Source: Candidatus Iainarchaeum sp. (lineage in GTDB: Archaea; Iainarchaeota; Iainarchaeia; Iainarchaeales; UBA10191). Taken from it: 64,000 nt of DNA. The stretch lies in the NCBI GenBank assembly GCA_030649735.1, contig JAUSFL010000008.1, positions 64,001 through 128,000 on the forward strand, in the 5' to 3' direction. The position numbers and the translations under genes are program-made. Positions 1 through 64,000 of the stretch are shown here, piece by piece. The notes beneath the pieces were generated by a model, which was not told where the DNA came from, did not search any database, and was given only the letters and a program-made list of their open reading frames with translations. Numbering within the stretch: position 1 is the first letter of the stretch; each line of letters opens with the position of its first letter.

Positions 1-26
1 TTTGCTGTTCTTGATTTTGTTTTCAT
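1..26 (-). CDS. 5' start of a gene running off the window (MKTKSRTA...)
   Basis: ATG at 26 preceded by a GGAGG Shine-Dalgarno-like sequence; only 8 codons visible. Confidence 0.5.
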
Positions 27-72
27 TCAAAATTCCTCCATTGTGGTTGGTTAAAAGAAAAAAGGCAAGAAT

Positions 73-2172
73 TCAGTTCGCTGATTTTTTCCACTTTAAT
101 TTTGCTTCTTCAGAATTCTCGTTTTGGATTTTTGCCGCGAAATAAAATGCAGACACCGCAATTAATGCCAGAACAAGCAGTCCGAGCCAGAATGCGTTTG
201 CGCCGAGGACCGCGAATGCAGTGAACATTGCGGCAAAAGCCGGCCTGTTTGCCTTCAAGAGGATTGGCTCTGAAAAATTGAAGCCGGTGCTTGTTTGGAA
301 CAGCATTTGGGCCTGAACGTCTTTGTCATTAAATCCTGAAGGCGGCATTGCCTGAAGCATTATTGTCCTTGATTCCATTGCGCCTAAAGAAACATTTGGA
401 TTTCCCTGGATTTCCCACCCGCTCGGCAAGTCCACTTCAATGCTTCCTGAGACTGGAAAATTGCTTTGGTTTTGCACTGTAACATTCAAGTTGTAATTTC
501 CATCATTCAATGGCTGCACTGTTGTTTGAATGTCAATGTTTGGGTTTTGCTGAATTGGCTGGGGCTGCGGTTGTGGAGTTGCGGTAATTGCTTTGACCTT
601 GACTATTTTTGAAACCCTTGATAGTGTGGTGAAGTTTGGCAGGAAAATGTCGTAAAACAGCCATGCCTTGTTTGCGTCAAGATTGCTGATTGTTATTTTT
701 GCGCTAACGCTGTTTGAAGTGCTTGGAATCACAATTGCCTGAGGATCAACAAAAGCATCTGGACTGTATACTTTTATATAACCTGAATTTCCGGTGTTGT
801 TTACTATGGTTACTGTGATTTGCTGTGGGCCGTTTTCTGGAACTTGGATTGTTTCCGGAAAGAAAATCTGGAAATCGTTTTGATTTGGAGTTTCAGGGTC
901 GTCTTCAATTGCGCTGATTGAAAAGTCATTGTTTCCGATGCTGTCTGTTCCACAATATGAGTTGTCTTCAAACACCCCGGAAATCTTGAAAGTTCCTGAA
1001 GCTGTCTTTCCCGCGGAGTTTTCAAAACTGTCAACTCTTATTGGAACCTGCAGGGCGCCGTGCGCGTTAATGCTTGTTCCATCTGCCTTCAGGGCTGTTG
1101 TTGTGAAGAATTCTGAATCGTCAAAGGCCTGGATGCTTTCGACAAAGAATGCCTTGTCCGAGTCGTTTTTTACAATAAAATACTCTTTTTTTGAGTCGTT
1201 TTTTGCGAGAAAGAATCTTTTAGTGTAGGAAATAATATTTGAACAGGCTGTTGTCCCGCTAATGCTGTTTTCGCTTAAGTAATTGGTTGTTGTGTTGAAG
1301 CTGTCTACTGTGTTATAGCTGTCTGTGACATTGTTGTAGTAATAATTGCTTGGGCTTGCTCCTGAGAATTCTGCCGTGCTGTAATCAGTTGAACCGCTGT
1401 CTGTTTCTGCCTGTTGTATTTCGCTTCCTTTCACGTAAGTCTGGAAGTTTTCTGAAATGTCTGAGAAAGAACAATCCTGTTCTGAATCGTCAAAATAGCC
1501 TTCAATTTTCAAGTATGCTGTGGTGCTTTTGCTTTCGATTCCAGGGTCTGCCTGCACTCTCAAGGTAACTGTTCCGCTGCTGTTGTCTGGAATGAAATCG
1601 TCAATGCTATAAGGGTCTATTTCAACTTCTGAGTCGTTTTCCACGACAATAACTCGGGAAATGCTGAAAATGAAGTTTGACTTGTTGTCTATGTAAAAGT
1701 CTTCATAGCTTGTCTGGCCTTCATTGATTGTTATTGGCCTTGTTGCAATGTCGATGTCAGTGCAGTATGGCTTGTCTATTTGCTCAACAGAGCTTATCAT
1801 TGAGTAATCTGTTGAGTAAAATGCTGTCGGGTAGTAATAGTAGCTGTAGGTTGGGTTGTACCAGTAATTGTCATAATAGCGCCAGGCATTGTCTCTGTAC
1901 CAATTATTGCCGTTGTAATAGAACCAGCCGGAATTTTGATAGTACCACTGGCTGTTGTAGTTGTAGCGAAAATTGTTTGGAAAATAATAATAATCGCTTC
2001 CGTAATAATAGTAAGGGTCTGCAGAGTAATAGTATCCGTTGTTCTTGTAAATTTCAAAATAAACCTGCCCCGGCCCCCATTGCATTGTCAAGCCAGAATA
2101 GCCTGCCGCCTGTACTGTGCAAACCATTGCAATTAGTGCCATTGCAGTTAAGAAAATGTTTCTCAATTTCAC
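73..2172 (-). CDS. Secreted, C-terminally anchored surface protein with Tyr/Asn-rich N-terminal region and repeated Ig-like domains
   Basis: Signal peptide; Y/N/W-rich tract; two similar Cys-bracketed beta-rich repeats (KIEGYFDD..C / KISGVFED..C); PQ linker; C-terminal TM helix plus basic tail. Confidence 0.8.
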   Translation of the reverse strand: MKLRNIFLTAMALIAMVCTVQAAGYSGLTMQWGPGQVYFEIYKNNGYYYSADPYYYYGSDYYYFPNNFRYNYNSQWYYQNSGWFYYNGNNWYRDNAWRYYDNYWYNPTYSYYYYPTAFYSTDYSMISSVEQIDKPYCTDIDIATRPITINEGQTSYEDFYIDNKSNFIFSISRVIVVENDSEVEIDPYSIDDFIPDNSSGTVTLRVQADPGIESKSTTAYLKIEGYFDDSEQDCSFSDISENFQTYVKGSEIQQAETDSGSTDYSTAEFSGASPSNYYYNNVTDSYNTVDSFNTTTNYLSENSISGTTACSNIISYTKRFFLAKNDSKKEYFIVKNDSDKAFFVESIQAFDDSEFFTTTALKADGTSINAHGALQVPIRVDSFENSAGKTASGTFKISGVFEDNSYCGTDSIGNNDFSISAIEDDPETPNQNDFQIFFPETIQVPENGPQQITVTIVNNTGNSGYIKVYSPDAFVDPQAIVIPSTSNSVSAKITISNLDANKAWLFYDIFLPNFTTLSRVSKIVKVKAITATPQPQPQPIQQNPNIDIQTTVQPLNDGNYNLNVTVQNQSNFPVSGSIEVDLPSGWEIQGNPNVSLGAMESRTIMLQAMPPSGFNDKDVQAQMLFQTSTGFNFSEPILLKANRPAFAAMFTAFAVLGANAFWLGLLVLALIAVSAFYFAAKIQNENSEEAKLKWKKSAN

Positions 2173-2188
2173 TCTTCAAACACCTTTT

Positions 2189-2713
2189 TTAATTATAGTA
2201 ATATGGTGAATAATAGCCGTAATTGTAGTTTGTTTGGTATGGTGAATATGTATTGTATGTTGCGGCGTAAGGGTATCCGCCAATTGAGTCTGCGTAATAA
2301 GTTCCATAAGTGGTTAATGGCGGCCTTTGGTTGTCATAGCTTACTACTGAGTTAGAATAGTATGTTGGAGTATAGACTGCGGTGTATGTTGGATAATAGT
2401 AGCTTGGCGTGTAATAGCTTGGTTCATAATATGAATTGGAATAATAACTGTCGCTGTAATAACTCGGAGCGCTGTAGTTTGAGTAATAGCTTGGCTCGTA
2501 ATAATTATCTGAATAATAGCTTGGCGCAGAGTAGCTGTCAGAGTATGAGTAATTTACTGCGCAGTATGTGCAGTCGCCGTTAGAGTAGCTTAGGTTGAGA
2601 GAGTAGGATTTTGCGCTTACTGCCTGTGCGAGGATAAATACTCCTAAAACAATTGCGGCAAACTTGAGAACATTTTTGACAATATTCTTTGAGTCCATAA
2701 TATTAACTTCCAT
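2189..2713 (-). CDS. Small secreted Tyr/Ser-rich repeat protein
   Basis: Signal peptide, CxxC, repeats of (A/E/T)PSYY; start may be the ATG at 2698. Confidence 0.75.
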   Translation of the reverse strand: MEVNIMDSKNIVKNVLKFAAIVLGVFILAQAVSAKSYSLNLSYSNGDCTYCAVNYSYSDSYSAPSYYSDNYYEPSYYSNYSAPSYYSDSYYSNSYYEPSYYTPSYYYPTYTAVYTPTYYSNSVVSYDNQRPPLTTYGTYYADSIGGYPYAATYNTYSPYQTNYNYGYYSPYYYN

Positions 2714-2773
2714 GCAAGAAGTATTTAAACTTAACCCCCCTTTAACTAGAAACAGTTAATTATTATGTAGTTG

Positions 2774-4204
2774 TTAGCCTTTCATAACGCCTAATGGCCT
2801 TAATTTTACCACGATTTTTCCAATTCCCGCAAGCTCCACGCTTTTCACAACTTCATCAACGTCCTTATATGCTTCAGGCATTTCTTCAGCCAATCCTTTA
2901 ATGCTCAATGCTTTCACAATCTCGCCTTTTGCCTCCAGTTCTGCCTTCACTTGCGCTCCGCTTTTTTGCTGCATTGCGCCATGCCTTGACATTACCCTGC
3001 CTGCTCCGTGACAAACTGATCCAAAGCTTTCTTCCATTCCCTTTTCAGTTCCCACAAGCACATAGCTTGCAGTTCCCATAGAGCCCGGAATTATTGCTGG
3101 ATGGCCTGTTGAGCGATAGACTTTTGGATTGTCCTTGTGCTCTGCAGGGAAAGCGCGCGTGGCGCCTTTCCTGTGCACTAGAACTTCCTTTTTTTTGCCG
3201 TCAATCCTGTGCTTTTCAAACTTTGCAATATTGTGTGACACATCATACAAGTGGTTTAAGCCCAGTGATTCAGCATCTTGCTTGAAAACATGCTCAAAAG
3301 CTTCCCTAACCCAGTGCATCATTGCCTGCCTGTTCGCGAAAGCAAAGTTTGTTCCCGCATTCATTGCATTCAAGTAATCCTGGCCTTCCTTTGAAGAAAT
3401 CGGCGCGCAAGCCAATTGCCTGTCTGGAACTTGAATGTTGTACTTTTGCATTGCATTGAGCATTGTTTCAATGTAATCGCTTGCAATCTGGTGCCCGCAG
3501 CCCCTGCTGCCTGAATGAATCATGACAACAATTTGCCCTTCTTTCAAGCCGAAGGCTTTTGCAATTCTTGCATCCAGGATTTTCTCGACTTTTTGCACTT
3601 CAATGAAATGGTTTCCGCTGCCTAGAGTGCCAATTTGCGGCATTCCCCTCTGCAATGCCTTTATTGAAACCTTGCTAACATCAGCCTGCTTTAAACAACC
3701 GTAATCTTCAATTCGTTCAAGATCTTCCTTCCACCCATAGCCTTTGTTCACTATCCATTCTGCGCCTTGCTCCAAGACTTCCTTTAGTTCCTTGTCGCTG
3801 AGCTTTAGCTTTCCCTTGCTTCCGACTCCGGATGGAATTTGCTTGAACAATTCATCCATTAATTCCTTCAATTTTGGCCTGATTTCTTTTTCATTCAAAT
3901 CAGTCAGCAAAACCCTGACTCCACAGCTTATGTCAAATCCAACTCCGCCAGGGCTTACAATCCCTTCCTCCAAGTCAAAGGCGGCCACTCCGCCTATGGC
4001 AAATCCATATCCATTGTGCACATCAGGCATGGCAATTGAATATTTTTGAATTCCCGGAAGCTCTGCTACGTTTTTAATTTGCTGAAGTGCGCCTTGCTCC
4101 ACAGCGGTTACAATTTTTTCAGTGCCAAAAATTCTCCCAGGAACCCGCATTTTGCCTTCTTGGGGAATCTCCCAAATTGCTTCTGAAAGTTTTGTGGCAG
4201 TCAT
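2774..4204 (-). CDS. rtcB: RNA-splicing ligase RtcB
   Basis: Motifs MPDVHxGYGFxIGG, DISCG, GSGNHF, HSGSRG, HRKGA, HGAGR; start placed at MTATK. Confidence 0.97.
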   Translation of the reverse strand: MTATKLSEAIWEIPQEGKMRVPGRIFGTEKIVTAVEQGALQQIKNVAELPGIQKYSIAMPDVHNGYGFAIGGVAAFDLEEGIVSPGGVGFDISCGVRVLLTDLNEKEIRPKLKELMDELFKQIPSGVGSKGKLKLSDKELKEVLEQGAEWIVNKGYGWKEDLERIEDYGCLKQADVSKVSIKALQRGMPQIGTLGSGNHFIEVQKVEKILDARIAKAFGLKEGQIVVMIHSGSRGCGHQIASDYIETMLNAMQKYNIQVPDRQLACAPISSKEGQDYLNAMNAGTNFAFANRQAMMHWVREAFEHVFKQDAESLGLNHLYDVSHNIAKFEKHRIDGKKKEVLVHRKGATRAFPAEHKDNPKVYRSTGHPAIIPGSMGTASYVLVGTEKGMEESFGSVCHGAGRVMSRHGAMQQKSGAQVKAELEAKGEIVKALSIKGLAEEMPEAYKDVDEVVKSVELAGIGKIVVKLRPLGVMKG

Positions 4205-4257
4205 GAAAGAATCTTCCTTGCAAATCATTTTATAGCGTTTTGCAGCATGATTCAATA

Positions 4258-4899
4258 ATGTCAAAAAAGGGCAGTGTTTTGCATTCTTTCTATTCTGAAA
4301 AAACCCAAAGGTTTTACAGGCTTGTTGAAGTGCAGGGCGATTTTCCCTGCCTTGAAATTTCAGGCATTAAAATGCACTGCCAAGGGGCAGGCATCAAAAG
4401 CACAGTCAATGCAATGGCTGCAAGCCTTAAGCCTGTGAGGGGAAAAGTTTTGGATTGCTGTTTTGGCCAAGGCTATGCTGTCTTGGAGCTTGCAAGACAG
4501 CCTGGCGTTGAAAAAGTGTTTTCTTTTGAAAAAGATCCTAATGTGCTTGAAATCGCGCGCGTTAATGAATTCTCAAAAAGCGTTTTTGAAAATCCAAAAG
4601 TATTGGTTGCAAACCGGCCTGTTGAGGAAGCATTGAAAGAATTTCCTTCAGGGTTTTTTGATGCAGTACTGCATGACCCGCCTTCAATGAAAATTGCCGG
4701 AGAGCTTTACTCGCAAGAGTTTTACAACTTGCTGTTTCAAAAACTCAAGAAAGGCGGAAAACTGTTTCATTATGTTGGCTCGCCTGGAAAAAAGTCTGGA
4801 AAAGACATAAGGCGCGGAGTCATTGAAAGGCTGAAAAAGGCAGGATTCAAGCAGGTTTTGGAAGTCCCGAAAGCTTTGGGACTTTTGGCTGTTAAATAA
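4258..4899 (+). CDS. Class I SAM-dependent methyltransferase (COG2521-like archaeal type)
   Basis: VLDCCFGQGY motif I, FEKD, HDPP motif IV, GELYS, LFHYVG. Confidence 0.85.
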   Translation: MSKKGSVLHSFYSEKTQRFYRLVEVQGDFPCLEISGIKMHCQGAGIKSTVNAMAASLKPVRGKVLDCCFGQGYAVLELARQPGVEKVFSFEKDPNVLEIARVNEFSKSVFENPKVLVANRPVEEALKEFPSGFFDAVLHDPPSMKIAGELYSQEFYNLLFQKLKKGGKLFHYVGSPGKKSGKDIRRGVIERLKKAGFKQVLEVPKALGLLAVK

Positions 4900-4940
4900 T
4901 CCTGCAAATGCTTTTAAACAAAAAAGGCCTGTTTGAAATT

Positions 4941-5615
4941 ATGGTTTCAAAAAAACTGAAAGTCCTCATTGTTCTAATTATTTTTGCGGCAGTAATGCTT
5001 TCTTACTTTTACTATGTCGGCGAAAGAGAAAAGGAGCAATTCAATAAATTATCAGCTCTTATTTCAAGTAACCAAAAGCTTGAAGCAGTTGTCTCTTTGG
5101 TTTTATTGGTAACAAAGCTTGACCAAGTTAGGTTTGATGCTAACTTGGCTGACTCTAACTTATTTTCAGAATGCAGCGAGGCAAATCGTTTGGGAATGCA
5201 GGAATGCAATAAGAAATGCAAGGTTGGCAGAACTCCCGACGGGGTGTTAGCCTGCAGCAATGACTGCTATGTGCCAGTTGGCGAAAAATTTTATGAATGC
5301 ATTGGAAGGCCTGAAGTCAATGTACAGCTCCGCGAATGCCGTTCTGATTATTTGAAATGCGTTGATAATTTTTCTCCAAACAATGATATTAAAGAATCCT
5401 GTAAAGCCGCCGCAATTTCCCTGCATGATTTTTCAGGGGCTTTTTTGAAAAGCAATTCAATCTTTCTTGGCGCAAGCGTTACGATTAGCCAAATAGCTTC
5501 TTTTGGGGGCGCAAGCGAATCTGATGCTTGGAAGGTAAGTTCTAAAGAGCAGACACTTTTAGCAGACTGCATTTCAAAAATCCAAAAAATTAAGAAGCCT
5601 TCAAACGTCCAGTAG
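4941..5615 (+). CDS. Membrane-anchored Cys-rich hypothetical protein
   Basis: N-terminal TM helix, several CxxxC motifs; TTTTAAA box upstream of ATG 4941. Confidence 0.65.
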   Translation: MVSKKLKVLIVLIIFAAVMLSYFYYVGEREKEQFNKLSALISSNQKLEAVVSLVLLVTKLDQVRFDANLADSNLFSECSEANRLGMQECNKKCKVGRTPDGVLACSNDCYVPVGEKFYECIGRPEVNVQLRECRSDYLKCVDNFSPNNDIKESCKAAAISLHDFSGAFLKSNSIFLGASVTISQIASFGGASESDAWKVSSKEQTLLADCISKIQKIKKPSNVQ

Positions 5616-6029
5616 CACAGTGCTTTCCCAGCCTTCCTTGGTTTTTTTCAGGGAAAAATCGTTCCAAGTGACTGCTTTCACGTCAGTCTTTATTTCATGC
5701 CTTGTTGAGTTAATTCTTTCTCCAATGATTTTCCCGCTCAACTGCACCCAGCTGTTCTTGCTTTCGCCAAACTTGAGCTCGGCTTTTGCCGTGAGAAACT
5801 CTTCAACCTGGAATTGGAAAAGAATTTCTTCCAAAAACTTGTGCAGCAAATCTTCATAATTTTCAGCGTCAAGCTCTATTGGCCTGTTGAGCTTTGGGCT
5901 TATTGTTTTCTCGTCAACCAAAGTGTGCACTAAAGCGCGCGCTGAGTTTGAAAAGCATTCGCCCATTGTTTTTCCGACTGCCTTGAACTTCACGTCTGCA
6001 GTGTGCTCCAAAAATTCAATGTTTTGCAT
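5601..6029 (-). CDS. Archease (RtcB activator)
   Basis: EHTADV N-terminal motif, VKAVT motif, C-terminal LDV. Confidence 0.95.
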   Translation of the reverse strand: MQNIEFLEHTADVKFKAVGKTMGECFSNSARALVHTLVDEKTISPKLNRPIELDAENYEDLLHKFLEEILFQFQVEEFLTAKAELKFGESKNSWVQLSGKIIGERINSTRHEIKTDVKAVTWNDFSLKKTKEGWESTVLLDV

Positions 6030-6071
6030 TTACAACCAATTTATAATAATTCAACCTGTTTTAAATATATT

Positions 6072-7391
6072 ATGAAAAGGCAAAAAAGCCGGGATTCTGG
6101 ATTTTTAGGGCGCCTGGACAAGGGATTGTTCATTGTCTTGCTCGCTGCCTTGGCTGGAATAGTGCTTTTGCAGGCAATGGCAAACATTTCTTCAGACTCT
6201 GTTGATTATTATGCCATTTTGCAGAAGACAGTCAGCAGCCCCTCGCAAGCCCCAATTGTTGCAAACCTTCATTTTATGGGGCAGCGGTTTCCTGGCTATC
6301 CATTAACTGCCTTGATTCCTTACGCTTTTGCCGCATTTTTTATCGGCCCTTTTGTTGAAAAGCAGGCAATAATTGACGTGCCCAAGTTTCAAAATCAAGG
6401 CATTGGGAATGAAGGCCAGCCGAAAGAGTTGATTCCAAGCAGGCCTTTGCCAATTTTTGCAATTTTTTTCAAGGAAATAACAATCAAGCCGCAGAATGGA
6501 TTGTTTGACTGGAAGATTGCGTTTGCATTGCTTTTCACAAGCTTTGCGCTCTTGTTTTTGGGAATTTTCTTCATTGCAAAAACCCTGCTTAAAGAAAAAG
6601 CAGGGAGCATTGCAGGAATTTCATTGGCTGCAATTGCGGTTTTCTTGTCCCCAAGCCTAATGCAGAATGCGATTCAGACCCCAATGTACGCAACGCTTGC
6701 AGCCTTTGGATTCTCGGCAATTTTCGCTTACTTTTTCATCAATGCATTCAGGCAGTATTCTGCAAGGAACGCGTTTTTTGCAGGAATCTTCCTTGGCGCT
6801 TTGGCAATAACCCGGCTTGAAGGATTTGTGTTTTTGATTGTTATTGCAGTAATGCTTGCGCTTTGGGAAAAGATTGATCTTTTGAAAAACTTGCTTTTGG
6901 GTCTTGCTCCTTTTGTAATTATTTTGCTCGCGTATAATTTTGCAATGTTTGGCAATGCATTTCATTTTGGCTTTCTGGCTGGAGACATTAATAAGATTGG
7001 ATTTGACATTGGCTACGCGTTCGCAAACCTTGCAAACCCCGCATCAGGAATTTTGTTTTATTCGCCAATTGTTGTTTTGGGAATTGCCGGGCTTTTTTTG
7101 AGCCGCAAAAAGCATTTTGAAATTTTGGGGCTTTGTGCAATTGCATTGATTGTTTTGATGCTTTTCAGGATTCCTGTAATGTACTCTTGCACTGGAGAGA
7201 ACGTAATTATTGGCGGAGTTGACGTTGGCTGCGCCAGCACTGAAATGCAAAAGCTTGCTTTGGTCCAGTCTGACGCAAATAGGTACGTGACTGTGCTGAT
7301 TCCTTTCGCGGTTTTTGGAATCCGCGAATTGATCGCCGCAATTTTCAGAAAAAGGGGGAAGAGAAAGAATGAAGCTTGGCTTTCTTCATGA
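6072..7391 (+). CDS. Polytopic membrane protein, GT-C glycosyltransferase-like
   Basis: About 10 TM helices, SDSVDYY in first loop, RFPGYP, TRLE, NRY motifs. Confidence 0.6.
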   Translation: MKRQKSRDSGFLGRLDKGLFIVLLAALAGIVLLQAMANISSDSVDYYAILQKTVSSPSQAPIVANLHFMGQRFPGYPLTALIPYAFAAFFIGPFVEKQAIIDVPKFQNQGIGNEGQPKELIPSRPLPIFAIFFKEITIKPQNGLFDWKIAFALLFTSFALLFLGIFFIAKTLLKEKAGSIAGISLAAIAVFLSPSLMQNAIQTPMYATLAAFGFSAIFAYFFINAFRQYSARNAFFAGIFLGALAITRLEGFVFLIVIAVMLALWEKIDLLKNLLLGLAPFVIILLAYNFAMFGNAFHFGFLAGDINKIGFDIGYAFANLANPASGILFYSPIVVLGIAGLFLSRKKHFEILGLCAIALIVLMLFRIPVMYSCTGENVIIGGVDVGCASTEMQKLALVQSDANRYVTVLIPFAVFGIRELIAAIFRKRGKRKNEAWLSS

Positions 7392-7860
7392 ATTGTGGAA
7401 AAGGATTCTGCAGGCAAAAATTCAATTCCTGGCTTCAATAATCCTTGGGTTGATTTCAGTCGCCTTGGGAATTATTGCATGGACTGCCTTTGGCTCTGAT
7501 GAATTTGCGAGGTTGAACTTGCTTGCAATTGTCGCAATTATCGGGTTAATTGGATTGCTGGTTCCTGTGTGGGTTGGTTTTGATTTGAGGAAGAAAGGCG
7601 CTTCTTTTTGGTATGCTGCGATTGTTGGAGCGACTGTTTCCGGAGTTGCCGGAACTTTGATTGGCGCCTTGAACTTGCTAATTATTGCTCCATTGGCTCC
7701 TGCTTTCTCGCAGCCTTTTGGGCCTAGTGCTTTGGCTTTTGGAGCCTTTAGCACTGGCTTTGGCTTTGAAGGATTCTTGATTGGAAGAACTGTTGCTTCC
7801 ATTGCAGGAGCATTGCTTGCATTGCTTGGCGCTTTGCTTTCAAATTTTTCTAAAAAATAG
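7369..7860 (+). CDS. Hypothetical membrane protein (about 4 TM helices)
   Basis: Hydrophobic Gly/Ala-rich ORF overlapping the upstream gene's end. Confidence 0.7.
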   Translation: MKLGFLHELWKRILQAKIQFLASIILGLISVALGIIAWTAFGSDEFARLNLLAIVAIIGLIGLLVPVWVGFDLRKKGASFWYAAIVGATVSGVAGTLIGALNLLIIAPLAPAFSQPFGPSALAFGAFSTGFGFEGFLIGRTVASIAGALLALLGALLSNFSKK

Positions 7861-7933
7861 CATTAATTTTTCTTTTTCTTTTTTCGTTTATATTTCCAAA
7901 AAGCTTAATAGCCTGAATTTGCTTATTTCAATT

Positions 7934-8494
7934 ATGCCTAGAGAACCGCCGAAAAGGCCTGAAAGGCCTGGAAGAGGATTTCCTGAAGAAGATCCAATGT
8001 CTGTCAGGCGCAAAGTTGTTGAACGGGCAGCCAAGCAAAGGGAAATTGCAAAAGAAAAAGGCGCTCAGGAACTTTTGAAAAAAAGTCGCCTTAGGCATTG
8101 CCAGGCCGGAGGTTTTATTGACTTGAATCCACGCACTGAAAAGGGAATTTTTTTGCGCTTGTTTGTTAAGGGAAAAAAGGGAAAATTGCAGAGAGTTGTA
8201 GTGCAGCCTGGAGTGCAAAAATTCAAGTTTTTGGAGGACACAGTCCATAATTTGAAGCGCGAGCTTTCCCATTATGGCCGGGTTTTGAATTCTGAAAATT
8301 CGGAAATAACTCTTTACGGCCAGAGAAACATGATGTCTTTTGTTCAAAAAGGCCCAAAGCTAGGGGTTGTGAAAATAATTGTCGAGGCCTTTCCTTTTTT
8401 CAAGTTCACTGAGGCAACAAGCCTTTTCTTTGACAGAAAAGGAGATTTGATTATAGAGCACATTCAAAGCCCTTGGGAAGAGCCAAAAAAATAA
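7934..8494 (+). CDS. Orphan basic protein with MPREPPKRPERP N-terminus
   Basis: TTAATA box about 24 nt upstream of ATG 7934; no recognisable domain. Confidence 0.7.
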   Translation: MPREPPKRPERPGRGFPEEDPMSVRRKVVERAAKQREIAKEKGAQELLKKSRLRHCQAGGFIDLNPRTEKGIFLRLFVKGKKGKLQRVVVQPGVQKFKFLEDTVHNLKRELSHYGRVLNSENSEITLYGQRNMMSFVQKGPKLGVVKIIVEAFPFFKFTEATSLFFDRKGDLIIEHIQSPWEEPKK

Positions 8495-8585
8495 TTAGTT
8501 TTCTTTCAGTTCGATTTCAACGTGACTGGTACTGGAAATAGTTCTATTTCTTTAGTTATTAAAAAAAAAATAAAAATTGCCCGGA

Positions 8586-9242
8586 TTATGCGGGCAATTG
8601 CGGAGCATTTGGAACTATTGGAGTTCCGGAAAGCTGGCAATCTGAAGTAACCCTTGCAACAAAGGTCATTCCAACCATAGTTTGAGTCAATTTATCCGCA
8701 GATACTGCTCCATTAGTAACTGCGTTATTTCCCCAAGATTGAGTTTCAGGATACCATGCGTAAACTCCTTGCAAAGTGCAATTTTTGAAAAAATCATTCA
8801 AGTTCAATCCACTGTTGACCATTGCTTGAGTAATGCTCAGAAAATTCCAGCCTTTGAAAAGCTTTTTTTCTAAAAAACTACTACTATTTGAATAATCTGT
8901 GTTTATAGTCAATGTTATTGGACTTGAAAAATACATCCAAGTACCGGTTCCGACTTCATTTGGGATTAAATAACTGTCATTAGAATATAGGTTACTTGGT
9001 AATGATGTGCCATTAACACTTCCATTGACAGTTAAGCTGCCGCCATAATATTTGTTGTCAAGAGGAGAATATACCCAAACGTACTTCGCATTCCCAAATA
9101 CTTTGCTATCATTAATCTGCCCAGCACTTGTTCCGCCTGGAATAATATTCCAACCAGAGTAAATCTTAAGATCTTGCATTGCTGCGGATCCAAAACTCGC
9201 AAGCATAAGCAGAACTGCACTAATCAATAGTATTTTTTTCAT
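8586..9242 (-). CDS. Secreted protein with two GWN repeats and C-terminal PQLPA
   Basis: Signal peptide; IYSGWNII and LFKGWNFL repeats. Confidence 0.8.
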   Translation of the reverse strand: MKKILLISAVLLMLASFGSAAMQDLKIYSGWNIIPGGTSAGQINDSKVFGNAKYVWVYSPLDNKYYGGSLTVNGSVNGTSLPSNLYSNDSYLIPNEVGTGTWMYFSSPITLTINTDYSNSSSFLEKKLFKGWNFLSITQAMVNSGLNLNDFFKNCTLQGVYAWYPETQSWGNNAVTNGAVSADKLTQTMVGMTFVARVTSDCQLSGTPIVPNAPQLPA

Positions 9243-9259
9243 TCTTCAAAACCTCCAAG

Positions 9260-9460
9260 TTATGCCGGCAATGCTGGCGGTTGTGGAACTGCAGCATTTG
9301 CGTTATTGTTTGCTCCGTTATCTTCCGGCAGTGCTGGAGGACTTGGAACATTATTGTTTGAGTTATTATTGTTAATTGGGTTTGTTTGAGTGCAGCCAAA
9401 CAACAAAACGCTTGAACTAACCAAAACCAACAAGATTAGAATAGAAATTTTAGAATTCAT
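9260..9460 (-). CDS. Small putative lipoprotein with two PPALP motifs
   Basis: Lipobox-like LLFGC, Asn-rich linkers. Confidence 0.7.
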   Translation of the reverse strand: MNSKISILILLVLVSSSVLLFGCTQTNPINNNNSNNNVPSPPALPEDNGANNNANAAVPQPPALPA

Positions 9461-9530
9461 TTAGGATTCAGCTTTAAAGTAGTATAATACTGTTTTTGCG
9501 GGTTTAAGAAATTTGAATAAAGGACTAGAA

Positions 9531-9845
9531 CTAATTCTCCTTAAGCTCTATTTCAACGTGCACTGATTCCGGGATTTCAACGCGCATTATGTGCCTTAAA
9601 GTCCTTTCGTCGGCTTCAATGTCAATTAGCCTTTTGTGCACTCGCATGTGCCATCTTTCGTAGCTTTCAGTTCCGCCACCGTTGGGGGATTTTCTGCATG
9701 CAATGACCATTTTTTTTGTAGGGAGTGGAATGATTCCAGAATGTTTGACTCCTGTTCGTTTTGCAACTTCAGTGATTTGGTTGCAGATGTCTGTCAACTG
9801 CTTGAAGTCAGTGCAGCTTAATTTTATTCTTGCTTTCTGTGTCAT
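9531..9845 (-). CDS. rps10: 30S ribosomal protein uS10
   Basis: IPLPTK, RKSP, MRVHKRLIDI motifs; follows EF-1A. Confidence 0.97.
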   Translation of the reverse strand: MTQKARIKLSCTDFKQLTDICNQITEVAKRTGVKHSGIIPLPTKKMVIACRKSPNGGGTESYERWHMRVHKRLIDIEADERTLRHIMRVEIPESVHVEIELKEN

Positions 9846-9887
9846 TCTGGCTCACCAAGTAAAAAAAATAAATTGAAAAAGCAATTT

Positions 9888-11156
9888 TCATTGCTTTTTC
9901 GTTATGCTGAGGATTATTCCTGCAGCGACTGTAGCTCCCATGTCTCTAACCGCAAATCTTCCAAGCTGCGGGAATTCCTTGAAGGTTTCAACGCAGATTG
10001 GCCTTGTTGGAGTTATTTTCACTATTGCAGCGTCGCCGGTTTTCAAAAACTTTGGGTTTTCTTCCTTGATTTGCCCTGTTTTTGGATCGAGCTTTTTTTG
10101 CAATTCGCTGAAAACACAACTTAATTGTGCAGTGTGCATGTGGAATACTGGAGTGTAGTTAATTGGGATTGCCGTTGGATGGTTCAATACTACAATTTGT
10201 GCTGTGAAGTCTTTTGCGACTGTTGGCACATTGCTTGGATGTCCTACAACGTCTCCTCTGGCTATTTCGTTTTTTGCGACTCCGCGAACATTAAATCCGA
10301 CATTGTCTCCAGGGATTGCCTGTGCCAATTGCTCGTGGTGCGCTTCAACGCTTTTTACTTCTCCAGTCTTGTTGGATGGCATGAAGACTACTGTGTCGCC
10401 TGGCTTTAAGATTCCAGTTTCGACTCTTCCTACAGGCACTGTTCCAACTCCTTTGATGTTGTAAACGTCCTGTATTGGCAGCCTTAAAGGCTTGTCTGTT
10501 GGAGGGCTTGGGGCATTCAAATTGTCCAATGCTTCAACCAGTGTTTCGCCTTTAAACCATGCAAGTTTTTCTGATTTTTTGTTTACATTGTCTCCAATGA
10601 ATGCAGACAATGGAATTAATTTGAATTGCTCTGGCTTGAATCCTACTCCAGTGAGCATTTTTGTCATTTCGTCCTTGACTTCGTTAAAGCGTGCTTCTTG
10701 GTATCCGACTTCGTCCATTTTGTTGATTGCGACAATCAATTGGCTTAGTCCTAATACTTTTGACAAGAACGCGTGCTCTTTTGTTTGTGGCTGCGGACCT
10801 TCTTTGGCTGCTACAACAAGCACTGCTGCATCTGCCTGGCTTGTTCCGGTAATCATGTTTTTGACAAAGTCTTTGTGCCCTGGAGCGTCAATTATTGTGA
10901 AAGTGTTCTTTTTTCCTTCAAACTTTCTGTAAGCTACGTCAATGGTTACTCCGCGTTCTCTTTCTTCCTTTAACTGGTCCATTGCGTATGCAAAGGCAAA
11001 GGTTCCTTTTCCCCTTGATTCTGCTTCTTCCTTCAATTTTCTGTACTCTTGTTCTGATAAAGAGCCAGTATCGTACAGTGTTCTTCCGACCAAGGTAGAC
11101 TTGCCGTGATCGACGTGTCCTATAAAGACCAAGTTAATGTGTGGTTTTACTGCCAT
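9888..11156 (-). CDS. tuf: Translation elongation factor 1-alpha
   Basis: [35 protein letters not shown]. Confidence 0.99.
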
Positions 11157-11298
11157 ATATAATTCCTCCAAAAACCCTCCGATTAAAGGCTGGTTATAAA
11201 ATTCGCGAAATTATAGCCTTTTGACGCGTTTTGTTATCATAATTTTTAAGCGAATTGTTTAAATACCTCACCGGTTATGTTTAACTTTTGGTTTTTTT

Positions 11299-13494
11299 TT
11301 ATTCCATCCAAAAGCTTGCTGGCTTTACTTCAGGATCCATTGCTTTTCTTTTCCTGATTTCAGTCACTGTTTGCTTTTGCAGTTCTTTAGGAAGCCTTTC
11401 AAAACCGCAGTATTCTGCAGTCCAAATCGCCCGGCCTTCAGTTGCAGAGCGGATTGTTCCTGAAAACCCAATCAATTCTTTCACTGGGGCTTTTGCAATG
11501 ATTATTGCAACATCGCCTTCGTTCCTGATTTCAGTGATTTGGGTTCTTTTATTCCCTAATTCTTTTGTTGCTGCGCCCATGAAGTTTTCAGGCACATTGA
11601 TTGTAAGAATTTGCTTTGGCTCTAAAAGCGCCGGGTCTGCAAGCATCATTGCCGCAAAAATTGCCCTTCCAACTGCTGGAAGAACTTGTGCTGGGCCCCT
11701 GTGGATTGCGTCCTCGTGCAGTGTTGCGTCTTCCAAGTATACTTTGACTCCCATGCATTTTTCCTTTGCCAATGGGCCTGCGTCCATTGTTTCCTGGAAT
11801 GATTGGATGATTAATTCTTTGACTTCATTCAACGCCTGTATTCCGCGGGTTGAATCAACTAGAATGCTGTTGTTGTGGATGCACCATGTTTTCTTGCTTT
11901 CATCGCGGTTAAAGCCCATGTTGATTAATTTTTCAATAATGTCCTTGTCTTTTAAATCGCGAATTTTCAAGTCCAATTTGCTTTCCATTAATTTTTCAAG
12001 CAGTTCTCCTTGTATTGGCTCTACTGAAAGCTTGAACTTGTTGTGCTTGTTGGGAGACTTGCCTTCAACTGTTGGAGAAGTTCCCGCAATTGTTTCCCTG
12101 TAAACTACAATCGGGTTTCCCACAATTATTTGAATCTTGTGGTCTGTTTCAATCCTGTACCTGGTTACTTCCAAGTGCAGTTCTCCCATTCCTGAAATCA
12201 AGTGCTCTCCGGTTTCCTGGTTCAGGCTTGCTTTCACATTAGGGTCTTCTTTGGAAATTTGATGGATTACTTCAATTAATTTTGGCAAATCCTTTGTGTT
12301 TTTTGGCTCCACGCTGATTGTCATGACTGGCTCAGCATTGCTCATGAAGCTTTCGAATTCCTTGATTTTTTTCGAGCTTACTGTCTCTCCAGAGTAAATG
12401 TCCCTTGCGCCAATAATGCTTGCGATGTTTCCTGCGGGAATTTCATCGACAGTGACTCTTTCAGGCCCCATCATTACGGCAACCTGCTGTATTACGACTT
12501 CTTTCTGGCTTCCAATCAAGTACACTTTAGTCCCTTTCTTTACAGTGCCTGAGTAAAGCCTTCCAGTGGCTACGTCGCCTGCGTGAGGGTCTACTGAAAC
12601 ATCATTGATCATCATTGCGACTACGCCTTTAGGGTCGCATGTAAGCATTGCCTGTCCTTCTTCGCTTTCCACTTCTCCGCCCCAAATTTTTAGAATCCTG
12701 TACTTTTGCGATTCTAGCGGGGAAGGCAAGTGCTTTGCAACCATTCCTAAAATTGCAACGTGCAGTGGGCTTTTTTGCGCCAATTCTTTTTGCTTTCCTT
12801 CCTTGCAGTAATTGTAAACGTCCTTGAATGTGATTCCGTTCTTTTTCATTGAGTCAGTGTTTAGTGCCCAGTTGTTGTAAGCGCTTCCGAAAGTCACGCT
12901 TCCATCCTGAACTTTAACCAGCCATTTGTCCCCGAATCTTTCAGGACTGTTTTTTTGAATTAGCTTGTTCACTTGAGTAATTGTCTTGACAAAGCGTTCT
13001 TGCATTTGCTCTTCAGTAACTTGCAGTTCATTGAACAAGCGATCAACCTTGTTGATGAACAGCACTGGCTTTACGTTTTCTTTCAATGCCTGCCTTACGA
13101 CTGTTTCAGTCTGCGGCATTACGCCTTCAACTGCATCAACAACTAGAATTACTCCGTCAACTGCGCGCATGGCCCTGATTACTTCTCCGCCAAAGTCAAT
13201 GTGTCCCGGAGTGTCAATGACATTGATCAAGTATTCTTTTCCTTCAATGTTTTGCACTAGGCTGATGTTTGCCGCGTTGATTGTGATTCCGCGGGCCTGC
13301 TCGAGCTCGTAATAGTCCATGAAGCATTGCTTTCCGGACAGCTCTTCGCTGATTAGGCCGGCTGCGGCAACCAGATTGTCTGTCATTGTGGTTTTTCCAT
13401 GGTCAATGTGCGCGACAATTCCGATATTCCTGATTGTTTCGCGAGTGTTCATTAACTTTGTTGCCATTTCGACAATCTGCTCTTTCTTTACCAT
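11299..13494 (-). CDS. fusA: Translation elongation factor 2
   Basis: AHIDHGKTT, RGITI, DTPGH, NKVD; diphthamide loop HEDAIHRG intact. Confidence 0.99.
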   Translation of the reverse strand: MVKKEQIVEMATKLMNTRETIRNIGIVAHIDHGKTTMTDNLVAAAGLISEELSGKQCFMDYYELEQARGITINAANISLVQNIEGKEYLINVIDTPGHIDFGGEVIRAMRAVDGVILVVDAVEGVMPQTETVVRQALKENVKPVLFINKVDRLFNELQVTEEQMQERFVKTITQVNKLIQKNSPERFGDKWLVKVQDGSVTFGSAYNNWALNTDSMKKNGITFKDVYNYCKEGKQKELAQKSPLHVAILGMVAKHLPSPLESQKYRILKIWGGEVESEEGQAMLTCDPKGVVAMMINDVSVDPHAGDVATGRLYSGTVKKGTKVYLIGSQKEVVIQQVAVMMGPERVTVDEIPAGNIASIIGARDIYSGETVSSKKIKEFESFMSNAEPVMTISVEPKNTKDLPKLIEVIHQISKEDPNVKASLNQETGEHLISGMGELHLEVTRYRIETDHKIQIIVGNPIVVYRETIAGTSPTVEGKSPNKHNKFKLSVEPIQGELLEKLMESKLDLKIRDLKDKDIIEKLINMGFNRDESKKTWCIHNNSILVDSTRGIQALNEVKELIIQSFQETMDAGPLAKEKCMGVKVYLEDATLHEDAIHRGPAQVLPAVGRAIFAAMMLADPALLEPKQILTINVPENFMGAATKELGNKRTQITEIRNEGDVAIIIAKAPVKELIGFSGTIRSATEGRAIWTAEYCGFERLPKELQKQTVTEIRKRKAMDPEVKPASFWME

Positions 13495-13523
13495 TTGAAA
13501 CCATTCCTTTTAATTAGAATTCA

Positions 13524-14288
13524 TCAGCGTGAAGACTTGGCGATTCTTTCAATCTCGTCTCTTCTTTTAATGCTGAAGCTTTGAGGGTCTTCCTTGCTTG
13601 CAAGGACCAGTTCTTTTGCGAGCGCTTCAGAAGCCGATGTCTTGTTGTTGAAGCTTTGCGCAAATCCCGCGATTGCGATGTTTTTGAGGCTTTCGTCAAT
13701 TCTTTTGATTGGCGCAATGTCCACTGCCTGCGAGTATGAAATTCCCCCGCGAGTCAACCTTGTAGTGTCTTCTCTTGGCGCTGCTCTTTCAATTGCCTTC
13801 ACAAGAATTTGCACTGGGTTTTCTTTTGTCTGGCTTTCGACAATTTCGAATGCTTTTTCAACAATTGCCATTGCCTGCTGTTTTTTTCCACAGCTTCCCC
13901 TTCCGCGAATGTATTTTCCTGAAAGCTTTCTTTTTCCCTGTCCAGAGCGCATTATTTTGTTTATCAGCCTTTCAACAATGCTGATTTTTGACTTTGCCAT
14001 TGCCTTATTTGAGTGCGAGCCGAAAGTGTGCGGGACTTTCTTGCTTTCAATGTCAATGTATTTTGCAAGCGAATAGTCTGTGATTTTGACTGTTCTAGGG
14101 TCCCATTTTCCAAAAATCAAGTGCGCTTTTGTCTTTCCTGCGGGCTCTTCAGCATGGTGTGCAGTATGGGCTGCTGTGGTAGTAGTAGTGTGCGTGGCGT
14201 GTGTTACAGCTGCTGCTGCCGGATGGCCTGCTACTGATGCCTGCACTGCGTGCTTTATACTGTGCGCTGGTGTGGTTGGTTCTGTCAT
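13524..14288 (-). CDS. rps7: 30S ribosomal protein uS7 with His/Ala/Thr-rich N-terminal extension
   Basis: IVERLINK, ENPVQ, APRED, DEIERIAKSSR; lies between uS12 and EF-2. Confidence 0.96.
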   Translation of the reverse strand: MTEPTTPAHSIKHAVQASVAGHPAAAAVTHATHTTTTTAAHTAHHAEEPAGKTKAHLIFGKWDPRTVKITDYSLAKYIDIESKKVPHTFGSHSNKAMAKSKISIVERLINKIMRSGQGKRKLSGKYIRGRGSCGKKQQAMAIVEKAFEIVESQTKENPVQILVKAIERAAPREDTTRLTRGGISYSQAVDIAPIKRIDESLKNIAIAGFAQSFNNKTSASEALAKELVLASKEDPQSFSIKRRDEIERIAKSSR

Positions 14289-14297
14289 AAAAATCAT

Positions 14298-14720
14298 TCA
14301 TCTCTTGACTTTTTCTTTCTTGCCAGTCCTTAGCATTTCCAAGGCTTGGTTGTTAACGTGGGTTACGCGGTATTTTACTCCCCACTGCGATCCGTAAGGT
14401 CCGCCTTGGGCTCCGCCGACTCCTTCAACTATTACTTCATCGTGCTCGTCAATGAACTTGATTGCTCCGTCCCTTGGGGCAAAAGCCGTCAGTTGCTTTC
14501 CGTTCTTGATGAGCTGTACGCGCACGCATTTCATGATGCCGGAGTGGGGCTGCTTTTGGGTGACTCCTCTTTTTTCAGTCACGATTCCGCGTCCTTGCGG
14601 GCTTCCTTCAAGCAGGTTGTACTTTGCACCGAACATTTTTTTCTTGTATTTTCTGTGCTTTCTTTTCCACTTGTTGCGCTTTTTTTCAAGCTGCCTTGCT
14701 GCAAATTCTCCTGACGCCAT
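14298..14720 (-). CDS. rps12: 30S ribosomal protein uS12 (divergent loops)
   Basis: KCVRVQLIKNGK, IDEHDEV, GKKEK; operon position. Confidence 0.97.
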   Translation of the reverse strand: MASGEFAARQLEKKRNKWKRKHRKYKKKMFGAKYNLLEGSPQGRGIVTEKRGVTQKQPHSGIMKCVRVQLIKNGKQLTAFAPRDGAIKFIDEHDEVIVEGVGGAQGGPYGSQWGVKYRVTHVNNQALEMLRTGKKEKVKR

Positions 14721-14733
14721 TTAATTCACCGTT

Positions 14734-15150
14734 TTACTTGATCCTGATTTCATCAATATCATATTCTCTTTTCACAATATCTTTTAATCTCTTCAGTTTT
14801 CCAATGTTGTTCAGCAATTTTCTCCTGTTTTCAGAGTCCATTGAAAGCAAAACAATTTTTTTTCCGCTGTCATTGCTTGAAATTTCAGAGTTTTCTATCT
14901 TAATTTCATTCAATGCCTTTTTAACAAAAGCGTTTGCGTCAGAACTGTACTCCATTAATTCAATGTTTTTTCCCATTCTTTCAGTCAATTCCTTGACTGT
15001 TTTCCCGTTTTTTCCGATTGCTTTCCCCAAATCCTTGCTTTCAATGAGGTAAGTGAGCTTGTTTTTTGAGATTACGCAGTCTTTTGCATTGACTCCGGAA
15101 ACGATTTCCAAGGCCTGCAAGTACCGCATTTCTTCATTTCCAAGCTTCAT
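14734..15150 (-). CDS. nusA: Archaeal NusA (KH domains)
   Basis: GKAIGKNG KH motif; lies between L30e and uS12. Confidence 0.93.
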   Translation of the reverse strand: MKLGNEEMRYLQALEIVSGVNAKDCVISKNKLTYLIESKDLGKAIGKNGKTVKELTERMGKNIELMEYSSDANAFVKKALNEIKIENSEISSNDSGKKIVLLSMDSENRRKLLNNIGKLKRLKDIVKREYDIDEIRIK

Positions 15151-15161
15151 TAAACATTCCT

Positions 15162-15695
15162 TCAATGACTGTCTTTTTGCAGCTCAGAATCTTCTTCGTC
15201 TTCAATTTCGAATTCTTCTTCTTCGGTTTCAGTCGGCATTTCCTTGTCCGGCTCTTTATTTTCTTCAATGGCTTCTTCTTTTGCCGCTGCTTCCTTGTCT
15301 GCCGCTTTTTTTGCTTTCTTTTCCTTTTTCTTTGCGGTCTTTTTTGAGACTTTTTTTTCGGCTTTCTTTGAGCTTGCTGACTCTGTTTCCTTGATTGCGG
15401 TCAAGACCTTGCTTTTGCCAGAGTCTTGCACTGTAAGGAAAGACACTACGAAAGGCTTTCCGCAAACAGCTCCCAGTTCCAGGCCGCTTCCTTCGAAAAC
15501 AAAGCATGGAATTCCCGCAATTGTCGAGTATTCCTGCACGCGGGCCTTTTCTTCTTTTGGCGCATTCCTGCTGAAAACAATGAGTTCTGCATTTTGTGTC
15601 AAAAGAATTTTTTCAGACTGCTTGAAGCCAAAGGCCACTTTGCCTGTGTCTACAGCGCGCCTGATTTCCTTGCTAACTTCGCTCATGTCTGCCAT
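15162..15695 (-). CDS. rpl30e: 50S ribosomal protein L30e with Lys-rich then acidic C-terminal extension
   Basis: AVDTGKV, ELGAVCGKPF, DSGKS. Confidence 0.95.
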   Translation of the reverse strand: MADMSEVSKEIRRAVDTGKVAFGFKQSEKILLTQNAELIVFSRNAPKEEKARVQEYSTIAGIPCFVFEGSGLELGAVCGKPFVVSFLTVQDSGKSKVLTAIKETESASSKKAEKKVSKKTAKKKEKKAKKAADKEAAAKEEAIEENKEPDKEMPTETEEEEFEIEDEEDSELQKDSH

Positions 15696-15816
15696 AAAAA
15701 AAACCACGGTTTAAAGCAAAAAACTAATTCATTGAAAGAATTAGCTGGTTGGTAAAGTATTATTTCTGCAAAACTTTTAAAAAACAAATAAGCCTTTTTC
15801 CCCCAAAACCCCAATT

Positions 15817-17034
<1,218 letters not shown>

Positions 17035-19662
17035 TCATTTCTTTGACTCTCTTGTTTCTTTTGCCAGAATTTTTTCAACATTCAAGCTTTTGCCTTTCAC
17101 TGCCTTCATTGGGAAGACTGAATCTTCGCCGTAAACAAACTGTATCAGGTTCTTGTTCGCTGTCCTTACTGTCTCGTCATTGTCGACCATTAGGTCTTTC
17201 AATGAGTTTGCAAGGCGCCTGTACAGGTATCCTGAGACTTTTGTCGCGACTGAAGTGTCGACTTCTCCCTGCCTTCCACCCATGGAGTGCACGAAGAATT
17301 CCCTGATGTTAAGGCCTTGCACGAAGTTGTTTTGCACAAATCCGCCGGCAATTGCCCCAATGTCTCCTTTCCTGTTGATTGAGTTTAGGCGGCCCTTAAA
17401 TCCTCTTCTAGGCCTTCCTTCCCTGACTGAAACCTGCCCCAAAAACCCGGACATGTTTGTCAAGTTTAATGGGCTTCCTTTTGCCTTGCTCAAAATAATA
17501 ATTGCTGTATTGTAGTGCGGGGTTGTTGTTGTGAGAGTCTGCTCGATTTTTTCCTTCAGGATTAATTTTTCAATCTTGCTTCTCATTTTCGCTCCGACAA
17601 CCATCATTTTTGTTTCAAAGCTTTCTGGAAGAGTTTTTCCTGGAATTGACTCTAAAGTCCCTTTCTTGAATTCTTCAACAAGCTTTCCTGTTTCCTCAAG
17701 CTCTTCGGCAACAAGCTCTTCCCTTAATTTTTCAACGTTTTCTGAAGTTTGGTACTCGTCAATGCCTGCAGTCATTCCTTTTTTTGTGATTATATAAGGG
17801 GCCAGGCGGCACATTCCGCGGTAGAATTTTTCCAAGGCGTCAGGGCCGTAATCCCTGAAGATTGTGTCAACAACTGCGCCTTTTCTTTCGCCTAAGGCCG
17901 CGCTGTCAATGACTCCGGAACTTAATTTTCCGTTCTTTATTTTCACGAAAGCGTCAAAACCGCATGCTTCTTTCTTGCATTCCTTGCACAATCCAGACCT
18001 TTTGACAAGGCCGCACGCGTAGCTTTCGAATTCCAAGTTCAGGTCTTTTGGGAGCATTTGCGAGAAAATGAGCTTTCCTGAATAGTATTTTCCGTCAATG
18101 TCCGGCTCTGGAAGTTCTGAGAATCCCAAGTCGTAGAGAATTTTCATTGTTTCTTCCCTGTCGAATTTAGTGCTTGCCAAAGTCAATGTAAAGCAGCCTG
18201 AAACCATGTCTTCATCCATTACTATTACTGGGCCTCCGTGGCGCGGGCTTATAATCTGCCTTGAGCAAAGCATGAGGTTTTTTGCCTCTGCCTTTCCTTC
18301 TTCAGTCTGCGGGACATGAAGGTTCATTTCATCTCCGTCAAAGTCGGCGTTGTAAGGCTTGCATGCCGTTGGATTCAGCCTGAATGTTTTGTTGGGCATT
18401 ATTCTTGCGTAATGCGCCATCATTGAAATCCTGTGCAGTGAAGGCTGCCTGTTGAACAGTACGACATCCCCGTTCTGCAAGGTCCTTTCGACCTTGAATC
18501 CTGGAGCCAATTCTTCCTCGATTTCTTTCCTGTTTTCTTCATTGACTTTTTTCCTTTGCCCGTTTGGCCTTATTACATAAACAATATTGGTTTCTTCCTT
18601 GAGCATTTTTTTCATTGCTTTTTCATTCCATTCTGTAACGAATTCTGGAACAGTCAGTTCTTTGGCAATCAATTCTGGAACTCCAACTTCATCAATGCTT
18701 AGGTAGGGGTCTGGCGAGATTGTGGAGCGTGCTGCAAAATTGACTCTTTTTCCAGTCAAGTTGTATCTAAAGCGTCCGCGCTTTCCCTTGAGCCTTTGGA
18801 CTAAAGTGCGCAGTGCTCTTCCAGAGCGGTGCTTTGCCGGAGGAACTCCGGCAGTGTTGTTGTCAAAATAAGTGGTAACGTGGTATTGCAGCAAATCCCA
18901 CAAGTCTTCAATGATTAATTGCGGAGCGCCTGCTTCAATGTTGTCTTTCAATCTAATGTTGATTCTGATGATGTCAACCAATTTGTGCGTCAAGTCGTCT
19001 TCGCTTTTAATTCCAGATTCAAGTGTTATGGACGGGCGGATGTTGATTGGAGGCACTTGCAGTGTTGTCAGAACAAACCATTCTGGCCTGACTCTTTCTG
19101 AATTATACCCGAATAATTCCAGGTCTTTGCTTGGGATTTTTTCCATCCAGTCCCTGATTTGGGTTGGGTAAATCCTGTCCTTGTCGAGATAGAAGTTTGT
19201 TGGCTTGTCCAAAAGTACTTGCGGCCTTTCTCCAGAGCAGTGAGGGCATTTTTTTGCCTTTTTTGTTTTTATAAGAATTCTTTTACTAATGTCAATGCTT
19301 TCGTCATTCATCAAAGCCTTTAATTCATTGAGCTTTTCGTCAGAGAGTGCGATTCTTCCGCAGCTTTGGCAAGTCGCGTGCATTAATTCCTCGATTTTTT
19401 TCGAGAATTCTGAATGCGCGACTGGCCTTACAAGGTTCAAGTGTCCAAAGTGGCCTGGGCAGGTTTTCATTTGCTGTCCGCAAGTCTTGCACCTTAATCC
19501 CGGGTTAATGACTCCAAGGTGCGGGTCCATTAGTCCGCCTTCCATTGGGTATCCATCCTTATCGTAAGTCTCCGGAGTTTTTACTTCGAGAGCTGACATT
19601 TTCCTGATCATTTCAGGCCCTAAGACAGAAAACTCAATGTTTGCGATTTTCTTCAGAAGCAT
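17035..19662 (-). CDS. rpoA1: RNA polymerase subunit A'
   Basis: Catalytic NADFDGDEM, NRQPSLH, CPGHFGH zinc site. Confidence 0.99.
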   Translation of the reverse strand: MLLKKIANIEFSVLGPEMIRKMSALEVKTPETYDKDGYPMEGGLMDPHLGVINPGLRCKTCGQQMKTCPGHFGHLNLVRPVAHSEFSKKIEELMHATCQSCGRIALSDEKLNELKALMNDESIDISKRILIKTKKAKKCPHCSGERPQVLLDKPTNFYLDKDRIYPTQIRDWMEKIPSKDLELFGYNSERVRPEWFVLTTLQVPPINIRPSITLESGIKSEDDLTHKLVDIIRINIRLKDNIEAGAPQLIIEDLWDLLQYHVTTYFDNNTAGVPPAKHRSGRALRTLVQRLKGKRGRFRYNLTGKRVNFAARSTISPDPYLSIDEVGVPELIAKELTVPEFVTEWNEKAMKKMLKEETNIVYVIRPNGQRKKVNEENRKEIEEELAPGFKVERTLQNGDVVLFNRQPSLHRISMMAHYARIMPNKTFRLNPTACKPYNADFDGDEMNLHVPQTEEGKAEAKNLMLCSRQIISPRHGGPVIVMDEDMVSGCFTLTLASTKFDREETMKILYDLGFSELPEPDIDGKYYSGKLIFSQMLPKDLNLEFESYACGLVKRSGLCKECKKEACGFDAFVKIKNGKLSSGVIDSAALGERKGAVVDTIFRDYGPDALEKFYRGMCRLAPYIITKKGMTAGIDEYQTSENVEKLREELVAEELEETGKLVEEFKKGTLESIPGKTLPESFETKMMVVGAKMRSKIEKLILKEKIEQTLTTTTPHYNTAIIILSKAKGSPLNLTNMSGFLGQVSVREGRPRRGFKGRLNSINRKGDIGAIAGGFVQNNFVQGLNIREFFVHSMGGRQGEVDTSVATKVSGYLYRRLANSLKDLMVDNDETVRTANKNLIQFVYGEDSVFPMKAVKGKSLNVEKILAKETRESKK

Positions 19663-19910
19663 TATTTAGCACCCTTAACTTTTGCATTTTCTTTTTTTGT
19701 TTTAACTTTGCAACAAACACTTGCAATTACATAAGCGATAATTCCCGCGATTAATGAAATGATTATTACTGCGACAGTATCCCAGTAACTTCCGCAAGGC
19801 ATTCCTTGAGCTACGCATAGTTTCATGGTCAATGGCAAGGTGAGGAAAAATGCTATTATGAAAACAACTATTCCAACAATGACATTTCCTTTTCTCGGTT
19901 TTAAATCCAT
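19662..19910 (-). CDS. Small 2-TM membrane protein inside the RNAP operon
   Basis: Fills the rpoB'-rpoA' gap exactly; stop overlaps the rpoA' ATG; two hydrophobic helices. Confidence 0.7.
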   Translation of the reverse strand: MDLKPRKGNVIVGIVVFIIAFFLTLPLTMKLCVAQGMPCGSYWDTVAVIIISLIAGIIAYVIASVCCKVKTKKENAKVKGAK

Positions 19911-19913
19911 TTT

Positions 19914-21734
19914 TTACACCTTGTCCGTGATGTTGATTTTTGGCATTATTCCCAAAGCCTTTAATTCATCTAAGAGTAATTTGAATCCGTAAGCCATTTC
20001 TACAGGGTATACTTTTGATGAATTGCAGATTGGGCAGTATTTCTTGTTCCTGATGTGGTCGTTGATTGCGATTACTCCGCATTTTTCGCAGACTAATTCT
20101 GTGACTTTGTCAGAGTCTTCAATGAATTTTTCCTGCAATAGCATTGCCGCTCCGTGGCCTACAAGTGTTTCTCCTTCCATTTCTCCAAACCTTAAGCCGC
20201 CTTCTTTTTCTTTTCCTTCAGTTGGCTGGCGGGTGAGCATTTGCACCGGGCCTCTGGACCTTGCCTGCATTTTGTGCGCTACCATGTGGAATAGTCTCCT
20301 GTAAGAGATTACTCCGACAAAAATTTCTCCGTCCATTTTTTTTCCAGAAATTCCATCATAGAACACTTCTTTTCCGTCGCTTCTGAAGCCGTGCTCAAGC
20401 AAAATTTTTCTCAATTCTTTTTCTTTCACGTTGTCAAAGCCTGTTCCGTCAATTGTTTCTGCTGAAAGCGCGCCTGCTTTTCCGGCAAGCATTTCCAATA
20501 AGTGCCCAATTGTCATTCTTGATGGGACTGAGTGAGGGTTCATTATCAAGTCTGGCCTTAATCCAGTTTCTGTGAATGGCATGTCTTCTTCTGGAATTAG
20601 CGCTCCGCAGACTCCTTTCTGCCCGTGCTTGCTTGCGAACTTGTCTCCGGGCTCTGGAATCATTTCTCCGCGGATTTTGATTTTTACTAGCTTGTTTCCT
20701 GACTCGCCCTCAGTGACCATTACTTTGTCAATATATCCCGGCTTTCCTTTCCTGATGCCTACAGAGCTTTCGCGCCTTTTTTCCTGGATGATTCCAAATT
20801 CTGAAACTTCTTCCAAAAACCTTGGAGGGCTTGTCCTTCCAATAATAATTTCTTTTTCCTTGACGTACTGTTCCAGTTCTGCAAGGCCGTCTTCTCCCAA
20901 GTGATTGTATGCTTCAGGCCCCATTTGGCCTATTGTTTCTTCTTTTGGAACTTCAAACTTGTCGACTTGCCCGCCAGGATACCTGATTTCTTCGGCTTCG
21001 TAGCTTCTATAGTATGCTGAACGCCCAAGGCCCCTGTCTATGGAACCTTTGTTCAATACTGCGGCATCAAGCGAGTTGAATCCGTAAAATGGCAGTATTG
21101 CGACAACAAAGTTTTGCGCCTGCGGCCTTTCCGCAATGTGCAATAAATCCATTGTTTTTGTTGTGACTATTTCTTTTTGCGGGTAATACAATAAGTGCGC
21201 TTCAGTGTCGCTTCTCAAGTTATAATTGATTGCTCCAAGCCCGAGCGCTTGCTTTGCCATTTTTGCCCCGTGCAATGACCTTCCTGAAAGATTGTGCTCT
21301 ACGTAAGGAATCATTGAACTGATGATTGAGAGTGCTGCAATTCCTGAAATTTCCAAGTGAGTGTGCTCTTTGGTCAATTCTTTTTCTTCTGCAGCAACCA
21401 ATGCGTTTTCTTCCTCTTCAGAATCCAAGTATTCGACAAATCCCTTGTTTACCAAGTCTTGCCAGACGATTTTTCCGTCCTTGATTTGCTTTACAATGTC
21501 TTCTGTTATTTTTGGCGCTGCGCCTTCAACAACAATCAATGGCCTTTGGACCCTGCCTGAATCAGTGTTGATGTAAATTTCATTGGTGTCTTCGTGGAGT
21601 GCAATGTTTACTTGCTGGTCGATTTTTCCCTGCCTTCTTTTTTTGACCAAGTCTTTGACCAAGTCCTGGGGCTCTCTGTGGAAGCCAATCAATCTTCCGT
21701 TGATGAAAACTTTTGCTTTTTCTCCAATTGCCAT
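19914..21734 (-). CDS. rpoB1: RNA polymerase subunit B'
   Basis: GDKFASKHGQKG, NPHSVPSRMT, GGLRFGEME, C-terminal zinc ribbon. Confidence 0.99.
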   Translation of the reverse strand: MAIGEKAKVFINGRLIGFHREPQDLVKDLVKKRRQGKIDQQVNIALHEDTNEIYINTDSGRVQRPLIVVEGAAPKITEDIVKQIKDGKIVWQDLVNKGFVEYLDSEEEENALVAAEEKELTKEHTHLEISGIAALSIISSMIPYVEHNLSGRSLHGAKMAKQALGLGAINYNLRSDTEAHLLYYPQKEIVTTKTMDLLHIAERPQAQNFVVAILPFYGFNSLDAAVLNKGSIDRGLGRSAYYRSYEAEEIRYPGGQVDKFEVPKEETIGQMGPEAYNHLGEDGLAELEQYVKEKEIIIGRTSPPRFLEEVSEFGIIQEKRRESSVGIRKGKPGYIDKVMVTEGESGNKLVKIKIRGEMIPEPGDKFASKHGQKGVCGALIPEEDMPFTETGLRPDLIMNPHSVPSRMTIGHLLEMLAGKAGALSAETIDGTGFDNVKEKELRKILLEHGFRSDGKEVFYDGISGKKMDGEIFVGVISYRRLFHMVAHKMQARSRGPVQMLTRQPTEGKEKEGGLRFGEMEGETLVGHGAAMLLQEKFIEDSDKVTELVCEKCGVIAINDHIRNKKYCPICNSSKVYPVEMAYGFKLLLDELKALGIMPKINITDKV

Positions 21735-21751
21735 AAGCGCACCTTAAAAAA

Positions 21752-23218
21752 TTATTTTAATTTCACTCCCATTTCCCTGAGCATTTTTTCAACTGGCTCT
21801 TCGCTTGATTCAGTGGTCACTTCAGCCATTAACGCCAAGTTTTTTACCAGGCCGCATTGCGGTCCGTCTGGAGTTTCTATTGGGCAGAGTCTTCCAAAGT
21901 GAGTTCCGTGGACATCTCTTGCCTCGTAAAGTTCGCGGTTTTTGTCCAATGGGCTTTTTACTTTTCTCAAATCAGTCAATGGCGCCAAGTAGTTTACGCG
22001 ATCCATGAATTTTGAGACTCCTGTAGCTCTTCCAATCCAATTGCCTGTGCTCATTGCAAACTTTATTCTTTCAGTTACTGCTCCAGGCCTTACGATTGTT
22101 GAAATATTCAATTTTCTCCTTCTAGTAATAGTCCTATCAATTTGGAACTTCAGGTCTTTCACAAAGTACTTGAAAGAATACCTGAACAAGTGCTCCATTA
22201 ATTTTCCTGAAAGCTCGAGCCTTTTGTTCGCGTAATGGTCCTTGTCGTCCTGTCCTCTGAGCTTGTAAGAGCGTTCAACGGCTTTTGTCGCCATCATTGT
22301 CAGATAGTATGCTTTTGCCAATCTGTCTTCTGGCTTTTGCCCAATGTGCGGCAATAGGAAAGCATCAATTACTTCCTGCGCCCTGCGCAATCTATAATCT
22401 ATTACTTGCCCTGGAGCAACATATTTTCCAATCCGGTCCAAGGCTTCTTCCTGGTCTTTGACCATTAATTGCTCAAGGTTTAATGCAACATCATTCTTGA
22501 TTTCAATTCTTTCATCAAAAGCGTCAGTGATTTCCTTGTCTGAATTCAATCCCAAAGCCTTCAAAAGCGTGAACAGCCTTAGTTTGCGCGGTGATGCTGG
22601 AAAAGAAACTGCAAGCATTCCGTCAGGGCTTCTTTGAATCCTGACCCTGCCTTTGAAAGCGCCTTTTGTGGAAATTACTTCCGCAATGATTTTTTCCTGC
22701 GCTTGCTCGCTGACCAAAACCCTGTCTGAAGCCAGGACTTCCTGAGTCATAAGGGCCTTTTCAGAGCCGTTAATGATAAAGTATCCGCCGAAATCTTTCG
22801 GGTCTTCGCCGACTTCAATCAATTCTTCTTCTGTCTTGTTTTCAAGCCAGCACCTGTTTGATTTCAGCATTATTGGCAGTTCGCCAATGTAAGTTTTTTT
22901 CACGTCTTGCTCGACGTCTCTTCTTGAAAGCCTCATTGTCAAATAGATTGGAGCGCTGTAAGTCCTGTTTCTCATTCTGGCTTCCATTGGGGAAATTACC
23001 CTTGGAGAGCCGTCTGCTTCAGTGAGCTTTGGCTTTTGGATTTCAATGTCTGAAAGCTCGATTTTTACTTCTTCAATTTTTGGAATGATTTGCTTGTTCT
23101 CTTCAACAATGTCTTTCAGCTTCCAGTCCACGAACTGGTTGAAGGAGTTTATTTCCATTTGCGCAAAATTCCTGTTTTTAAAGTATGCCTGGATTATTGG
23201 CCAAGTTTTTAGTGCCAT
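21752..23218 (-). CDS. rpoB2: RNA polymerase subunit B''
   Basis: GGYFIINGSEK, DDKDHYANKRL, CPIETPDG..CGLVKNL. Confidence 0.98.
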   Translation of the reverse strand: MALKTWPIIQAYFKNRNFAQMEINSFNQFVDWKLKDIVEENKQIIPKIEEVKIELSDIEIQKPKLTEADGSPRVISPMEARMRNRTYSAPIYLTMRLSRRDVEQDVKKTYIGELPIMLKSNRCWLENKTEEELIEVGEDPKDFGGYFIINGSEKALMTQEVLASDRVLVSEQAQEKIIAEVISTKGAFKGRVRIQRSPDGMLAVSFPASPRKLRLFTLLKALGLNSDKEITDAFDERIEIKNDVALNLEQLMVKDQEEALDRIGKYVAPGQVIDYRLRRAQEVIDAFLLPHIGQKPEDRLAKAYYLTMMATKAVERSYKLRGQDDKDHYANKRLELSGKLMEHLFRYSFKYFVKDLKFQIDRTITRRRKLNISTIVRPGAVTERIKFAMSTGNWIGRATGVSKFMDRVNYLAPLTDLRKVKSPLDKNRELYEARDVHGTHFGRLCPIETPDGPQCGLVKNLALMAEVTTESSEEPVEKMLREMGVKLK

Positions 23219-23219
23219 T

Positions 23220-23453
23220 TTAGACCACAATCCTGAAGTATGTCGCTTTTCCAGCAGTCCTGCTGTTTCGGATTATTTTGATCAAGTCGCCTTTTTTTGC
23301 GCCGATTTCTTCAATCATTGGATCGTCGCGCAGAATTTGAGGGAATTTTTTAGCGTCAGCGCCGTATTTTGCAAGTATTTCTTGGGCTTTTTCCGCGGGA
23401 ATTATCTCGTGCCTTGGAACAAGTAGATTTTCTGAAAGTGTTTTCAAACCCAA
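23220..23453 (-). CDS. rpoH: RNA polymerase subunit H (Rpo5)
   Basis: LVPRHEI, DP, IIRNSRTAG..YFRIV. Confidence 0.97.
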   Translation of the reverse strand: MGLKTLSENLLVPRHEIIPAEKAQEILAKYGADAKKFPQILRDDPMIEEIGAKKGDLIKIIRNSRTAGKATYFRIVV

Positions 23454-23730
23454 AATTTCACCTGCTTAGTGAAAAACCACTCTGGTGCTGGGGATTGTTT
23501 CTCAATTGCCAAATCTTTGGTGCTGATAGCTGTCTTGAGCGCGGATTACAATTCAAGGCTTAGGCTTAACATTAAATTTACACCGTTTCTTTGGCTGAGA
23601 AATCGATAAGGGTGGTTTTTAGTTAATTAACATAAGAAAACGTTTTAAAACTATTGTCGAAGCCTGCAAAAAGCCTTGAAAACCATTGGTTATTGAAAAA
23701 ACTTATTAAACTGCCTTGCCTGATTTTCTA

Positions 23731-25182
23731 ATGCCTTTCAAGGAAAAGCTTGGCTTGTTTGACACCACTAATTTGGTGATTGGGGCAGTAATAGGTTCTG
23801 ACATTTATGTAGCAACTTATTTTGGCATGAATCAATTAGGGCCTTCAAGCATTTTGGTCTGGATTGTTGCGGGAATTTTTGCAATCATTACCGCATTGGC
23901 TTTTGCGCAGTGCGCGCGTTCTGTAAAAAAAGTCGGCGGGCCTTACGCCTTTGTAAAGCAGGCCTTTGGGCATTTTCCTGCATTCATTTCGGGCTGGCTT
24001 TTGTGGCTTGCAGAGCTTGCCGGGCTTTGCGTCTTTCCCCTTGCTTTTGTGACTTACTTGCAATTCTTCATTCCTTTGGATTTTATTGCGCGAACTGCAG
24101 TGATTGGGTTGTTCATTTGCTTTCTTTTCTTCACGAACTATTTTGGAATCAAAAAGGCTGCGCACACCAATGACATTTTCACTATTGTAAAGCTTTTTCC
24201 ATTGCTTTTGATAATGCTTTTGGGGCTTTTTTTGGTTTTCTTCCGGCCTTCGCAAGTTTTCGCAAATTTCATGCCTTTCATGCCTTTCGGGTTTTCTGGA
24301 TTTGGAGAATCATTAGTCTTGATTTTTTGGGCTTTTGTTGGATTTGAAATTGCAACAATTCCCGCGGGGGAAATAAGAAATCCTGGAAAAACAATCCCAA
24401 AGGCAATAATGATTGGAATGATCATAGTCACTGTCTTTTACTTGCTGACTAATCTTTCCTTGATTGCCATTGCTGGAATGCAATTGGCGGAGCATGATGC
24501 TCCATTGGCTTTTGCGGCTTCTTTAATGCTTGGAAGCATTGGCGCTTTAGTCATTGCAGTCGGGGCCTTGGTTTCTGTCTCTGGAAGCGATGAAAGCAAT
24601 TTGATTGGGACTGTTCGCTTGGGATATGCCTTGGCTGCTGATGGCTATTTTCCAAAGCAAATGGCAAAATTGCATCCAAAATACGCAAGCCCTTATGTTT
24701 CTCTAATTGTCCACAGTATTTTGGCTTTCATTCTCACTGCGTTTTTTTCAATAAAGCAGTTCATTATTTTTTCAACATTCAATTTTGCATTGGTGTATTT
24801 GCTGGTGACTTTTTCTGCCTTCAGGATTGGCGGAGCCAAAAACCTTTTCGAGAAGGCAGTGCTTTATGCCAGTTCCTTGATTTGCCTTTATTTGCTCGCC
24901 AACATTGGAATCAATGAATTCCTTGCGGGAATAGCGTGCATTGCGTTTGCAGTCGTGATTTATCCTTTCTTTTCAAAGCAAGAGTTAAAGGACGAGAAAA
25001 AGTTCTTTTTCAGGGAAGAGCACGTGCTTTACAGGATGGTAAGGCATGAAGAGTCTTTTTTGGCAAATGCTTTCAAGCATTTTAAAATTCTCGCGCGAAA
25101 GCTCCTTGGCTTGAAGCATGCGCATTCCTTGAGGGAAAGGCCTCACTCGCATTCTGGCAGAAAGTTTGCGGTAAAATTCTGA
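23731..25182 (+). CDS. APC-family amino acid permease
   Basis: IGSDIY, GGPYAFV, WAFVGFE, EIRNPGKTIP; about 12 TM helices. Confidence 0.92.
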   Translation: MPFKEKLGLFDTTNLVIGAVIGSDIYVATYFGMNQLGPSSILVWIVAGIFAIITALAFAQCARSVKKVGGPYAFVKQAFGHFPAFISGWLLWLAELAGLCVFPLAFVTYLQFFIPLDFIARTAVIGLFICFLFFTNYFGIKKAAHTNDIFTIVKLFPLLLIMLLGLFLVFFRPSQVFANFMPFMPFGFSGFGESLVLIFWAFVGFEIATIPAGEIRNPGKTIPKAIMIGMIIVTVFYLLTNLSLIAIAGMQLAEHDAPLAFAASLMLGSIGALVIAVGALVSVSGSDESNLIGTVRLGYALAADGYFPKQMAKLHPKYASPYVSLIVHSILAFILTAFFSIKQFIIFSTFNFALVYLLVTFSAFRIGGAKNLFEKAVLYASSLICLYLLANIGINEFLAGIACIAFAVVIYPFFSKQELKDEKKFFFREEHVLYRMVRHEESFLANAFKHFKILARKLLGLKHAHSLRERPHSHSGRKFAVKF

Positions 25183-25224
25183 ATTTCTAAAAAGCTTTAA
25201 AACGACTTTAGACATTGATTAATC

Positions 25225-25710
25225 ATGCATAGGCCTTTTAGGAAGACTCCTTTGAAAAAGAGAGTCTTGAAATACACCATTAAAGTCCAGAAAGAATGGC
25301 CTGACAAGACAGCGCATCTTCCGGGCCGCTTGGCGCTTTCAGAAAGAGCGGGCTATTTTCGCGGCTTGACTGGCATGCTTGTCAAGGATGAAGTTCTTGC
25401 TTATCTCTTGCTTGACTACCATAATTCTCCAGAAAAAATAGTCCAGGACATTCAAAAGCACGTTGCCAATGTCACGAAAGGCAATATTCCGCGCGCTATC
25501 CATTACATTGATGATACAATCCGCAGAGTGCGTGACGCCAGCGTTCAAAATCCCACTTCATTGGTTTTGCAAAGAATGGCGCGAATTAAGGGCTTGAGCG
25601 AGAAGGATTCTGAAAAGTACGCTCAGCAAATTGGCCATTTGATAAACTACCAGACAAGCGAAATAATCTCGACTTTAGAAATTTGCAAAATGCGCCTTCA
25701 AAGAAAATAA
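25225..25710 (+). CDS. Orphan basic protein with MHRPFRKTPLKKR N-terminus
   Basis: TTTAAAA box about 23 nt upstream; followed by a hairpin terminator. Confidence 0.7.
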   Translation: MHRPFRKTPLKKRVLKYTIKVQKEWPDKTAHLPGRLALSERAGYFRGLTGMLVKDEVLAYLLLDYHNSPEKIVQDIQKHVANVTKGNIPRAIHYIDDTIRRVRDASVQNPTSLVLQRMARIKGLSEKDSEKYAQQIGHLINYQTSEIISTLEICKMRLQRK

Positions 25711-25722
25711 AGAAAGAAAAAG

Positions 25723-25752
25723 AAAAAACCCAGGTTTGCTGGGTTTTTTTTT
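25723..25752. terminator. Bidirectional hairpin plus oligo-T terminator between convergent genes
   Basis: AAAAAACCCAG-GTTTG-CTGGGTTTTTT inverted repeat with flanking A and T runs. Confidence 0.65.
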
Positions 25753-25754
25753 AA

Positions 25755-26759
25755 TTATTGATCTGTTCGAACTATTCTAATTGAATACAGTCCTTTTTCG
25801 TTAATTCCCAATTCCAATCTTTGAGAGCCGGTATCAACGCCATTAGGCAAGTATTGGAAATTTCCGCTTTCCCGCAGAGTGAACTTTCCTGAGCTTCCAT
25901 CACTTGAAATTGCAGTCAGCCCTAAGTATAGGCTTTTTCCAGCATATGCTCCTGCGCCTCTAACACCGAAAGACCCTCCATTTGTATTTAACTCAACCAA
26001 TTCATTAGAGTCTGAATTTTGGAGATTGATTTTTGCATATCCTGAAGTTGATCCTGTTGCGACAATGTCAATTACAGTTACTGTAGTCTCCATTAAATCA
26101 GTTCCATTGTCTGCTGTAAAATCCAGGTCTCCTTTTCCTTGGACAACTGTAGATATTAGAAAGTTACAGTGGCCTTCTCCAGAAACTGTTATTGAGTTTG
26201 ATGTTATTTCGCACAAAGTAAGTGCCCTTTGATTATCAATGAAGTATTGCTCATCGTCTTCTCCAGTGTCCTTGAACAGTTTTATTTCTGGATTGAAGTT
26301 CCATCTTTGTTCTTTTTCAGCATAAGCTGTAGATTGTGTTACATCGTAATAGTCATTGTCCAGTTTTTCACTCAAGACTTTGTTTTTGATTAATACTATT
26401 TTTATTGTTTGCGAGCTTGTCAGCATTACTTCTGCCCCGTTGTAAAAGTAATTGTTTTTGTATGCATTAATTGCATATTTTGACTGAGGCAATGTGAAGC
26501 TAACTGTTCCGTCAGCGCCTGTTTTTTGGCCTGCGTCAAGGTTTCCGCTCAAATTTGCCCACCTAAGACTTTCTCCAAGCTGGTTAATGTTAGAGCTTAG
26601 CGTGTAGTTTGTGTAAACATTCACTGTTGCGCCGTCAATTGGGACTCCTGCCTCGTCAACGACGTTAATTGTCAAAGTGTTCAGGCTTTGGTTTGTGCAA
26701 CCGAACAAGAACAATCCCGCAAGCAAAAGCAGCGGAAGTATCAAAATTTTTTTCTGCAT
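25755..26759 (-). CDS. Putative lipoprotein with carboxypeptidase-regulatory-like (Ig-like) domain
   Basis: LFLFGC lipobox; VVDEAGVPIDGATV and TGADG motifs. Confidence 0.8.
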   Translation of the reverse strand: MQKKILILPLLLLAGLFLFGCTNQSLNTLTINVVDEAGVPIDGATVNVYTNYTLSSNINQLGESLRWANLSGNLDAGQKTGADGTVSFTLPQSKYAINAYKNNYFYNGAEVMLTSSQTIKIVLIKNKVLSEKLDNDYYDVTQSTAYAEKEQRWNFNPEIKLFKDTGEDDEQYFIDNQRALTLCEITSNSITVSGEGHCNFLISTVVQGKGDLDFTADNGTDLMETTVTVIDIVATGSTSGYAKINLQNSDSNELVELNTNGGSFGVRGAGAYAGKSLYLGLTAISSDGSSGKFTLRESGNFQYLPNGVDTGSQRLELGINEKGLYSIRIVRTDQ

Positions 26760-26922
26760 TTAAAAAAACCTCCAAAATAGAATTTTGTATTGCATTGAAG
26801 GCGTTTCCTGGATTTAAAGCTTTGGCTTGGCTTTAAAATAAAAAGAAAGAAGGAAAAAAAGCCTTGAAAAGAGATTGTTTCTTTTCTTATACAATCTTTT
26901 CCACGGCTTTTTTTTGAACAAG

Positions 26923-29571
26923 TCACTTTTTCTTGTCTTTCAATGCAGCGTGCGCTGCCGCAAGCCTTGCGATTGGCACGCGGAATGGAGAACAGCTCAC
27001 ATAGCTCAAGCCGACATTGTGGCAGAACTCGACTGATTTTGGGTCTCCGCCTTGCTCTCCGCAAATTCCGACCTTTAATTCAGGCTTTGTTTTGCGGCCT
27101 TTTGAAACGCTCATTTTGATGAGCTCTCCAACGCCTTCCTGGTCTACTGATTCGAAAGGGTCGTCCTTGAAGATTTTCTTGTCCAAGTAGTGCTTGATGA
27201 AAGTTCCTGCATCATCCCTTGAAAACCCGAAGGTTGTTTGCGTCAAGTCGTTTGTTCCAAAGCTGAAGAATTCCGCATGCTCTGCAATCTTGTCTGCTAT
27301 AATGCATGCCCTTGGCAGTTCCATCATCACTCCAACTTTGTACTTGACTTTTTCGCCCTTGGTTTGCATTATTGCTTTTGCAGTGTTGTCAATGAGCTCT
27401 TTCATGAATTTCATTTCATTTTCCAAGCAAAGCACTGGAACCATGATTTCTGCTTTTGCGTCAATGCCCTTGCGCTTTGAGTCAATTGCCGCCTCAATTA
27501 TTGCCTGCACTTGCATTTCAGCAATTTCAGGATAAACTATTGCAAGCCTGCAGCCCCTGAAGCCAAGCATTGGGTTGAACTCGTGCAGTGCGTGAATTGT
27601 TGACTTGACTTTTTCAACGCTTATTTTCATTTCAGTCGCCAAGTCCTTGATGTCTTTTTCTTCCCTTGGCAAAAACTCGTGCAATGGAGGATCCAAAAGC
27701 CTGATTGTTACATCAAGCCCGTTCATTGCCTCGAACAGTCCCAAAAAGTCTGCTTTTTGGTAAGGCAATAATTTTGTCAATGCTTTTTTCCTGCCTTCTA
27801 AAGTGTCTGCCAGAATCATTTCACGCATTGCCTTGATTCTTTCGCCTTCAAAAAACATGTGCTCTGTCCTGCAAAGCCCGATTCCTTCAGCGCCAAAATT
27901 GCGCGCAACTTGCGCGTCGTGCGGAGTGTCGGCGTTTGTTCTAACGCCCAGCTTTTTGAAACTGTCGGCCCATTTCATTAATTCCCCGAATTCTCCCTTC
28001 ATTTGCGGTTCAACTAATGGAATTTCTCCCTGGTATACTTCTCCAGTTGCTCCGTCAAGGCTTACTATTTCGAATTCCTTGATTTTGATGCCTTTTGAAG
28101 GAACTTCAAAATATCCTTCCTTTTCATGCACTGTTATTTCTCCGCAGCCTGAAACGCAAGGCTTTCCCATTCCTCTGGCTACAACCGCAGCATGAGATGT
28201 GATTCCGCCCCTTGCCGTCAAAAATCCCTGGCTTACGTGCATTCCTTCAATGTCTTCAGGGCTTGTTTCAGTCCTGATGAGCACGATTTTTTCTTTAGGG
28301 TTTTTTTCAAACATGTCTTTTGCTTTTTCTGCGTTAAAGACTGCCTTTCCCACTGCTGCTCCAGGGGATGCCGCGAGTCCTTTTGCAATGACTTCATGCT
28401 TTTCCCTGGCAATTGGATCAAGCTGTTTGTGCAGCAATTGGTTCAATTGGTTCGGGTCAACGCGCAATACTGCCTCTTCTTTGGAAATTATTCCTTCCTT
28501 TTCCATGTCCACTGCGATTTTCACTGCGGCGTGCGCTGTCCTTTTTCCTTTTCTTGTCTGCAATAAATAGAGCTTGTTTTTTTCTATTGTGAATTCAAAG
28601 TCTTGCATTTCCTTGTAATTCTTTTCAAGGATTTCATAAGTTTCAATTAATTCCTCGTAGGCCTTTGGCAGGTATTTTTTCAAGGCGTCAATTGGCTCTG
28701 GAGTCCTGATGCCTGCAACAACGTCTTCTCCTTGCGCGTTAATCAGGAATTCTCCATAGTGTTCCTTGTTTCCGTTTGCCGGATTGCGCGTGAATGCAAC
28801 CCCGGTTCCAGAGTCATTTCCCATGTTCCCAAAAACCATTGACTGTACATTGACTCCGGTTCCAGCATCGTCGCGGAGCTTGTTGATTCTTCTGTACGCG
28901 AGGGCGCGGGTGCAGTTCCAAGAGCTGAACACTGCGTCAATTGACAACGTTAATTGTTCCCAAGGGTTTTGCGGGAATTCTTTCCCTTTTTCCTGCTTTA
29001 CTATTGCCTTGTATTCTGAAACTATTTTTTTCAAGTCTTCAGCGTCAAGCTCTGTGTCGAAAGAAACTCCTTTGGTCTCTTTTGCCTTTTCAAGCACGTG
29101 CTCGAATTTTGGCATGTCAATTTCCAGCACGACATCACCGAACATTTGGATGAACCGCCTGTAAGAGTCCCATGCTGCGCGTTCATTTTTTGTTTGTGAG
29201 CCAAAGGCAACAACGCTTTTGTCATTCATTCCTAAATTAAGGATTGTTTCCATCATTCCAGGCATTGAAACATAGCTTCCGCTCCTGACTGACACAAACA
29301 GCGGGTTTTTGTCGTCGCCAAGCTTTTTTCCCATTTTTTTTTCCAAGGCCTCAAGCTTTTTCTTTACCTGTTCATTAAGCCCGACTGGCCATTTTTTTCC
29401 CAAATCGTAAAATTCCCTGCAGCCTTCAGTGGTTATTGTGAATCCTGGAGGCACTGGCAGGCCTTTGCTTGTCATTTCGCACAATTGCGCTCCCTTATTT
29501 CCAAGCAAAAACTGCGCTTCTTCAGTATTTCCTTCTTTTATCTCTTCAAAGCTGAAAACATAATCTTTCAT
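26923..29571 (-). CDS. ppdK: Pyruvate, phosphate dikinase
   Basis: PVPPGFTITTE, GEDVVAG, GGITSHAAVVAR phospho-His motif, FSFGTNDLTQ. Confidence 0.98.
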   Translation of the reverse strand: MKDYVFSFEEIKEGNTEEAQFLLGNKGAQLCEMTSKGLPVPPGFTITTEGCREFYDLGKKWPVGLNEQVKKKLEALEKKMGKKLGDDKNPLFVSVRSGSYVSMPGMMETILNLGMNDKSVVAFGSQTKNERAAWDSYRRFIQMFGDVVLEIDMPKFEHVLEKAKETKGVSFDTELDAEDLKKIVSEYKAIVKQEKGKEFPQNPWEQLTLSIDAVFSSWNCTRALAYRRINKLRDDAGTGVNVQSMVFGNMGNDSGTGVAFTRNPANGNKEHYGEFLINAQGEDVVAGIRTPEPIDALKKYLPKAYEELIETYEILEKNYKEMQDFEFTIEKNKLYLLQTRKGKRTAHAAVKIAVDMEKEGIISKEEAVLRVDPNQLNQLLHKQLDPIAREKHEVIAKGLAASPGAAVGKAVFNAEKAKDMFEKNPKEKIVLIRTETSPEDIEGMHVSQGFLTARGGITSHAAVVARGMGKPCVSGCGEITVHEKEGYFEVPSKGIKIKEFEIVSLDGATGEVYQGEIPLVEPQMKGEFGELMKWADSFKKLGVRTNADTPHDAQVARNFGAEGIGLCRTEHMFFEGERIKAMREMILADTLEGRKKALTKLLPYQKADFLGLFEAMNGLDVTIRLLDPPLHEFLPREEKDIKDLATEMKISVEKVKSTIHALHEFNPMLGFRGCRLAIVYPEIAEMQVQAIIEAAIDSKRKGIDAKAEIMVPVLCLENEMKFMKELIDNTAKAIMQTKGEKVKYKVGVMMELPRACIIADKIAEHAEFFSFGTNDLTQTTFGFSRDDAGTFIKHYLDKKIFKDDPFESVDQEGVGELIKMSVSKGRKTKPELKVGICGEQGGDPKSVEFCHNVGLSYVSCSPFRVPIARLAAAHAALKDKKK

Positions 29572-29660
29572 TAAAACTCACCTGCTTTTTTTCCGTGAAA
29601 ACTCAAAGAAATTTGCTGTTAATCTTGAAAGTAGAAGTCAATAAAAAAGGAATCTTTTTT

Positions 29661-30899
29661 TTACAAGATTCCGACTTGCTGCAAAACCAGTGTAATGCTT
29701 AAAGCGCTTAGCGCTATTGCAGAAACCCACGCGATTATGTTGAACCATTTTCCGTTGGTGTACTCGCCCATTATTTTCTTGTCATTGATTATCAAAAGCA
29801 TCATTATCAGGATTATGGGCAGCATTATGCCGTTAATCACTTGCGAAATGTACATTATTGGAATTAATGGAATGTTTGGCAGCATTATAATCAACGCTCC
29901 AACCGCAATGAGTATTGTAATAAGCCCGTAAAATTGCGGCGCTTCCTTGAATTTCTTGTTCACTCCGGAATTCCACCCGAATGCCTCGCAAACAAAGTAT
30001 GCAGTGGCCAATGGCAAAATTGCGGCCGCGAACAATGACGCAATGAACAGTCCAATCCCGAATAATACTGTTGCGTAAGCGCCTGCAAAAGGGCCTAAAG
30101 CCATTGCGGCGTCTTTTGCGCTGTCAACTGCAATTCCACGAGAGAACAAAGTCGCCGCGGTCGCGACAATTATGAAAAACATTATCACTACTGTCACAAT
30201 GCTTCCCAAAATCACGTCAATTCTTGAATATTTTAGGCTTTCTTTCTGCAATCCTTTTTCAACCACGGCGCTTTGCAGGTAGAATTGCATCCAAGGCGCT
30301 ATTGTTGTTCCAACCAATGCAACAAGCATCATCAAATACCCGGCTTCAAAACTTATTACCGGGTTTACAAGGCTGGTTCCGATTGTTCCCCAGTCAGGAT
30401 TTGACATCAGGCCCGCAATCACGTAAGAAATGTAAAACAGGCACGCAATCAAGAATGCCTTTTCCATGCTTTTGTAATTGCTTTTCACAATCAACACCCA
30501 CACGAAAATCGCGCAAGCAGGAACCAAGAGCAGTTTGCTGATTCCAAACAATTCCCCAGAGGCCGCAATGCCTGCAAATTCTGCAATCACGTTCCCCAAG
30601 TTTGTAATCAGCAATCCAACCATTAATGCAAAAGTTATTTTCACGCGAAAGTTTTCCCTTATCAGGTCGCTCAGGCCTTTTCCAGTCGCGATTGCCATCC
30701 TGACTCCCATTTCCTGGATTATGATGAGGACTATTGCGATTGGAATCATTACCCAAAGGAATGCATATCCAAAGTGCGAGCCTGCAATGGAGTATGTTGC
30801 AATTCCGCCGGCGTCATTGTCCACTGCGCTAGTGATTAGTCCAGGCCCGATTGTCATCAAGAACAATAAGAATATTTTTTTGTCAAACTTTAATTCCAT
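29661..30899 (-). CDS. NRAMP-related divalent metal (probably Mg2+) transporter
   Basis: GPGLI..DNDAGG in place of DPGN, GTTIAPW; directly downstream of the MgtE-like cytosolic gene. Confidence 0.88.
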   Translation of the reverse strand: MELKFDKKIFLLFLMTIGPGLITSAVDNDAGGIATYSIAGSHFGYAFLWVMIPIAIVLIIIQEMGVRMAIATGKGLSDLIRENFRVKITFALMVGLLITNLGNVIAEFAGIAASGELFGISKLLLVPACAIFVWVLIVKSNYKSMEKAFLIACLFYISYVIAGLMSNPDWGTIGTSLVNPVISFEAGYLMMLVALVGTTIAPWMQFYLQSAVVEKGLQKESLKYSRIDVILGSIVTVVIMFFIIVATAATLFSRGIAVDSAKDAAMALGPFAGAYATVLFGIGLFIASLFAAAILPLATAYFVCEAFGWNSGVNKKFKEAPQFYGLITILIAVGALIIMLPNIPLIPIMYISQVINGIMLPIILIMMLLIINDKKIMGEYTNGKWFNIIAWVSAIALSALSITLVLQQVGIL

Positions 30900-30904
30900 G
30901 AAAA

Positions 30905-32170
30905 TCACTCGTGATTTTTCCTGACTCTCACTGGCTTTGTCCTGACTGGCTCTGTCTGCCATGCTTTCGGCAATACTTCGTCAAACACGTCGCTCATTTG
31001 GATTGTTCCAATTAGCGTTGAATTGTCGTCAATCACTGGAAGCGCCAAAAAATGGTATTTGAAGAAAGTTTTTGCGGCTTTTTTCAAATTGTCATTGGCG
31101 TGCAAAAATACCAGGTTTTGCTCCGCAAGGCTTTTCACCCGGCTTTTAGGGTTTGGGAATACAAGGTCCCTTATTGAAACAACTCCTGAAAGCTTGTTTT
31201 CTTCATTGATCAAGTAAAAATAGTACGGGCTTTCCGGAGTCTTTTGCTTCCTTAAGAAAGCCAGAGTCTGTCCCACAGTATAATTTTCAGGGATTGAAAT
31301 CAATTCCGCCTTCATCAGTCCCCCGACTGAAATTTTTGGGTATTTCAGGATTTGCGAAACTTGCTCTGCCTTTTTGCCGTCAACATGCCTTGCAATGTGC
31401 TGCATTTTTTCCCCGCTTAAAGCAGTGCTCAAGTCCGCGATTTCGTCAGGCGAAAGGTTTTTCACAAGCCTTTTGATTTTTTGCGCGTGCAAGTGCTCCA
31501 TCAAAGAGCGCTGGACATTAGGGTTGGATTCTGCAAACGTATCCGCGGCCTTTTCGTCATTCAATGCATTGAATAAAATGTTTCTTTCAGAATGGCTTAA
31601 TTCTTCAAGCAAGTCCGCAATGTCTGCAGGATGGACCTTGTTTATTTTTGTTTTTGAAAGATTCAGGCTCAAGTGCGCCGGGCTTAATGACAATGCCTGC
31701 ACGTAAGCCCATGGAATAAGCACTGGCTTTAGGCCTGGCTTTAACGCGAGGACTATTTTTTCCACGCCAAGCCTTTTCAAAAGGCTTGTTATTCCGACAG
31801 CAACGCTTGAGATGAAGAACTTTTCCCCGATTTTTGAAAGCAAGACATCATTCACCCTGACGACCTTCAATCCATTAGTGTCAACCAATTGCCTGTCAAG
31901 CAGAATGTCGTTGATTAAAAGGTCAGAGTCTTCAAGTTCTTCGCGCTTTAGCTTTTCTTTAGGGCAGTAAAGGAACACAGCATTGCTTATGCTTGCAATG
32001 CATTTCCATTCAATCCTGAATTTCTTGCTGTTTTTCACGACCGCGTGCGTTATTTCGGCAAGGTTTTCCCCGTCCTTGAATGCAAGGTCAGCCAGTACTC
32101 CAATTTTTTCTCCCTTGTAGTCAAAGACTGGCTTTCCAATAAGCTCGCTGAAGTATGCTGAATTTGCCAT
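30905..32170 (-). CDS. PRC-barrel / MgtE N-terminal / CBS-pair protein with no TM domain
   Basis: QLVDTNGLKVVRVND, HPADIADLLEEL, two CBS domains. Confidence 0.88.
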   Translation of the reverse strand: MANSAYFSELIGKPVFDYKGEKIGVLADLAFKDGENLAEITHAVVKNSKKFRIEWKCIASISNAVFLYCPKEKLKREELEDSDLLINDILLDRQLVDTNGLKVVRVNDVLLSKIGEKFFISSVAVGITSLLKRLGVEKIVLALKPGLKPVLIPWAYVQALSLSPAHLSLNLSKTKINKVHPADIADLLEELSHSERNILFNALNDEKAADTFAESNPNVQRSLMEHLHAQKIKRLVKNLSPDEIADLSTALSGEKMQHIARHVDGKKAEQVSQILKYPKISVGGLMKAELISIPENYTVGQTLAFLRKQKTPESPYYFYLINEENKLSGVVSIRDLVFPNPKSRVKSLAEQNLVFLHANDNLKKAAKTFFKYHFLALPVIDDNSTLIGTIQMSDVFDEVLPKAWQTEPVRTKPVRVRKNHE

Positions 32171-32266
32171 TTGCAGTCCCAAAAAAATTAATTGCAAAAT
32201 AACTAAAGGAAAAATAGTATAAATAACTTTCTTGCTTCCCAAATTTCCAGAATTGCCAAAACTTGG

Positions 32267-32551
32267 CTACTTTTTTACAACGCCAAGCCTAGTGAGCACT
32301 CGCCTTGCATGTTCAATGTCATAGCAGCCAAAGCTGCCTTTAAAATCCCCGTTCTTTTCAAACACTCTCACCCAATATTTGAAATGCCCCGCGCCTTGTG
32401 ATTTTTCCAAGCGAATGTTTTTTCCAGGAGCTGAATGCTTTTCAATTACAATGTTCGCAAAAGCCGGAGGATTCAATGAATTTTGCGGTTGCCTGATTCC
32501 TGTTTGCTCTTTTTTGATTTCCATCGGCTTGAATGGCTTTTTTGGAGGCAT
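32267..32551 (-). CDS. Orphan basic protein with MPPKKPFKP N-terminus
   Basis: Fills the intergenic space; AT-rich TATA-like box about 23 nt upstream. Confidence 0.65.
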   Translation of the reverse strand: MPPKKPFKPMEIKKEQTGIRQPQNSLNPPAFANIVIEKHSAPGKNIRLEKSQGAGHFKYWVRVFEKNGDFKGSFGCYDIEHARRVLTRLGVVKK

Positions 32552-32579
32552 GAAAAATTGACTCTCCGCAAGAATTTAA

Positions 32580-33572
32580 TTATTGCGTCAAAAAGGCCTT
32601 TTCGTAATTGAATTTTTTGTCAACCAGCTCTTCAAGCCTTATTCCATAAAGCTTGTCAAACCATTCAATGCATTCTTCATTGTAATTCTTCAAGAGCGCC
32701 TGGTAGTATGATTCCCAATTCCTTTCAGTGCAGGTTATTCTTTGCACAATCCGCTTGAATGCCGGGGTGTTTTCAAAAAATGCTGCCTTGTCAGCGAATT
32801 CTGGAATAAAGTCGATTATCCTTCCAATGTCAATTTCCTTGAGCAGCATTTCAATGTCTTTTCTGCCCTTGATTTTGTTGGCCAGCACAAAAATCTTTTC
32901 CTTGCTTTGGGACTTTTCAAAAAAAGTGCAGTAATGCATTATGCTTTCCCTTGAAGGCTCAACGACAAAGATTTTCAAGTCAAGGCAGAATGAAGACTCT
33001 GTCAGGAAATAATCGTTGAATGAGCTTGAATCCAAAATCACGAATTCTATTGGATTGTCCAGAATCCTGTTCAGCACAAATGAAAGAGAGGAAACGTCCA
33101 TGTACTCTTGGCCGGCAGTTTTGGAAAATTCCTTGCCTTCAATTTCGCCCAGCATCAAGTCCATTGCCTTTTGCTCAAAGTCTTTCTGGCTTTCTGGATT
33201 GCTTCCAATAGAAAGCAGTGAAATGTTCTCTTTTTGCAGCGCAAAGCTTGAAAGGAAAGAGTCTTTTTTTGAAACCTTGATGAATTTTGAATTGGTTCCC
33301 GGGGGAAAGCTTCCAATCGGCGGCAAAAACCCGAGCTCTTTCACTTCTTGCCTTTCGCCTTCAAGGAATTGGAAAACCCTGCCAAAATTTTTTCCCAATA
33401 AGACTTGAATTCCGCGGATTTCCAATGCATCCTGCAATTCAATGCCGTTATTGTCTGAAATTGCAATCACATGGCCTGCTCTTTTTTTCAAAAAGTTCAC
33501 GAAAGCCGCGCTTGCAAGAGTTTTTCCGCTGCCTTTGCTCCCAAAAAATGCAATCCTCAATTCAATCGCCAA
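32580..33572 (-). CDS. CooC/ParA-like SIMIBI ATPase (degenerate)
   Basis: IAFFGSKGSGKT Walker A, VILD Walker B, VVEPS, ANKI. Confidence 0.75.
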   Translation of the reverse strand: MAIELRIAFFGSKGSGKTLASAAFVNFLKKRAGHVIAISDNNGIELQDALEIRGIQVLLGKNFGRVFQFLEGERQEVKELGFLPPIGSFPPGTNSKFIKVSKKDSFLSSFALQKENISLLSIGSNPESQKDFEQKAMDLMLGEIEGKEFSKTAGQEYMDVSSLSFVLNRILDNPIEFVILDSSSFNDYFLTESSFCLDLKIFVVEPSRESIMHYCTFFEKSQSKEKIFVLANKIKGRKDIEMLLKEIDIGRIIDFIPEFADKAAFFENTPAFKRIVQRITCTERNWESYYQALLKNYNEECIEWFDKLYGIRLEELVDKKFNYEKAFLTQ

Positions 33573-33697
33573 AAAATCGAACGTACTAAGGATGATTGAA
33601 AAGTTAAAAAACCTTTTGAATTAGGATTGCGAACGGAGATTCACGACCGGAAGTTTGGCAACCAAAGAATGTAATGTTGAAATTCATTGAATAAATC

Positions 33698-34645
33698 ATG
33701 AATTCTTTTTTGGATTTGGATTTTGATGAACGCTTGGCAGTTTTTGAAAAAGCAATGGAGTTAAGGAAGTCGGGGCTTGGCTACAAGCGCATAACAAAAG
33801 CAGTATTTAATGAATTGAACATCCAAATCCCGTATAGCACTCTTGCTTACTGGTGCAAAAATAAGATCCAATTGCTCGGCGGAGAAAACCAATTTACTCC
33901 AGAACCATCACCAGAACTCAGTTATGTTCTGGGAGTTTGCTTTGGGGATGCTGGCCTGGTTTTGGATTCTCGGAAAAGCGATTACAAACTCGTGCTTGAG
34001 ACAATAGATAATGATTTTGCCGAAAAATTCTCCCAATGCGGTTCAAAAGTTTTGAAGAAAACAAGGAATTATTCTATAAATTATAGTGCAAAAAGGCAAA
34101 TATATGCTACAAAGGCAAGAAGCAAGCAATTGTACTATTTTGTTAAATCAGTAAAGGAAAATTTTGAACTTGTTAAACCAATTGCTGAAAAGTTCCCGGC
34201 AGAGTTTATTCAAGGGGTGGCTGACTCTGAAGGATGCCCAGCAATTTCTGCGGCAAAAAACTTCAAGGTTGCTGTTTGTGTAGCGTATAGTGCAAATTAT
34301 GAATTATTGGAATATATCCAGCAACTCTTGCTGCACGAATTCAGCATTGTTTCAGCTTTACGATTATTCAAGCTTCCTGGAATGGCTGACTCAATAATAA
34401 ACGGCAGAATAATTGTCAGGACGAAAAAATTGTACTGCTTGAGCATTACTTCCAAACTAAACGTGGAAAATTATTTTTCCAAAGTTGGATTTTCAATTGC
34501 AAGAAAACAATCTAAATTTTCAGATGCGATTAGTATTTTGTCATTGGGCGAAAATGAAGCTCTTAATTGGTGGCATTTGCATTATGTTAAAATAGGAAAA
34601 CAGTGGAAAAAAATTGACGAAAATAATATTCGTCAATTGTCTTAA
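33698..34645 (+). CDS. Free-standing LAGLIDADG homing-endonuclease-like protein with N-terminal HTH
   Basis: LSYVLGVCFGDAG and FIQGVADSEG motifs; HTH-like GLGYKRI..STLAYW; visibly AT-richer than flanks. Confidence 0.88.
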   Translation: MNSFLDLDFDERLAVFEKAMELRKSGLGYKRITKAVFNELNIQIPYSTLAYWCKNKIQLLGGENQFTPEPSPELSYVLGVCFGDAGLVLDSRKSDYKLVLETIDNDFAEKFSQCGSKVLKKTRNYSINYSAKRQIYATKARSKQLYYFVKSVKENFELVKPIAEKFPAEFIQGVADSEGCPAISAAKNFKVAVCVAYSANYELLEYIQQLLLHEFSIVSALRLFKLPGMADSIINGRIIVRTKKLYCLSITSKLNVENYFSKVGFSIARKQSKFSDAISILSLGENEALNWWHLHYVKIGKQWKKIDENNIRQLS

Positions 34646-34648
34646 AAT

Positions 34649-34773
34649 CGCCCTGACCGGGAATTGCACCCGAGTCTCAACCGCACCGCAACCGCGAAAT
34701 TTTCCGCCAACGCTTTTTTCGAAGAAAAAAGGGTTGTGACAGGGTTGAATCCTAACTACTAGACTATCAGGGC
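34649..34773 (-). tRNA. tRNA-Asp(GUC) with 53-nt intron at 37/38 (34684-34736)
   Basis: Acceptor GCCCTGA/TCAGGGC, anticodon stem CAACC/GGTTG; BHB: CTGT-CA^C-AACC ... GGTT-GCGG-TG^C. Confidence 0.93.
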
Positions 34774-34902
34774 TTTTGTTGATTGCCTGTTAATTAATTT
34801 TTCAACTGAAGTTTTTTTAAAGCAGACCAGTCAATGCCCCGGTTATGTTGCCTGTGGGTAAGCTTTAAATAATTCGCTGGCATTACTTTAGAGGGCTTTG
34901 GA

Positions 34903-36609
34903 GTGGTTGAAAAAAAAGTTTTGAAGGCAATTTCTTCAAAGTCCAGCGACGAATTTTATTCTCCAGTGCCGAAAAATTTTGTGAAAGGAAAGACAAAATT
35001 CATTTTTGTCACTGGCTCTGTAATGAGCGGTTTAGGAAAGGGGATTTTCACTGCCTCTTTAGGCCGCCTGCTTGTGGACAGGGGATTGAAAGTCCGGCCA
35101 ATGAAGCTTGAGGCTTACTTGAATGTTGATTCCGGGACAATAAACCCTTACAGGCATGGCGAGGTTTTTGTGCTTGATGACGGGACAGAGACTGACATGG
35201 ACTTGGGGACTTACGAGCGTTTTTTGGACATTACTTTGGACAAGAACAGCTTTGTGACTTCCGGAAGGATTTACAAGAATGTCATTGAGAAGGAACGGCG
35301 CGGCGAATACTTGGGCCGTGACGTGCAGTTCATTCCTCACGTTACTGGAGAGGCAAAGCTTGCTGTCTTGAATCTTGCGGCTTCTTCAAAGGCAGACGTT
35401 GTGCTTGTTGAGATTGGGGGGACTGTCGGCGATTATGAAAACCTTTTTGCAATTGAGGCAATGCGCGAGCTTGCTTTCCAATTGGGCAAGGAAAACGTTT
35501 GCTTTGTCAACTTGACTTTTGTTTTAGAGCCAAAGCATGCCGGAGAATTCAAGAGCAAGGCCGCGCAATTGGGATTAAGAAAGCTTTTGGAACTTGGCAT
35601 TACTCCGGACGTGATTGTCTGCCGTTCGCAAAACCAAATTCCTGAAAAAATCAAGGAAAAAATCAGCATGAATTCCGGAGTTCAAATGAACAGGGTTTTT
35701 GCATTGCCTGACATTGACAACATTTACAAGATCCCTTTGTTCTTGCGCAAGCAAGGCGTTGACGAGAAAATCCTTGAAGTTTTGGAATTGAGCAAAAAAT
35801 TCAAGGCCAATGGAAGCAAGAGCCTGAAGTCTTGGACTGCAAAGAACTTGATTCCTGAAAGAAAGCCAGTTACTATTGGAATTGTCGGAAAGTACACTGG
35901 CTTGCATGACGCTTACATCAGCATTTTGAAGGCCTTGGAGCATTGTGCAGCAAAGTCAAAAACTCCTTTCAGGCTTGAATGGATTGAGTCTGCGAATTTG
36001 GAAAAGCCGGGCGGGGAAAATGCCTTGAAAAGAATTGACGGCATGATAATTCCCGGGGGCTTTGGAAGCCGCGGCGTTGAAGGAAAAATTAGCGCAGTAA
36101 AATTCGCGCGAGAGAAAAAAATCCCTTTTTTGGGATTGTGCTATGGCTTTCAAATGGCGGTCATTGAGCATGCAAGGAATGCCTGTGGCTTGAAGAACGC
36201 CAACACCACTGAGGTTGATGCAAAAACCCCAAGCCCTGTGATTTGCATTCTTCCAGAGCAGGACGAGATTGAAGACTTGGGCGGAACAATGCGCCTTGGC
36301 GGCTTTGATGTTTTGATAAGCCCTAAAACAATCGCGCATTCGCTTTACGGCTCTTTGAAGGCGCGCGAGCGCTTCAGGCACAGGTTTAACGTGAACACTG
36401 AATTCATTGGCGCTTTGGAAAAGAATGGAATGGTTTTTTCAGGCAAGGCTCCGAAAAAGCGGATAATGCAAATTTTAGAGCTTTCTAAAGAAGCCCATCC
36501 TTTTTTTGTGGCTTCGCAGTTCCATCCGGAATTGACTTCAAGGCCTTTGAAGCCAAACCCGCTGTTCCTTGGGTTTTACAGCGCGTGCAGGAAAAAGGCC
36601 GGGCTTTAG
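34903..36609 (+). CDS. pyrG: CTP synthase
   Basis: SGLGKG, HGEVFV.DDG.ETDMDLG, GLCYG, QFHPE. Confidence 0.98.
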   Translation: MVEKKVLKAISSKSSDEFYSPVPKNFVKGKTKFIFVTGSVMSGLGKGIFTASLGRLLVDRGLKVRPMKLEAYLNVDSGTINPYRHGEVFVLDDGTETDMDLGTYERFLDITLDKNSFVTSGRIYKNVIEKERRGEYLGRDVQFIPHVTGEAKLAVLNLAASSKADVVLVEIGGTVGDYENLFAIEAMRELAFQLGKENVCFVNLTFVLEPKHAGEFKSKAAQLGLRKLLELGITPDVIVCRSQNQIPEKIKEKISMNSGVQMNRVFALPDIDNIYKIPLFLRKQGVDEKILEVLELSKKFKANGSKSLKSWTAKNLIPERKPVTIGIVGKYTGLHDAYISILKALEHCAAKSKTPFRLEWIESANLEKPGGENALKRIDGMIIPGGFGSRGVEGKISAVKFAREKKIPFLGLCYGFQMAVIEHARNACGLKNANTTEVDAKTPSPVICILPEQDEIEDLGGTMRLGGFDVLISPKTIAHSLYGSLKARERFRHRFNVNTEFIGALEKNGMVFSGKAPKKRIMQILELSKEAHPFFVASQFHPELTSRPLKPNPLFLGFYSACRKKAGL

Positions 36610-36615
36610 TTTTTT

Positions 36616-37143
36616 TCAGAAATTCTTGTTTATTCGGTTTATTTTCTCAAGGAATTCCCCGAATGCCTTTTTTGCTTCAGCGCGTTTTTCTTTTGAAACT
36701 TTTCCAGTCCTTGCAAGCATTGCAAACTCCAGCAGCGTTCCCTTGTATTCTGAAAGGTCTTTCATGGCGTTGTGTATTAAATTGAACAAAAACAGCGAGT
36801 CTTCCTGCGAGTACTTGCTTAATTTCGGGTCTTTCATCAATTTTTCAAAATTTTCCTTCATTTCCCTAAAGTTTTCTGAAAGTTCCTTGAATTTTTTCCT
36901 TCCTGCTTTTGTGATTGCGTAGACTTTCTTTTTCCTTCCTGTTTTTGCTTCAGTCTTGATTTGAACCAGTTTTTCTTTTTTCAATTCTTCCAGTGCCGGA
37001 TATAATGCCCCAGCGGTTGGCTTCCACAAGTTCATGCTGTTTTCGCTGATTTTTTGCATCAGGAGATAGCCGTGCACTGGCTGCTCGTTCAATACTTTAA
37101 GGATGAAAAATTTTAATTGTCCTTTGAAAAAGTTGATGTTCAT
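36616..37143 (-). CDS. PadR-family transcriptional regulator
   Basis: HGYLLM, GALYPALEEL, KKVYAIT.AG. Confidence 0.92.
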   Translation of the reverse strand: MNINFFKGQLKFFILKVLNEQPVHGYLLMQKISENSMNLWKPTAGALYPALEELKKEKLVQIKTEAKTGRKKKVYAITKAGRKKFKELSENFREMKENFEKLMKDPKLSKYSQEDSLFLFNLIHNAMKDLSEYKGTLLEFAMLARTGKVSKEKRAEAKKAFGEFLEKINRINKNF

Positions 37144-37144
37144 T

Positions 37145-38374
37145 TCATTCAGACCCCCTTAGCGCTTCAACCGGGTCAAGCTTTGCTGCCCTGCTTGCAG
37201 GATATGCCCCGGAGGCCATTCCGACAATCAATGAAAAGGCCATTGCCCCGATTACTAGCATTATGTCAAATTGCACGTCAAGCGCAAATCCGCTTGCGTT
37301 TGCTATTATTCCGACAAGGAACGCGAGCGCATACCCGATTATTATTCCAATTATTCCGCCCACCAGCCCGATGAATCCGGCCTCAAGCACAAAAATGCTC
37401 AGCACCAGCCCGTCGGTTGCCCCGATTGCCTTCATTACGCCGATTTCCTTTGTTCTTTCCATGACTGCCATTATCATAGTGTTCATTATTCCAATGCATC
37501 CTACAAGCAGTGAAATCGCGGCAATTCCTACAAGGAATAATTGGATGATTCCCAAAATGTTGTTTATGCTTTCCAAAACCTGCTCGCTGGAAATTACAGT
37601 GAATTCTTTCTGGTTTTTTCCGTAATCGCGCTCAAAAATTTTCTGGATTTTTTCCTGCACTGCATTGATGTCTTCCTTGCTTTCTGCCCTGATCATTGCG
37701 AAGACAGGCTTTGTGTTCGGGTAAATTTGCTCGTAGCCTTTCTTAGTCATGAAAATTGCGGTGTTTGTGTTTGGCCCGCCGCCAAAGGAAGTGCTGGATT
37801 TTTTTGTTATTCCGACAACCCTGAAGGACTTTCCTTTAATTATTATCTTGTCCCTTACCCTGACTTCTTTTGGAAACATTGTCTTGCCGTGGGCAATGTT
37901 GTATCCTATCATTACTGCAAAAGTATCGCTTGGCTGAAGGCCTCGTCCATCGCCAACTTCCGCAAAGCCTGTTGCCTGGAATGCCTTGGCTTCTTTGGCG
38001 TCAACTGCATAGATTGAAATTCTCGCGTTTTCCCTTGCAAAACTGACTATTGCTGAATTCGTCAAGGGTGCGAGCACGTCAGAGACTTGGGGGATGCCTT
38101 TGATTTGTGAAAGCTCAGAGTCTGTCAATTGGGTTGTTGTTGTTGCGGCTGAATTTGAGCCGCCAAGGCTTGAAGATCCAGGCGCAATGAAAATAGTGTT
38201 TGCCCCCAATTTTTCAAACTGCTGGGTCACTGCATTGTTTAAGCCGCTGCCAAGGGAAATCAAGGTGACTATTGCAGCCACTCCAATGACAACGCCAATC
38301 AGCGTCAAATAGCTTCTTAGGCCTTGCCTTGAGAGATTCCTTAAGGCAACGCTGAATACTTCAAAATCCAGCAT
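37145..38374 (-). CDS. MacB/FtsX-type ABC permease
   Basis: RSYLTLIGVVIG, GIMNTM...ERTKEIG..KAIGA, AAKLDPVEALR. Confidence 0.95.
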   Translation of the reverse strand: MLDFEVFSVALRNLSRQGLRSYLTLIGVVIGVAAIVTLISLGSGLNNAVTQQFEKLGANTIFIAPGSSSLGGSNSAATTTTQLTDSELSQIKGIPQVSDVLAPLTNSAIVSFARENARISIYAVDAKEAKAFQATGFAEVGDGRGLQPSDTFAVMIGYNIAHGKTMFPKEVRVRDKIIIKGKSFRVVGITKKSSTSFGGGPNTNTAIFMTKKGYEQIYPNTKPVFAMIRAESKEDINAVQEKIQKIFERDYGKNQKEFTVISSEQVLESINNILGIIQLFLVGIAAISLLVGCIGIMNTMIMAVMERTKEIGVMKAIGATDGLVLSIFVLEAGFIGLVGGIIGIIIGYALAFLVGIIANASGFALDVQFDIMLVIGAMAFSLIVGMASGAYPASRAAKLDPVEALRGSE

Positions 38375-38380
38375 TCAATT

Positions 38381-39607
38381 TCACTTTTTCTTTTTCCTTC
38401 CAAAAATCAAGTACGCGATTCCAACAATCGCCAGGATGGCTATTAGATAAAGCGTCCATGGAGTTTGCTGGCTTGTTTGGCTTGCAATTTCTGCTGGAGT
38501 GTAAAGCATTACTGGAATTTTTTGCACTATTTCCTGCTCTTCGCCGAATTCGTTCTTGAATTTCATTGTGATTTCCAAGGTGTGCAGTCCAGCGTTTTCA
38601 GTGATTGGGACAGTCGCATTTAATGTCAGGTTGTCTGAATCGTCAGAGTTCAAGGTTCCAATGAAGAAATTGCCTTGCTTGAATGTTGCAAAGTCTGCCT
38701 TTGCGCTTAAAGTCAAGTACTTTGCTGTTCCAGTGCCTGTATTGAAAATGTCCACTGTTATTGCGGACTTTTGGCCTGCAGCAAGCAATGGCGTAATGTC
38801 TGAAATGCTTGCGCCAAGCTCTGCATTGTCCAAGACCTTGATTCCTACATATTCTGTCTGGGTGTATTTTGTCCTGTTTTCATCATAGAATGTCAAAGTC
38901 AATGGAATATAGTATGCTTTGGCAGTGGCGCTTGGGTTTATCATTAATGGAATTTGCGCGCTTGCTGTCTCGTCAATTTTCAATGACTTGATGTTGGAAA
39001 ATGCCGCGCCTAAAGGCACAATGTCTCTTTCAACAATAATTCCTGTTGTTGTGACAGTCCTGTCTTCCGCCAATCCAATGCTGATGTTCAATGCATTGCT
39101 GTTTCCAGTGTTTTGCAGAATGAGCTGAAGGCTTGCTGTCTTTCCAATTTCAGCGCTTGTTGGGCTTGAGGAAACAACCATCAAGGCCGGCTTTCTTTTC
39201 AAGACGATTATTGAAATTGGAGTTGATTTTTCAATATTGCTGTTTTCTCCGGTTTCAATGTATAAAGTGTAGCTTCCGTCAGGAGTTTTTGGGTCTACAA
39301 GTATTTTATAGCTTACAAGGGCTGTTTGGTTTGCCAGCACATTCCCAAGGTTTTTTTGCGCTGCCTCCCCAATTGCTAACGAGAATGGAAATTCAGAGCC
39401 GCCCGCGCTTTTAAATTTCAAGTTGACAATTCCTTTCTCTGAGATTCCGTTCGAATTGTTGAAAACATGCGCCCAAAGAATTATTGTTCCCCCAGGGCTT
39501 GCCGGCGCAACATCATAGTTTGTTGAGGAAACCTCCAAGTTTCCTGCAACTGCAAGCGCCGCAAAAAACAGCACTCCCAAAATTACTGCAAAATTCTTGC
39601 TTATCAC
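38381..39607 (-). CDS. COG1361-type S-layer-domain protein of the ABC operon
   Basis: Signal peptide, repeated NTG Ig-like modules, C-terminal TM helix plus KKKK. Confidence 0.85.
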   Translation of the reverse strand: MISKNFAVILGVLFFAALAVAGNLEVSSTNYDVAPASPGGTIILWAHVFNNSNGISEKGIVNLKFKSAGGSEFPFSLAIGEAAQKNLGNVLANQTALVSYKILVDPKTPDGSYTLYIETGENSNIEKSTPISIIVLKRKPALMVVSSSPTSAEIGKTASLQLILQNTGNSNALNISIGLAEDRTVTTTGIIVERDIVPLGAAFSNIKSLKIDETASAQIPLMINPSATAKAYYIPLTLTFYDENRTKYTQTEYVGIKVLDNAELGASISDITPLLAAGQKSAITVDIFNTGTGTAKYLTLSAKADFATFKQGNFFIGTLNSDDSDNLTLNATVPITENAGLHTLEITMKFKNEFGEEQEIVQKIPVMLYTPAEIASQTSQQTPWTLYLIAILAIVGIAYLIFGRKKKK

Positions 39608-40344
39608 TTGTAATCCCTCCTGATTTTGGCTTCCTTGTGATTTCGGCCGCTCTCGCTTTTTTCAATTTGGCCGTCTTTAATATGAATTATCCTTTCCGCG
39701 CGCTCTGCAACGTAACGCTCGTGCGTTACAATAATTATTGTCTTGCCGTGCTTTTGATGCAAGTCATCAATCAATTCAAGGATTTTCGCGCCTGACTGCG
39801 AATCCAAATTTCCAGTCGGCTCGTCAGCCACTATGATGTCCGGGTTTGTCGCAAGCGCCCTTGCAATCGCGACTCTTTGCTTCTGTCCGCCTGAAAGCTC
39901 GTCAGGCCTGTGCTCCATCCTGTCGCCTAGTCCGACTTCCCTCAATATTTTTTCCGCTATTTTTTTCCTTTCTGAAATCGGGATTCCTTGAAACCATAAT
40001 GGCAGCATGACATTTTCCAATGCTGAAAGCCTTTTCACAAGCTCAAAATTCTGGAAAATGAATCCAATTGTCCTTCCCCTTAAGACCGCTAGCTCTGAAT
40101 CGTTCATTTCAGAAATTGGCTTTCCATTAATCAGGATTTCTCCAGTTGTCGGCCTTAAAAGCGCGCTTAATATGTCAAGCAGTGTTGTCTTTCCGCTTCC
40201 TGAATGGCCTGTTATTGAAATGAACTCTCCTTTCTTGATTTTCAAGTTGACTCCGCGCAATGCCGCGACTTCAGAGTCCCCCATCTTGTAAATTTTGAAG
40301 ACATCCCTTGCCTCAATTGCCGGGAGCCCAATTTCTTTCCCCAT
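39604..40344 (-). CDS. ABC transporter ATP-binding protein (LolD/MacB type)
   Basis: GHSGSGKT, LSGGQ, ADEPTGNLD, VTH. Confidence 0.97.
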   Translation of the reverse strand: MGKEIGLPAIEARDVFKIYKMGDSEVAALRGVNLKIKKGEFISITGHSGSGKTTLLDILSALLRPTTGEILINGKPISEMNDSELAVLRGRTIGFIFQNFELVKRLSALENVMLPLWFQGIPISERKKIAEKILREVGLGDRMEHRPDELSGGQKQRVAIARALATNPDIIVADEPTGNLDSQSGAKILELIDDLHQKHGKTIIIVTHERYVAERAERIIHIKDGQIEKSESGRNHKEAKIRRDYK

Positions 40345-40361
40345 TAAAACCAGCCGTTATG

Positions 40362-40381
40362 ATGTATTGGTACTGATATAT
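40362..40381. promoter_or_regulatory. Candidate PadR operator upstream of the ABC operon
   Basis: Imperfect palindrome ATGTATTGGTACTGATATAT between the TATA-like box (about 40384-40389, minus strand) and the start codon; operon ends with padR. Confidence 0.45.
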
Positions 40382-40468
40382 GCTTAAAAGCCTTCTCACG
40401 CAATCCTGAAAAAAACTAATTGCGTGAAAAACTGGTTTTAAAAAACTTTTCAAGCCTTAATTTCCTTC

Positions 40469-41395
40469 ATGATTGACATTTTCTTGATTGGCCTGACTAT
40501 TGTCGGCCTGATGGTTTTTGAGACTGTCTCTTCAATCGACAATGCAGTCGTGAATGCCGACGTGCTTAGGACAATGTCGCAAAAGGCCCGCAAGTGGTTT
40601 TTGCTTTGGGGCCTTTTGTTCGCGGTTTTTGTTGTTCGCGGAATACTGCCTTGGATTATTGTCTGGCTTTCAAACCCTTCATTGGGACCTGTTGGCGCAT
40701 TGACTGCAACATTCAGCTCTGACCCTGTTGTTTTGGAGGCAATTGAACAGTCAAAGCCAGTTCTTTTGATGGCTGGCGGAGTCTTCCTGGTTTTTTTGTT
40801 CTTTCACTGGCTTTTCCTGGAGGACAAAAATTTTGGCCTGCCTCACGAAAGGCATGTGCAAAAATACAGCATTTGGTTCTTTGCAGTGGTTTCAGTGCTG
40901 CTTGCATTGATTGTGTGGTTTTCAATACAGCAGAATCCAATGATGGCTTTTGGCGCTGTTGTTGGAAGCACTGCCTTTTTCATAACTCACGGCTTTAAGG
41001 AAAATGCAGAACAGCAGGAAAAGAATTTGGTAAAGGGAAGCGCGCACTTGAGTGACTTCAGCAAAATAATGTATTTGGAAGTCATTGACACCACTTTTTC
41101 AATTGACGGGGTTGTCGGCGCTTTTGCCTTCACAATGTCTGTTCCTTTGATAATAGTTGGAAACGGCCTTGGGGCATTGGTTGTAAGGCATTTTACAATA
41201 AGCAACATTGAAAACGTGAAAAAGTACAAGTTTTTGAAAAATGGGGCAATGTACTCTATTTTCTTTTTGGGAACCATAATGCTTTTGGAAAGCTTTGGCG
41301 CGCACATTCCGTCATTCATTTCTCCAGTATTGACTTTTGGAATCATTGGATACTTTTTCTGGAAGTCAAAGAAAGAGCTTGACAAGAAAGACTGA
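40469..41395 (+). CDS. DUF475 / TerC-like membrane protein
   Basis: SIDNAVVNA and LEVIDTTFSIDGVVGAFA motifs. Confidence 0.9.
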   Translation: MIDIFLIGLTIVGLMVFETVSSIDNAVVNADVLRTMSQKARKWFLLWGLLFAVFVVRGILPWIIVWLSNPSLGPVGALTATFSSDPVVLEAIEQSKPVLLMAGGVFLVFLFFHWLFLEDKNFGLPHERHVQKYSIWFFAVVSVLLALIVWFSIQQNPMMAFGAVVGSTAFFITHGFKENAEQQEKNLVKGSAHLSDFSKIMYLEVIDTTFSIDGVVGAFAFTMSVPLIIVGNGLGALVVRHFTISNIENVKKYKFLKNGAMYSIFFLGTIMLLESFGAHIPSFISPVLTFGIIGYFFWKSKKELDKKD

Positions 41396-41397
41396 TT

Positions 41398-42423
41398 TTA
41401 TTCCTTGAATTTTTCAAGGAAATTCCAGGCGAGAATTTTGTAAGCCAGCAAAGCTGCCTTTTGCTCGCTTTGCGTGCTTCCTGTAATCGGAGAGACTTCG
41501 TTGATGTCAAATCCCAGAAGTTTAATTTTGTTCTTTTTGCAATAGCTTATGACTGTGTAAAGCATTTCTTCCGCGCTTTGCAGGCTCAAGCCGTGCGGCA
41601 GTGGAGTTCCAGTGCCTGGCATTTCTGAAGCATCCAATGCGTCAACGTCAAAAGTAATGTACAAGTATGGGGTTTGGATTTGCTTGCAAATCTTTCCAAG
41701 CTGGTGCTTGCTTGGCCTGCATTTCCATAAAACATTCTCTTCATTTATCCACGCGCAGTCTTTCAATTCATTCTCATAATACTGCTCTGGCATTGTCGGG
41801 CAGTAGTAAATCCAGTTCTCAATGCTTGCTTCCTTGATGTACTCTATTTCTTCAGCCCCGATGTGGTCCCTGATTCCAACTTGAATTGCATTAAATCCCA
41901 GTTCTCTTGCATTGCGCATTATTGAAGCATGCGAAAACCTTTGGCAATCATATTCCTTGCGCAAATCCAAGTGCGCGTCAAACTGCAATACAGTTACGGT
42001 TTTCGGACTGTAAATTTCACTCATTGCCTTGAAAGCCCCGTTAGGTATTGAATGCTCTCCGCCAAAAAGCGCGAGCAATTTTCCATGCTCTAATGCATTC
42101 TTTGAAAAGTTTTGCACATCAGCAACCATTCCATCCATTGCCTTGCAGACTTTCTTTCCAGAAACTTTAGGATATGCCAAAATTCCTGCATTGTGAATTT
42201 TAACAAATTCAGTCAGGCTTTTTCCAAAAACAGGCAGTTCATACTCGATTTGATATGAAGCATCAATCAATGCCTTTGGGCCATTGCAGGTTCCCTTGCA
42301 GTAAGAAGCAGTCAAGTCAACGGCCACGCCCAATAATGCAACTTGCGCCTCATTGAATGACGGGTTTTTTTCATTGTCCAGGAAAGTCGCTTTTGCTTTT
42401 TTCAAAGTTCCGGAAAATTTCAT
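41398..42423 (-). CDS. speB: Agmatinase / arginase-family ureohydrolase
   Basis: GGEHS, DAHLD, SHA, DVDALD, PGTGTP. Confidence 0.9.
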   Translation of the reverse strand: MKFSGTLKKAKATFLDNEKNPSFNEAQVALLGVAVDLTASYCKGTCNGPKALIDASYQIEYELPVFGKSLTEFVKIHNAGILAYPKVSGKKVCKAMDGMVADVQNFSKNALEHGKLLALFGGEHSIPNGAFKAMSEIYSPKTVTVLQFDAHLDLRKEYDCQRFSHASIMRNARELGFNAIQVGIRDHIGAEEIEYIKEASIENWIYYCPTMPEQYYENELKDCAWINEENVLWKCRPSKHQLGKICKQIQTPYLYITFDVDALDASEMPGTGTPLPHGLSLQSAEEMLYTVISYCKKNKIKLLGFDINEVSPITGSTQSEQKAALLAYKILAWNFLEKFKE

Positions 42424-43514
42424 TACTTTTCCTTCTTTTTCTCGGCTTGCCTTTTCTTCATTAAAGTGTCATAGAATTCGTTCTTCTTGTCAAACAGTCT
42501 CTTGTGCTCGCGTGGCTTGCATTCTTCAAGCACATAGCCCACAAGCAATGGAGCAATTACGCTGTATTCCCCCCAAATTTGCACAAGGCCTTTAGTGGCG
42601 TCCTTGTATTTTCCCCAAGTGACTGCCTCGGAAAAAGTGCAGCCGCTTAAGCCGCCGTCTCTCTCAAATGCAGTGGTAACTTGAATTCCGCGGTCTGCTC
42701 CTTCAAAATTCACTCCTAAAATCTGGTTTAGTGTTGGAGCAAGGGTCTGGATCCAGTTCTTTGGGCCTCCGCCGCCCAATTCAAAAAACCCTAATTGCGG
42801 GCTGTTGAAAACAATTGACGCGCCTTCAAGCATGCTTCTTGAAGGGCTCATGTCAACATTAAAGCCGTCGGCAAACAAGTCTGCATTGTTCATTCCAATC
42901 GAATGGTTTGATTCAGAATCCAAAAACAATGGAACTCCATGTTTTGCCGCTGCAGCAACCCAGGAATTCTCTGGCTTTGGCGCATTCTCCAAAATGTACT
43001 TTCCCCACGCATTGCAGTAATCAGCGCTGGAGCGGATTTGGTCAGGCTTTAAGGTTTTTGCAAACTTCCTGAAAATCTCGTCTTGGTCCATTAAAGTCTC
43101 TTCCATTCGAATGTTAATGTCATAAATTCTAGTGGTTCCGTCAGCGTCCATTGCATTATCGTCAACTTTTGGACTGCCTTGCACTACTGGCAGGTCAAAG
43201 GCAAAATGCCCGTCATGGTACACTTGCGCTCCAGTAGAGCAAATTGCGTCAACAAATCCTGCATTAATCAAGTCAATAATGTAGCCGCCCATGCCGCCTA
43301 CAGGCCCTGCGCCTGAAACTCCAAGCCATACAGTGTCTCCAGAATCAACCATGTACTTGAACAGTTTTGCGCCTGCAAAAACATTCCTTGCTTCAAAGCA
43401 AGTAGCGCCAAAGTTTTCAATAATGTCTGCAATTCCTGCCTTTGGCTTCCAATGCACTGGCTCTATCTTCCTGCCTTGCATGAACTTGCTGTGCTTCCAG
43501 TCAGAGTGCTTCAT
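42423..43514 (-). CDS. Deoxyhypusine-synthase-family protein
   Basis: STGA, RIYD, GGGGPKN, GGLSG..SEAVTWGK with catalytic Lys; start placed at MKHSDW. Confidence 0.9.
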   Translation of the reverse strand: MKHSDWKHSKFMQGRKIEPVHWKPKAGIADIIENFGATCFEARNVFAGAKLFKYMVDSGDTVWLGVSGAGPVGGMGGYIIDLINAGFVDAICSTGAQVYHDGHFAFDLPVVQGSPKVDDNAMDADGTTRIYDINIRMEETLMDQDEIFRKFAKTLKPDQIRSSADYCNAWGKYILENAPKPENSWVAAAAKHGVPLFLDSESNHSIGMNNADLFADGFNVDMSPSRSMLEGASIVFNSPQLGFFELGGGGPKNWIQTLAPTLNQILGVNFEGADRGIQVTTAFERDGGLSGCTFSEAVTWGKYKDATKGLVQIWGEYSVIAPLLVGYVLEECKPREHKRLFDKKNEFYDTLMKKRQAEKKKEK

Positions 43515-43612
43515 AAAGCATTCTAGAAGCATAAAGCCTTTAAAACTTACAATTAGCAAGCCTGCTTTGGAAACCAATAGTCTTTATTACCAGCTTGAAC
43601 TAATTCTTTCAA

Positions 43613-44383
43613 ATGACAAACCTTGTCTTAAGCGCTTGCCTTCTTTTGTTTTTGGCATTGCTGGCCACCGGCTGTATTGAAAGCAATGAAAGCGGCAAGT
43701 ATTTTGAAATAGTCCTGCAAGACCCTTACTGTAATGGCTCTGCCTGCTTTGACGAACTGCTTTTTTTGGAAGACGGGCTTGTTTTGAAAAAGCAGCAAAT
43801 CCAAGGCAATGATTACACAGTTTCCTTCTGCCAAACCACGCCGTCAGAATTCAATTCATTGCTTTCTGAAATCGCCAAAGGCTTGAAAGCAAGCAGGTTT
43901 GAAGAATGCAATTCTTGTGCAAAATACCATTTGTTCTACAATGACGGCAAAGAATCAAAATACTCTAGCGTTAAGGCCGAGTCAGCGGCTTTTGAAAAGC
44001 AAGTCTTTGCAAAAGCGCAAAAGCTTTGCGCAATGCCATCAAATGCAGAATTATTTCATGTTATCTCCGGCAAAGGCAATTCTTTCAAAGACTATCACGT
44101 TTTCTCCAATGGAATTGTTGTTTTTGAAAAGTTCGGAATGAAAGACGGCGAACTCTTGGAGTCAAAGGTTTCAATGCTCAAGGCAGGAGAATTTGAAGAA
44201 TTGAAAAAGCAAATTCCTGCAAAATCTTTCGAGACCGAAACTTTAGACAATTGCCCTGCCAATGGATTCTTTTACGGTTTTGTTGAAGCAAAGCTTAGCG
44301 ATAATTATGATTATGCTTTCACTTGCGGGGACAGCACGCCTAAAGGAATCGCATTCCAGAATCTTGCGGGGCGGTTTTCTTGA
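43613..44383 (+). CDS. Putative lipoprotein with two internally repeated Cys-containing domains
   Basis: LATGC lipobox; similar halves (LFLEDGLV..SEFNSL / VFSNGIV..GEFEEL). Confidence 0.75.
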   Translation: MTNLVLSACLLLFLALLATGCIESNESGKYFEIVLQDPYCNGSACFDELLFLEDGLVLKKQQIQGNDYTVSFCQTTPSEFNSLLSEIAKGLKASRFEECNSCAKYHLFYNDGKESKYSSVKAESAAFEKQVFAKAQKLCAMPSNAELFHVISGKGNSFKDYHVFSNGIVVFEKFGMKDGELLESKVSMLKAGEFEELKKQIPAKSFETETLDNCPANGFFYGFVEAKLSDNYDYAFTCGDSTPKGIAFQNLAGRFS

Positions 44384-45246
44384 AAGAAAAATTTTTCACT
44401 GCATTGGCATTGATTTTTGCAGCGGGCTTTGCAAGCGCGATAGTGATAATTCCGCCAGTTGTTTATGTTGCGACAATTTCAATTCTTTCAATAATATTCA
44501 ACATGATTGCCGGGTTTTTCTGCTGGCTGGCAATTCAAGGAATTGCCTCGAAAACAGTTTTTGGCAAAAAGCTTGACTCTGTCTTGGAAACAGCAATTCC
44601 AGTTTTTGGAAAAATTCTTTTTGCACTCTTGCTTACTGTAGTCTTTTCCTTCTTTTTTTCGCCTTCAGGCATTCAAGAAATCCTGCTTGCTTCAGCAGCA
44701 ATTACTCTAGTGTTTTTTCTGGCATTACTTTTGTCAAACTATAGGCAAATCAGAAACTCTCCAGAAAAAGGCAGGAAGCAATTCCCCAGCATTGCTGTTT
44801 CAAGCATTCTGGTTTTTGCAATAGTTTCAGCGTCAATTTTCTTCTCAGTCACTTTTGCTCCAATAAGCCAAGCCCAAAGGCCATTGCTTGATGATTCTGC
44901 ATTTGGAGTTTCAAAATCACAATCAGCTCCTGCTGAATCAATCTCTAGGCCTTCAACAGATTCAGAAAAAAATTATTTAACGAATGAATTGTGGCTTGTT
45001 CCTTCAAGCATTGAAGCCTGCAAGCTTTCAGTCAATGGCATAGAACAATTCTCTTTTACTCCTTCAAAGAATTGCTTTGAAAGAACCGCGAGCGGATTTG
45101 AAAAGACATTTTGCCCAATAAAAATCACTCCAGCGCTTTTCGAAAGCCTTGGCGAAACCATGGAGCTTTCTGCTTCTGGAAGCTGTTCTGGAAAGCTTTC
45201 AGCAAAAATCTCCAACAACCAGTTTGAGGTTTTGGGTAATGAATGA
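44380..45246 (+). CDS. Membrane protein with Cys-containing C-terminal soluble domain
   Basis: About 5 TM helices; start overlaps the upstream stop codon. Confidence 0.7.
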   Translation: MKEKFFTALALIFAAGFASAIVIIPPVVYVATISILSIIFNMIAGFFCWLAIQGIASKTVFGKKLDSVLETAIPVFGKILFALLLTVVFSFFFSPSGIQEILLASAAITLVFFLALLLSNYRQIRNSPEKGRKQFPSIAVSSILVFAIVSASIFFSVTFAPISQAQRPLLDDSAFGVSKSQSAPAESISRPSTDSEKNYLTNELWLVPSSIEACKLSVNGIEQFSFTPSKNCFERTASGFEKTFCPIKITPALFESLGETMELSASGSCSGKLSAKISNNQFEVLGNE

Positions 45247-46708
45247 AAAAGCCACACCAGATGCAATTATGGCCCGCGAAGAGCGAAGAGTTTTTGCAGG
45301 GAATTGGAAGCCTTGGGCAATGAATGAAAGTATAATGGCGGAGATTTTTCAAGCAGCCAAAGCGCAGGAGCTTTTTGCAGGAAAAACAATTGTTTTTGAA
45401 AAGAACGAAAACTCTACTTTAGGCCAGAAAGTGAAGCCTTGCAGCACTGAATTCTTTGAACTGCTTTTCAACAGGGATTACTGGCAATTCCATGCAAGCC
45501 TTGGGCTTTCAGGAATTCCGTTCAAAAGCAATTACGCAAGCTTTGTTTCCAGCGAGCTCTTGTTCTGCAAAAACACTGAAAGAAGATTTCTTGACATTGT
45601 TGGATTTGAAAAAGAGTTCAGAATTTCCAAGGCGGGGCAAATCATTGAGGCAACGCCAATCAGCTTGGCAAATATGATGTTTGCAATTGCAATGCCTTTC
45701 GAGCTCGCGCGCAATTCAGCAAGCGTTTCAATTTCCGCATTCAAGATTAATTCAATGCTTGATTCTTTCGAAAGGCATTTCCAGGATTCAATGCACTTTT
45801 GGGAGCAAAACCAGGTTCCGCAAAACCCTGCAGAAATTGCAAAGCAAGCCATTGAAGGCGCGTTGCAGTCAATGAATTATTCCCTTGCATCCTCTATTGC
45901 GGCTTCCCTTAAAATTGGCTTGAAGAACTGCTTTGCGACAAAAAACAGCATTTTGGAAAACGCGATCGCTTCAGCGAATTCAAAATCTTTTGAAGAAACC
46001 TCAAGCGAGTTCGGGTTTTTCTCGCTGACTCCTTACGATGTTTCAATGCCTTTTCTTTCAGAAAGCAAGGAAGTTTTTGGGCTCTTGAAACAACTTCCAG
46101 CCCCTAAAGGAAAGCATTACCTCCTGCGCGAAAACTCAAGGCTTTGCGCTGCAATGCACTTGTCAGTTCTCCGCAATTGCTTTCTGCAAACAGCAAAGCG
46201 CACAATAATTGACGACCTTGCATTTTACCTAAAGCCTTCAGAGCTTTCGCTTGCTTTCTCCAATACCGCAAGCGCGAGAAAGCTTTGCCTTGAAAGGAAA
46301 GAAAAGCACTTGCTGGATTCTAAAGAGCTATTACCGAAAAGAATCGCATTCTTTGAAGGCAAGGCATTCTTTGAAGGAATTAAGGAAAGCAGCGAAATTT
46401 CCGGGTTGGGTGTTGGCGCGCAAAAGACAGCAAAAGGCAGGCTTGTTTTTGTCAAAGGCCCTGAAGACTTTGAGAAAGTCAAAAAAGGAGACATTATTTT
46501 CAGCAAAAACTTTTCCCCAGAGCTTGTAGTGTTCTACAGCAAATGCTCTGCTGTATTGAGCGAGAATGGAAGCATGCTTTCGCATAGCGCGATTGTCGCG
46601 CGCGAGCAAGACTTGCCGTGCATTGTGCAATTGAAAGGCTTGCAGTTATTGAAGGAAAACTCAATTGTGGAAATTAACGGAAAAACAGGAAAAGTCAAAA
46701 CCCAGTAG
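45239..46708 (+). CDS. Protein with C-terminal PEP-utilizer mobile (phospho-His) domain only
   Basis: ISGLG..AKG, KKGDII, ENGSMLSHSAIVAREQDLPCIV, INGKTG. Confidence 0.82.
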   Translation: MNEKATPDAIMAREERRVFAGNWKPWAMNESIMAEIFQAAKAQELFAGKTIVFEKNENSTLGQKVKPCSTEFFELLFNRDYWQFHASLGLSGIPFKSNYASFVSSELLFCKNTERRFLDIVGFEKEFRISKAGQIIEATPISLANMMFAIAMPFELARNSASVSISAFKINSMLDSFERHFQDSMHFWEQNQVPQNPAEIAKQAIEGALQSMNYSLASSIAASLKIGLKNCFATKNSILENAIASANSKSFEETSSEFGFFSLTPYDVSMPFLSESKEVFGLLKQLPAPKGKHYLLRENSRLCAAMHLSVLRNCFLQTAKRTIIDDLAFYLKPSELSLAFSNTASARKLCLERKEKHLLDSKELLPKRIAFFEGKAFFEGIKESSEISGLGVGAQKTAKGRLVFVKGPEDFEKVKKGDIIFSKNFSPELVVFYSKCSAVLSENGSMLSHSAIVAREQDLPCIVQLKGLQLLKENSIVEINGKTGKVKTQ

Positions 46709-46757
46709 GCGCTTTAAGCTGCAAAAAGCTTATTTATCTGGAAAACTTAATTCTTTC

Positions 46758-46934
46758 ATGGAATTGCTCACAAAGCTTTTTGAAATAAGGCTTGCTAAAA
46801 GCGCAAGCCTTCAAGACTTGATTGAAACTTATTTTTCAAAAAATCTCGCGCGTAATGAAACAAGGCTTCGCTATTTCATTGTCTCGTCAGGAAAGAAAAG
46901 CCTGAAAGTCGAGGCAACATTTTTGAGGGAGTGA
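46758..46934 (+). CDS. Small hypothetical protein (58 aa) co-transcribed with the DUF3326 gene
   Basis: TATA-like TTATTTAT about 20 nt upstream; ends 6 nt before the next gene. Confidence 0.6.
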   Translation: MELLTKLFEIRLAKSASLQDLIETYFSKNLARNETRLRYFIVSSGKKSLKVEATFLRE

Positions 46935-46940
46935 AATTCT

Positions 46941-48008
46941 TTGGAAGAAAAATTCATTGCAGTCCACGTTGTTCCCACCGGAATTGGAGCAAGCATTGGC
47001 GGTTTTGTCGGAGACGCTGTTCCAGCAAACAACTTATTGGCAAGCGTTTGCGACAATTTGATAATGCACCCTAATGTCGTGAATGGCGTTGCATTGAATC
47101 TCATGCGCGAAAACTGTTATTACGTTGAAGGGTTTTTCCTTGATTCTTTCTTTCTAGAAAAAATCGCATTAAGGCAGGTATTCTCCAACAAAATTGGAAT
47201 AGTCCTGGATTCTGGCTGCAAGGACAAGGAAGCATTGGACTTGGCAATGAACACTATTGACGCAATCCGCACAAACAAGGGAATTCAAGTCATTGACATT
47301 TTGGAAACTGAAAAAGCCGTTGGCGGAAAATCACTCCGCACTAAATCCGGCGCCTTTTTGGGAACAGTCGCAAATGCAGAAGCATTCATCAAGCCAGCGC
47401 TAAAGCTTAAAGAGAAAGGCGCTTCAGCAATTGCTTTGGCAACTTACATTACAGTTGAAGAAAAATACCTTTCGCTTTACTTTAAGGGAAAAGGCCCAAA
47501 CCCTTACGGCGGCCTTGAAGCATTGATTTCTCACGCGACTTCATTCAAAACGCGCCTGCCTTGCGCTCACGCTCCGTTGGTTTCAACAAAGGAAATAAAG
47601 CGTTTCATGTTTGCAGGAATCGTGGACCCGCGTGCCGCGGCAGAAGCAATAGGTCCTGCATACTTGGGCTGTGTTCTTCAAGGCCTTAGGAAAGCCCCGC
47701 AGGCAATTCCAAAATTCAAGGCAGAAGACACTGACATAAAGCTTGAGAACATCAGTGCTTTAGTGTGCCCTGCAGAAGCAATGGGCGGAATTCCAATGCT
47801 CGCGTGCGAAAAAAAAGGCATTCCAATAATTGGCGTGAAAGAAAACAAGACAGTGCTTAAAGTCTCGGCAAAATCGCTTGGCTTGAAGAACGCAGTAATA
47901 GTCGACAATTACTTGGAAGCAGCAGGAGTTCTTGCTGCATTAAAGGAAGGCATTGACATAAAGTCAGTCCGCAGGCCTTTCCCGAAACTCGCATTCCACA
48001 AAAAATGA
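46941..48008 (+). CDS. DUF3326-family protein
   Basis: VPTGIGASIGGFVGDA, HPNVVNG, YVEG, EALISH, AHAP, DPRAAAE. Confidence 0.88.
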   Translation: MEEKFIAVHVVPTGIGASIGGFVGDAVPANNLLASVCDNLIMHPNVVNGVALNLMRENCYYVEGFFLDSFFLEKIALRQVFSNKIGIVLDSGCKDKEALDLAMNTIDAIRTNKGIQVIDILETEKAVGGKSLRTKSGAFLGTVANAEAFIKPALKLKEKGASAIALATYITVEEKYLSLYFKGKGPNPYGGLEALISHATSFKTRLPCAHAPLVSTKEIKRFMFAGIVDPRAAAEAIGPAYLGCVLQGLRKAPQAIPKFKAEDTDIKLENISALVCPAEAMGGIPMLACEKKGIPIIGVKENKTVLKVSAKSLGLKNAVIVDNYLEAAGVLAALKEGIDIKSVRRPFPKLAFHKK

Positions 48009-48055
48009 AATTCTCGTCTCCCAACTCTCAAGAGCGGGTGTGAAGCCATAATTGA

Positions 48056-48925
48056 CTATTTTTTTGTCGGGAGCGGCAAAGAGATTTTCATTTGTTTTTC
48101 AGTCACCACTTTGCCAAAAAAGTCATAGCCCGCAATGCTCAAAACTTGTTCTCCTGCCACAAATACGTTTGAATAGCCATAAACGCAAAATGTTCCAGTG
48201 CCGTGTTCAATCCAGCTCTTTGCAGGATTTCCTTCCAAGTTCACTATTCCAACTCCATCCGTGACTTCTTTGCCGCCTACATTGATTGGGAGCTTTTGTA
48301 GATTTGCTGGCAAATTTCCATCGTTCACAAAGTTTACGCATGCATTTTGCAGCGCATTTCCCCAGTATTCAGAATAGAACCATTTAGGTCCTATTTTTTC
48401 AATCCTGACATTGGCGTCTGATACTATCAAGTCTTTTTCAAATATCACGACATCATCATCTTTCATAATTATTTTGTATGTTCCGGCTGGCGGAATAGCA
48501 TACTTGCCATCAGTCATAGTCATTGAACTATAATCGCAAGAACCTGCAGAAGTGCTAGATTCATCCATTATGTTCCCTTCAGGATCTATCAAACTTACCC
48601 CAAATCTTTCAAAATTCTGTTTGGATGTTTTAGTCGAGCAATACTTAATTATCATAAGGACATAGCTATCGCCACCAATAATATTCCAGCTAGTGAGTTC
48701 AACTGTGGGCCTTGGTTCTTCTATGGGCTTGGAAGGCTCAACAGATCCGTCGGGCAAGGCTGCAGGCTCAAGCCCTGATGTAGGTTGGTTAGTTGTTTCA
48801 GGCCCTGTCTGATTGGCTTTGTTGCCCGCATTTTGCGATGCGCAGCCGCTGATAAAAAGAATGCCAATAAATAGAATCAGCAATGAAAAATGGTTCGCTT
48901 TGTTTTGAACGAATTCTAATTTCAT
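48056..48925 (-). CDS. Putative lipoprotein, hypothetical
   Basis: FISGC lipobox, Pro-rich linker, beta-rich body. Confidence 0.75.
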   Translation of the reverse strand: MKLEFVQNKANHFSLLILFIGILFISGCASQNAGNKANQTGPETTNQPTSGLEPAALPDGSVEPSKPIEEPRPTVELTSWNIIGGDSYVLMIIKYCSTKTSKQNFERFGVSLIDPEGNIMDESSTSAGSCDYSSMTMTDGKYAIPPAGTYKIIMKDDDVVIFEKDLIVSDANVRIEKIGPKWFYSEYWGNALQNACVNFVNDGNLPANLQKLPINVGGKEVTDGVGIVNLEGNPAKSWIEHGTGTFCVYGYSNVFVAGEQVLSIAGYDFFGKVVTEKQMKISLPLPTKK

Positions 48926-49125
48926 ACTGGTATAATCATTCGAGAGTATATTAATTTTGGCTTTTCCTGTTTGAATTATCGCTCAAATGAGTTTGCTTGT
49001 TTAATCTAGCGATAACCATTAGCCATTAGAACAGATTTGTAATTGCTGGTGTATTCCCGCCGCCCAACTTCCGGCTGGGAGTGTAAATCTGGGGGGTATT
49101 TAAATTATTTGAAGTTATTTTTTTT

Positions 49126-49755
49126 GTGCCTAAAAGAATTTTCAAGAAACCAACAAAATTGCGCGGCGAAAGAGCCATTAAGAAAAGCCATCTGAGGATT
49201 CTTGCCGACTTGGATCGGGCCAAAGGCAAGCAGGACATTAAACAAATTGTTTCCAACTGGATGCGCAACAAGACTGCTGAGCAAAGGCAATTGCTGCAAA
49301 AATTAGAGCGGGAAAGAGTCGCAAAGGGCAAACGTTCTCGTGAAGAAGGAGCAAGGCTTGCTAAAGAAATTGACCAATTATACACTTTAGGAAAACAAGC
49401 AGGGCTCATGGTTTTTGGAATTGGCGGCACACTAAGCAGAATCCATTACGGCAACAGGCTTAATGCCTTAATAAGCTACAGGAACAATTGTGCAACCTTA
49501 ATTTCAGCGTTAGAACTAATTAAAGAGAAAAAACTGGCTTACTCTGGCATGCTTTCCAAGGAAGAAAGAATACGATATTTTAGAGACTTGCCAATGCCGC
49601 CGCAAGCCGAACTTGAAATGCTTGAAGAGTATTTGGGAGCAGTTCAAAAAATAGTTGAAATGACTGAAAGAGAACCAGAATCCAAACAATGGGATCAACT
49701 GACTATTGCTTTGAATACTTGCCTATTAGCATTGTCAAAAAAACACGGGGTCTGA
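49126..49755 (+). CDS. Orphan basic helical protein with MPKRIFKKP N-terminus
   Basis: GTG start about 21 nt after a TTTAAA box; converges on tRNA-Tyr. Confidence 0.7.
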   Translation: MPKRIFKKPTKLRGERAIKKSHLRILADLDRAKGKQDIKQIVSNWMRNKTAEQRQLLQKLERERVAKGKRSREEGARLAKEIDQLYTLGKQAGLMVFGIGGTLSRIHYGNRLNALISYRNNCATLISALELIKEKKLAYSGMLSKEERIRYFRDLPMPPQAELEMLEEYLGAVQKIVEMTEREPESKQWDQLTIALNTCLLALSKKHGV

Positions 49756-49764
49756 TAATAAGTT

Positions 49765-49901
49765 TCCCGCCTCCCAGATTTGCACTGGGGACCTTCCGGT
49801 TCCCGCGCCCAGTCCATTTTGGAAAGGGCCAAAGGCATCAGAAAAATTTCTGACGTTCTAATTCTACAGCCGGACGCTCTAACTAACTGAGCTAAGGCAG
49901 G
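49765..49901 (-). tRNA. tRNA-Tyr(GUA) with 63-nt intron at 37/38 (49801-49863)
   Basis: C1-G72 acceptor CCTGCCT/AGGCGGG, A73, stem TCCGG/CCGGA; central helix CTGT/GCGG with bulges. Confidence 0.92.
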
Positions 49902-49947
49902 GTTTTCAAATTGAAAACTGCTGACAAAAGAGTGTGAAGAATTGCTT

Positions 49948-50817
49948 TTAATTCTTGGCTTTTTTCAAGTGATGCTTGAATGACTCAAACATTAAAGGGA
50001 ACAGGAAACTCACCCAAAAGCCCATTATTGCCAGGACAATGAATTTTTGGTCAGGGCTTCCTTGCCTGCTGGCAAAGTACAAGACTCCAATTCCAACAAA
50101 CCCCAAAAACTTTCTTTTCAGGCTTTTGCCAGACTGTTCAAACCGCAATTCCTTCCACAGGCTATATCCCGCAAAATAGCCTATCACTACTGCCGCAAGG
50201 ACAAACTCCTGCAAAAACAGCACAATAAGGAAAGACGCTGCAATGAAAGAGAAAAGCAAGAGCTCTTCCCTAATCTTTGAAAGCCGGAAGTGCATGTGCT
50301 CGGTTTTTTTCCTGAACCACAAGTTGAATTTTCCCACTAAAAGGCCCAAAACCAGTCCTGCAATGACATCGCTCAAGAAATGCGCGCCCAAGTAAATTCT
50401 TGAAAAAGCAACCGCTAAAGCGCCAGTGAAAACCAGGATTTTCCAGTTTTTTTCAAGGCCGTTTTCCAAGTAAGCGAAAACAGCGCCCGCTAGGGTTGAA
50501 TGGCCTGAAGGAAAAGAATAGTCTGTGCGAACATGGCTCTCGAGGCCATTAATGCCCGCGTTGTAAAAGCTTGGCCTTAATCTTTTGAAAGCGTTCTTTA
50601 ATCCTTCAGAAACAACCGCGGCAAAGACAATCAGGCTGATGAAGTAAAAGCTTTCCTTTTCCTTTTTGCTCCAGTAAAGCCATGCCGCAATGAACATTAT
50701 TCCGGCAGAGCTGAAGACAAAGCTCGCGCCTTTCATTAGCAAAGTGAATGCTGGATTAATCCAGGACTGGACTGCCAGAGAGAACGCAATGTCAAATGGA
50801 AGAATGCTTTCAAACAA
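49948..50817 (-). CDS. PAP2-family membrane phosphatase
   Basis: K...KRLRP, SFPSGH, SRIYLGAHFLSDV. Confidence 0.93.
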   Translation of the reverse strand: MFESILPFDIAFSLAVQSWINPAFTLLMKGASFVFSSAGIMFIAAWLYWSKKEKESFYFISLIVFAAVVSEGLKNAFKRLRPSFYNAGINGLESHVRTDYSFPSGHSTLAGAVFAYLENGLEKNWKILVFTGALAVAFSRIYLGAHFLSDVIAGLVLGLLVGKFNLWFRKKTEHMHFRLSKIREELLLFSFIAASFLIVLFLQEFVLAAVVIGYFAGYSLWKELRFEQSGKSLKRKFLGFVGIGVLYFASRQGSPDQKFIVLAIMGFWVSFLFPLMFESFKHHLKKAKN

Positions 50818-50827
50818 TATAATTCAC

Positions 50828-51397
50828 CTAATTGGCGCTCCAGTATTTTTGGAATTCTTCCTCAAATTTTCCGGCAAGCGCTGAGTCATTGACAATCAAT
50901 AAATTCTCTGCGTTTCCAGAATCAGCGTTTTGCGTGTAATTAAAGCTTCCGGTGCTGAATTCAACCCCGTCAATTATTGAGACCTTGTTGTGCAATATGT
51001 GGTTGCCTGGAAGATTGACTCGCTTCAGGATTATTCCATTTTCAAGCAAAAACTCGTCCTTTGCGTCCTTTAATCCGGCCTGTGAATTGTCTATCAAGAC
51101 TTTCACTTCAATTCCGCGGTTTTTCGCGTCAATTAATGCCTGCGCGATTTCTTCTTTGGTGAAAGAGTAAATCATCACGTGAATGCTTTTCTTTGAAGCA
51201 GCGTAAAAATCAACCAGCTTTTGCGAACAGTCATCTTGCGGGCAAAAATAAACTTTTGCATTTTTTGAGTCAATTGTTCCCGCGGACGATTGGACCGCAA
51301 ATGCTGTTGGGGAATAAATGTCCGGCAAAAGAAAAGGAATGATTGCCCCAATCGCAAAGCCCAAAATAACCAAGAGAATTATTGCGTTGAATTTCAT
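50828..51397 (-). CDS. Single-HKD phospholipase D / Nuc-like protein with N-terminal anchor
   Basis: LHNKVSIID, TGSFNYT, NAEN; ATG overlaps the proB stop. Confidence 0.9.
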   Translation of the reverse strand: MKFNAIILLVILGFAIGAIIPFLLPDIYSPTAFAVQSSAGTIDSKNAKVYFCPQDDCSQKLVDFYAASKKSIHVMIYSFTKEEIAQALIDAKNRGIEVKVLIDNSQAGLKDAKDEFLLENGIILKRVNLPGNHILHNKVSIIDGVEFSTGSFNYTQNADSGNAENLLIVNDSALAGKFEEEFQKYWSAN

Positions 51398-52173
51398 TTT
51401 TTGACACCGTGAATTATTGTTCCCGGGTTTTTCCCGCAAGTTATTTCCCTAATGATTCCTTTCCTTCCCTTGCAGATAATGCAGTCAATTCCTTCAAGCG
51501 CCACTTTTTTCGCGGCTGAAACCTTTGTCAGGAAGCCTCCACGGCCCCTGGCTGAAGCGCCGCCGGCATTAATTCCCTTTAAGTCTTCAATGTTTTTAAC
51601 TTCTTTCACAAACTTTGCGTCCTTGTTGGCTTTCGGGTTTTCCAAAAAAATGCCTTCAACGTCAGTAGCCAAAACCAGCATGCTTGCCTTGCAGTGGCTT
51701 GCAACCAATGCCGATAGGGAGTCATTGTCTGAAAATTCCTTTTTCACTTTCAATTCCCTGGTGCTTACTGAATCATTCTCGTTGATTATTGGGAGAACAT
51801 TCAGGCTGAAAAGCTTTTCCAAAGTGCTTTTCAAGTTTTGCAGCTGTTCCTTGTTTGAAAAGTTTTCCTGCGTCAAGAGCAATTGCGCGATTGTTTGATT
51901 GTATTTTGAGAATTCCCTTTCATAATTTTTCATCAGGATGCTTTGGCCAATTGCAGCGCACGCCTGCTGTTCTTCCAGCTTCAGGCCATTATTGTCAAGC
52001 CCCAGCTTTTCCAGGCCCAATCCAATCGAGCCGCTTGTCACAATCGCGAACTCAAATCCTTTCTTCTTGAATTCCATGATGTCTTTCGCAAAATCAGCAA
52101 TCAGGCTTTTGTCGAGCCTGCCGTTTTTCATTATGGCATTGGTGCCAATCTTGACAATAATTCTCTTTCCCAT
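51394..52173 (-). CDS. proB: Glutamate 5-kinase (no PUA domain)
   Basis: VKIGT, TSGSI, AAIGQ, IINENDSV, DND, GGFLTK. Confidence 0.93.
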   Translation of the reverse strand: MGKRIIVKIGTNAIMKNGRLDKSLIADFAKDIMEFKKKGFEFAIVTSGSIGLGLEKLGLDNNGLKLEEQQACAAIGQSILMKNYEREFSKYNQTIAQLLLTQENFSNKEQLQNLKSTLEKLFSLNVLPIINENDSVSTRELKVKKEFSDNDSLSALVASHCKASMLVLATDVEGIFLENPKANKDAKFVKEVKNIEDLKGINAGGASARGRGGFLTKVSAAKKVALEGIDCIICKGRKGIIREITCGKNPGTIIHGVKK

Positions 52174-52299
52174 CAAAAAGCCTTATTTTAGAATTAGAAG
52201 CAAAAGGCTTAAATCATTGTTTTAAATTCTGCGGGTTTTAATTGCATTCAATCATTCGCCAGAAAGCTTAATTCAATGTTTTTTTCAACAGCATTGTTT

Positions 52300-55200
52300 T
52301 CAGCAAGTTTGCCCTAAGTATTTTGCGACTTCCTGCAGGTCTTGAATGTTCACGCCATTATTTCCAGCAACGTCTGCAGGATCGCCTGCAGGGTTTCCTA
52401 AGCGTATTGCGACAAAAACCAAGTCAAAAACATTGACTTTCTTGTCTCCAGTCAAGTCATAGCAGTTTGCAATCTGGATCTCATAAGTTATGTAAAGGGC
52501 AGGCCGCTTTGAGGCGTTTGCATATTCTTTGGTTGCCGTGCTGTCCTTGCGTGTTCCAGTGGTTGCAGAGTACATTTCAAGCACAAAGCCCTCATACTTT
52601 CCATTTTGTGCGCGTATATCAGTTATGGCTTGGGCAATGTTTGTTGAATTGTAATCGCCCGCGGCTTTTGCGAAATGAATTTTTCCCACGGCTGTTCCTG
52701 AATAAGTCGAGGCAAGGTCTCCTGAAGAAAACCTGCCCGGAAGGCCTGACCATGCATATCTTGGCTTTGACCCGGCAATGTTGTCTTTTCTTGCCCATGA
52801 TGTTCCATGGTACTGGTCGTAATAGTTTACGCCAGAGCCTTCCACCCAAATGATTCCATCATTTGGGGGCAGAGTTTTCGCCAGATAAATTGGAATGTCT
52901 CCTGCTTGGTCAAAATCTGACGAGATTGAATAAAGGCTTATGCGCGAGTCAATTATTTTTGCGCCTGAAGGAATTCCTGAAAGGTCAAACCAGTAAAGCC
53001 CTGTGTCGTCCTTGTACCTGTACTGCATGTTTGTTGCTGAACCTCTCTCGTAATAAGAGGCGTTTTCACTGTTGTCAAAAAGGCTCGTGTCCTTGGCGCC
53101 AGTGTAATTGATTATTCCTAATTTGGGGACTGGCTGGCCGTACTGCAGCTTTACTCTTGCAAGATTCAATTCGTTCACTGCCTTGACTGTAATTGTTATG
53201 TTTTGGGAAGCAGTGCCGCCCTTGCCGTCGCTTGCTGAAAAAACTAAATTGTATGCTCCTGCTGCAGAGTAGGATGGCGTCCAGGAAAAAGCGCCAGTGT
53301 TCTCGTCAAAAATCGAGCCTTGCGTGGCTCCGGAAACCGAGTAATGGATTGCATCATCAATGTCCGGGTCTAAAGCAGAAAGTTGCAAGTCCAGGGTTTG
53401 GCCTTCGTAAATGTTTTGGTCCAAAATTGCTTCAAGTGTTGGCGAAGTGTTTGCTTTTGTGGAAGCGCTTGCGGACGAAGATTTTGATGATTCATTGCCG
53501 CTTGTGTCATAAGCCGAAATACTGTAATTATACCTTGTGGAAGAGTTCAACCCAGTGTCAAGATAATAATCCATTGTCGTGAATGCTACCGGACTGCTGT
53601 TCCTGTAAACAGTGTAGCCCAAAATGCCTTCAGTCGCATTATCTGCCGTGGGACTCCATTTCAAGGCTATTCTAGTGGAGGCAATTGTCATTGCATTAAG
53701 GCCTGCCGGAATGCTTGGCGCCTGCAAGTCATAGCCTACTTCAAAGGCTCCAATGTCAGGCCCGCTTCCAGAATAATTGTCATTGATTCCCAAAAGCCTT
53801 GACGCCGCATTAATGGCAGGCGAGCTTGAGTTTGGAACAGCAAAGTAAGTCCCGTTTGTTTGGCCAGGGATTGCCGGATTGTCAGTTGCGGTTAGGCCAT
53901 TTATGCGGCGAATGTCCCATTGCGGGCTTGCGTAAATTCCGTGCGGTTCTTCAGGAATTGTCAATTGGTCAGGGCAAGTGTAGTTTATGTCAGGGTTTGC
54001 TGTCCAGCTTTTGAATGCTTCAAAGCTCGTGAAATACCTGGAGTCGTCTTCTCCCGGAATTCCATTATGGTTTGTGAAGCCCCACTTGAATATTGTGTCC
54101 TGGCCGGGCGTAAGCGTTGAAGACCACATCAAGTCATTGTCAAAATTGTGGTTTGTGTGAAAATACTCGCATGGGTAATTCGAGGCAATGTCTGTTCCGT
54201 AAACCCTGTTGAAAGAATTCACAATGTTGTTCCTTAGCACAATGTTCTTGCTTTTTGCAGGAGTCCCCCTGTAAATTGCAGAGTATGTCCAAGAGCCCGG
54301 ACTGCCCTCCTGGATTGAATTCTGGTAAAGTAAAATGTTCCTTGTTTGGCCTTCAACGCCAGTGTGGAGCTTTAGGGCATTCTCCAAGTAGCCAGTGATG
54401 TAGTTTCTCACGACAAAGTAAGGCCCTGGATAAAGCGGGGCAAAAGAAAGCGCGTTCTGGCATCTGCCCAGAATATTGCCGAAAATCCTTCCATTAGACA
54501 TGTGGCCGTCGGTTTCAATGCAGTCGTCCGAAAGCCAGTAAATCAAGTTGTTGTAAATGTCCAATTCCCTGTTTGGCCAAGTGGCCAGAACATTCGGGTC
54601 GTTTTCATTCAGTATTGGCGCCATGCCTTCGTCCCCGCCTGGCGAAATGCCGTCGGCAACACCAGTAATGACATTGTTCCTTATTGTAGTGTAGCCACCG
54701 ACCCCATAATTTTGTTTTATGCCGTAATAAGTCTGCCTTTCTGCCCCGTTAACAATTTCAAACTGGCCGTGATCAAGGTCTGCAATGTAATTTCCTAGCA
54801 AGAGGTTTCCTCCAACTGCCTTGCCTAATGGGGATTCTTCAGAATGCGTAATCGTGATCAAGCCTTCCCCGGCTGGCGCGCCCAAATAATCTGTCAGCCT
54901 GTTATTGACTAGGTCAATATAGTTTCCGCCGCGAATGCCAATTGGCGACGCGCTCTCGACATTCAAGCCGTAAAATGTGAGGTAAGAAGAGCCGCTCACG
55001 TAAATTTGGCCATGAATGGTTGCACGGTCAAGTGAATCATAGCTTGTGAATGCAGCTCTTGATGATTCTGAAAAGCGCTTGTTGCTCAAAGAAAACCCGC
55101 TGTAAATGCCCGGTTTTAACAGCACGCGGTCGCCGGCCTGCAGATTGCTTGCTGCAAAATTAAGTTCAGAATCATTTGAAACAATGACTGTCCTGACTGC

Positions 55201-55593
55201 AGCAGGCAGGCTCCATTCTGGCTTTGTCAAGAATGCGGCAGTGCCTTGATCAACCATGTTGCCGCCCGCGTCAAAAATATCAATTCTCACGTCATAACTG
55301 GTGTTTTCCGAAAGATTGAAAATGCTTGTCGCAAGGTTTGATGCGTCATACCTTACGAGCGGATTCACTTCAATGTAAGAGCCGGAATTGTGCGGCTTTA
55401 TGTAAGCTCTTCCTGTTTCATTGTTGTTCAGCGTGCCGAGTGAAACATTGATTCCGCCGGAAATGTAATTGCCGTACGCGTCAATTTTGCTGATTGCCTG
55501 CCCTGACGCTAAATTGCCGGCTGCCAGAACAAGAGTTAAAGCTGTGAGACAGGCAAACATCAAATGATTAAGGCATGGGCGTGATTTTTGCAT
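52300..55593 (-). CDS. Large secreted multidomain protein: right-handed beta-helix, FN3, Ig-like, DNRLRE-like and dockerin-like domains
   Basis: Signal peptide; LQAGDRVLLKPGIY; NN-ladder repeats; PDIGAFE; APSIPAGL..SAYDTSGNES; FSWTP; paired DxxGD/N..V...DL repeats. Confidence 0.85.
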   Translation of the reverse strand: MQKSRPCLNHLMFACLTALTLVLAAGNLASGQAISKIDAYGNYISGGINVSLGTLNNNETGRAYIKPHNSGSYIEVNPLVRYDASNLATSIFNLSENTSYDVRIDIFDAGGNMVDQGTAAFLTKPEWSLPAAVRTVIVSNDSELNFAASNLQAGDRVLLKPGIYSGFSLSNKRFSESSRAAFTSYDSLDRATIHGQIYVSGSSYLTFYGLNVESASPIGIRGGNYIDLVNNRLTDYLGAPAGEGLITITHSEESPLGKAVGGNLLLGNYIADLDHGQFEIVNGAERQTYYGIKQNYGVGGYTTIRNNVITGVADGISPGGDEGMAPILNENDPNVLATWPNRELDIYNNLIYWLSDDCIETDGHMSNGRIFGNILGRCQNALSFAPLYPGPYFVVRNYITGYLENALKLHTGVEGQTRNILLYQNSIQEGSPGSWTYSAIYRGTPAKSKNIVLRNNIVNSFNRVYGTDIASNYPCEYFHTNHNFDNDLMWSSTLTPGQDTIFKWGFTNHNGIPGEDDSRYFTSFEAFKSWTANPDINYTCPDQLTIPEEPHGIYASPQWDIRRINGLTATDNPAIPGQTNGTYFAVPNSSSPAINAASRLLGINDNYSGSGPDIGAFEVGYDLQAPSIPAGLNAMTIASTRIALKWSPTADNATEGILGYTVYRNSSPVAFTTMDYYLDTGLNSSTRYNYSISAYDTSGNESSKSSSASASTKANTSPTLEAILDQNIYEGQTLDLQLSALDPDIDDAIHYSVSGATQGSIFDENTGAFSWTPSYSAAGAYNLVFSASDGKGGTASQNITITVKAVNELNLARVKLQYGQPVPKLGIINYTGAKDTSLFDNSENASYYERGSATNMQYRYKDDTGLYWFDLSGIPSGAKIIDSRISLYSISSDFDQAGDIPIYLAKTLPPNDGIIWVEGSGVNYYDQYHGTSWARKDNIAGSKPRYAWSGLPGRFSSGDLASTYSGTAVGKIHFAKAAGDYNSTNIAQAITDIRAQNGKYEGFVLEMYSATTGTRKDSTATKEYANASKRPALYITYEIQIANCYDLTGDKKVNVFDLVFVAIRLGNPAGDPADVAGNNGVNIQDLQEVAKYLGQTC

Positions 55594-55665
55594 GAGAAAC
55601 CGATTATAGGAAAAGAATTCTTTTAAATAAAAAGTTATGCGCTTTAGCGTAATTTTCAGAATAAT

Positions 55666-55739
55666 TGGGGCTGCACGGATTTGAACCGTGGTTTTACGCT
55701 CCCTAAGCGTAGGTCCTAACCAGGCTAGACTACAGCCCC
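55666..55739 (-). tRNA. tRNA-Pro with AGG anticodon
   Basis: GGGGCTG/CAGCCCC-A acceptor; stem TACGC/GCGTA with loop TT-AGG-GA; 4-nt variable loop; CACGG-TTCAAAT-CCGTG. Confidence 0.92.
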
Positions 55740-55762
55740 AAAGTTTCCGTCATTTAATAAAA

Positions 55763-55833
55763 ATTGGCCTCAGTTTGCCCATCTCTCTTCATTCCCGAAG
55801 GTTGGAGTCATCGTCAGTTCATCATCGGCCAAT
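55763..55833 (-). ncRNA. Box C/D methylation guide sRNA
   Basis: Terminal stem ATTGGCC/GGCCAAT, C box ATGATGA, C'-like ATGAAGA, D box CTGA, two guides of about 12 nt. Confidence 0.8.
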
Positions 55834-55915
55834 AGATTGAATGATGCAAAAGGATTTTAATGTTTTAGAGACAACAGATTGTTTATTGTTTTGGCTCTTG
55901 GCTTGTTTTTTTCCA

Positions 55916-57679
55916 TTATTTGTTCTTTTTTTGGCCTTTTGTTTTTTCGTAATAGAACACGCCAATGCCCACAATTGCAACAATCGCTATGACTGCAATT
56001 AAAGGCAGCATTCCGCCAAGAGCGTCTTCCTTGTACAATCCTGTTATTTTTGCTTCCTCGCAGGTTTTAATGTATTCCTGAGCGTAAGGCAGGCCAGGGC
56101 TCAATAAGAGAACCTGCTGCATTGCCTTTTCTGCTGTAGCGCAGTCTTTTTTGAAGAATGCTTGCACTCCTTCCTGGAATTTTGTTCCGACAATGCTCTG
56201 CTCGTTTTTCACGTTTATTTGATTCATGAATTCTTTTGCAAGGTTTATTGGCATTATGAAGTTGATGTTTTGCACTTTGTCAGAGCCGAAAGTCGCAAGG
56301 CCTATCACTTCTCCTTTATCGTTAAAGACTGGTCCGCCGCTGTTTCCGTGATTGATTGCGGCATCAGTCTGGATGACTTCAACTCCATTGGTCATTGTTC
56401 TTCTTGCGCTTACGATTCCTGAAGTGACTGTCGGCTCTATTGTCTGCTGGTTGTCGAATAATATGTCAACGTTTGTTCCGGGATATCCTATTACAAAAAT
56501 CTGTTCTCCTGTTGAAAGCTGGTCTGAATCGCCAAGCTTTAATGCCGGAAGATTTTTTTGGTTTACTTTAAGGATTGCAATGTCTTTTCCCCAGGAAATT
56601 GTTTCTGCCTTTTCGTCAATCATGTTTCCTTTGACTTTAATGTCTGCGTTCCAGGCAACATTTACAAGAATTTGCCCTGGCAATAAAATGCCGGGGTTTG
56701 CGTAATTGTCTATTTTCAGTCCGGTTATTGAACTGTTTTTTTCAATATAGCTTATGAATTTTGCCATCAAGGCGTCAATTATTCTCTGCTTTTCTGCAGC
56801 GCTGAAATTATACCGCGATGCAACATCCTGGTAAATTTCATCCTGTGCCTGCGCAAGCAAGCCGTTGTAAATCTTGTTTGCTGCTTCGCTTTCTGAAACA
56901 AAAACAACATGCGCGTTTGTCATGATGTATCCGTCAGGGTTTATCACAAAGCCGGTTCCTGACATTCCGGTCTTTACTGTTTTGTCAATTCTTTTAGCGC
57001 TTGCTCCTTCTTTTGGGACGAATTCCAGGCTTTCAATGACTTGCACTGTGCCTTCATTGCCCTGCAATAATGCTTTTGCCGGCTGTTTGCCAGTTTTTTC
57101 ATTGAGTTGGCTTCCTGTTCTAGTGTATGTTAAAAGAATTCCAGCCACATTTATGACAAAAGCGTTATTGTTTGAGAATGAAATTGGAAAATTGTCTGTT
57201 CTTAGATCTTGGGCAATATTGTTCATTGTTATATTTTTGTAATTTACTGTCAGCGTTGTTGCAGTTACTGAATAAATTCCAGAATAAACATAAGTTTGCC
57301 CGAGGGCCGGATAGTTCTCTCCACCACTAAAAGTTCCATCACTATTGTAAGTAATGCTTGCTGAATACGCGCCAAGGTTTTGGATTGTTCCAGAACTCTG
57401 CCAGCTGCCTAAAATTAATTGTTGTGGAGTGTACTGTGTTCCTCCAGTGCCTGGTTGGCTTGGAGTGTTGCCCAGAGGTTGCGCTCCAGGCGCTATGATA
57501 TCATAATCTGGATAGCTGATTGTTCCTGTTATTTCAGTAGCCACTATCATTATTCCTGGCTCGTAAAATTGCTTTGTTTGCTGGATGATATTTGGCTCTT
57601 TTTCAGGCCATTTCAAGGTATAACCAAAAGCCAGTGCAGATAATAGAATGAACAGAATAATGATTGACAATTTTCTCAT
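55916..57679 (-). CDS. Membrane-anchored trypsin-like serine protease
   Basis: GTGFVI, TNAHV, DIAILK, GNSGGP; signal peptide and C-terminal TM helix. Confidence 0.92.
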   Translation of the reverse strand: MRKLSIIILFILLSALAFGYTLKWPEKEPNIIQQTKQFYEPGIMIVATEITGTISYPDYDIIAPGAQPLGNTPSQPGTGGTQYTPQQLILGSWQSSGTIQNLGAYSASITYNSDGTFSGGENYPALGQTYVYSGIYSVTATTLTVNYKNITMNNIAQDLRTDNFPISFSNNNAFVINVAGILLTYTRTGSQLNEKTGKQPAKALLQGNEGTVQVIESLEFVPKEGASAKRIDKTVKTGMSGTGFVINPDGYIMTNAHVVFVSESEAANKIYNGLLAQAQDEIYQDVASRYNFSAAEKQRIIDALMAKFISYIEKNSSITGLKIDNYANPGILLPGQILVNVAWNADIKVKGNMIDEKAETISWGKDIAILKVNQKNLPALKLGDSDQLSTGEQIFVIGYPGTNVDILFDNQQTIEPTVTSGIVSARRTMTNGVEVIQTDAAINHGNSGGPVFNDKGEVIGLATFGSDKVQNINFIMPINLAKEFMNQINVKNEQSIVGTKFQEGVQAFFKKDCATAEKAMQQVLLLSPGLPYAQEYIKTCEEAKITGLYKEDALGGMLPLIAVIAIVAIVGIGVFYYEKTKGQKKNK

Positions 57680-57837
57680 GAAATGCCCCCTTGTTGTTTT
57701 TAAATAGGATTGGGTTATTTTTAAACATATCTGTTAATTTTAAGCGCTTGCAATAAGCTGGCAGAATTATGTGCATTTTGTCGGCCAATATTTTTTGGCT
57801 TTCTTCAAAAGGCTTTTGAGACTGGAGGAGAGTTTTG

Positions 57838-58314
57838 CTACTCTTCCTTTTTGGCCTTTGCTTTTTTCATGCCTGGAATTTTCAAGTTGATTGTGGAATA
57901 ATCAACGTACAAGCCGGCTTCTTTCATGGTTTTCTTTAACGCGTAGACTTTGCAGAATTCAATGAGCTCATTCTTTTCCTTGGGCTGCATTCCTTCAATT
58001 TCGCAAATTTCTTTTATTACGCGGTTTATTTTGCCCGAATTCACTGTTTCAATCAATAATGCAATGTTTTCTGCCTTTTTGCCGGCTTCAATTTCCTTTA
58101 ATGCCTCGTCAAGCTTTTTCAAATCAGCAATCTTGCGCAAGTTGTCCTCGATTTTCTTGTCGAGCGAAATCCCAAGCGATGCAAGGAATTGCATTACAGT
58201 GCGCGAGTCAGTCGTTGGCTCTATCTTCAGTTTTTTTATCGCGACCCAGTCTTCATAGTTTGCAATCAATTGAATATATTTTTCGTCAGGCATTTCTCTA
58301 CTCACCTTTTCCAT
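57838..58314 (-). CDS. DUF2666-like archaeal protein
   Basis: IQLIANYEDWVAIKKLKI..FLAS pattern recalled from this family; operonic with Tes. Confidence 0.6.
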   Translation of the reverse strand: MEKVSREMPDEKYIQLIANYEDWVAIKKLKIEPTTDSRTVMQFLASLGISLDKKIEDNLRKIADLKKLDEALKEIEAGKKAENIALLIETVNSGKINRVIKEICEIEGMQPKEKNELIEFCKVYALKKTMKEAGLYVDYSTINLKIPGMKKAKAKKEE

Positions 58315-58598
58315 TAAATGTTGAAAGTGTTTTTTAAAAGCTCGCTATAGTTGATGCTTTCAGCGCTTAAGACTTTTGCCTTGAATTTTTTTGGAATTTT
58401 TCCAACTATTTCTTTAGCTTGGGTGTTTGACTTTGCAATCACAATGGCTTTTCCATCGTCTGCCACGTGAGCCCTTAAAACTTCCTCCAATGCCATCAAA
58501 TCATACTGGAGCTTTCTTTTTTCCAAATCCTTAATTCCTTTCATGCCTATCTTGAATTTTTTCAATTCCTTGAAAGTGATTTCCTGGCTTTTGTTCAT
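58314..58598 (-). CDS. Small hypothetical protein
   Basis: Start and stop overlap both neighbours. Confidence 0.7.
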   Translation of the reverse strand: MNKSQEITFKELKKFKIGMKGIKDLEKRKLQYDLMALEEVLRAHVADDGKAIVIAKSNTQAKEIVGKIPKKFKAKVLSAESINYSELLKNTFNI

Positions 58599-60229
58599 TT
58601 GATTCCCTCAAAGTAATTTGTCGGGACTGGATAGTACTTTTTGTAGACTGGACTGCTTTCAAGAGCCTGGACATTGCGCTTGTATTTTGCGTTAGGGTCT
58701 TTTCCCTCATTTGCCTTGGACCATTCTTTCCAAGGCGTGCTGTACTGCTTTTGGATTTTGTCGCGGTAAATTTCAGGCAGCACATTAAAGCTGCAGAATG
58801 GGACAATGCGGCCGTCAGGCATTGAATAATGAATGTCGCACCTTTGGACTCTTTCAATGTCGTAATTGTAAGGGTCCATGAAGTGCATCATTCCAATAAG
58901 CATGCTTTTCTCATGGATTCTGCCCAAAGTGTCAAAATTGTGCTTTATCAGCATGTCAAAAAGCATTTTTCCAAAGTCCAGATAGCTTGGCTGCTTGCTT
59001 TTGTCAATGAATTTTCCGACATTCAAAAGCAGTTTTCCCGCAACCACGGTCTTCAACCCGCCTCTTTCCAATTCTTCGCTTAATTCGTCCAATAATTCCA
59101 TGAATCCTTCAACGTCAATGAACTTGGTTACTGGAATCACTTTCTTTCCGTCCAAAAAAACATAGGTTGCGGCTCCGCATGCAAAATGCACTGACAAGTC
59201 GTATTGCTTTGTGCCAGTGAATGCCTCGACAAACCTTGTTATTGAGTGAATGCAGGGAACAGTGTAAAAGTCGTCCTTGGTTATTTTTCCATTGGTTTGC
59301 TCTTCAATTAATTCAATCGCTTTCGGAATTGTAATCCTTCCTTTGTCTCTCTCTTTTTTTGGGATTCTTCCGACAAAACTGACTGGCTGAAAATTAATTC
59401 CCCTCACTGTCTTGATGTTGTTCAGCCCGAAATTGATTATTTGCCCGATTTCTTGGTCGTTGATTCCTTTGATTAGCGTTGGCACTAGGACAACGCCCAA
59501 TCTTGCCTTGCGGCATTCTTCCAAAGCATACGGGACTTCCCAATGGTTTTTTGGGTTTGTTTTCTTGGAAACCCCGTCAAAGCTCATGTAAACTGTTGAA
59601 CAGCCAGCTTTTGCAACTTCTTTCGCAAGGCCTTTCTTGAATCCAAGATTCATTCCAGTAGTGTTCAATTGCACTTGCTCAAAACCGTGCTTTTTGCAAA
59701 GCTTGATGATGTCAACCAAGTCATTGCGCAATGTAGGCTCGCCGCCAGTAAGCTGGACCGCGTTTGGGGAAATTGGCGCTTCCTTCCGCAAGTTTGCAAG
59801 CATTCTATCAATCAAGTCCAATGAAGGCTCGTAAATTGGCTCTCCTTCTTTTGCAAAGTAAAAGCAATACCAGCATGCAAGGTCGCACCTGTTTGTCAAT
59901 GCAATGTTTGCCAGTCCAGTGTGGCTTTTGTGCGTTGAGCAAAGCCCGCAGTCAAAAGGGCAGCTGCTTCCGTCCTCTCCCACAAACTTTGCGTTAGGGT
60001 TTGAAATTTTTTTTGCAGGAGCCGCAAACTCTTTCATTCGCCTATAGTATTTCGCGTCTTCCCAGTAAACTTCCTTGAAAGTTCCATGCTTTGGGCATTT
60101 TCTTTGAATGAAGACTTTTCCATGGTCTTCAAAAACCACTGCTTTCAATACTCTCTTGCATTCTGGGCAAATGCTTAAAGTTTCATGCGGCAGTTCTGCG
60201 CCGTACTCTTTGCTTTCTTTTTCCGCCAT
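58595..60229 (-). CDS. tes: Tetraether lipid synthase-like radical SAM enzyme (Tes / MJ0619 family)
   Basis: N-terminal CxxC..CxxH, CPFDCGLC, TNRCDLACWYC, TGGEP, FQPVSFVGR, H.ACG, RC.IHY..DGRIVPFC. Confidence 0.88.
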   Translation of the reverse strand: MAEKESKEYGAELPHETLSICPECKRVLKAVVFEDHGKVFIQRKCPKHGTFKEVYWEDAKYYRRMKEFAAPAKKISNPNAKFVGEDGSSCPFDCGLCSTHKSHTGLANIALTNRCDLACWYCFYFAKEGEPIYEPSLDLIDRMLANLRKEAPISPNAVQLTGGEPTLRNDLVDIIKLCKKHGFEQVQLNTTGMNLGFKKGLAKEVAKAGCSTVYMSFDGVSKKTNPKNHWEVPYALEECRKARLGVVLVPTLIKGINDQEIGQIINFGLNNIKTVRGINFQPVSFVGRIPKKERDKGRITIPKAIELIEEQTNGKITKDDFYTVPCIHSITRFVEAFTGTKQYDLSVHFACGAATYVFLDGKKVIPVTKFIDVEGFMELLDELSEELERGGLKTVVAGKLLLNVGKFIDKSKQPSYLDFGKMLFDMLIKHNFDTLGRIHEKSMLIGMMHFMDPYNYDIERVQRCDIHYSMPDGRIVPFCSFNVLPEIYRDKIQKQYSTPWKEWSKANEGKDPNAKYKRNVQALESSPVYKKYYPVPTNYFEGIK

Positions 60230-60305
60230 TTAAAACCCGCAGCCAAAATTCAATTAGAAAAAGCTTAAAAAGCAAATTAATTATGTAGTGTTAATTTTGT
60301 TTTAG

Positions 60306-60379
60306 AGCCCTTGGAGGGATTTGAACCCTCAACCTACGGTTTACAAAACCGTTGCTCCACCAGGTTGAGCTACAAGGGC
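60306..60379 (-). tRNA. tRNA-Thr(UGU)
   Basis: GCCCTTG/CAAGGGC acceptor, stem ACGGT/ACCGT with loop TT-TGT-AA, TTCAAAT T-loop. Confidence 0.95.
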
Positions 60380-60434
60380 GTTGCTTAAAATGATTTTCTT
60401 AAATAATCATTTTAAACCAAAAGGGTTCTTTAAA

Positions 60435-61064
60435 ATGAGTGAAAGCTTTAAATGCGCGCGTTGTGCAAAATGCTGCCAGACTTACTGGATTACCTTGCTT
60501 CCTGAAGAAGCCAAAGGCCTTTCCAAATTCTTGAAAGTTCCTTCAGGAAAGTTCTTGAAAGAATACTGCGTTTTGTTCCTGCAGGCTTTTCCAATGCAAA
60601 AGCGGGATTTCTCAAACCCGCTGGTAATTTCAAGGAAAAAATTTTCGGGAAAGATTGGCGCAAGGCTTTCAAGAAAGTCTTCAGCCGGTTTTTTCCTTTG
60701 CCTTCCAAGCATTGCGTTAAGGCGGGAAAAGAAAAACTGCATAATGCTTTCCAGGCGCCTTGACTGCAAAGTCCATTCGAAAAGGCCGGGCCAGTGCCGC
60801 TTGTTTCCTTTAATCAGCTTGGATTCAAAAACAGACTTGAAGAAAGCATACTCTTTCTGCAAGGGCCTTAAAGGCCTTGAAAGCATTGACTTGCGCGAAA
60901 ACTTGAAGCATTACAAGAAAGTGAAGGCGTATTTTGAAAGCGTGAAAAAAAAAGGCTTTCAGAAAGCCTGGAAGCAATTTCCAGAAAAGGGAGTATTGCT
61001 TTTGGATAAGGAAAAAATTTGCGGAATTTCACAAAAGGAATTCTTCAGGCTTTTCGGGCCTTGA
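60435..61064 (+). CDS. YkgJ-family CxxCxxCC cysteine-cluster protein
   Basis: FKCARCAKCC, C..C.VH..RP.QCRLFP, C.G. Confidence 0.88.
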   Translation: MSESFKCARCAKCCQTYWITLLPEEAKGLSKFLKVPSGKFLKEYCVLFLQAFPMQKRDFSNPLVISRKKFSGKIGARLSRKSSAGFFLCLPSIALRREKKNCIMLSRRLDCKVHSKRPGQCRLFPLISLDSKTDLKKAYSFCKGLKGLESIDLRENLKHYKKVKAYFESVKKKGFQKAWKQFPEKGVLLLDKEKICGISQKEFFRLFGP

Positions 61065-61659
61065 ATTCTTTAATGGCTTCCAAAAGCTCTGGGTCTATTA
61101 ATTCCAGCTTTTCCTTGATTTCCGGAATGTTTGCTTCAGTGTCCTTGCACCCGTCCTTGAGCAATAAGACCGCCTGGTTTGGAATGCCCGCCATTGAAAG
61201 CTTGTCCATTCCCAAATGCACTTCAGCATTGCACGCGACTCCCACGACTGCCTTTGGCTTGTATTTTAAAACCAGTTTTTCAAGCATTGAGCCTCCAGGC
61301 ACGCAAGCCACTCTCAAATAGCCCAAATCTTCCGCAAGTTTCTTGATTTTAGGCAGTTGGCAGCTGTTGCATTGCGAACATCCCTTAAAGTCTAGCCCGT
61401 CATCTGAATAATTGGACTTGCATTTGGTGCTGCTTCGCAGGCAATGCGGCAAAAAAAGCATTCTTTGGCTGTAAGGCACTTGCCTGAACCTGCTTTCATT
61501 CAATTTGTTCCTTAACTCAACGTGAGTGAACTCCACCATTCTTCCAGAAAGCCCTAAGTCTTTCGCGATTTTTGTGGCTATTGAGGCTGCGTTCTGGTGG
61601 CCTGTAACGTCAATCAGTGAAGCAATTTCTTGCCTGATTTTTTGGATTATTGAAGGCAT
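61045..61659 (-). CDS. DUF116-family protein
   Basis: LFLPHCLR..C, CxxC, VPGGS, VGVAC, LLKDGCKDT. Confidence 0.88.
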   Translation of the reverse strand: MPSIIQKIRQEIASLIDVTGHQNAASIATKIAKDLGLSGRMVEFTHVELRNKLNESRFRQVPYSQRMLFLPHCLRSSTKCKSNYSDDGLDFKGCSQCNSCQLPKIKKLAEDLGYLRVACVPGGSMLEKLVLKYKPKAVVGVACNAEVHLGMDKLSMAGIPNQAVLLLKDGCKDTEANIPEIKEKLELIDPELLEAIKEFKARKA

Positions 61660-61843
61660 GCTTTAACATACAATTTAATGAAGGCAAAAAATTAAAAAAT
61701 GCCCTCGTCGAACCTATCCCTAAAAAGGTAATATGCCCTACTTTTACTGGGTTTAAAGGTAAGCAAGTTGTGTTAGAAAGAGAAAAAATGGGGCGTTTTA
61801 AGCCCCTGACTGTTTAGTTTTGAATTTCTTGCTGTCAAACTGC

Positions 61844-62872
61844 TTAATTTGGGAAGAATTCTCCGGGCATAACTATTCCTTTAGCTACTTGGATTTCATC
61901 AACTGCTCCATTAATTGATGGTACTACGTCGCATCCATAACCGCTTGCTAAAAACTTCATTGAATTGTTTCCGCTAGTTCCGCCCAAGGGAGCGACAATA
62001 CTTTCTTGGCTTACTCCATTTTGAAAGATTTCCCAAGTATTTGAAGACTTAGTGAATTGAATTGTTAATTGAGTCCAAACATCTAAATCTGGTCTATTCC
62101 AAGTAATTGATGTAGAATCATTATCATTAACATAAAATTTCAGTTTGGCTGTATCGGCTGGTATTTTAATGTAAGCTCCATAATAGCCTGCGCCGCATTT
62201 AAAATCTCCAAATAAGTAAGTTTCTGACGTTGCATTGTGAAGTTTAAACCAGAAATTAATTGTAAAATCATCTGATTTTAAAGTGTCAAATCCTACTGGC
62301 GCACTAACGTAATAGCCAGAGCCTGCATTGTCATAACTTCCGTTGTATATTCCATTAGGATTCCATCCAGCTGAAGTAGTAACAAGCCCGTCATAAATTG
62401 AGGTTCCTTCTTGATTATCTGCAGTAGTTCCTTCTGTTTCATTAAGCCCATACCAGTAAATGTAATTTATATTCGCGTCGATATTGGTACTGCAATCCCC
62501 GCCTTTCAACTTCAAAGCGCCATTAGCCACTGTAATGCAATATGGTTGTCCAGTGACTTTATCAGCAATTGTTAAACCGTTTGCGATTGTAGCATAGCCG
62601 CTAACATTCAGGTTACTGATGCTTGCGTTGCCGCTAACGCTTGAATCTCCACTAACAGTAATCTGGTTTGTTGAAACAGTATTTGGGCTAATGTCTTTGC
62701 CGTCTACATTGTAGTCTTGAACGGGTAAGTTTGTTAAGCCAGAACCGTCACCATAGAATTTATTTGCAAAAACATTTCCGAAAACAGTAATATTGTCAGC
62801 AATCAAGTTTTTGAAAAAGTTGAATCCACTCCAGTTTAAATCTCTTGTCAAAAAGTGGGCTTTGCCCAACAA
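61844..62872 (-). pseudogene. Probably 5'-truncated fibre-like / LamG (ConA-like) domain gene
   Basis: No ATG start or signal peptide, in-frame stop at 62891-62893; FYGDGSGLTNL shaft motif; FTINFWFK and GAVDEI LamG motifs. Confidence 0.6.
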
Positions 62873-62874
62873 GT

Positions 62875-62921
62875 CTGCCCATAAACCGACTTAATGGGCA
62901 GAATGAGGACTTTATGTGCAG
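62875..62921. repeat. Three CTGCMCATWAA motifs (two direct, one inverted), candidate transposon end
   Basis: ctgcccataaa 62875-62885, ttaatgggcag 62891-62901, tttatgtgcag 62911-62921. Confidence 0.6.
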
Positions 62922-63455
62922 TTAATCATCTACTACTTTTTTTACTTCTGAATTTATTTTGCTTTTTGTTGATTCTCTGAATTTATCTATCTCAGATTCC
63001 CAACTCTTCCAGAAACGCTCATAATCGTCTAATGACTTATATTCTTGCTCTTCAAACTCTGCTTGTTGTTTAGCAAGCTCTTCCCAGTAATCATCAGAAT
63101 AATGTGGTTCACTTGGGTCTTGGTCTTCTAATTTATGTAATTCAATAATTTGATTTTTCAGGTGTTCTTTAATGATTTGAGGAATATATTGCCCATTAAC
63201 TGAATTAAGAAAACTATTTAATTCAGTCTCAAAACGCCGTAATCCATCATTATTTAATGTGGCAAAAATATTTTCTAATTCTTGCAGTGCTTGTTTTCTA
63301 TCCGCATAAGTTATTTGAAGCCTAACATTCCTTTCAGATTGGTTTAATGCCTTTTTATTTAAATAATAAGAGAATAGTAAAGATAACAAGGCGATGAAAA
63401 GACCAGAAATTATGCTAAATATGCTTATCCAATTTTCAGGTGTGAACTCTACCAT
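62922..63455 (-). CDS. Hypothetical protein with N-terminal TM helix (probable transposon passenger)
   Basis: AT-rich; TTTAAA box upstream of ATG 63455; lies between transposase and repeat cluster. Confidence 0.7.
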   Translation of the reverse strand: MVEFTPENWISIFSIISGLFIALLSLLFSYYLNKKALNQSERNVRLQITYADRKQALQELENIFATLNNDGLRRFETELNSFLNSVNGQYIPQIIKEHLKNQIIELHKLEDQDPSEPHYSDDYWEELAKQQAEFEEQEYKSLDDYERFWKSWESEIDKFRESTKSKINSEVKKVVDD

Positions 63456-63487
63456 ACTTACTTTTTGTGTGGTATTATTTAAAAGCC

Positions 63488-64000
63488 TCAACTTCTGAAA
63501 TCCAAGCTAATGCCTAATTCATTAACTTCGTGAATCAGGCAGACTATGTTGTAGCATAGGACTTTGAGTAATAGCTCGTTTTTCTGGGCTATTGGCTTTC
63601 TGCTTTTCAGGCAATCATTGAACTTTGCTTTTAGTGAGTAAAAGCTTGTTTCAATGTTTGACCTTTTGTGATAGAATTGTCCAAATTCTTCCTTGTTGAA
63701 TTGGAAGTAGTGGAACATTTTTTTCCAAGTTTGGCTTCCTTTAGAGTTTCCGCTTGCGTTGCTTCTGAATGGAATGTATGCTTTACCGCCTAATTCTTTG
63801 ACAGTATCATAATTTGCTCTTGAACTGTAAGCTTTGTCTGCGCTTACTTCTTGCAGGCTAAATCCGTTGTCTGCGGTTTGTTGGATTAACGGAGCAAAAT
63901 AAAGACTGTCGCCAGAGTTGTTTTCTGAAACTTGACAGGATGTTATAGTGTTGGTTTTTGTTCCACAGACTGCATGAAGCTTAACCCATTGATGCGCTTT
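63488..64000 (-). mobile_element. DDE transposase (IS4/IS5 superfamily), 3' part; continues beyond the window
   Basis: Frame is open from 64000: WVKLHAV, ADKAYSS, YHKRSNIETSF..K, LCYNI. Confidence 0.9.

Follow-up and report, generated by a model that had tools for sequence, protein, structure and literature searches.

The stretch of DNA analysed here, referred to below as the window (64,000 nucleotides), contains two tRNA genes recognised by ARAGORN, one of which is called as tRNA-Pro(AGG) on the minus strand at 55665-55740. The Rfam tRNA model RF00005 matches the gene interval listed in Table 1 along its entire length (model positions 1-71) with 61 bits and an E-value of 9e-11, the gathering score of the model being 29. 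The cloverleaf has an acceptor stem of 7 bp, a D stem of 4 bp, an anticodon stem of 5 bp (UACGC/GCGUA) and a T stem of 5 bp; read 5'->3' on the minus strand, the anticodon loop is UUAGGGA and the discriminator base is A. The wobble A is nucleotide 36 of the gene and appears as T on the plus strand. A previous inspection of the letters alone (hereafter the sequence-only reading) had described an intact cloverleaf with the loop TT-AGG-GA and A34 at base 55704, and this description is confirmed by ARAGORN, by Rfam and by the independent contigs considered below. With its NGG anticodon, its G37 and a body like that of the other proline tRNAs of the lineage, the gene is a tRNA-Pro gene, and it also scores as a proline tRNA with our covariance model R1, which was built partly from the same gene. 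G35, G36 and A73 are the main identity elements for ProRS.

Table 1. Features of the tRNA-Pro(AGG) locus in the window, and the deaminase-family gene located elsewhere in the genome.
Feature	Position	Strand	Source or remark
tRNA-Pro(AGG) gene, 74 nt, without intron and without encoded CCA	55666..55739	-	ARAGORN, Rfam RF00005
Anticodon AGG (A34 = 55704, G35 = 55703, G36 = 55702)	55702..55704	-	sequence, Rfam alignment
U33 and G37, flanking the anticodon AGG	55705 (U33), 55701 (G37)	-	sequence, Rfam alignment
A/T-rich box AATTTTTATTAAAT, possible TATA box, 13-26 nt upstream of the mature 5' end	55752..55765	-	sequence
160-aa TadA/guanine-deaminase-family protein	contig C49:52367-52849		outside window

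The gene is solitary and is flanked by two minus-strand protein genes, which encode a trypsin-like protease of 587 aa and a protein of 1097 aa that carries Ig-like and fibronectin type III domains. The A/T-rich box upstream of it is a possible TATA box, although by eye it lies approximately 10 nt nearer to the gene than is the case for most other tRNA genes, when the upstream regions of the 38 tRNAs found by ARAGORN in this genome are compared. A scan for bacterial-type promoters and terminators around the gene returned none, the signal types being bacterial and the host archaeal. An origin from a mobile element was considered and rejected: nothing points to an island, the 3' end of the gene does not recur in the window with up to 3 mismatches, and the GC content near the gene is ordinary. 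At another location in the window (49765-49901, minus strand) Rfam detects a 137-nt intron-bearing tRNA (47.3 bits), which ARAGORN in intron mode interprets as a putative tRNA-His(GUG) with a 63-nt intron; an intronless tRNA-His(GUG) gene is present elsewhere on the contig.

A wobble A at this position might be produced by a sequencing or assembly error or by a chimera of tRNA-Pro paralogues, given that the acceptor, D and T arms are identical among the three tRNA-Pro genes of this genome and could mislead an assembler. In the Logan contigs of sequencing run X1, the likely source of the assembly, a 6309-base contig covers 55667-56100 with zero differences and spans the gene together with 360 bases of unique upstream sequence. 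In run X2, which originates from a different study, a 114-base contig covers 55682-55795, again with zero differences, and connects the anticodon region with unique sequence upstream of the gene. T>A and T>G changes at 55704 (plus strand) are present in X1 as the UGG and CGG paralogue contigs, which carry 4-5 further differences, and the depths of the AGG, UGG and CGG contigs are similar (17.3, 15.5 and 13.2, respectively). The identical loop UUAGGGA is found in two related genomes, G001 and G010. A34 is therefore upheld in contigs built independently from the two runs, and an assembly error, to which we give a very small probability, can for practical purposes be dismissed.

The window belongs to the metagenome-assembled genome (MAG; G000) of a tiny groundwater archaeon, which comprises 1.28 Mb in 51 contigs, with 41.6% GC, 92.7% completeness and 2.3% contamination. 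The genome is archaeal: the archaeal SSU rRNA model matches over its full length (1374 bits), several tRNA genes carry introns and a tRNA-splicing endonuclease domain is present, which among the controls was matched in the four archaeal genomes only. Rfam finds 41 tRNAs in the genome, and ARAGORN in several modes calls three proline tRNA genes, with the anticodons AGG (in the window), UGG (contig C22) and CGG (contig C41). No tRNA-Pro(GGG) was detected among the 41 Rfam matches or in any of the ARAGORN runs on this 92.7% complete genome. Since ARAGORN shows that G34 is retained in the Thr, Val, Ala, Gly, Leu, Ser and Arg boxes, A34 occurs in the proline box alone, as a substitute for G34. The question of whether Pro(GGG) has been replaced, which the sequence-only reading had raised, is thus answered for this genome by the presence of AGG and the absence of GGG, and an A34-for-G34 replacement of the type described for ARMAN-4/-5 is found here in another archaeon.

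To place the gene among its relatives, we used 215 species genomes of the phylum, 196 of which belong to the order. A search of 40 relatives with this tRNA as the query revealed mostly UGG, CGG and GGG proline tRNA genes, the exceptions with AGG being G010 and G001. G010 (78% complete), from another family of the same order, carries a complete and quite different tRNA-Pro(AGG) gene with the loop UUAGGGA (Rfam 54.5 bits), which is the sole A34 tRNA among its 43 tRNAs; it is accompanied by UGG and CGG, without GGG. In G001, which belongs to the same genus as G000, a 5' exon of an AGG gene (G001:C36 726-765, minus strand) is 38/40 identical to its G000 counterpart and has the same loop, and A34 is accordingly common to both species of the genus. 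This exon is followed by approximately 170 nt of intron-like repeats and then by an NN scaffold gap, and the 3' half of the gene was not found at the locus; the gene could be split, broken or interrupted by a long intron. The exon sits between homologues of the genes that flank the UGG gene of G000, and no Pro tRNA is found beside the G001 homologue of the protease that adjoins the AGG gene of G000, an arrangement possibly indicative of an exchange of anticodons among the paralogous loci. Because the proline model recovered zero Pro tRNAs from G001, this genome was left out of the GGG counts.

Both genomes of the sister genus (G002 and G003) carry GGG, and the swap is therefore placed on the branch leading to this genus. 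With strict patterns, GGG is found in at least 29/196 genomes of the order, AGG in at least 2/196 and both together in 0 genomes, and across the phylum AGG is found in at least 3/215 genomes from three different families; the counts for either anticodon are lower bounds, because genes with introns, for example those of G001 and G045, escape the strict patterns. Judged from these patterns, AGG appears to be rare and scattered within the phylum. As a separate observation, contig C11 of G010 (2792-3315) carries Met, Asp, Lys, Ile-UAU, Arg-UCU and Phe tRNA genes head to tail within approximately 520 nt, an array that is unusually dense for a 0.5-Mb archaeon.

When prokaryotes were scanned with the pattern at one genome per species, at least 120 matching stretches were obtained. 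ARAGORN called tRNA-Pro(AGG) in 102 of the 120 matches listed and otherwise in 18. Among the matches listed, 94 were bacterial tRNA-Pro(AGG) genes, mostly from Lachnospiraceae and Cytophagales/Cyclobacteriaceae, often situated beside tRNA-Pro(UGG) or tRNA-Pro(CGG), and eight were archaeal, from Woesearchaeota (2), Micrarchaeota (2), Parvarchaeota (1), Pacearchaeota (1), Aenigmatarchaeota (1) and one other archaeon. Natural genes for tRNA-Pro(AGG) are common in some bacteria. Seven of these eight archaeal genomes among the matches listed have an assigned lineage, which is DPANN in every case. In total, 11 AGG-bearing archaeal genomes were considered (G000, G001, G010 and G041-G048), 10 of which are informative once G001 is set aside. 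The covariance model R1 of DPANN proline tRNAs was built from 38 sequences, 8 of them with AGG, and was used to search G001, G010 and G041-G048. In the R1 alignment 99.1% of the cells pair and 15/21 pairs have changed on both sides, which implies that the AGG genes have been kept as tRNAs.

GGG was found in 0/10 of the informative AGG-bearing archaeal genomes (G000, G010 and G041-G048) by R1 or by ARAGORN/Rfam, and in each of them AGG occurs together with UGG and/or CGG. The swap is thus recurrent in DPANN, AGG without GGG being found in nine archaeal genomes of this group besides G000. With regard to other ANN anticodons, a further check suggested by the sequence-only reading, none is present in the G000 or G010 sets. 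G043 has a second A34 tRNA, a tRNA-Leu(AAG) (L176 88-170, minus strand; loop CUAAGGA; Rfam 58.3 bits), and its Pro(AGG) plus Leu(AAG) combination resembles the pair in ARMAN-4/-5. The Aenigmatarchaeota tRNA-Pro(AGG) gene (L109 300-440, minus strand) is interrupted in the D-loop by an intron of approximately 60 nt that is rich in AAAGAAA-type repeats, and its 5' exon was missed by both ARAGORN and Rfam.

The gene most similar to the AGG gene of a given genome is the UGG gene of that genome, the two being identical at 70/74 positions in G000, 71/75 in G047 and 68/74 in G042, while in G048 they differ at nucleotide 34 only. In G000 the identity to tRNA-Pro(CGG) is likewise 70/74. Most GGG genes of the order are built on a different body, with the loop UUGGGGU and often the T arm GAGUUCGAAUCUC, whereas the body and T arm of the G000 AGG gene match its own UGG gene. 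The anticodon stem UACGC/GCGUA of the G000 gene is also present in the GGG tRNA of G039, and the 3' strand of this stem with the variable-loop bases that follow it is present in a partial GGG match of G026. The sequences would fit either of two origins, namely a duplicated UGG gene in which U34 changed to A, or a mutated GGG gene that was later homogenised with its paralogues.

Proline codon usage was determined from 13,154 proline codons in 1039 long ORFs of G000, which comprise 31.3% CCU, 8.0% CCC, 41.0% CCA and 19.7% CCG, giving a CCU to CCC ratio of approximately 4 to 1. In seven AGG genomes (G000 and six others, the latter sampled at approximately 40 kb each) GC content is 33-42% and CCC accounts for 6-15% of proline codons; thus, AGG is seen only where CCU clearly outnumbers CCC. 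The corresponding ranges in 13 GGG-bearing relatives are 30-52% GC and 4-47% CCC. Since low-GC genomes that have kept GGG (G004, G038 and G039) show the same CCU-rich usage, codon usage allows for the swap without explaining it. Relative to the other boxes, the median proline C/(C+T) is 0.76 in the seven AGG genomes and 1.20 in the 13 GGG genomes (Mann-Whitney p 0.011), a difference that we rejected as evidence of adaptation because the ratio tracks GC, because related genomes are being compared and because the ORFs were called crudely.

We then considered whether A34 could be deaminated to inosine. The earlier statement that no deaminase is visible holds for the window but not for the genome, in which three genes of the CDA fold are present, encoding a dCMP deaminase, a cytidine deaminase and a 160-aa protein with HGE and PCPMC motifs (Table 1). 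The best NCBIfam match of the 160-aa protein is TadA (NF008113), with 61.3 bits against a cut-off of 150 and over residues 10-107 only, where TadA proper scores above the cut-off along its full length, including the C-terminal helices. Its best relatives in the PDB are Staphylococcus aureus TadA (2b3j, E 4.9e-22) and Bacillus subtilis guanine deaminase (1wkq, 4.3e-21), the matches ending near residue 107-113. The gene is located in a cluster (C49:50247-53311) with genes for NDK, a phosphoribosyltransferase, the dCMP deaminase and a CYTH protein, and these nucleotide-metabolism neighbours (NDK, phosphoribosyltransferase and dCMP deaminase) suggest that the 160-aa protein functions in nucleotide salvage. 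The same cluster contains a glycosyltransferase-like and a thymidylate synthase-like ORF, both labelled by eye. In G001 the syntenic dCMP-deaminase and CYTH genes are present and no 160-aa gene follows them.

Relatives of the 160-aa protein occur in 7/40 genomes of the order, four of which have GGG, two UGG only and one no Pro tRNA at the threshold; AGG is found in none of these seven. The family contains 423 proteins at E<=1e-10 among 479 candidates, is distributed over DPANN archaea and Patescibacteria, and carries the automatic names nucleoside deaminase, TadA and guanine deaminase, several of the TadA labels originating from JGI; the best 120 of the 423 are 51-63% identical. One member (G030:C81:1435-2078) is encoded approximately 260 nt from a tRNA-Pro(GGG) gene, which is the only association between the family and a Pro tRNA that was seen and is probably a coincidence. 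Proteins of this type are present in 2/11 AGG-bearing genomes, namely G000 and G045, the G045 copy being 57% identical to that of G000. No PF00383 deaminase was detected at E<=0.01 in 6/11 AGG-bearing genomes (G010, G042, G043, G046, G047 and G048), which does not amount to proof that the CDA fold is absent because these genomes are incomplete MAGs. PF02137 (ADAR/ADAT1-type) gave zero matches in 5 genomes and was equally silent in the controls, so this search is uninformative. Taken over the genomes searched, no deaminase was found whose distribution follows that of AGG.

The sequence-only reading had offered either an unrecognised deaminase or decoding by unmodified A34. Both alternatives remain apt and we consider the second of these to be the probable one, with the gene encoding a working tRNA-Pro that replaced GGG and with CCU and CCC decoded by an unmodified A34. 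According to this model tRNA-Pro(AGG) would have taken the place of tRNA-Pro(GGG) in a low-GC DPANN archaeon and its wobble A would stay unmodified, pairing in Watson-Crick fashion with the common codon CCU and also reading the rare CCC, while tRNA-Pro(UGG) and tRNA-Pro(CGG) would cover CCA and CCG. Reading of CCC by A34 may be possible because of the two strong G:C pairs that a proline codon forms, and these would also explain why A34 sits in the proline box alone here. In Salmonella, a tRNA-Pro with a G34A substitution reads CCC nearly as well as the wild-type tRNA does (Chen et al., 2002), an ability that the authors linked to the two G:C pairs of the codon, as described in excerpts of PMC3711424. 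An unmodified tRNA(AGG) in E. coli is reported to read CCU and CCC approximately equally, and all four proline codons are detectably read (excerpts of PMC11066159). We infer that the archaeal gene is expressed, that its product is charged with proline, that A34 escapes modification and that its codon range is as proposed. Among the points against this interpretation are that A:C wobble reading has been shown on bacterial ribosomes only and that the spacing of the A/T-rich box is atypical.

Gene content cannot separate A34 from I34, since AGG, UGG and CGG without GGG is the exact set that accompanies inosine in eukaryotes. An unlikely alternative is that A34 is deaminated to give a tRNA-Pro(IGG) reading CCU, CCC and CCA, the enzyme being either the 160-aa protein or a member of an unrecognised family; the comparison with eukaryotes has also been made for ARMAN-4/-5 in PMC3239211. 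The CDA-fold protein of G000, which is nearest to TadA and guanine deaminase, its copy in G045 and the TadA labels within its family are consistent with this alternative. Set against them are the restriction of the TadA match to the catalytic core, the nucleotide-metabolism context of the gene and its absence from the syntenic position in G001. The distribution is also discordant, as the family is large while AGG is rare, its relatives within the order accompany GGG in four of seven genomes and AGG in none, and more than half of the AGG-bearing genomes yielded no CDA-fold gene; moreover, tRNA-Arg(ACG) is described in PMC3711424 as the specific substrate of bacterial TadA. The narrower proposition that DPANN carriers of AGG make inosine with a deaminase not recognisable as TadA or ADAT is, in our estimation, a long shot. 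A rather improbable third possibility is that the AGG gene is a nearly neutral duplicate of the UGG gene, with UGG reading all four codons by superwobble, GGG lost and AGG adding little or being on its way out. The near-identity of AGG and UGG genes within genomes would suit such a scenario, as would the atypical A/T box spacing and the G001 locus, where an AGG 5' exon with its intron-like sequence and gap occupies the position syntenic with the G000 UGG gene and no 3' half was found; furthermore, a single tRNA-Pro(cmo5UGG) sustains viability in Salmonella according to excerpts of PMC8879553. A drifting duplicate, on the other hand, would be expected to gather changes beyond position 34, and A34 is shared by both species of the genus. 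An intact and co-varying AGG cloverleaf is maintained in at least 10 genomes from several DPANN lineages, never together with GGG, which argues against a redundant duplicate.

The "undescribed decoding system" that had been proposed for this locus does not stand, given previous reports of tRNA-Pro(AGG) in ARMAN-4/-5 (PMC3239211) and of decoding by unmodified bacterial tRNA-Pro(AGG) (PMC3711424; PMC11066159). According to the excerpts of the first of these, tRNA-Pro(AGG) and tRNA-Leu(AAG) replace the G34 isoacceptors in ARMAN-4/-5 (Fujishima et al. 2011, NAR 39:9695, PMC3239211). G000 shares with these organisms its DPANN affiliation, the wobble A and the absence of the synonymous G34 tRNA, and differs from them, as they are described there, in belonging to a different phylum-level group and in having A34 in the proline box only. 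The G000 gene is another DPANN lineage's case of an oddity described in 2011. A full-text literature search combining DPANN, A34 and tRNA returned no paper that by its title concerns DPANN A34 tRNAs, and archaea are said to lack A34 tRNA genes in the excerpts of PMC11066159 and PMC8879553.

The Salmonella proL G34A tRNA-Pro(AGG) and the orthogonal E. coli tRNA(AGG) have the same anticodon as the G000 gene, and their A34 has been shown to be unmodified (excerpts of PMC3711424 and PMC11066159), whereas for G000 the unmodified state is our proposal. These bacterial examples are a laboratory mutant and an engineered tRNA that work on bacterial ribosomes, in contrast to the natural archaeal gene that replaced GGG. 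A natural example in another box is tRNA-Thr(AGU) of Mycoplasma capricolum, which has an unmodified A34 and as the main tRNA of its box reads all four codons (excerpts of PMC3711424). Like the G000 gene it is natural, serves a four-codon box and belongs to a reduced AT-rich genome; it is bacterial and decodes threonine, whereas the G000 gene is archaeal and decodes proline, with the unmodified A34 proposed. The natural tRNA-Pro(AGG) genes of Lachnospiraceae, Cytophagales/Cyclobacteriaceae and other bacteria have the same anticodon and loop on bodies of bacterial type. Bacteria have TadA. Eukaryotic tRNA-Pro(IGG) is made by the heterodimeric ADAT2/ADAT3, and eukaryotes have A34 in seven or eight boxes; although the proline gene set is identical (AGG, UGG and CGG, with GGG absent), G000 has A34 in one box and the ADAT2/3 pair was not found in its genome.

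Compared with these systems, what is new is a wider map, covering at least five DPANN groups that have names, together with the findings that GGG is strictly excluded, that A34 is restricted to proline in two full tRNA sets, that the AGG gene closely resembles its UGG paralogue and that none of the deaminases detected follows AGG. The value of the locus is mainly that of one more well-documented case and a wider map of occurrence, not that of a new system. The G000 gene, like its counterparts scattered across DPANN, is a natural exception to the rule that A34 is missing from archaeal tRNA genes. If A34 is unmodified, these genes would demonstrate in nature what has so far been shown with laboratory mutants only, namely that in the proline box an entire proteome can be served by a wobble A, and would illustrate how easily anticodons swap in small AT-rich genomes. 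If A34 is instead converted to inosine, archaea would possess an undiscovered wobble deaminase; should this be an enzyme unrecognisable as TadA or ADAT, it would imply an independent archaeal origin and overturn the view that archaea lack wobble inosine.

Another feature of the tRNA set, the arrangement for decoding AUA, is shared with ARMAN, for which tRNA-Ile(UAU) without TiaS is described in the excerpts of PMC3239211. A tRNA-Ile(UAU) gene is present in G000 (contig C16:20509-20584) and also in G001 and G010, and no TiaS_FLD domain (PF08489) was found in the 92.7% complete G000, although it was matched in all four archaeal controls. Finally, three tRNA-Lys(UUU) genes are located at contig ends in G000 (C11:1934-2008, C20:1434-1508 and C49:35-109). 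Their first eight bases and their upstream and downstream flanks are identical, and the trio may represent a repeat at which the assembly breaks, or redundant contigs.
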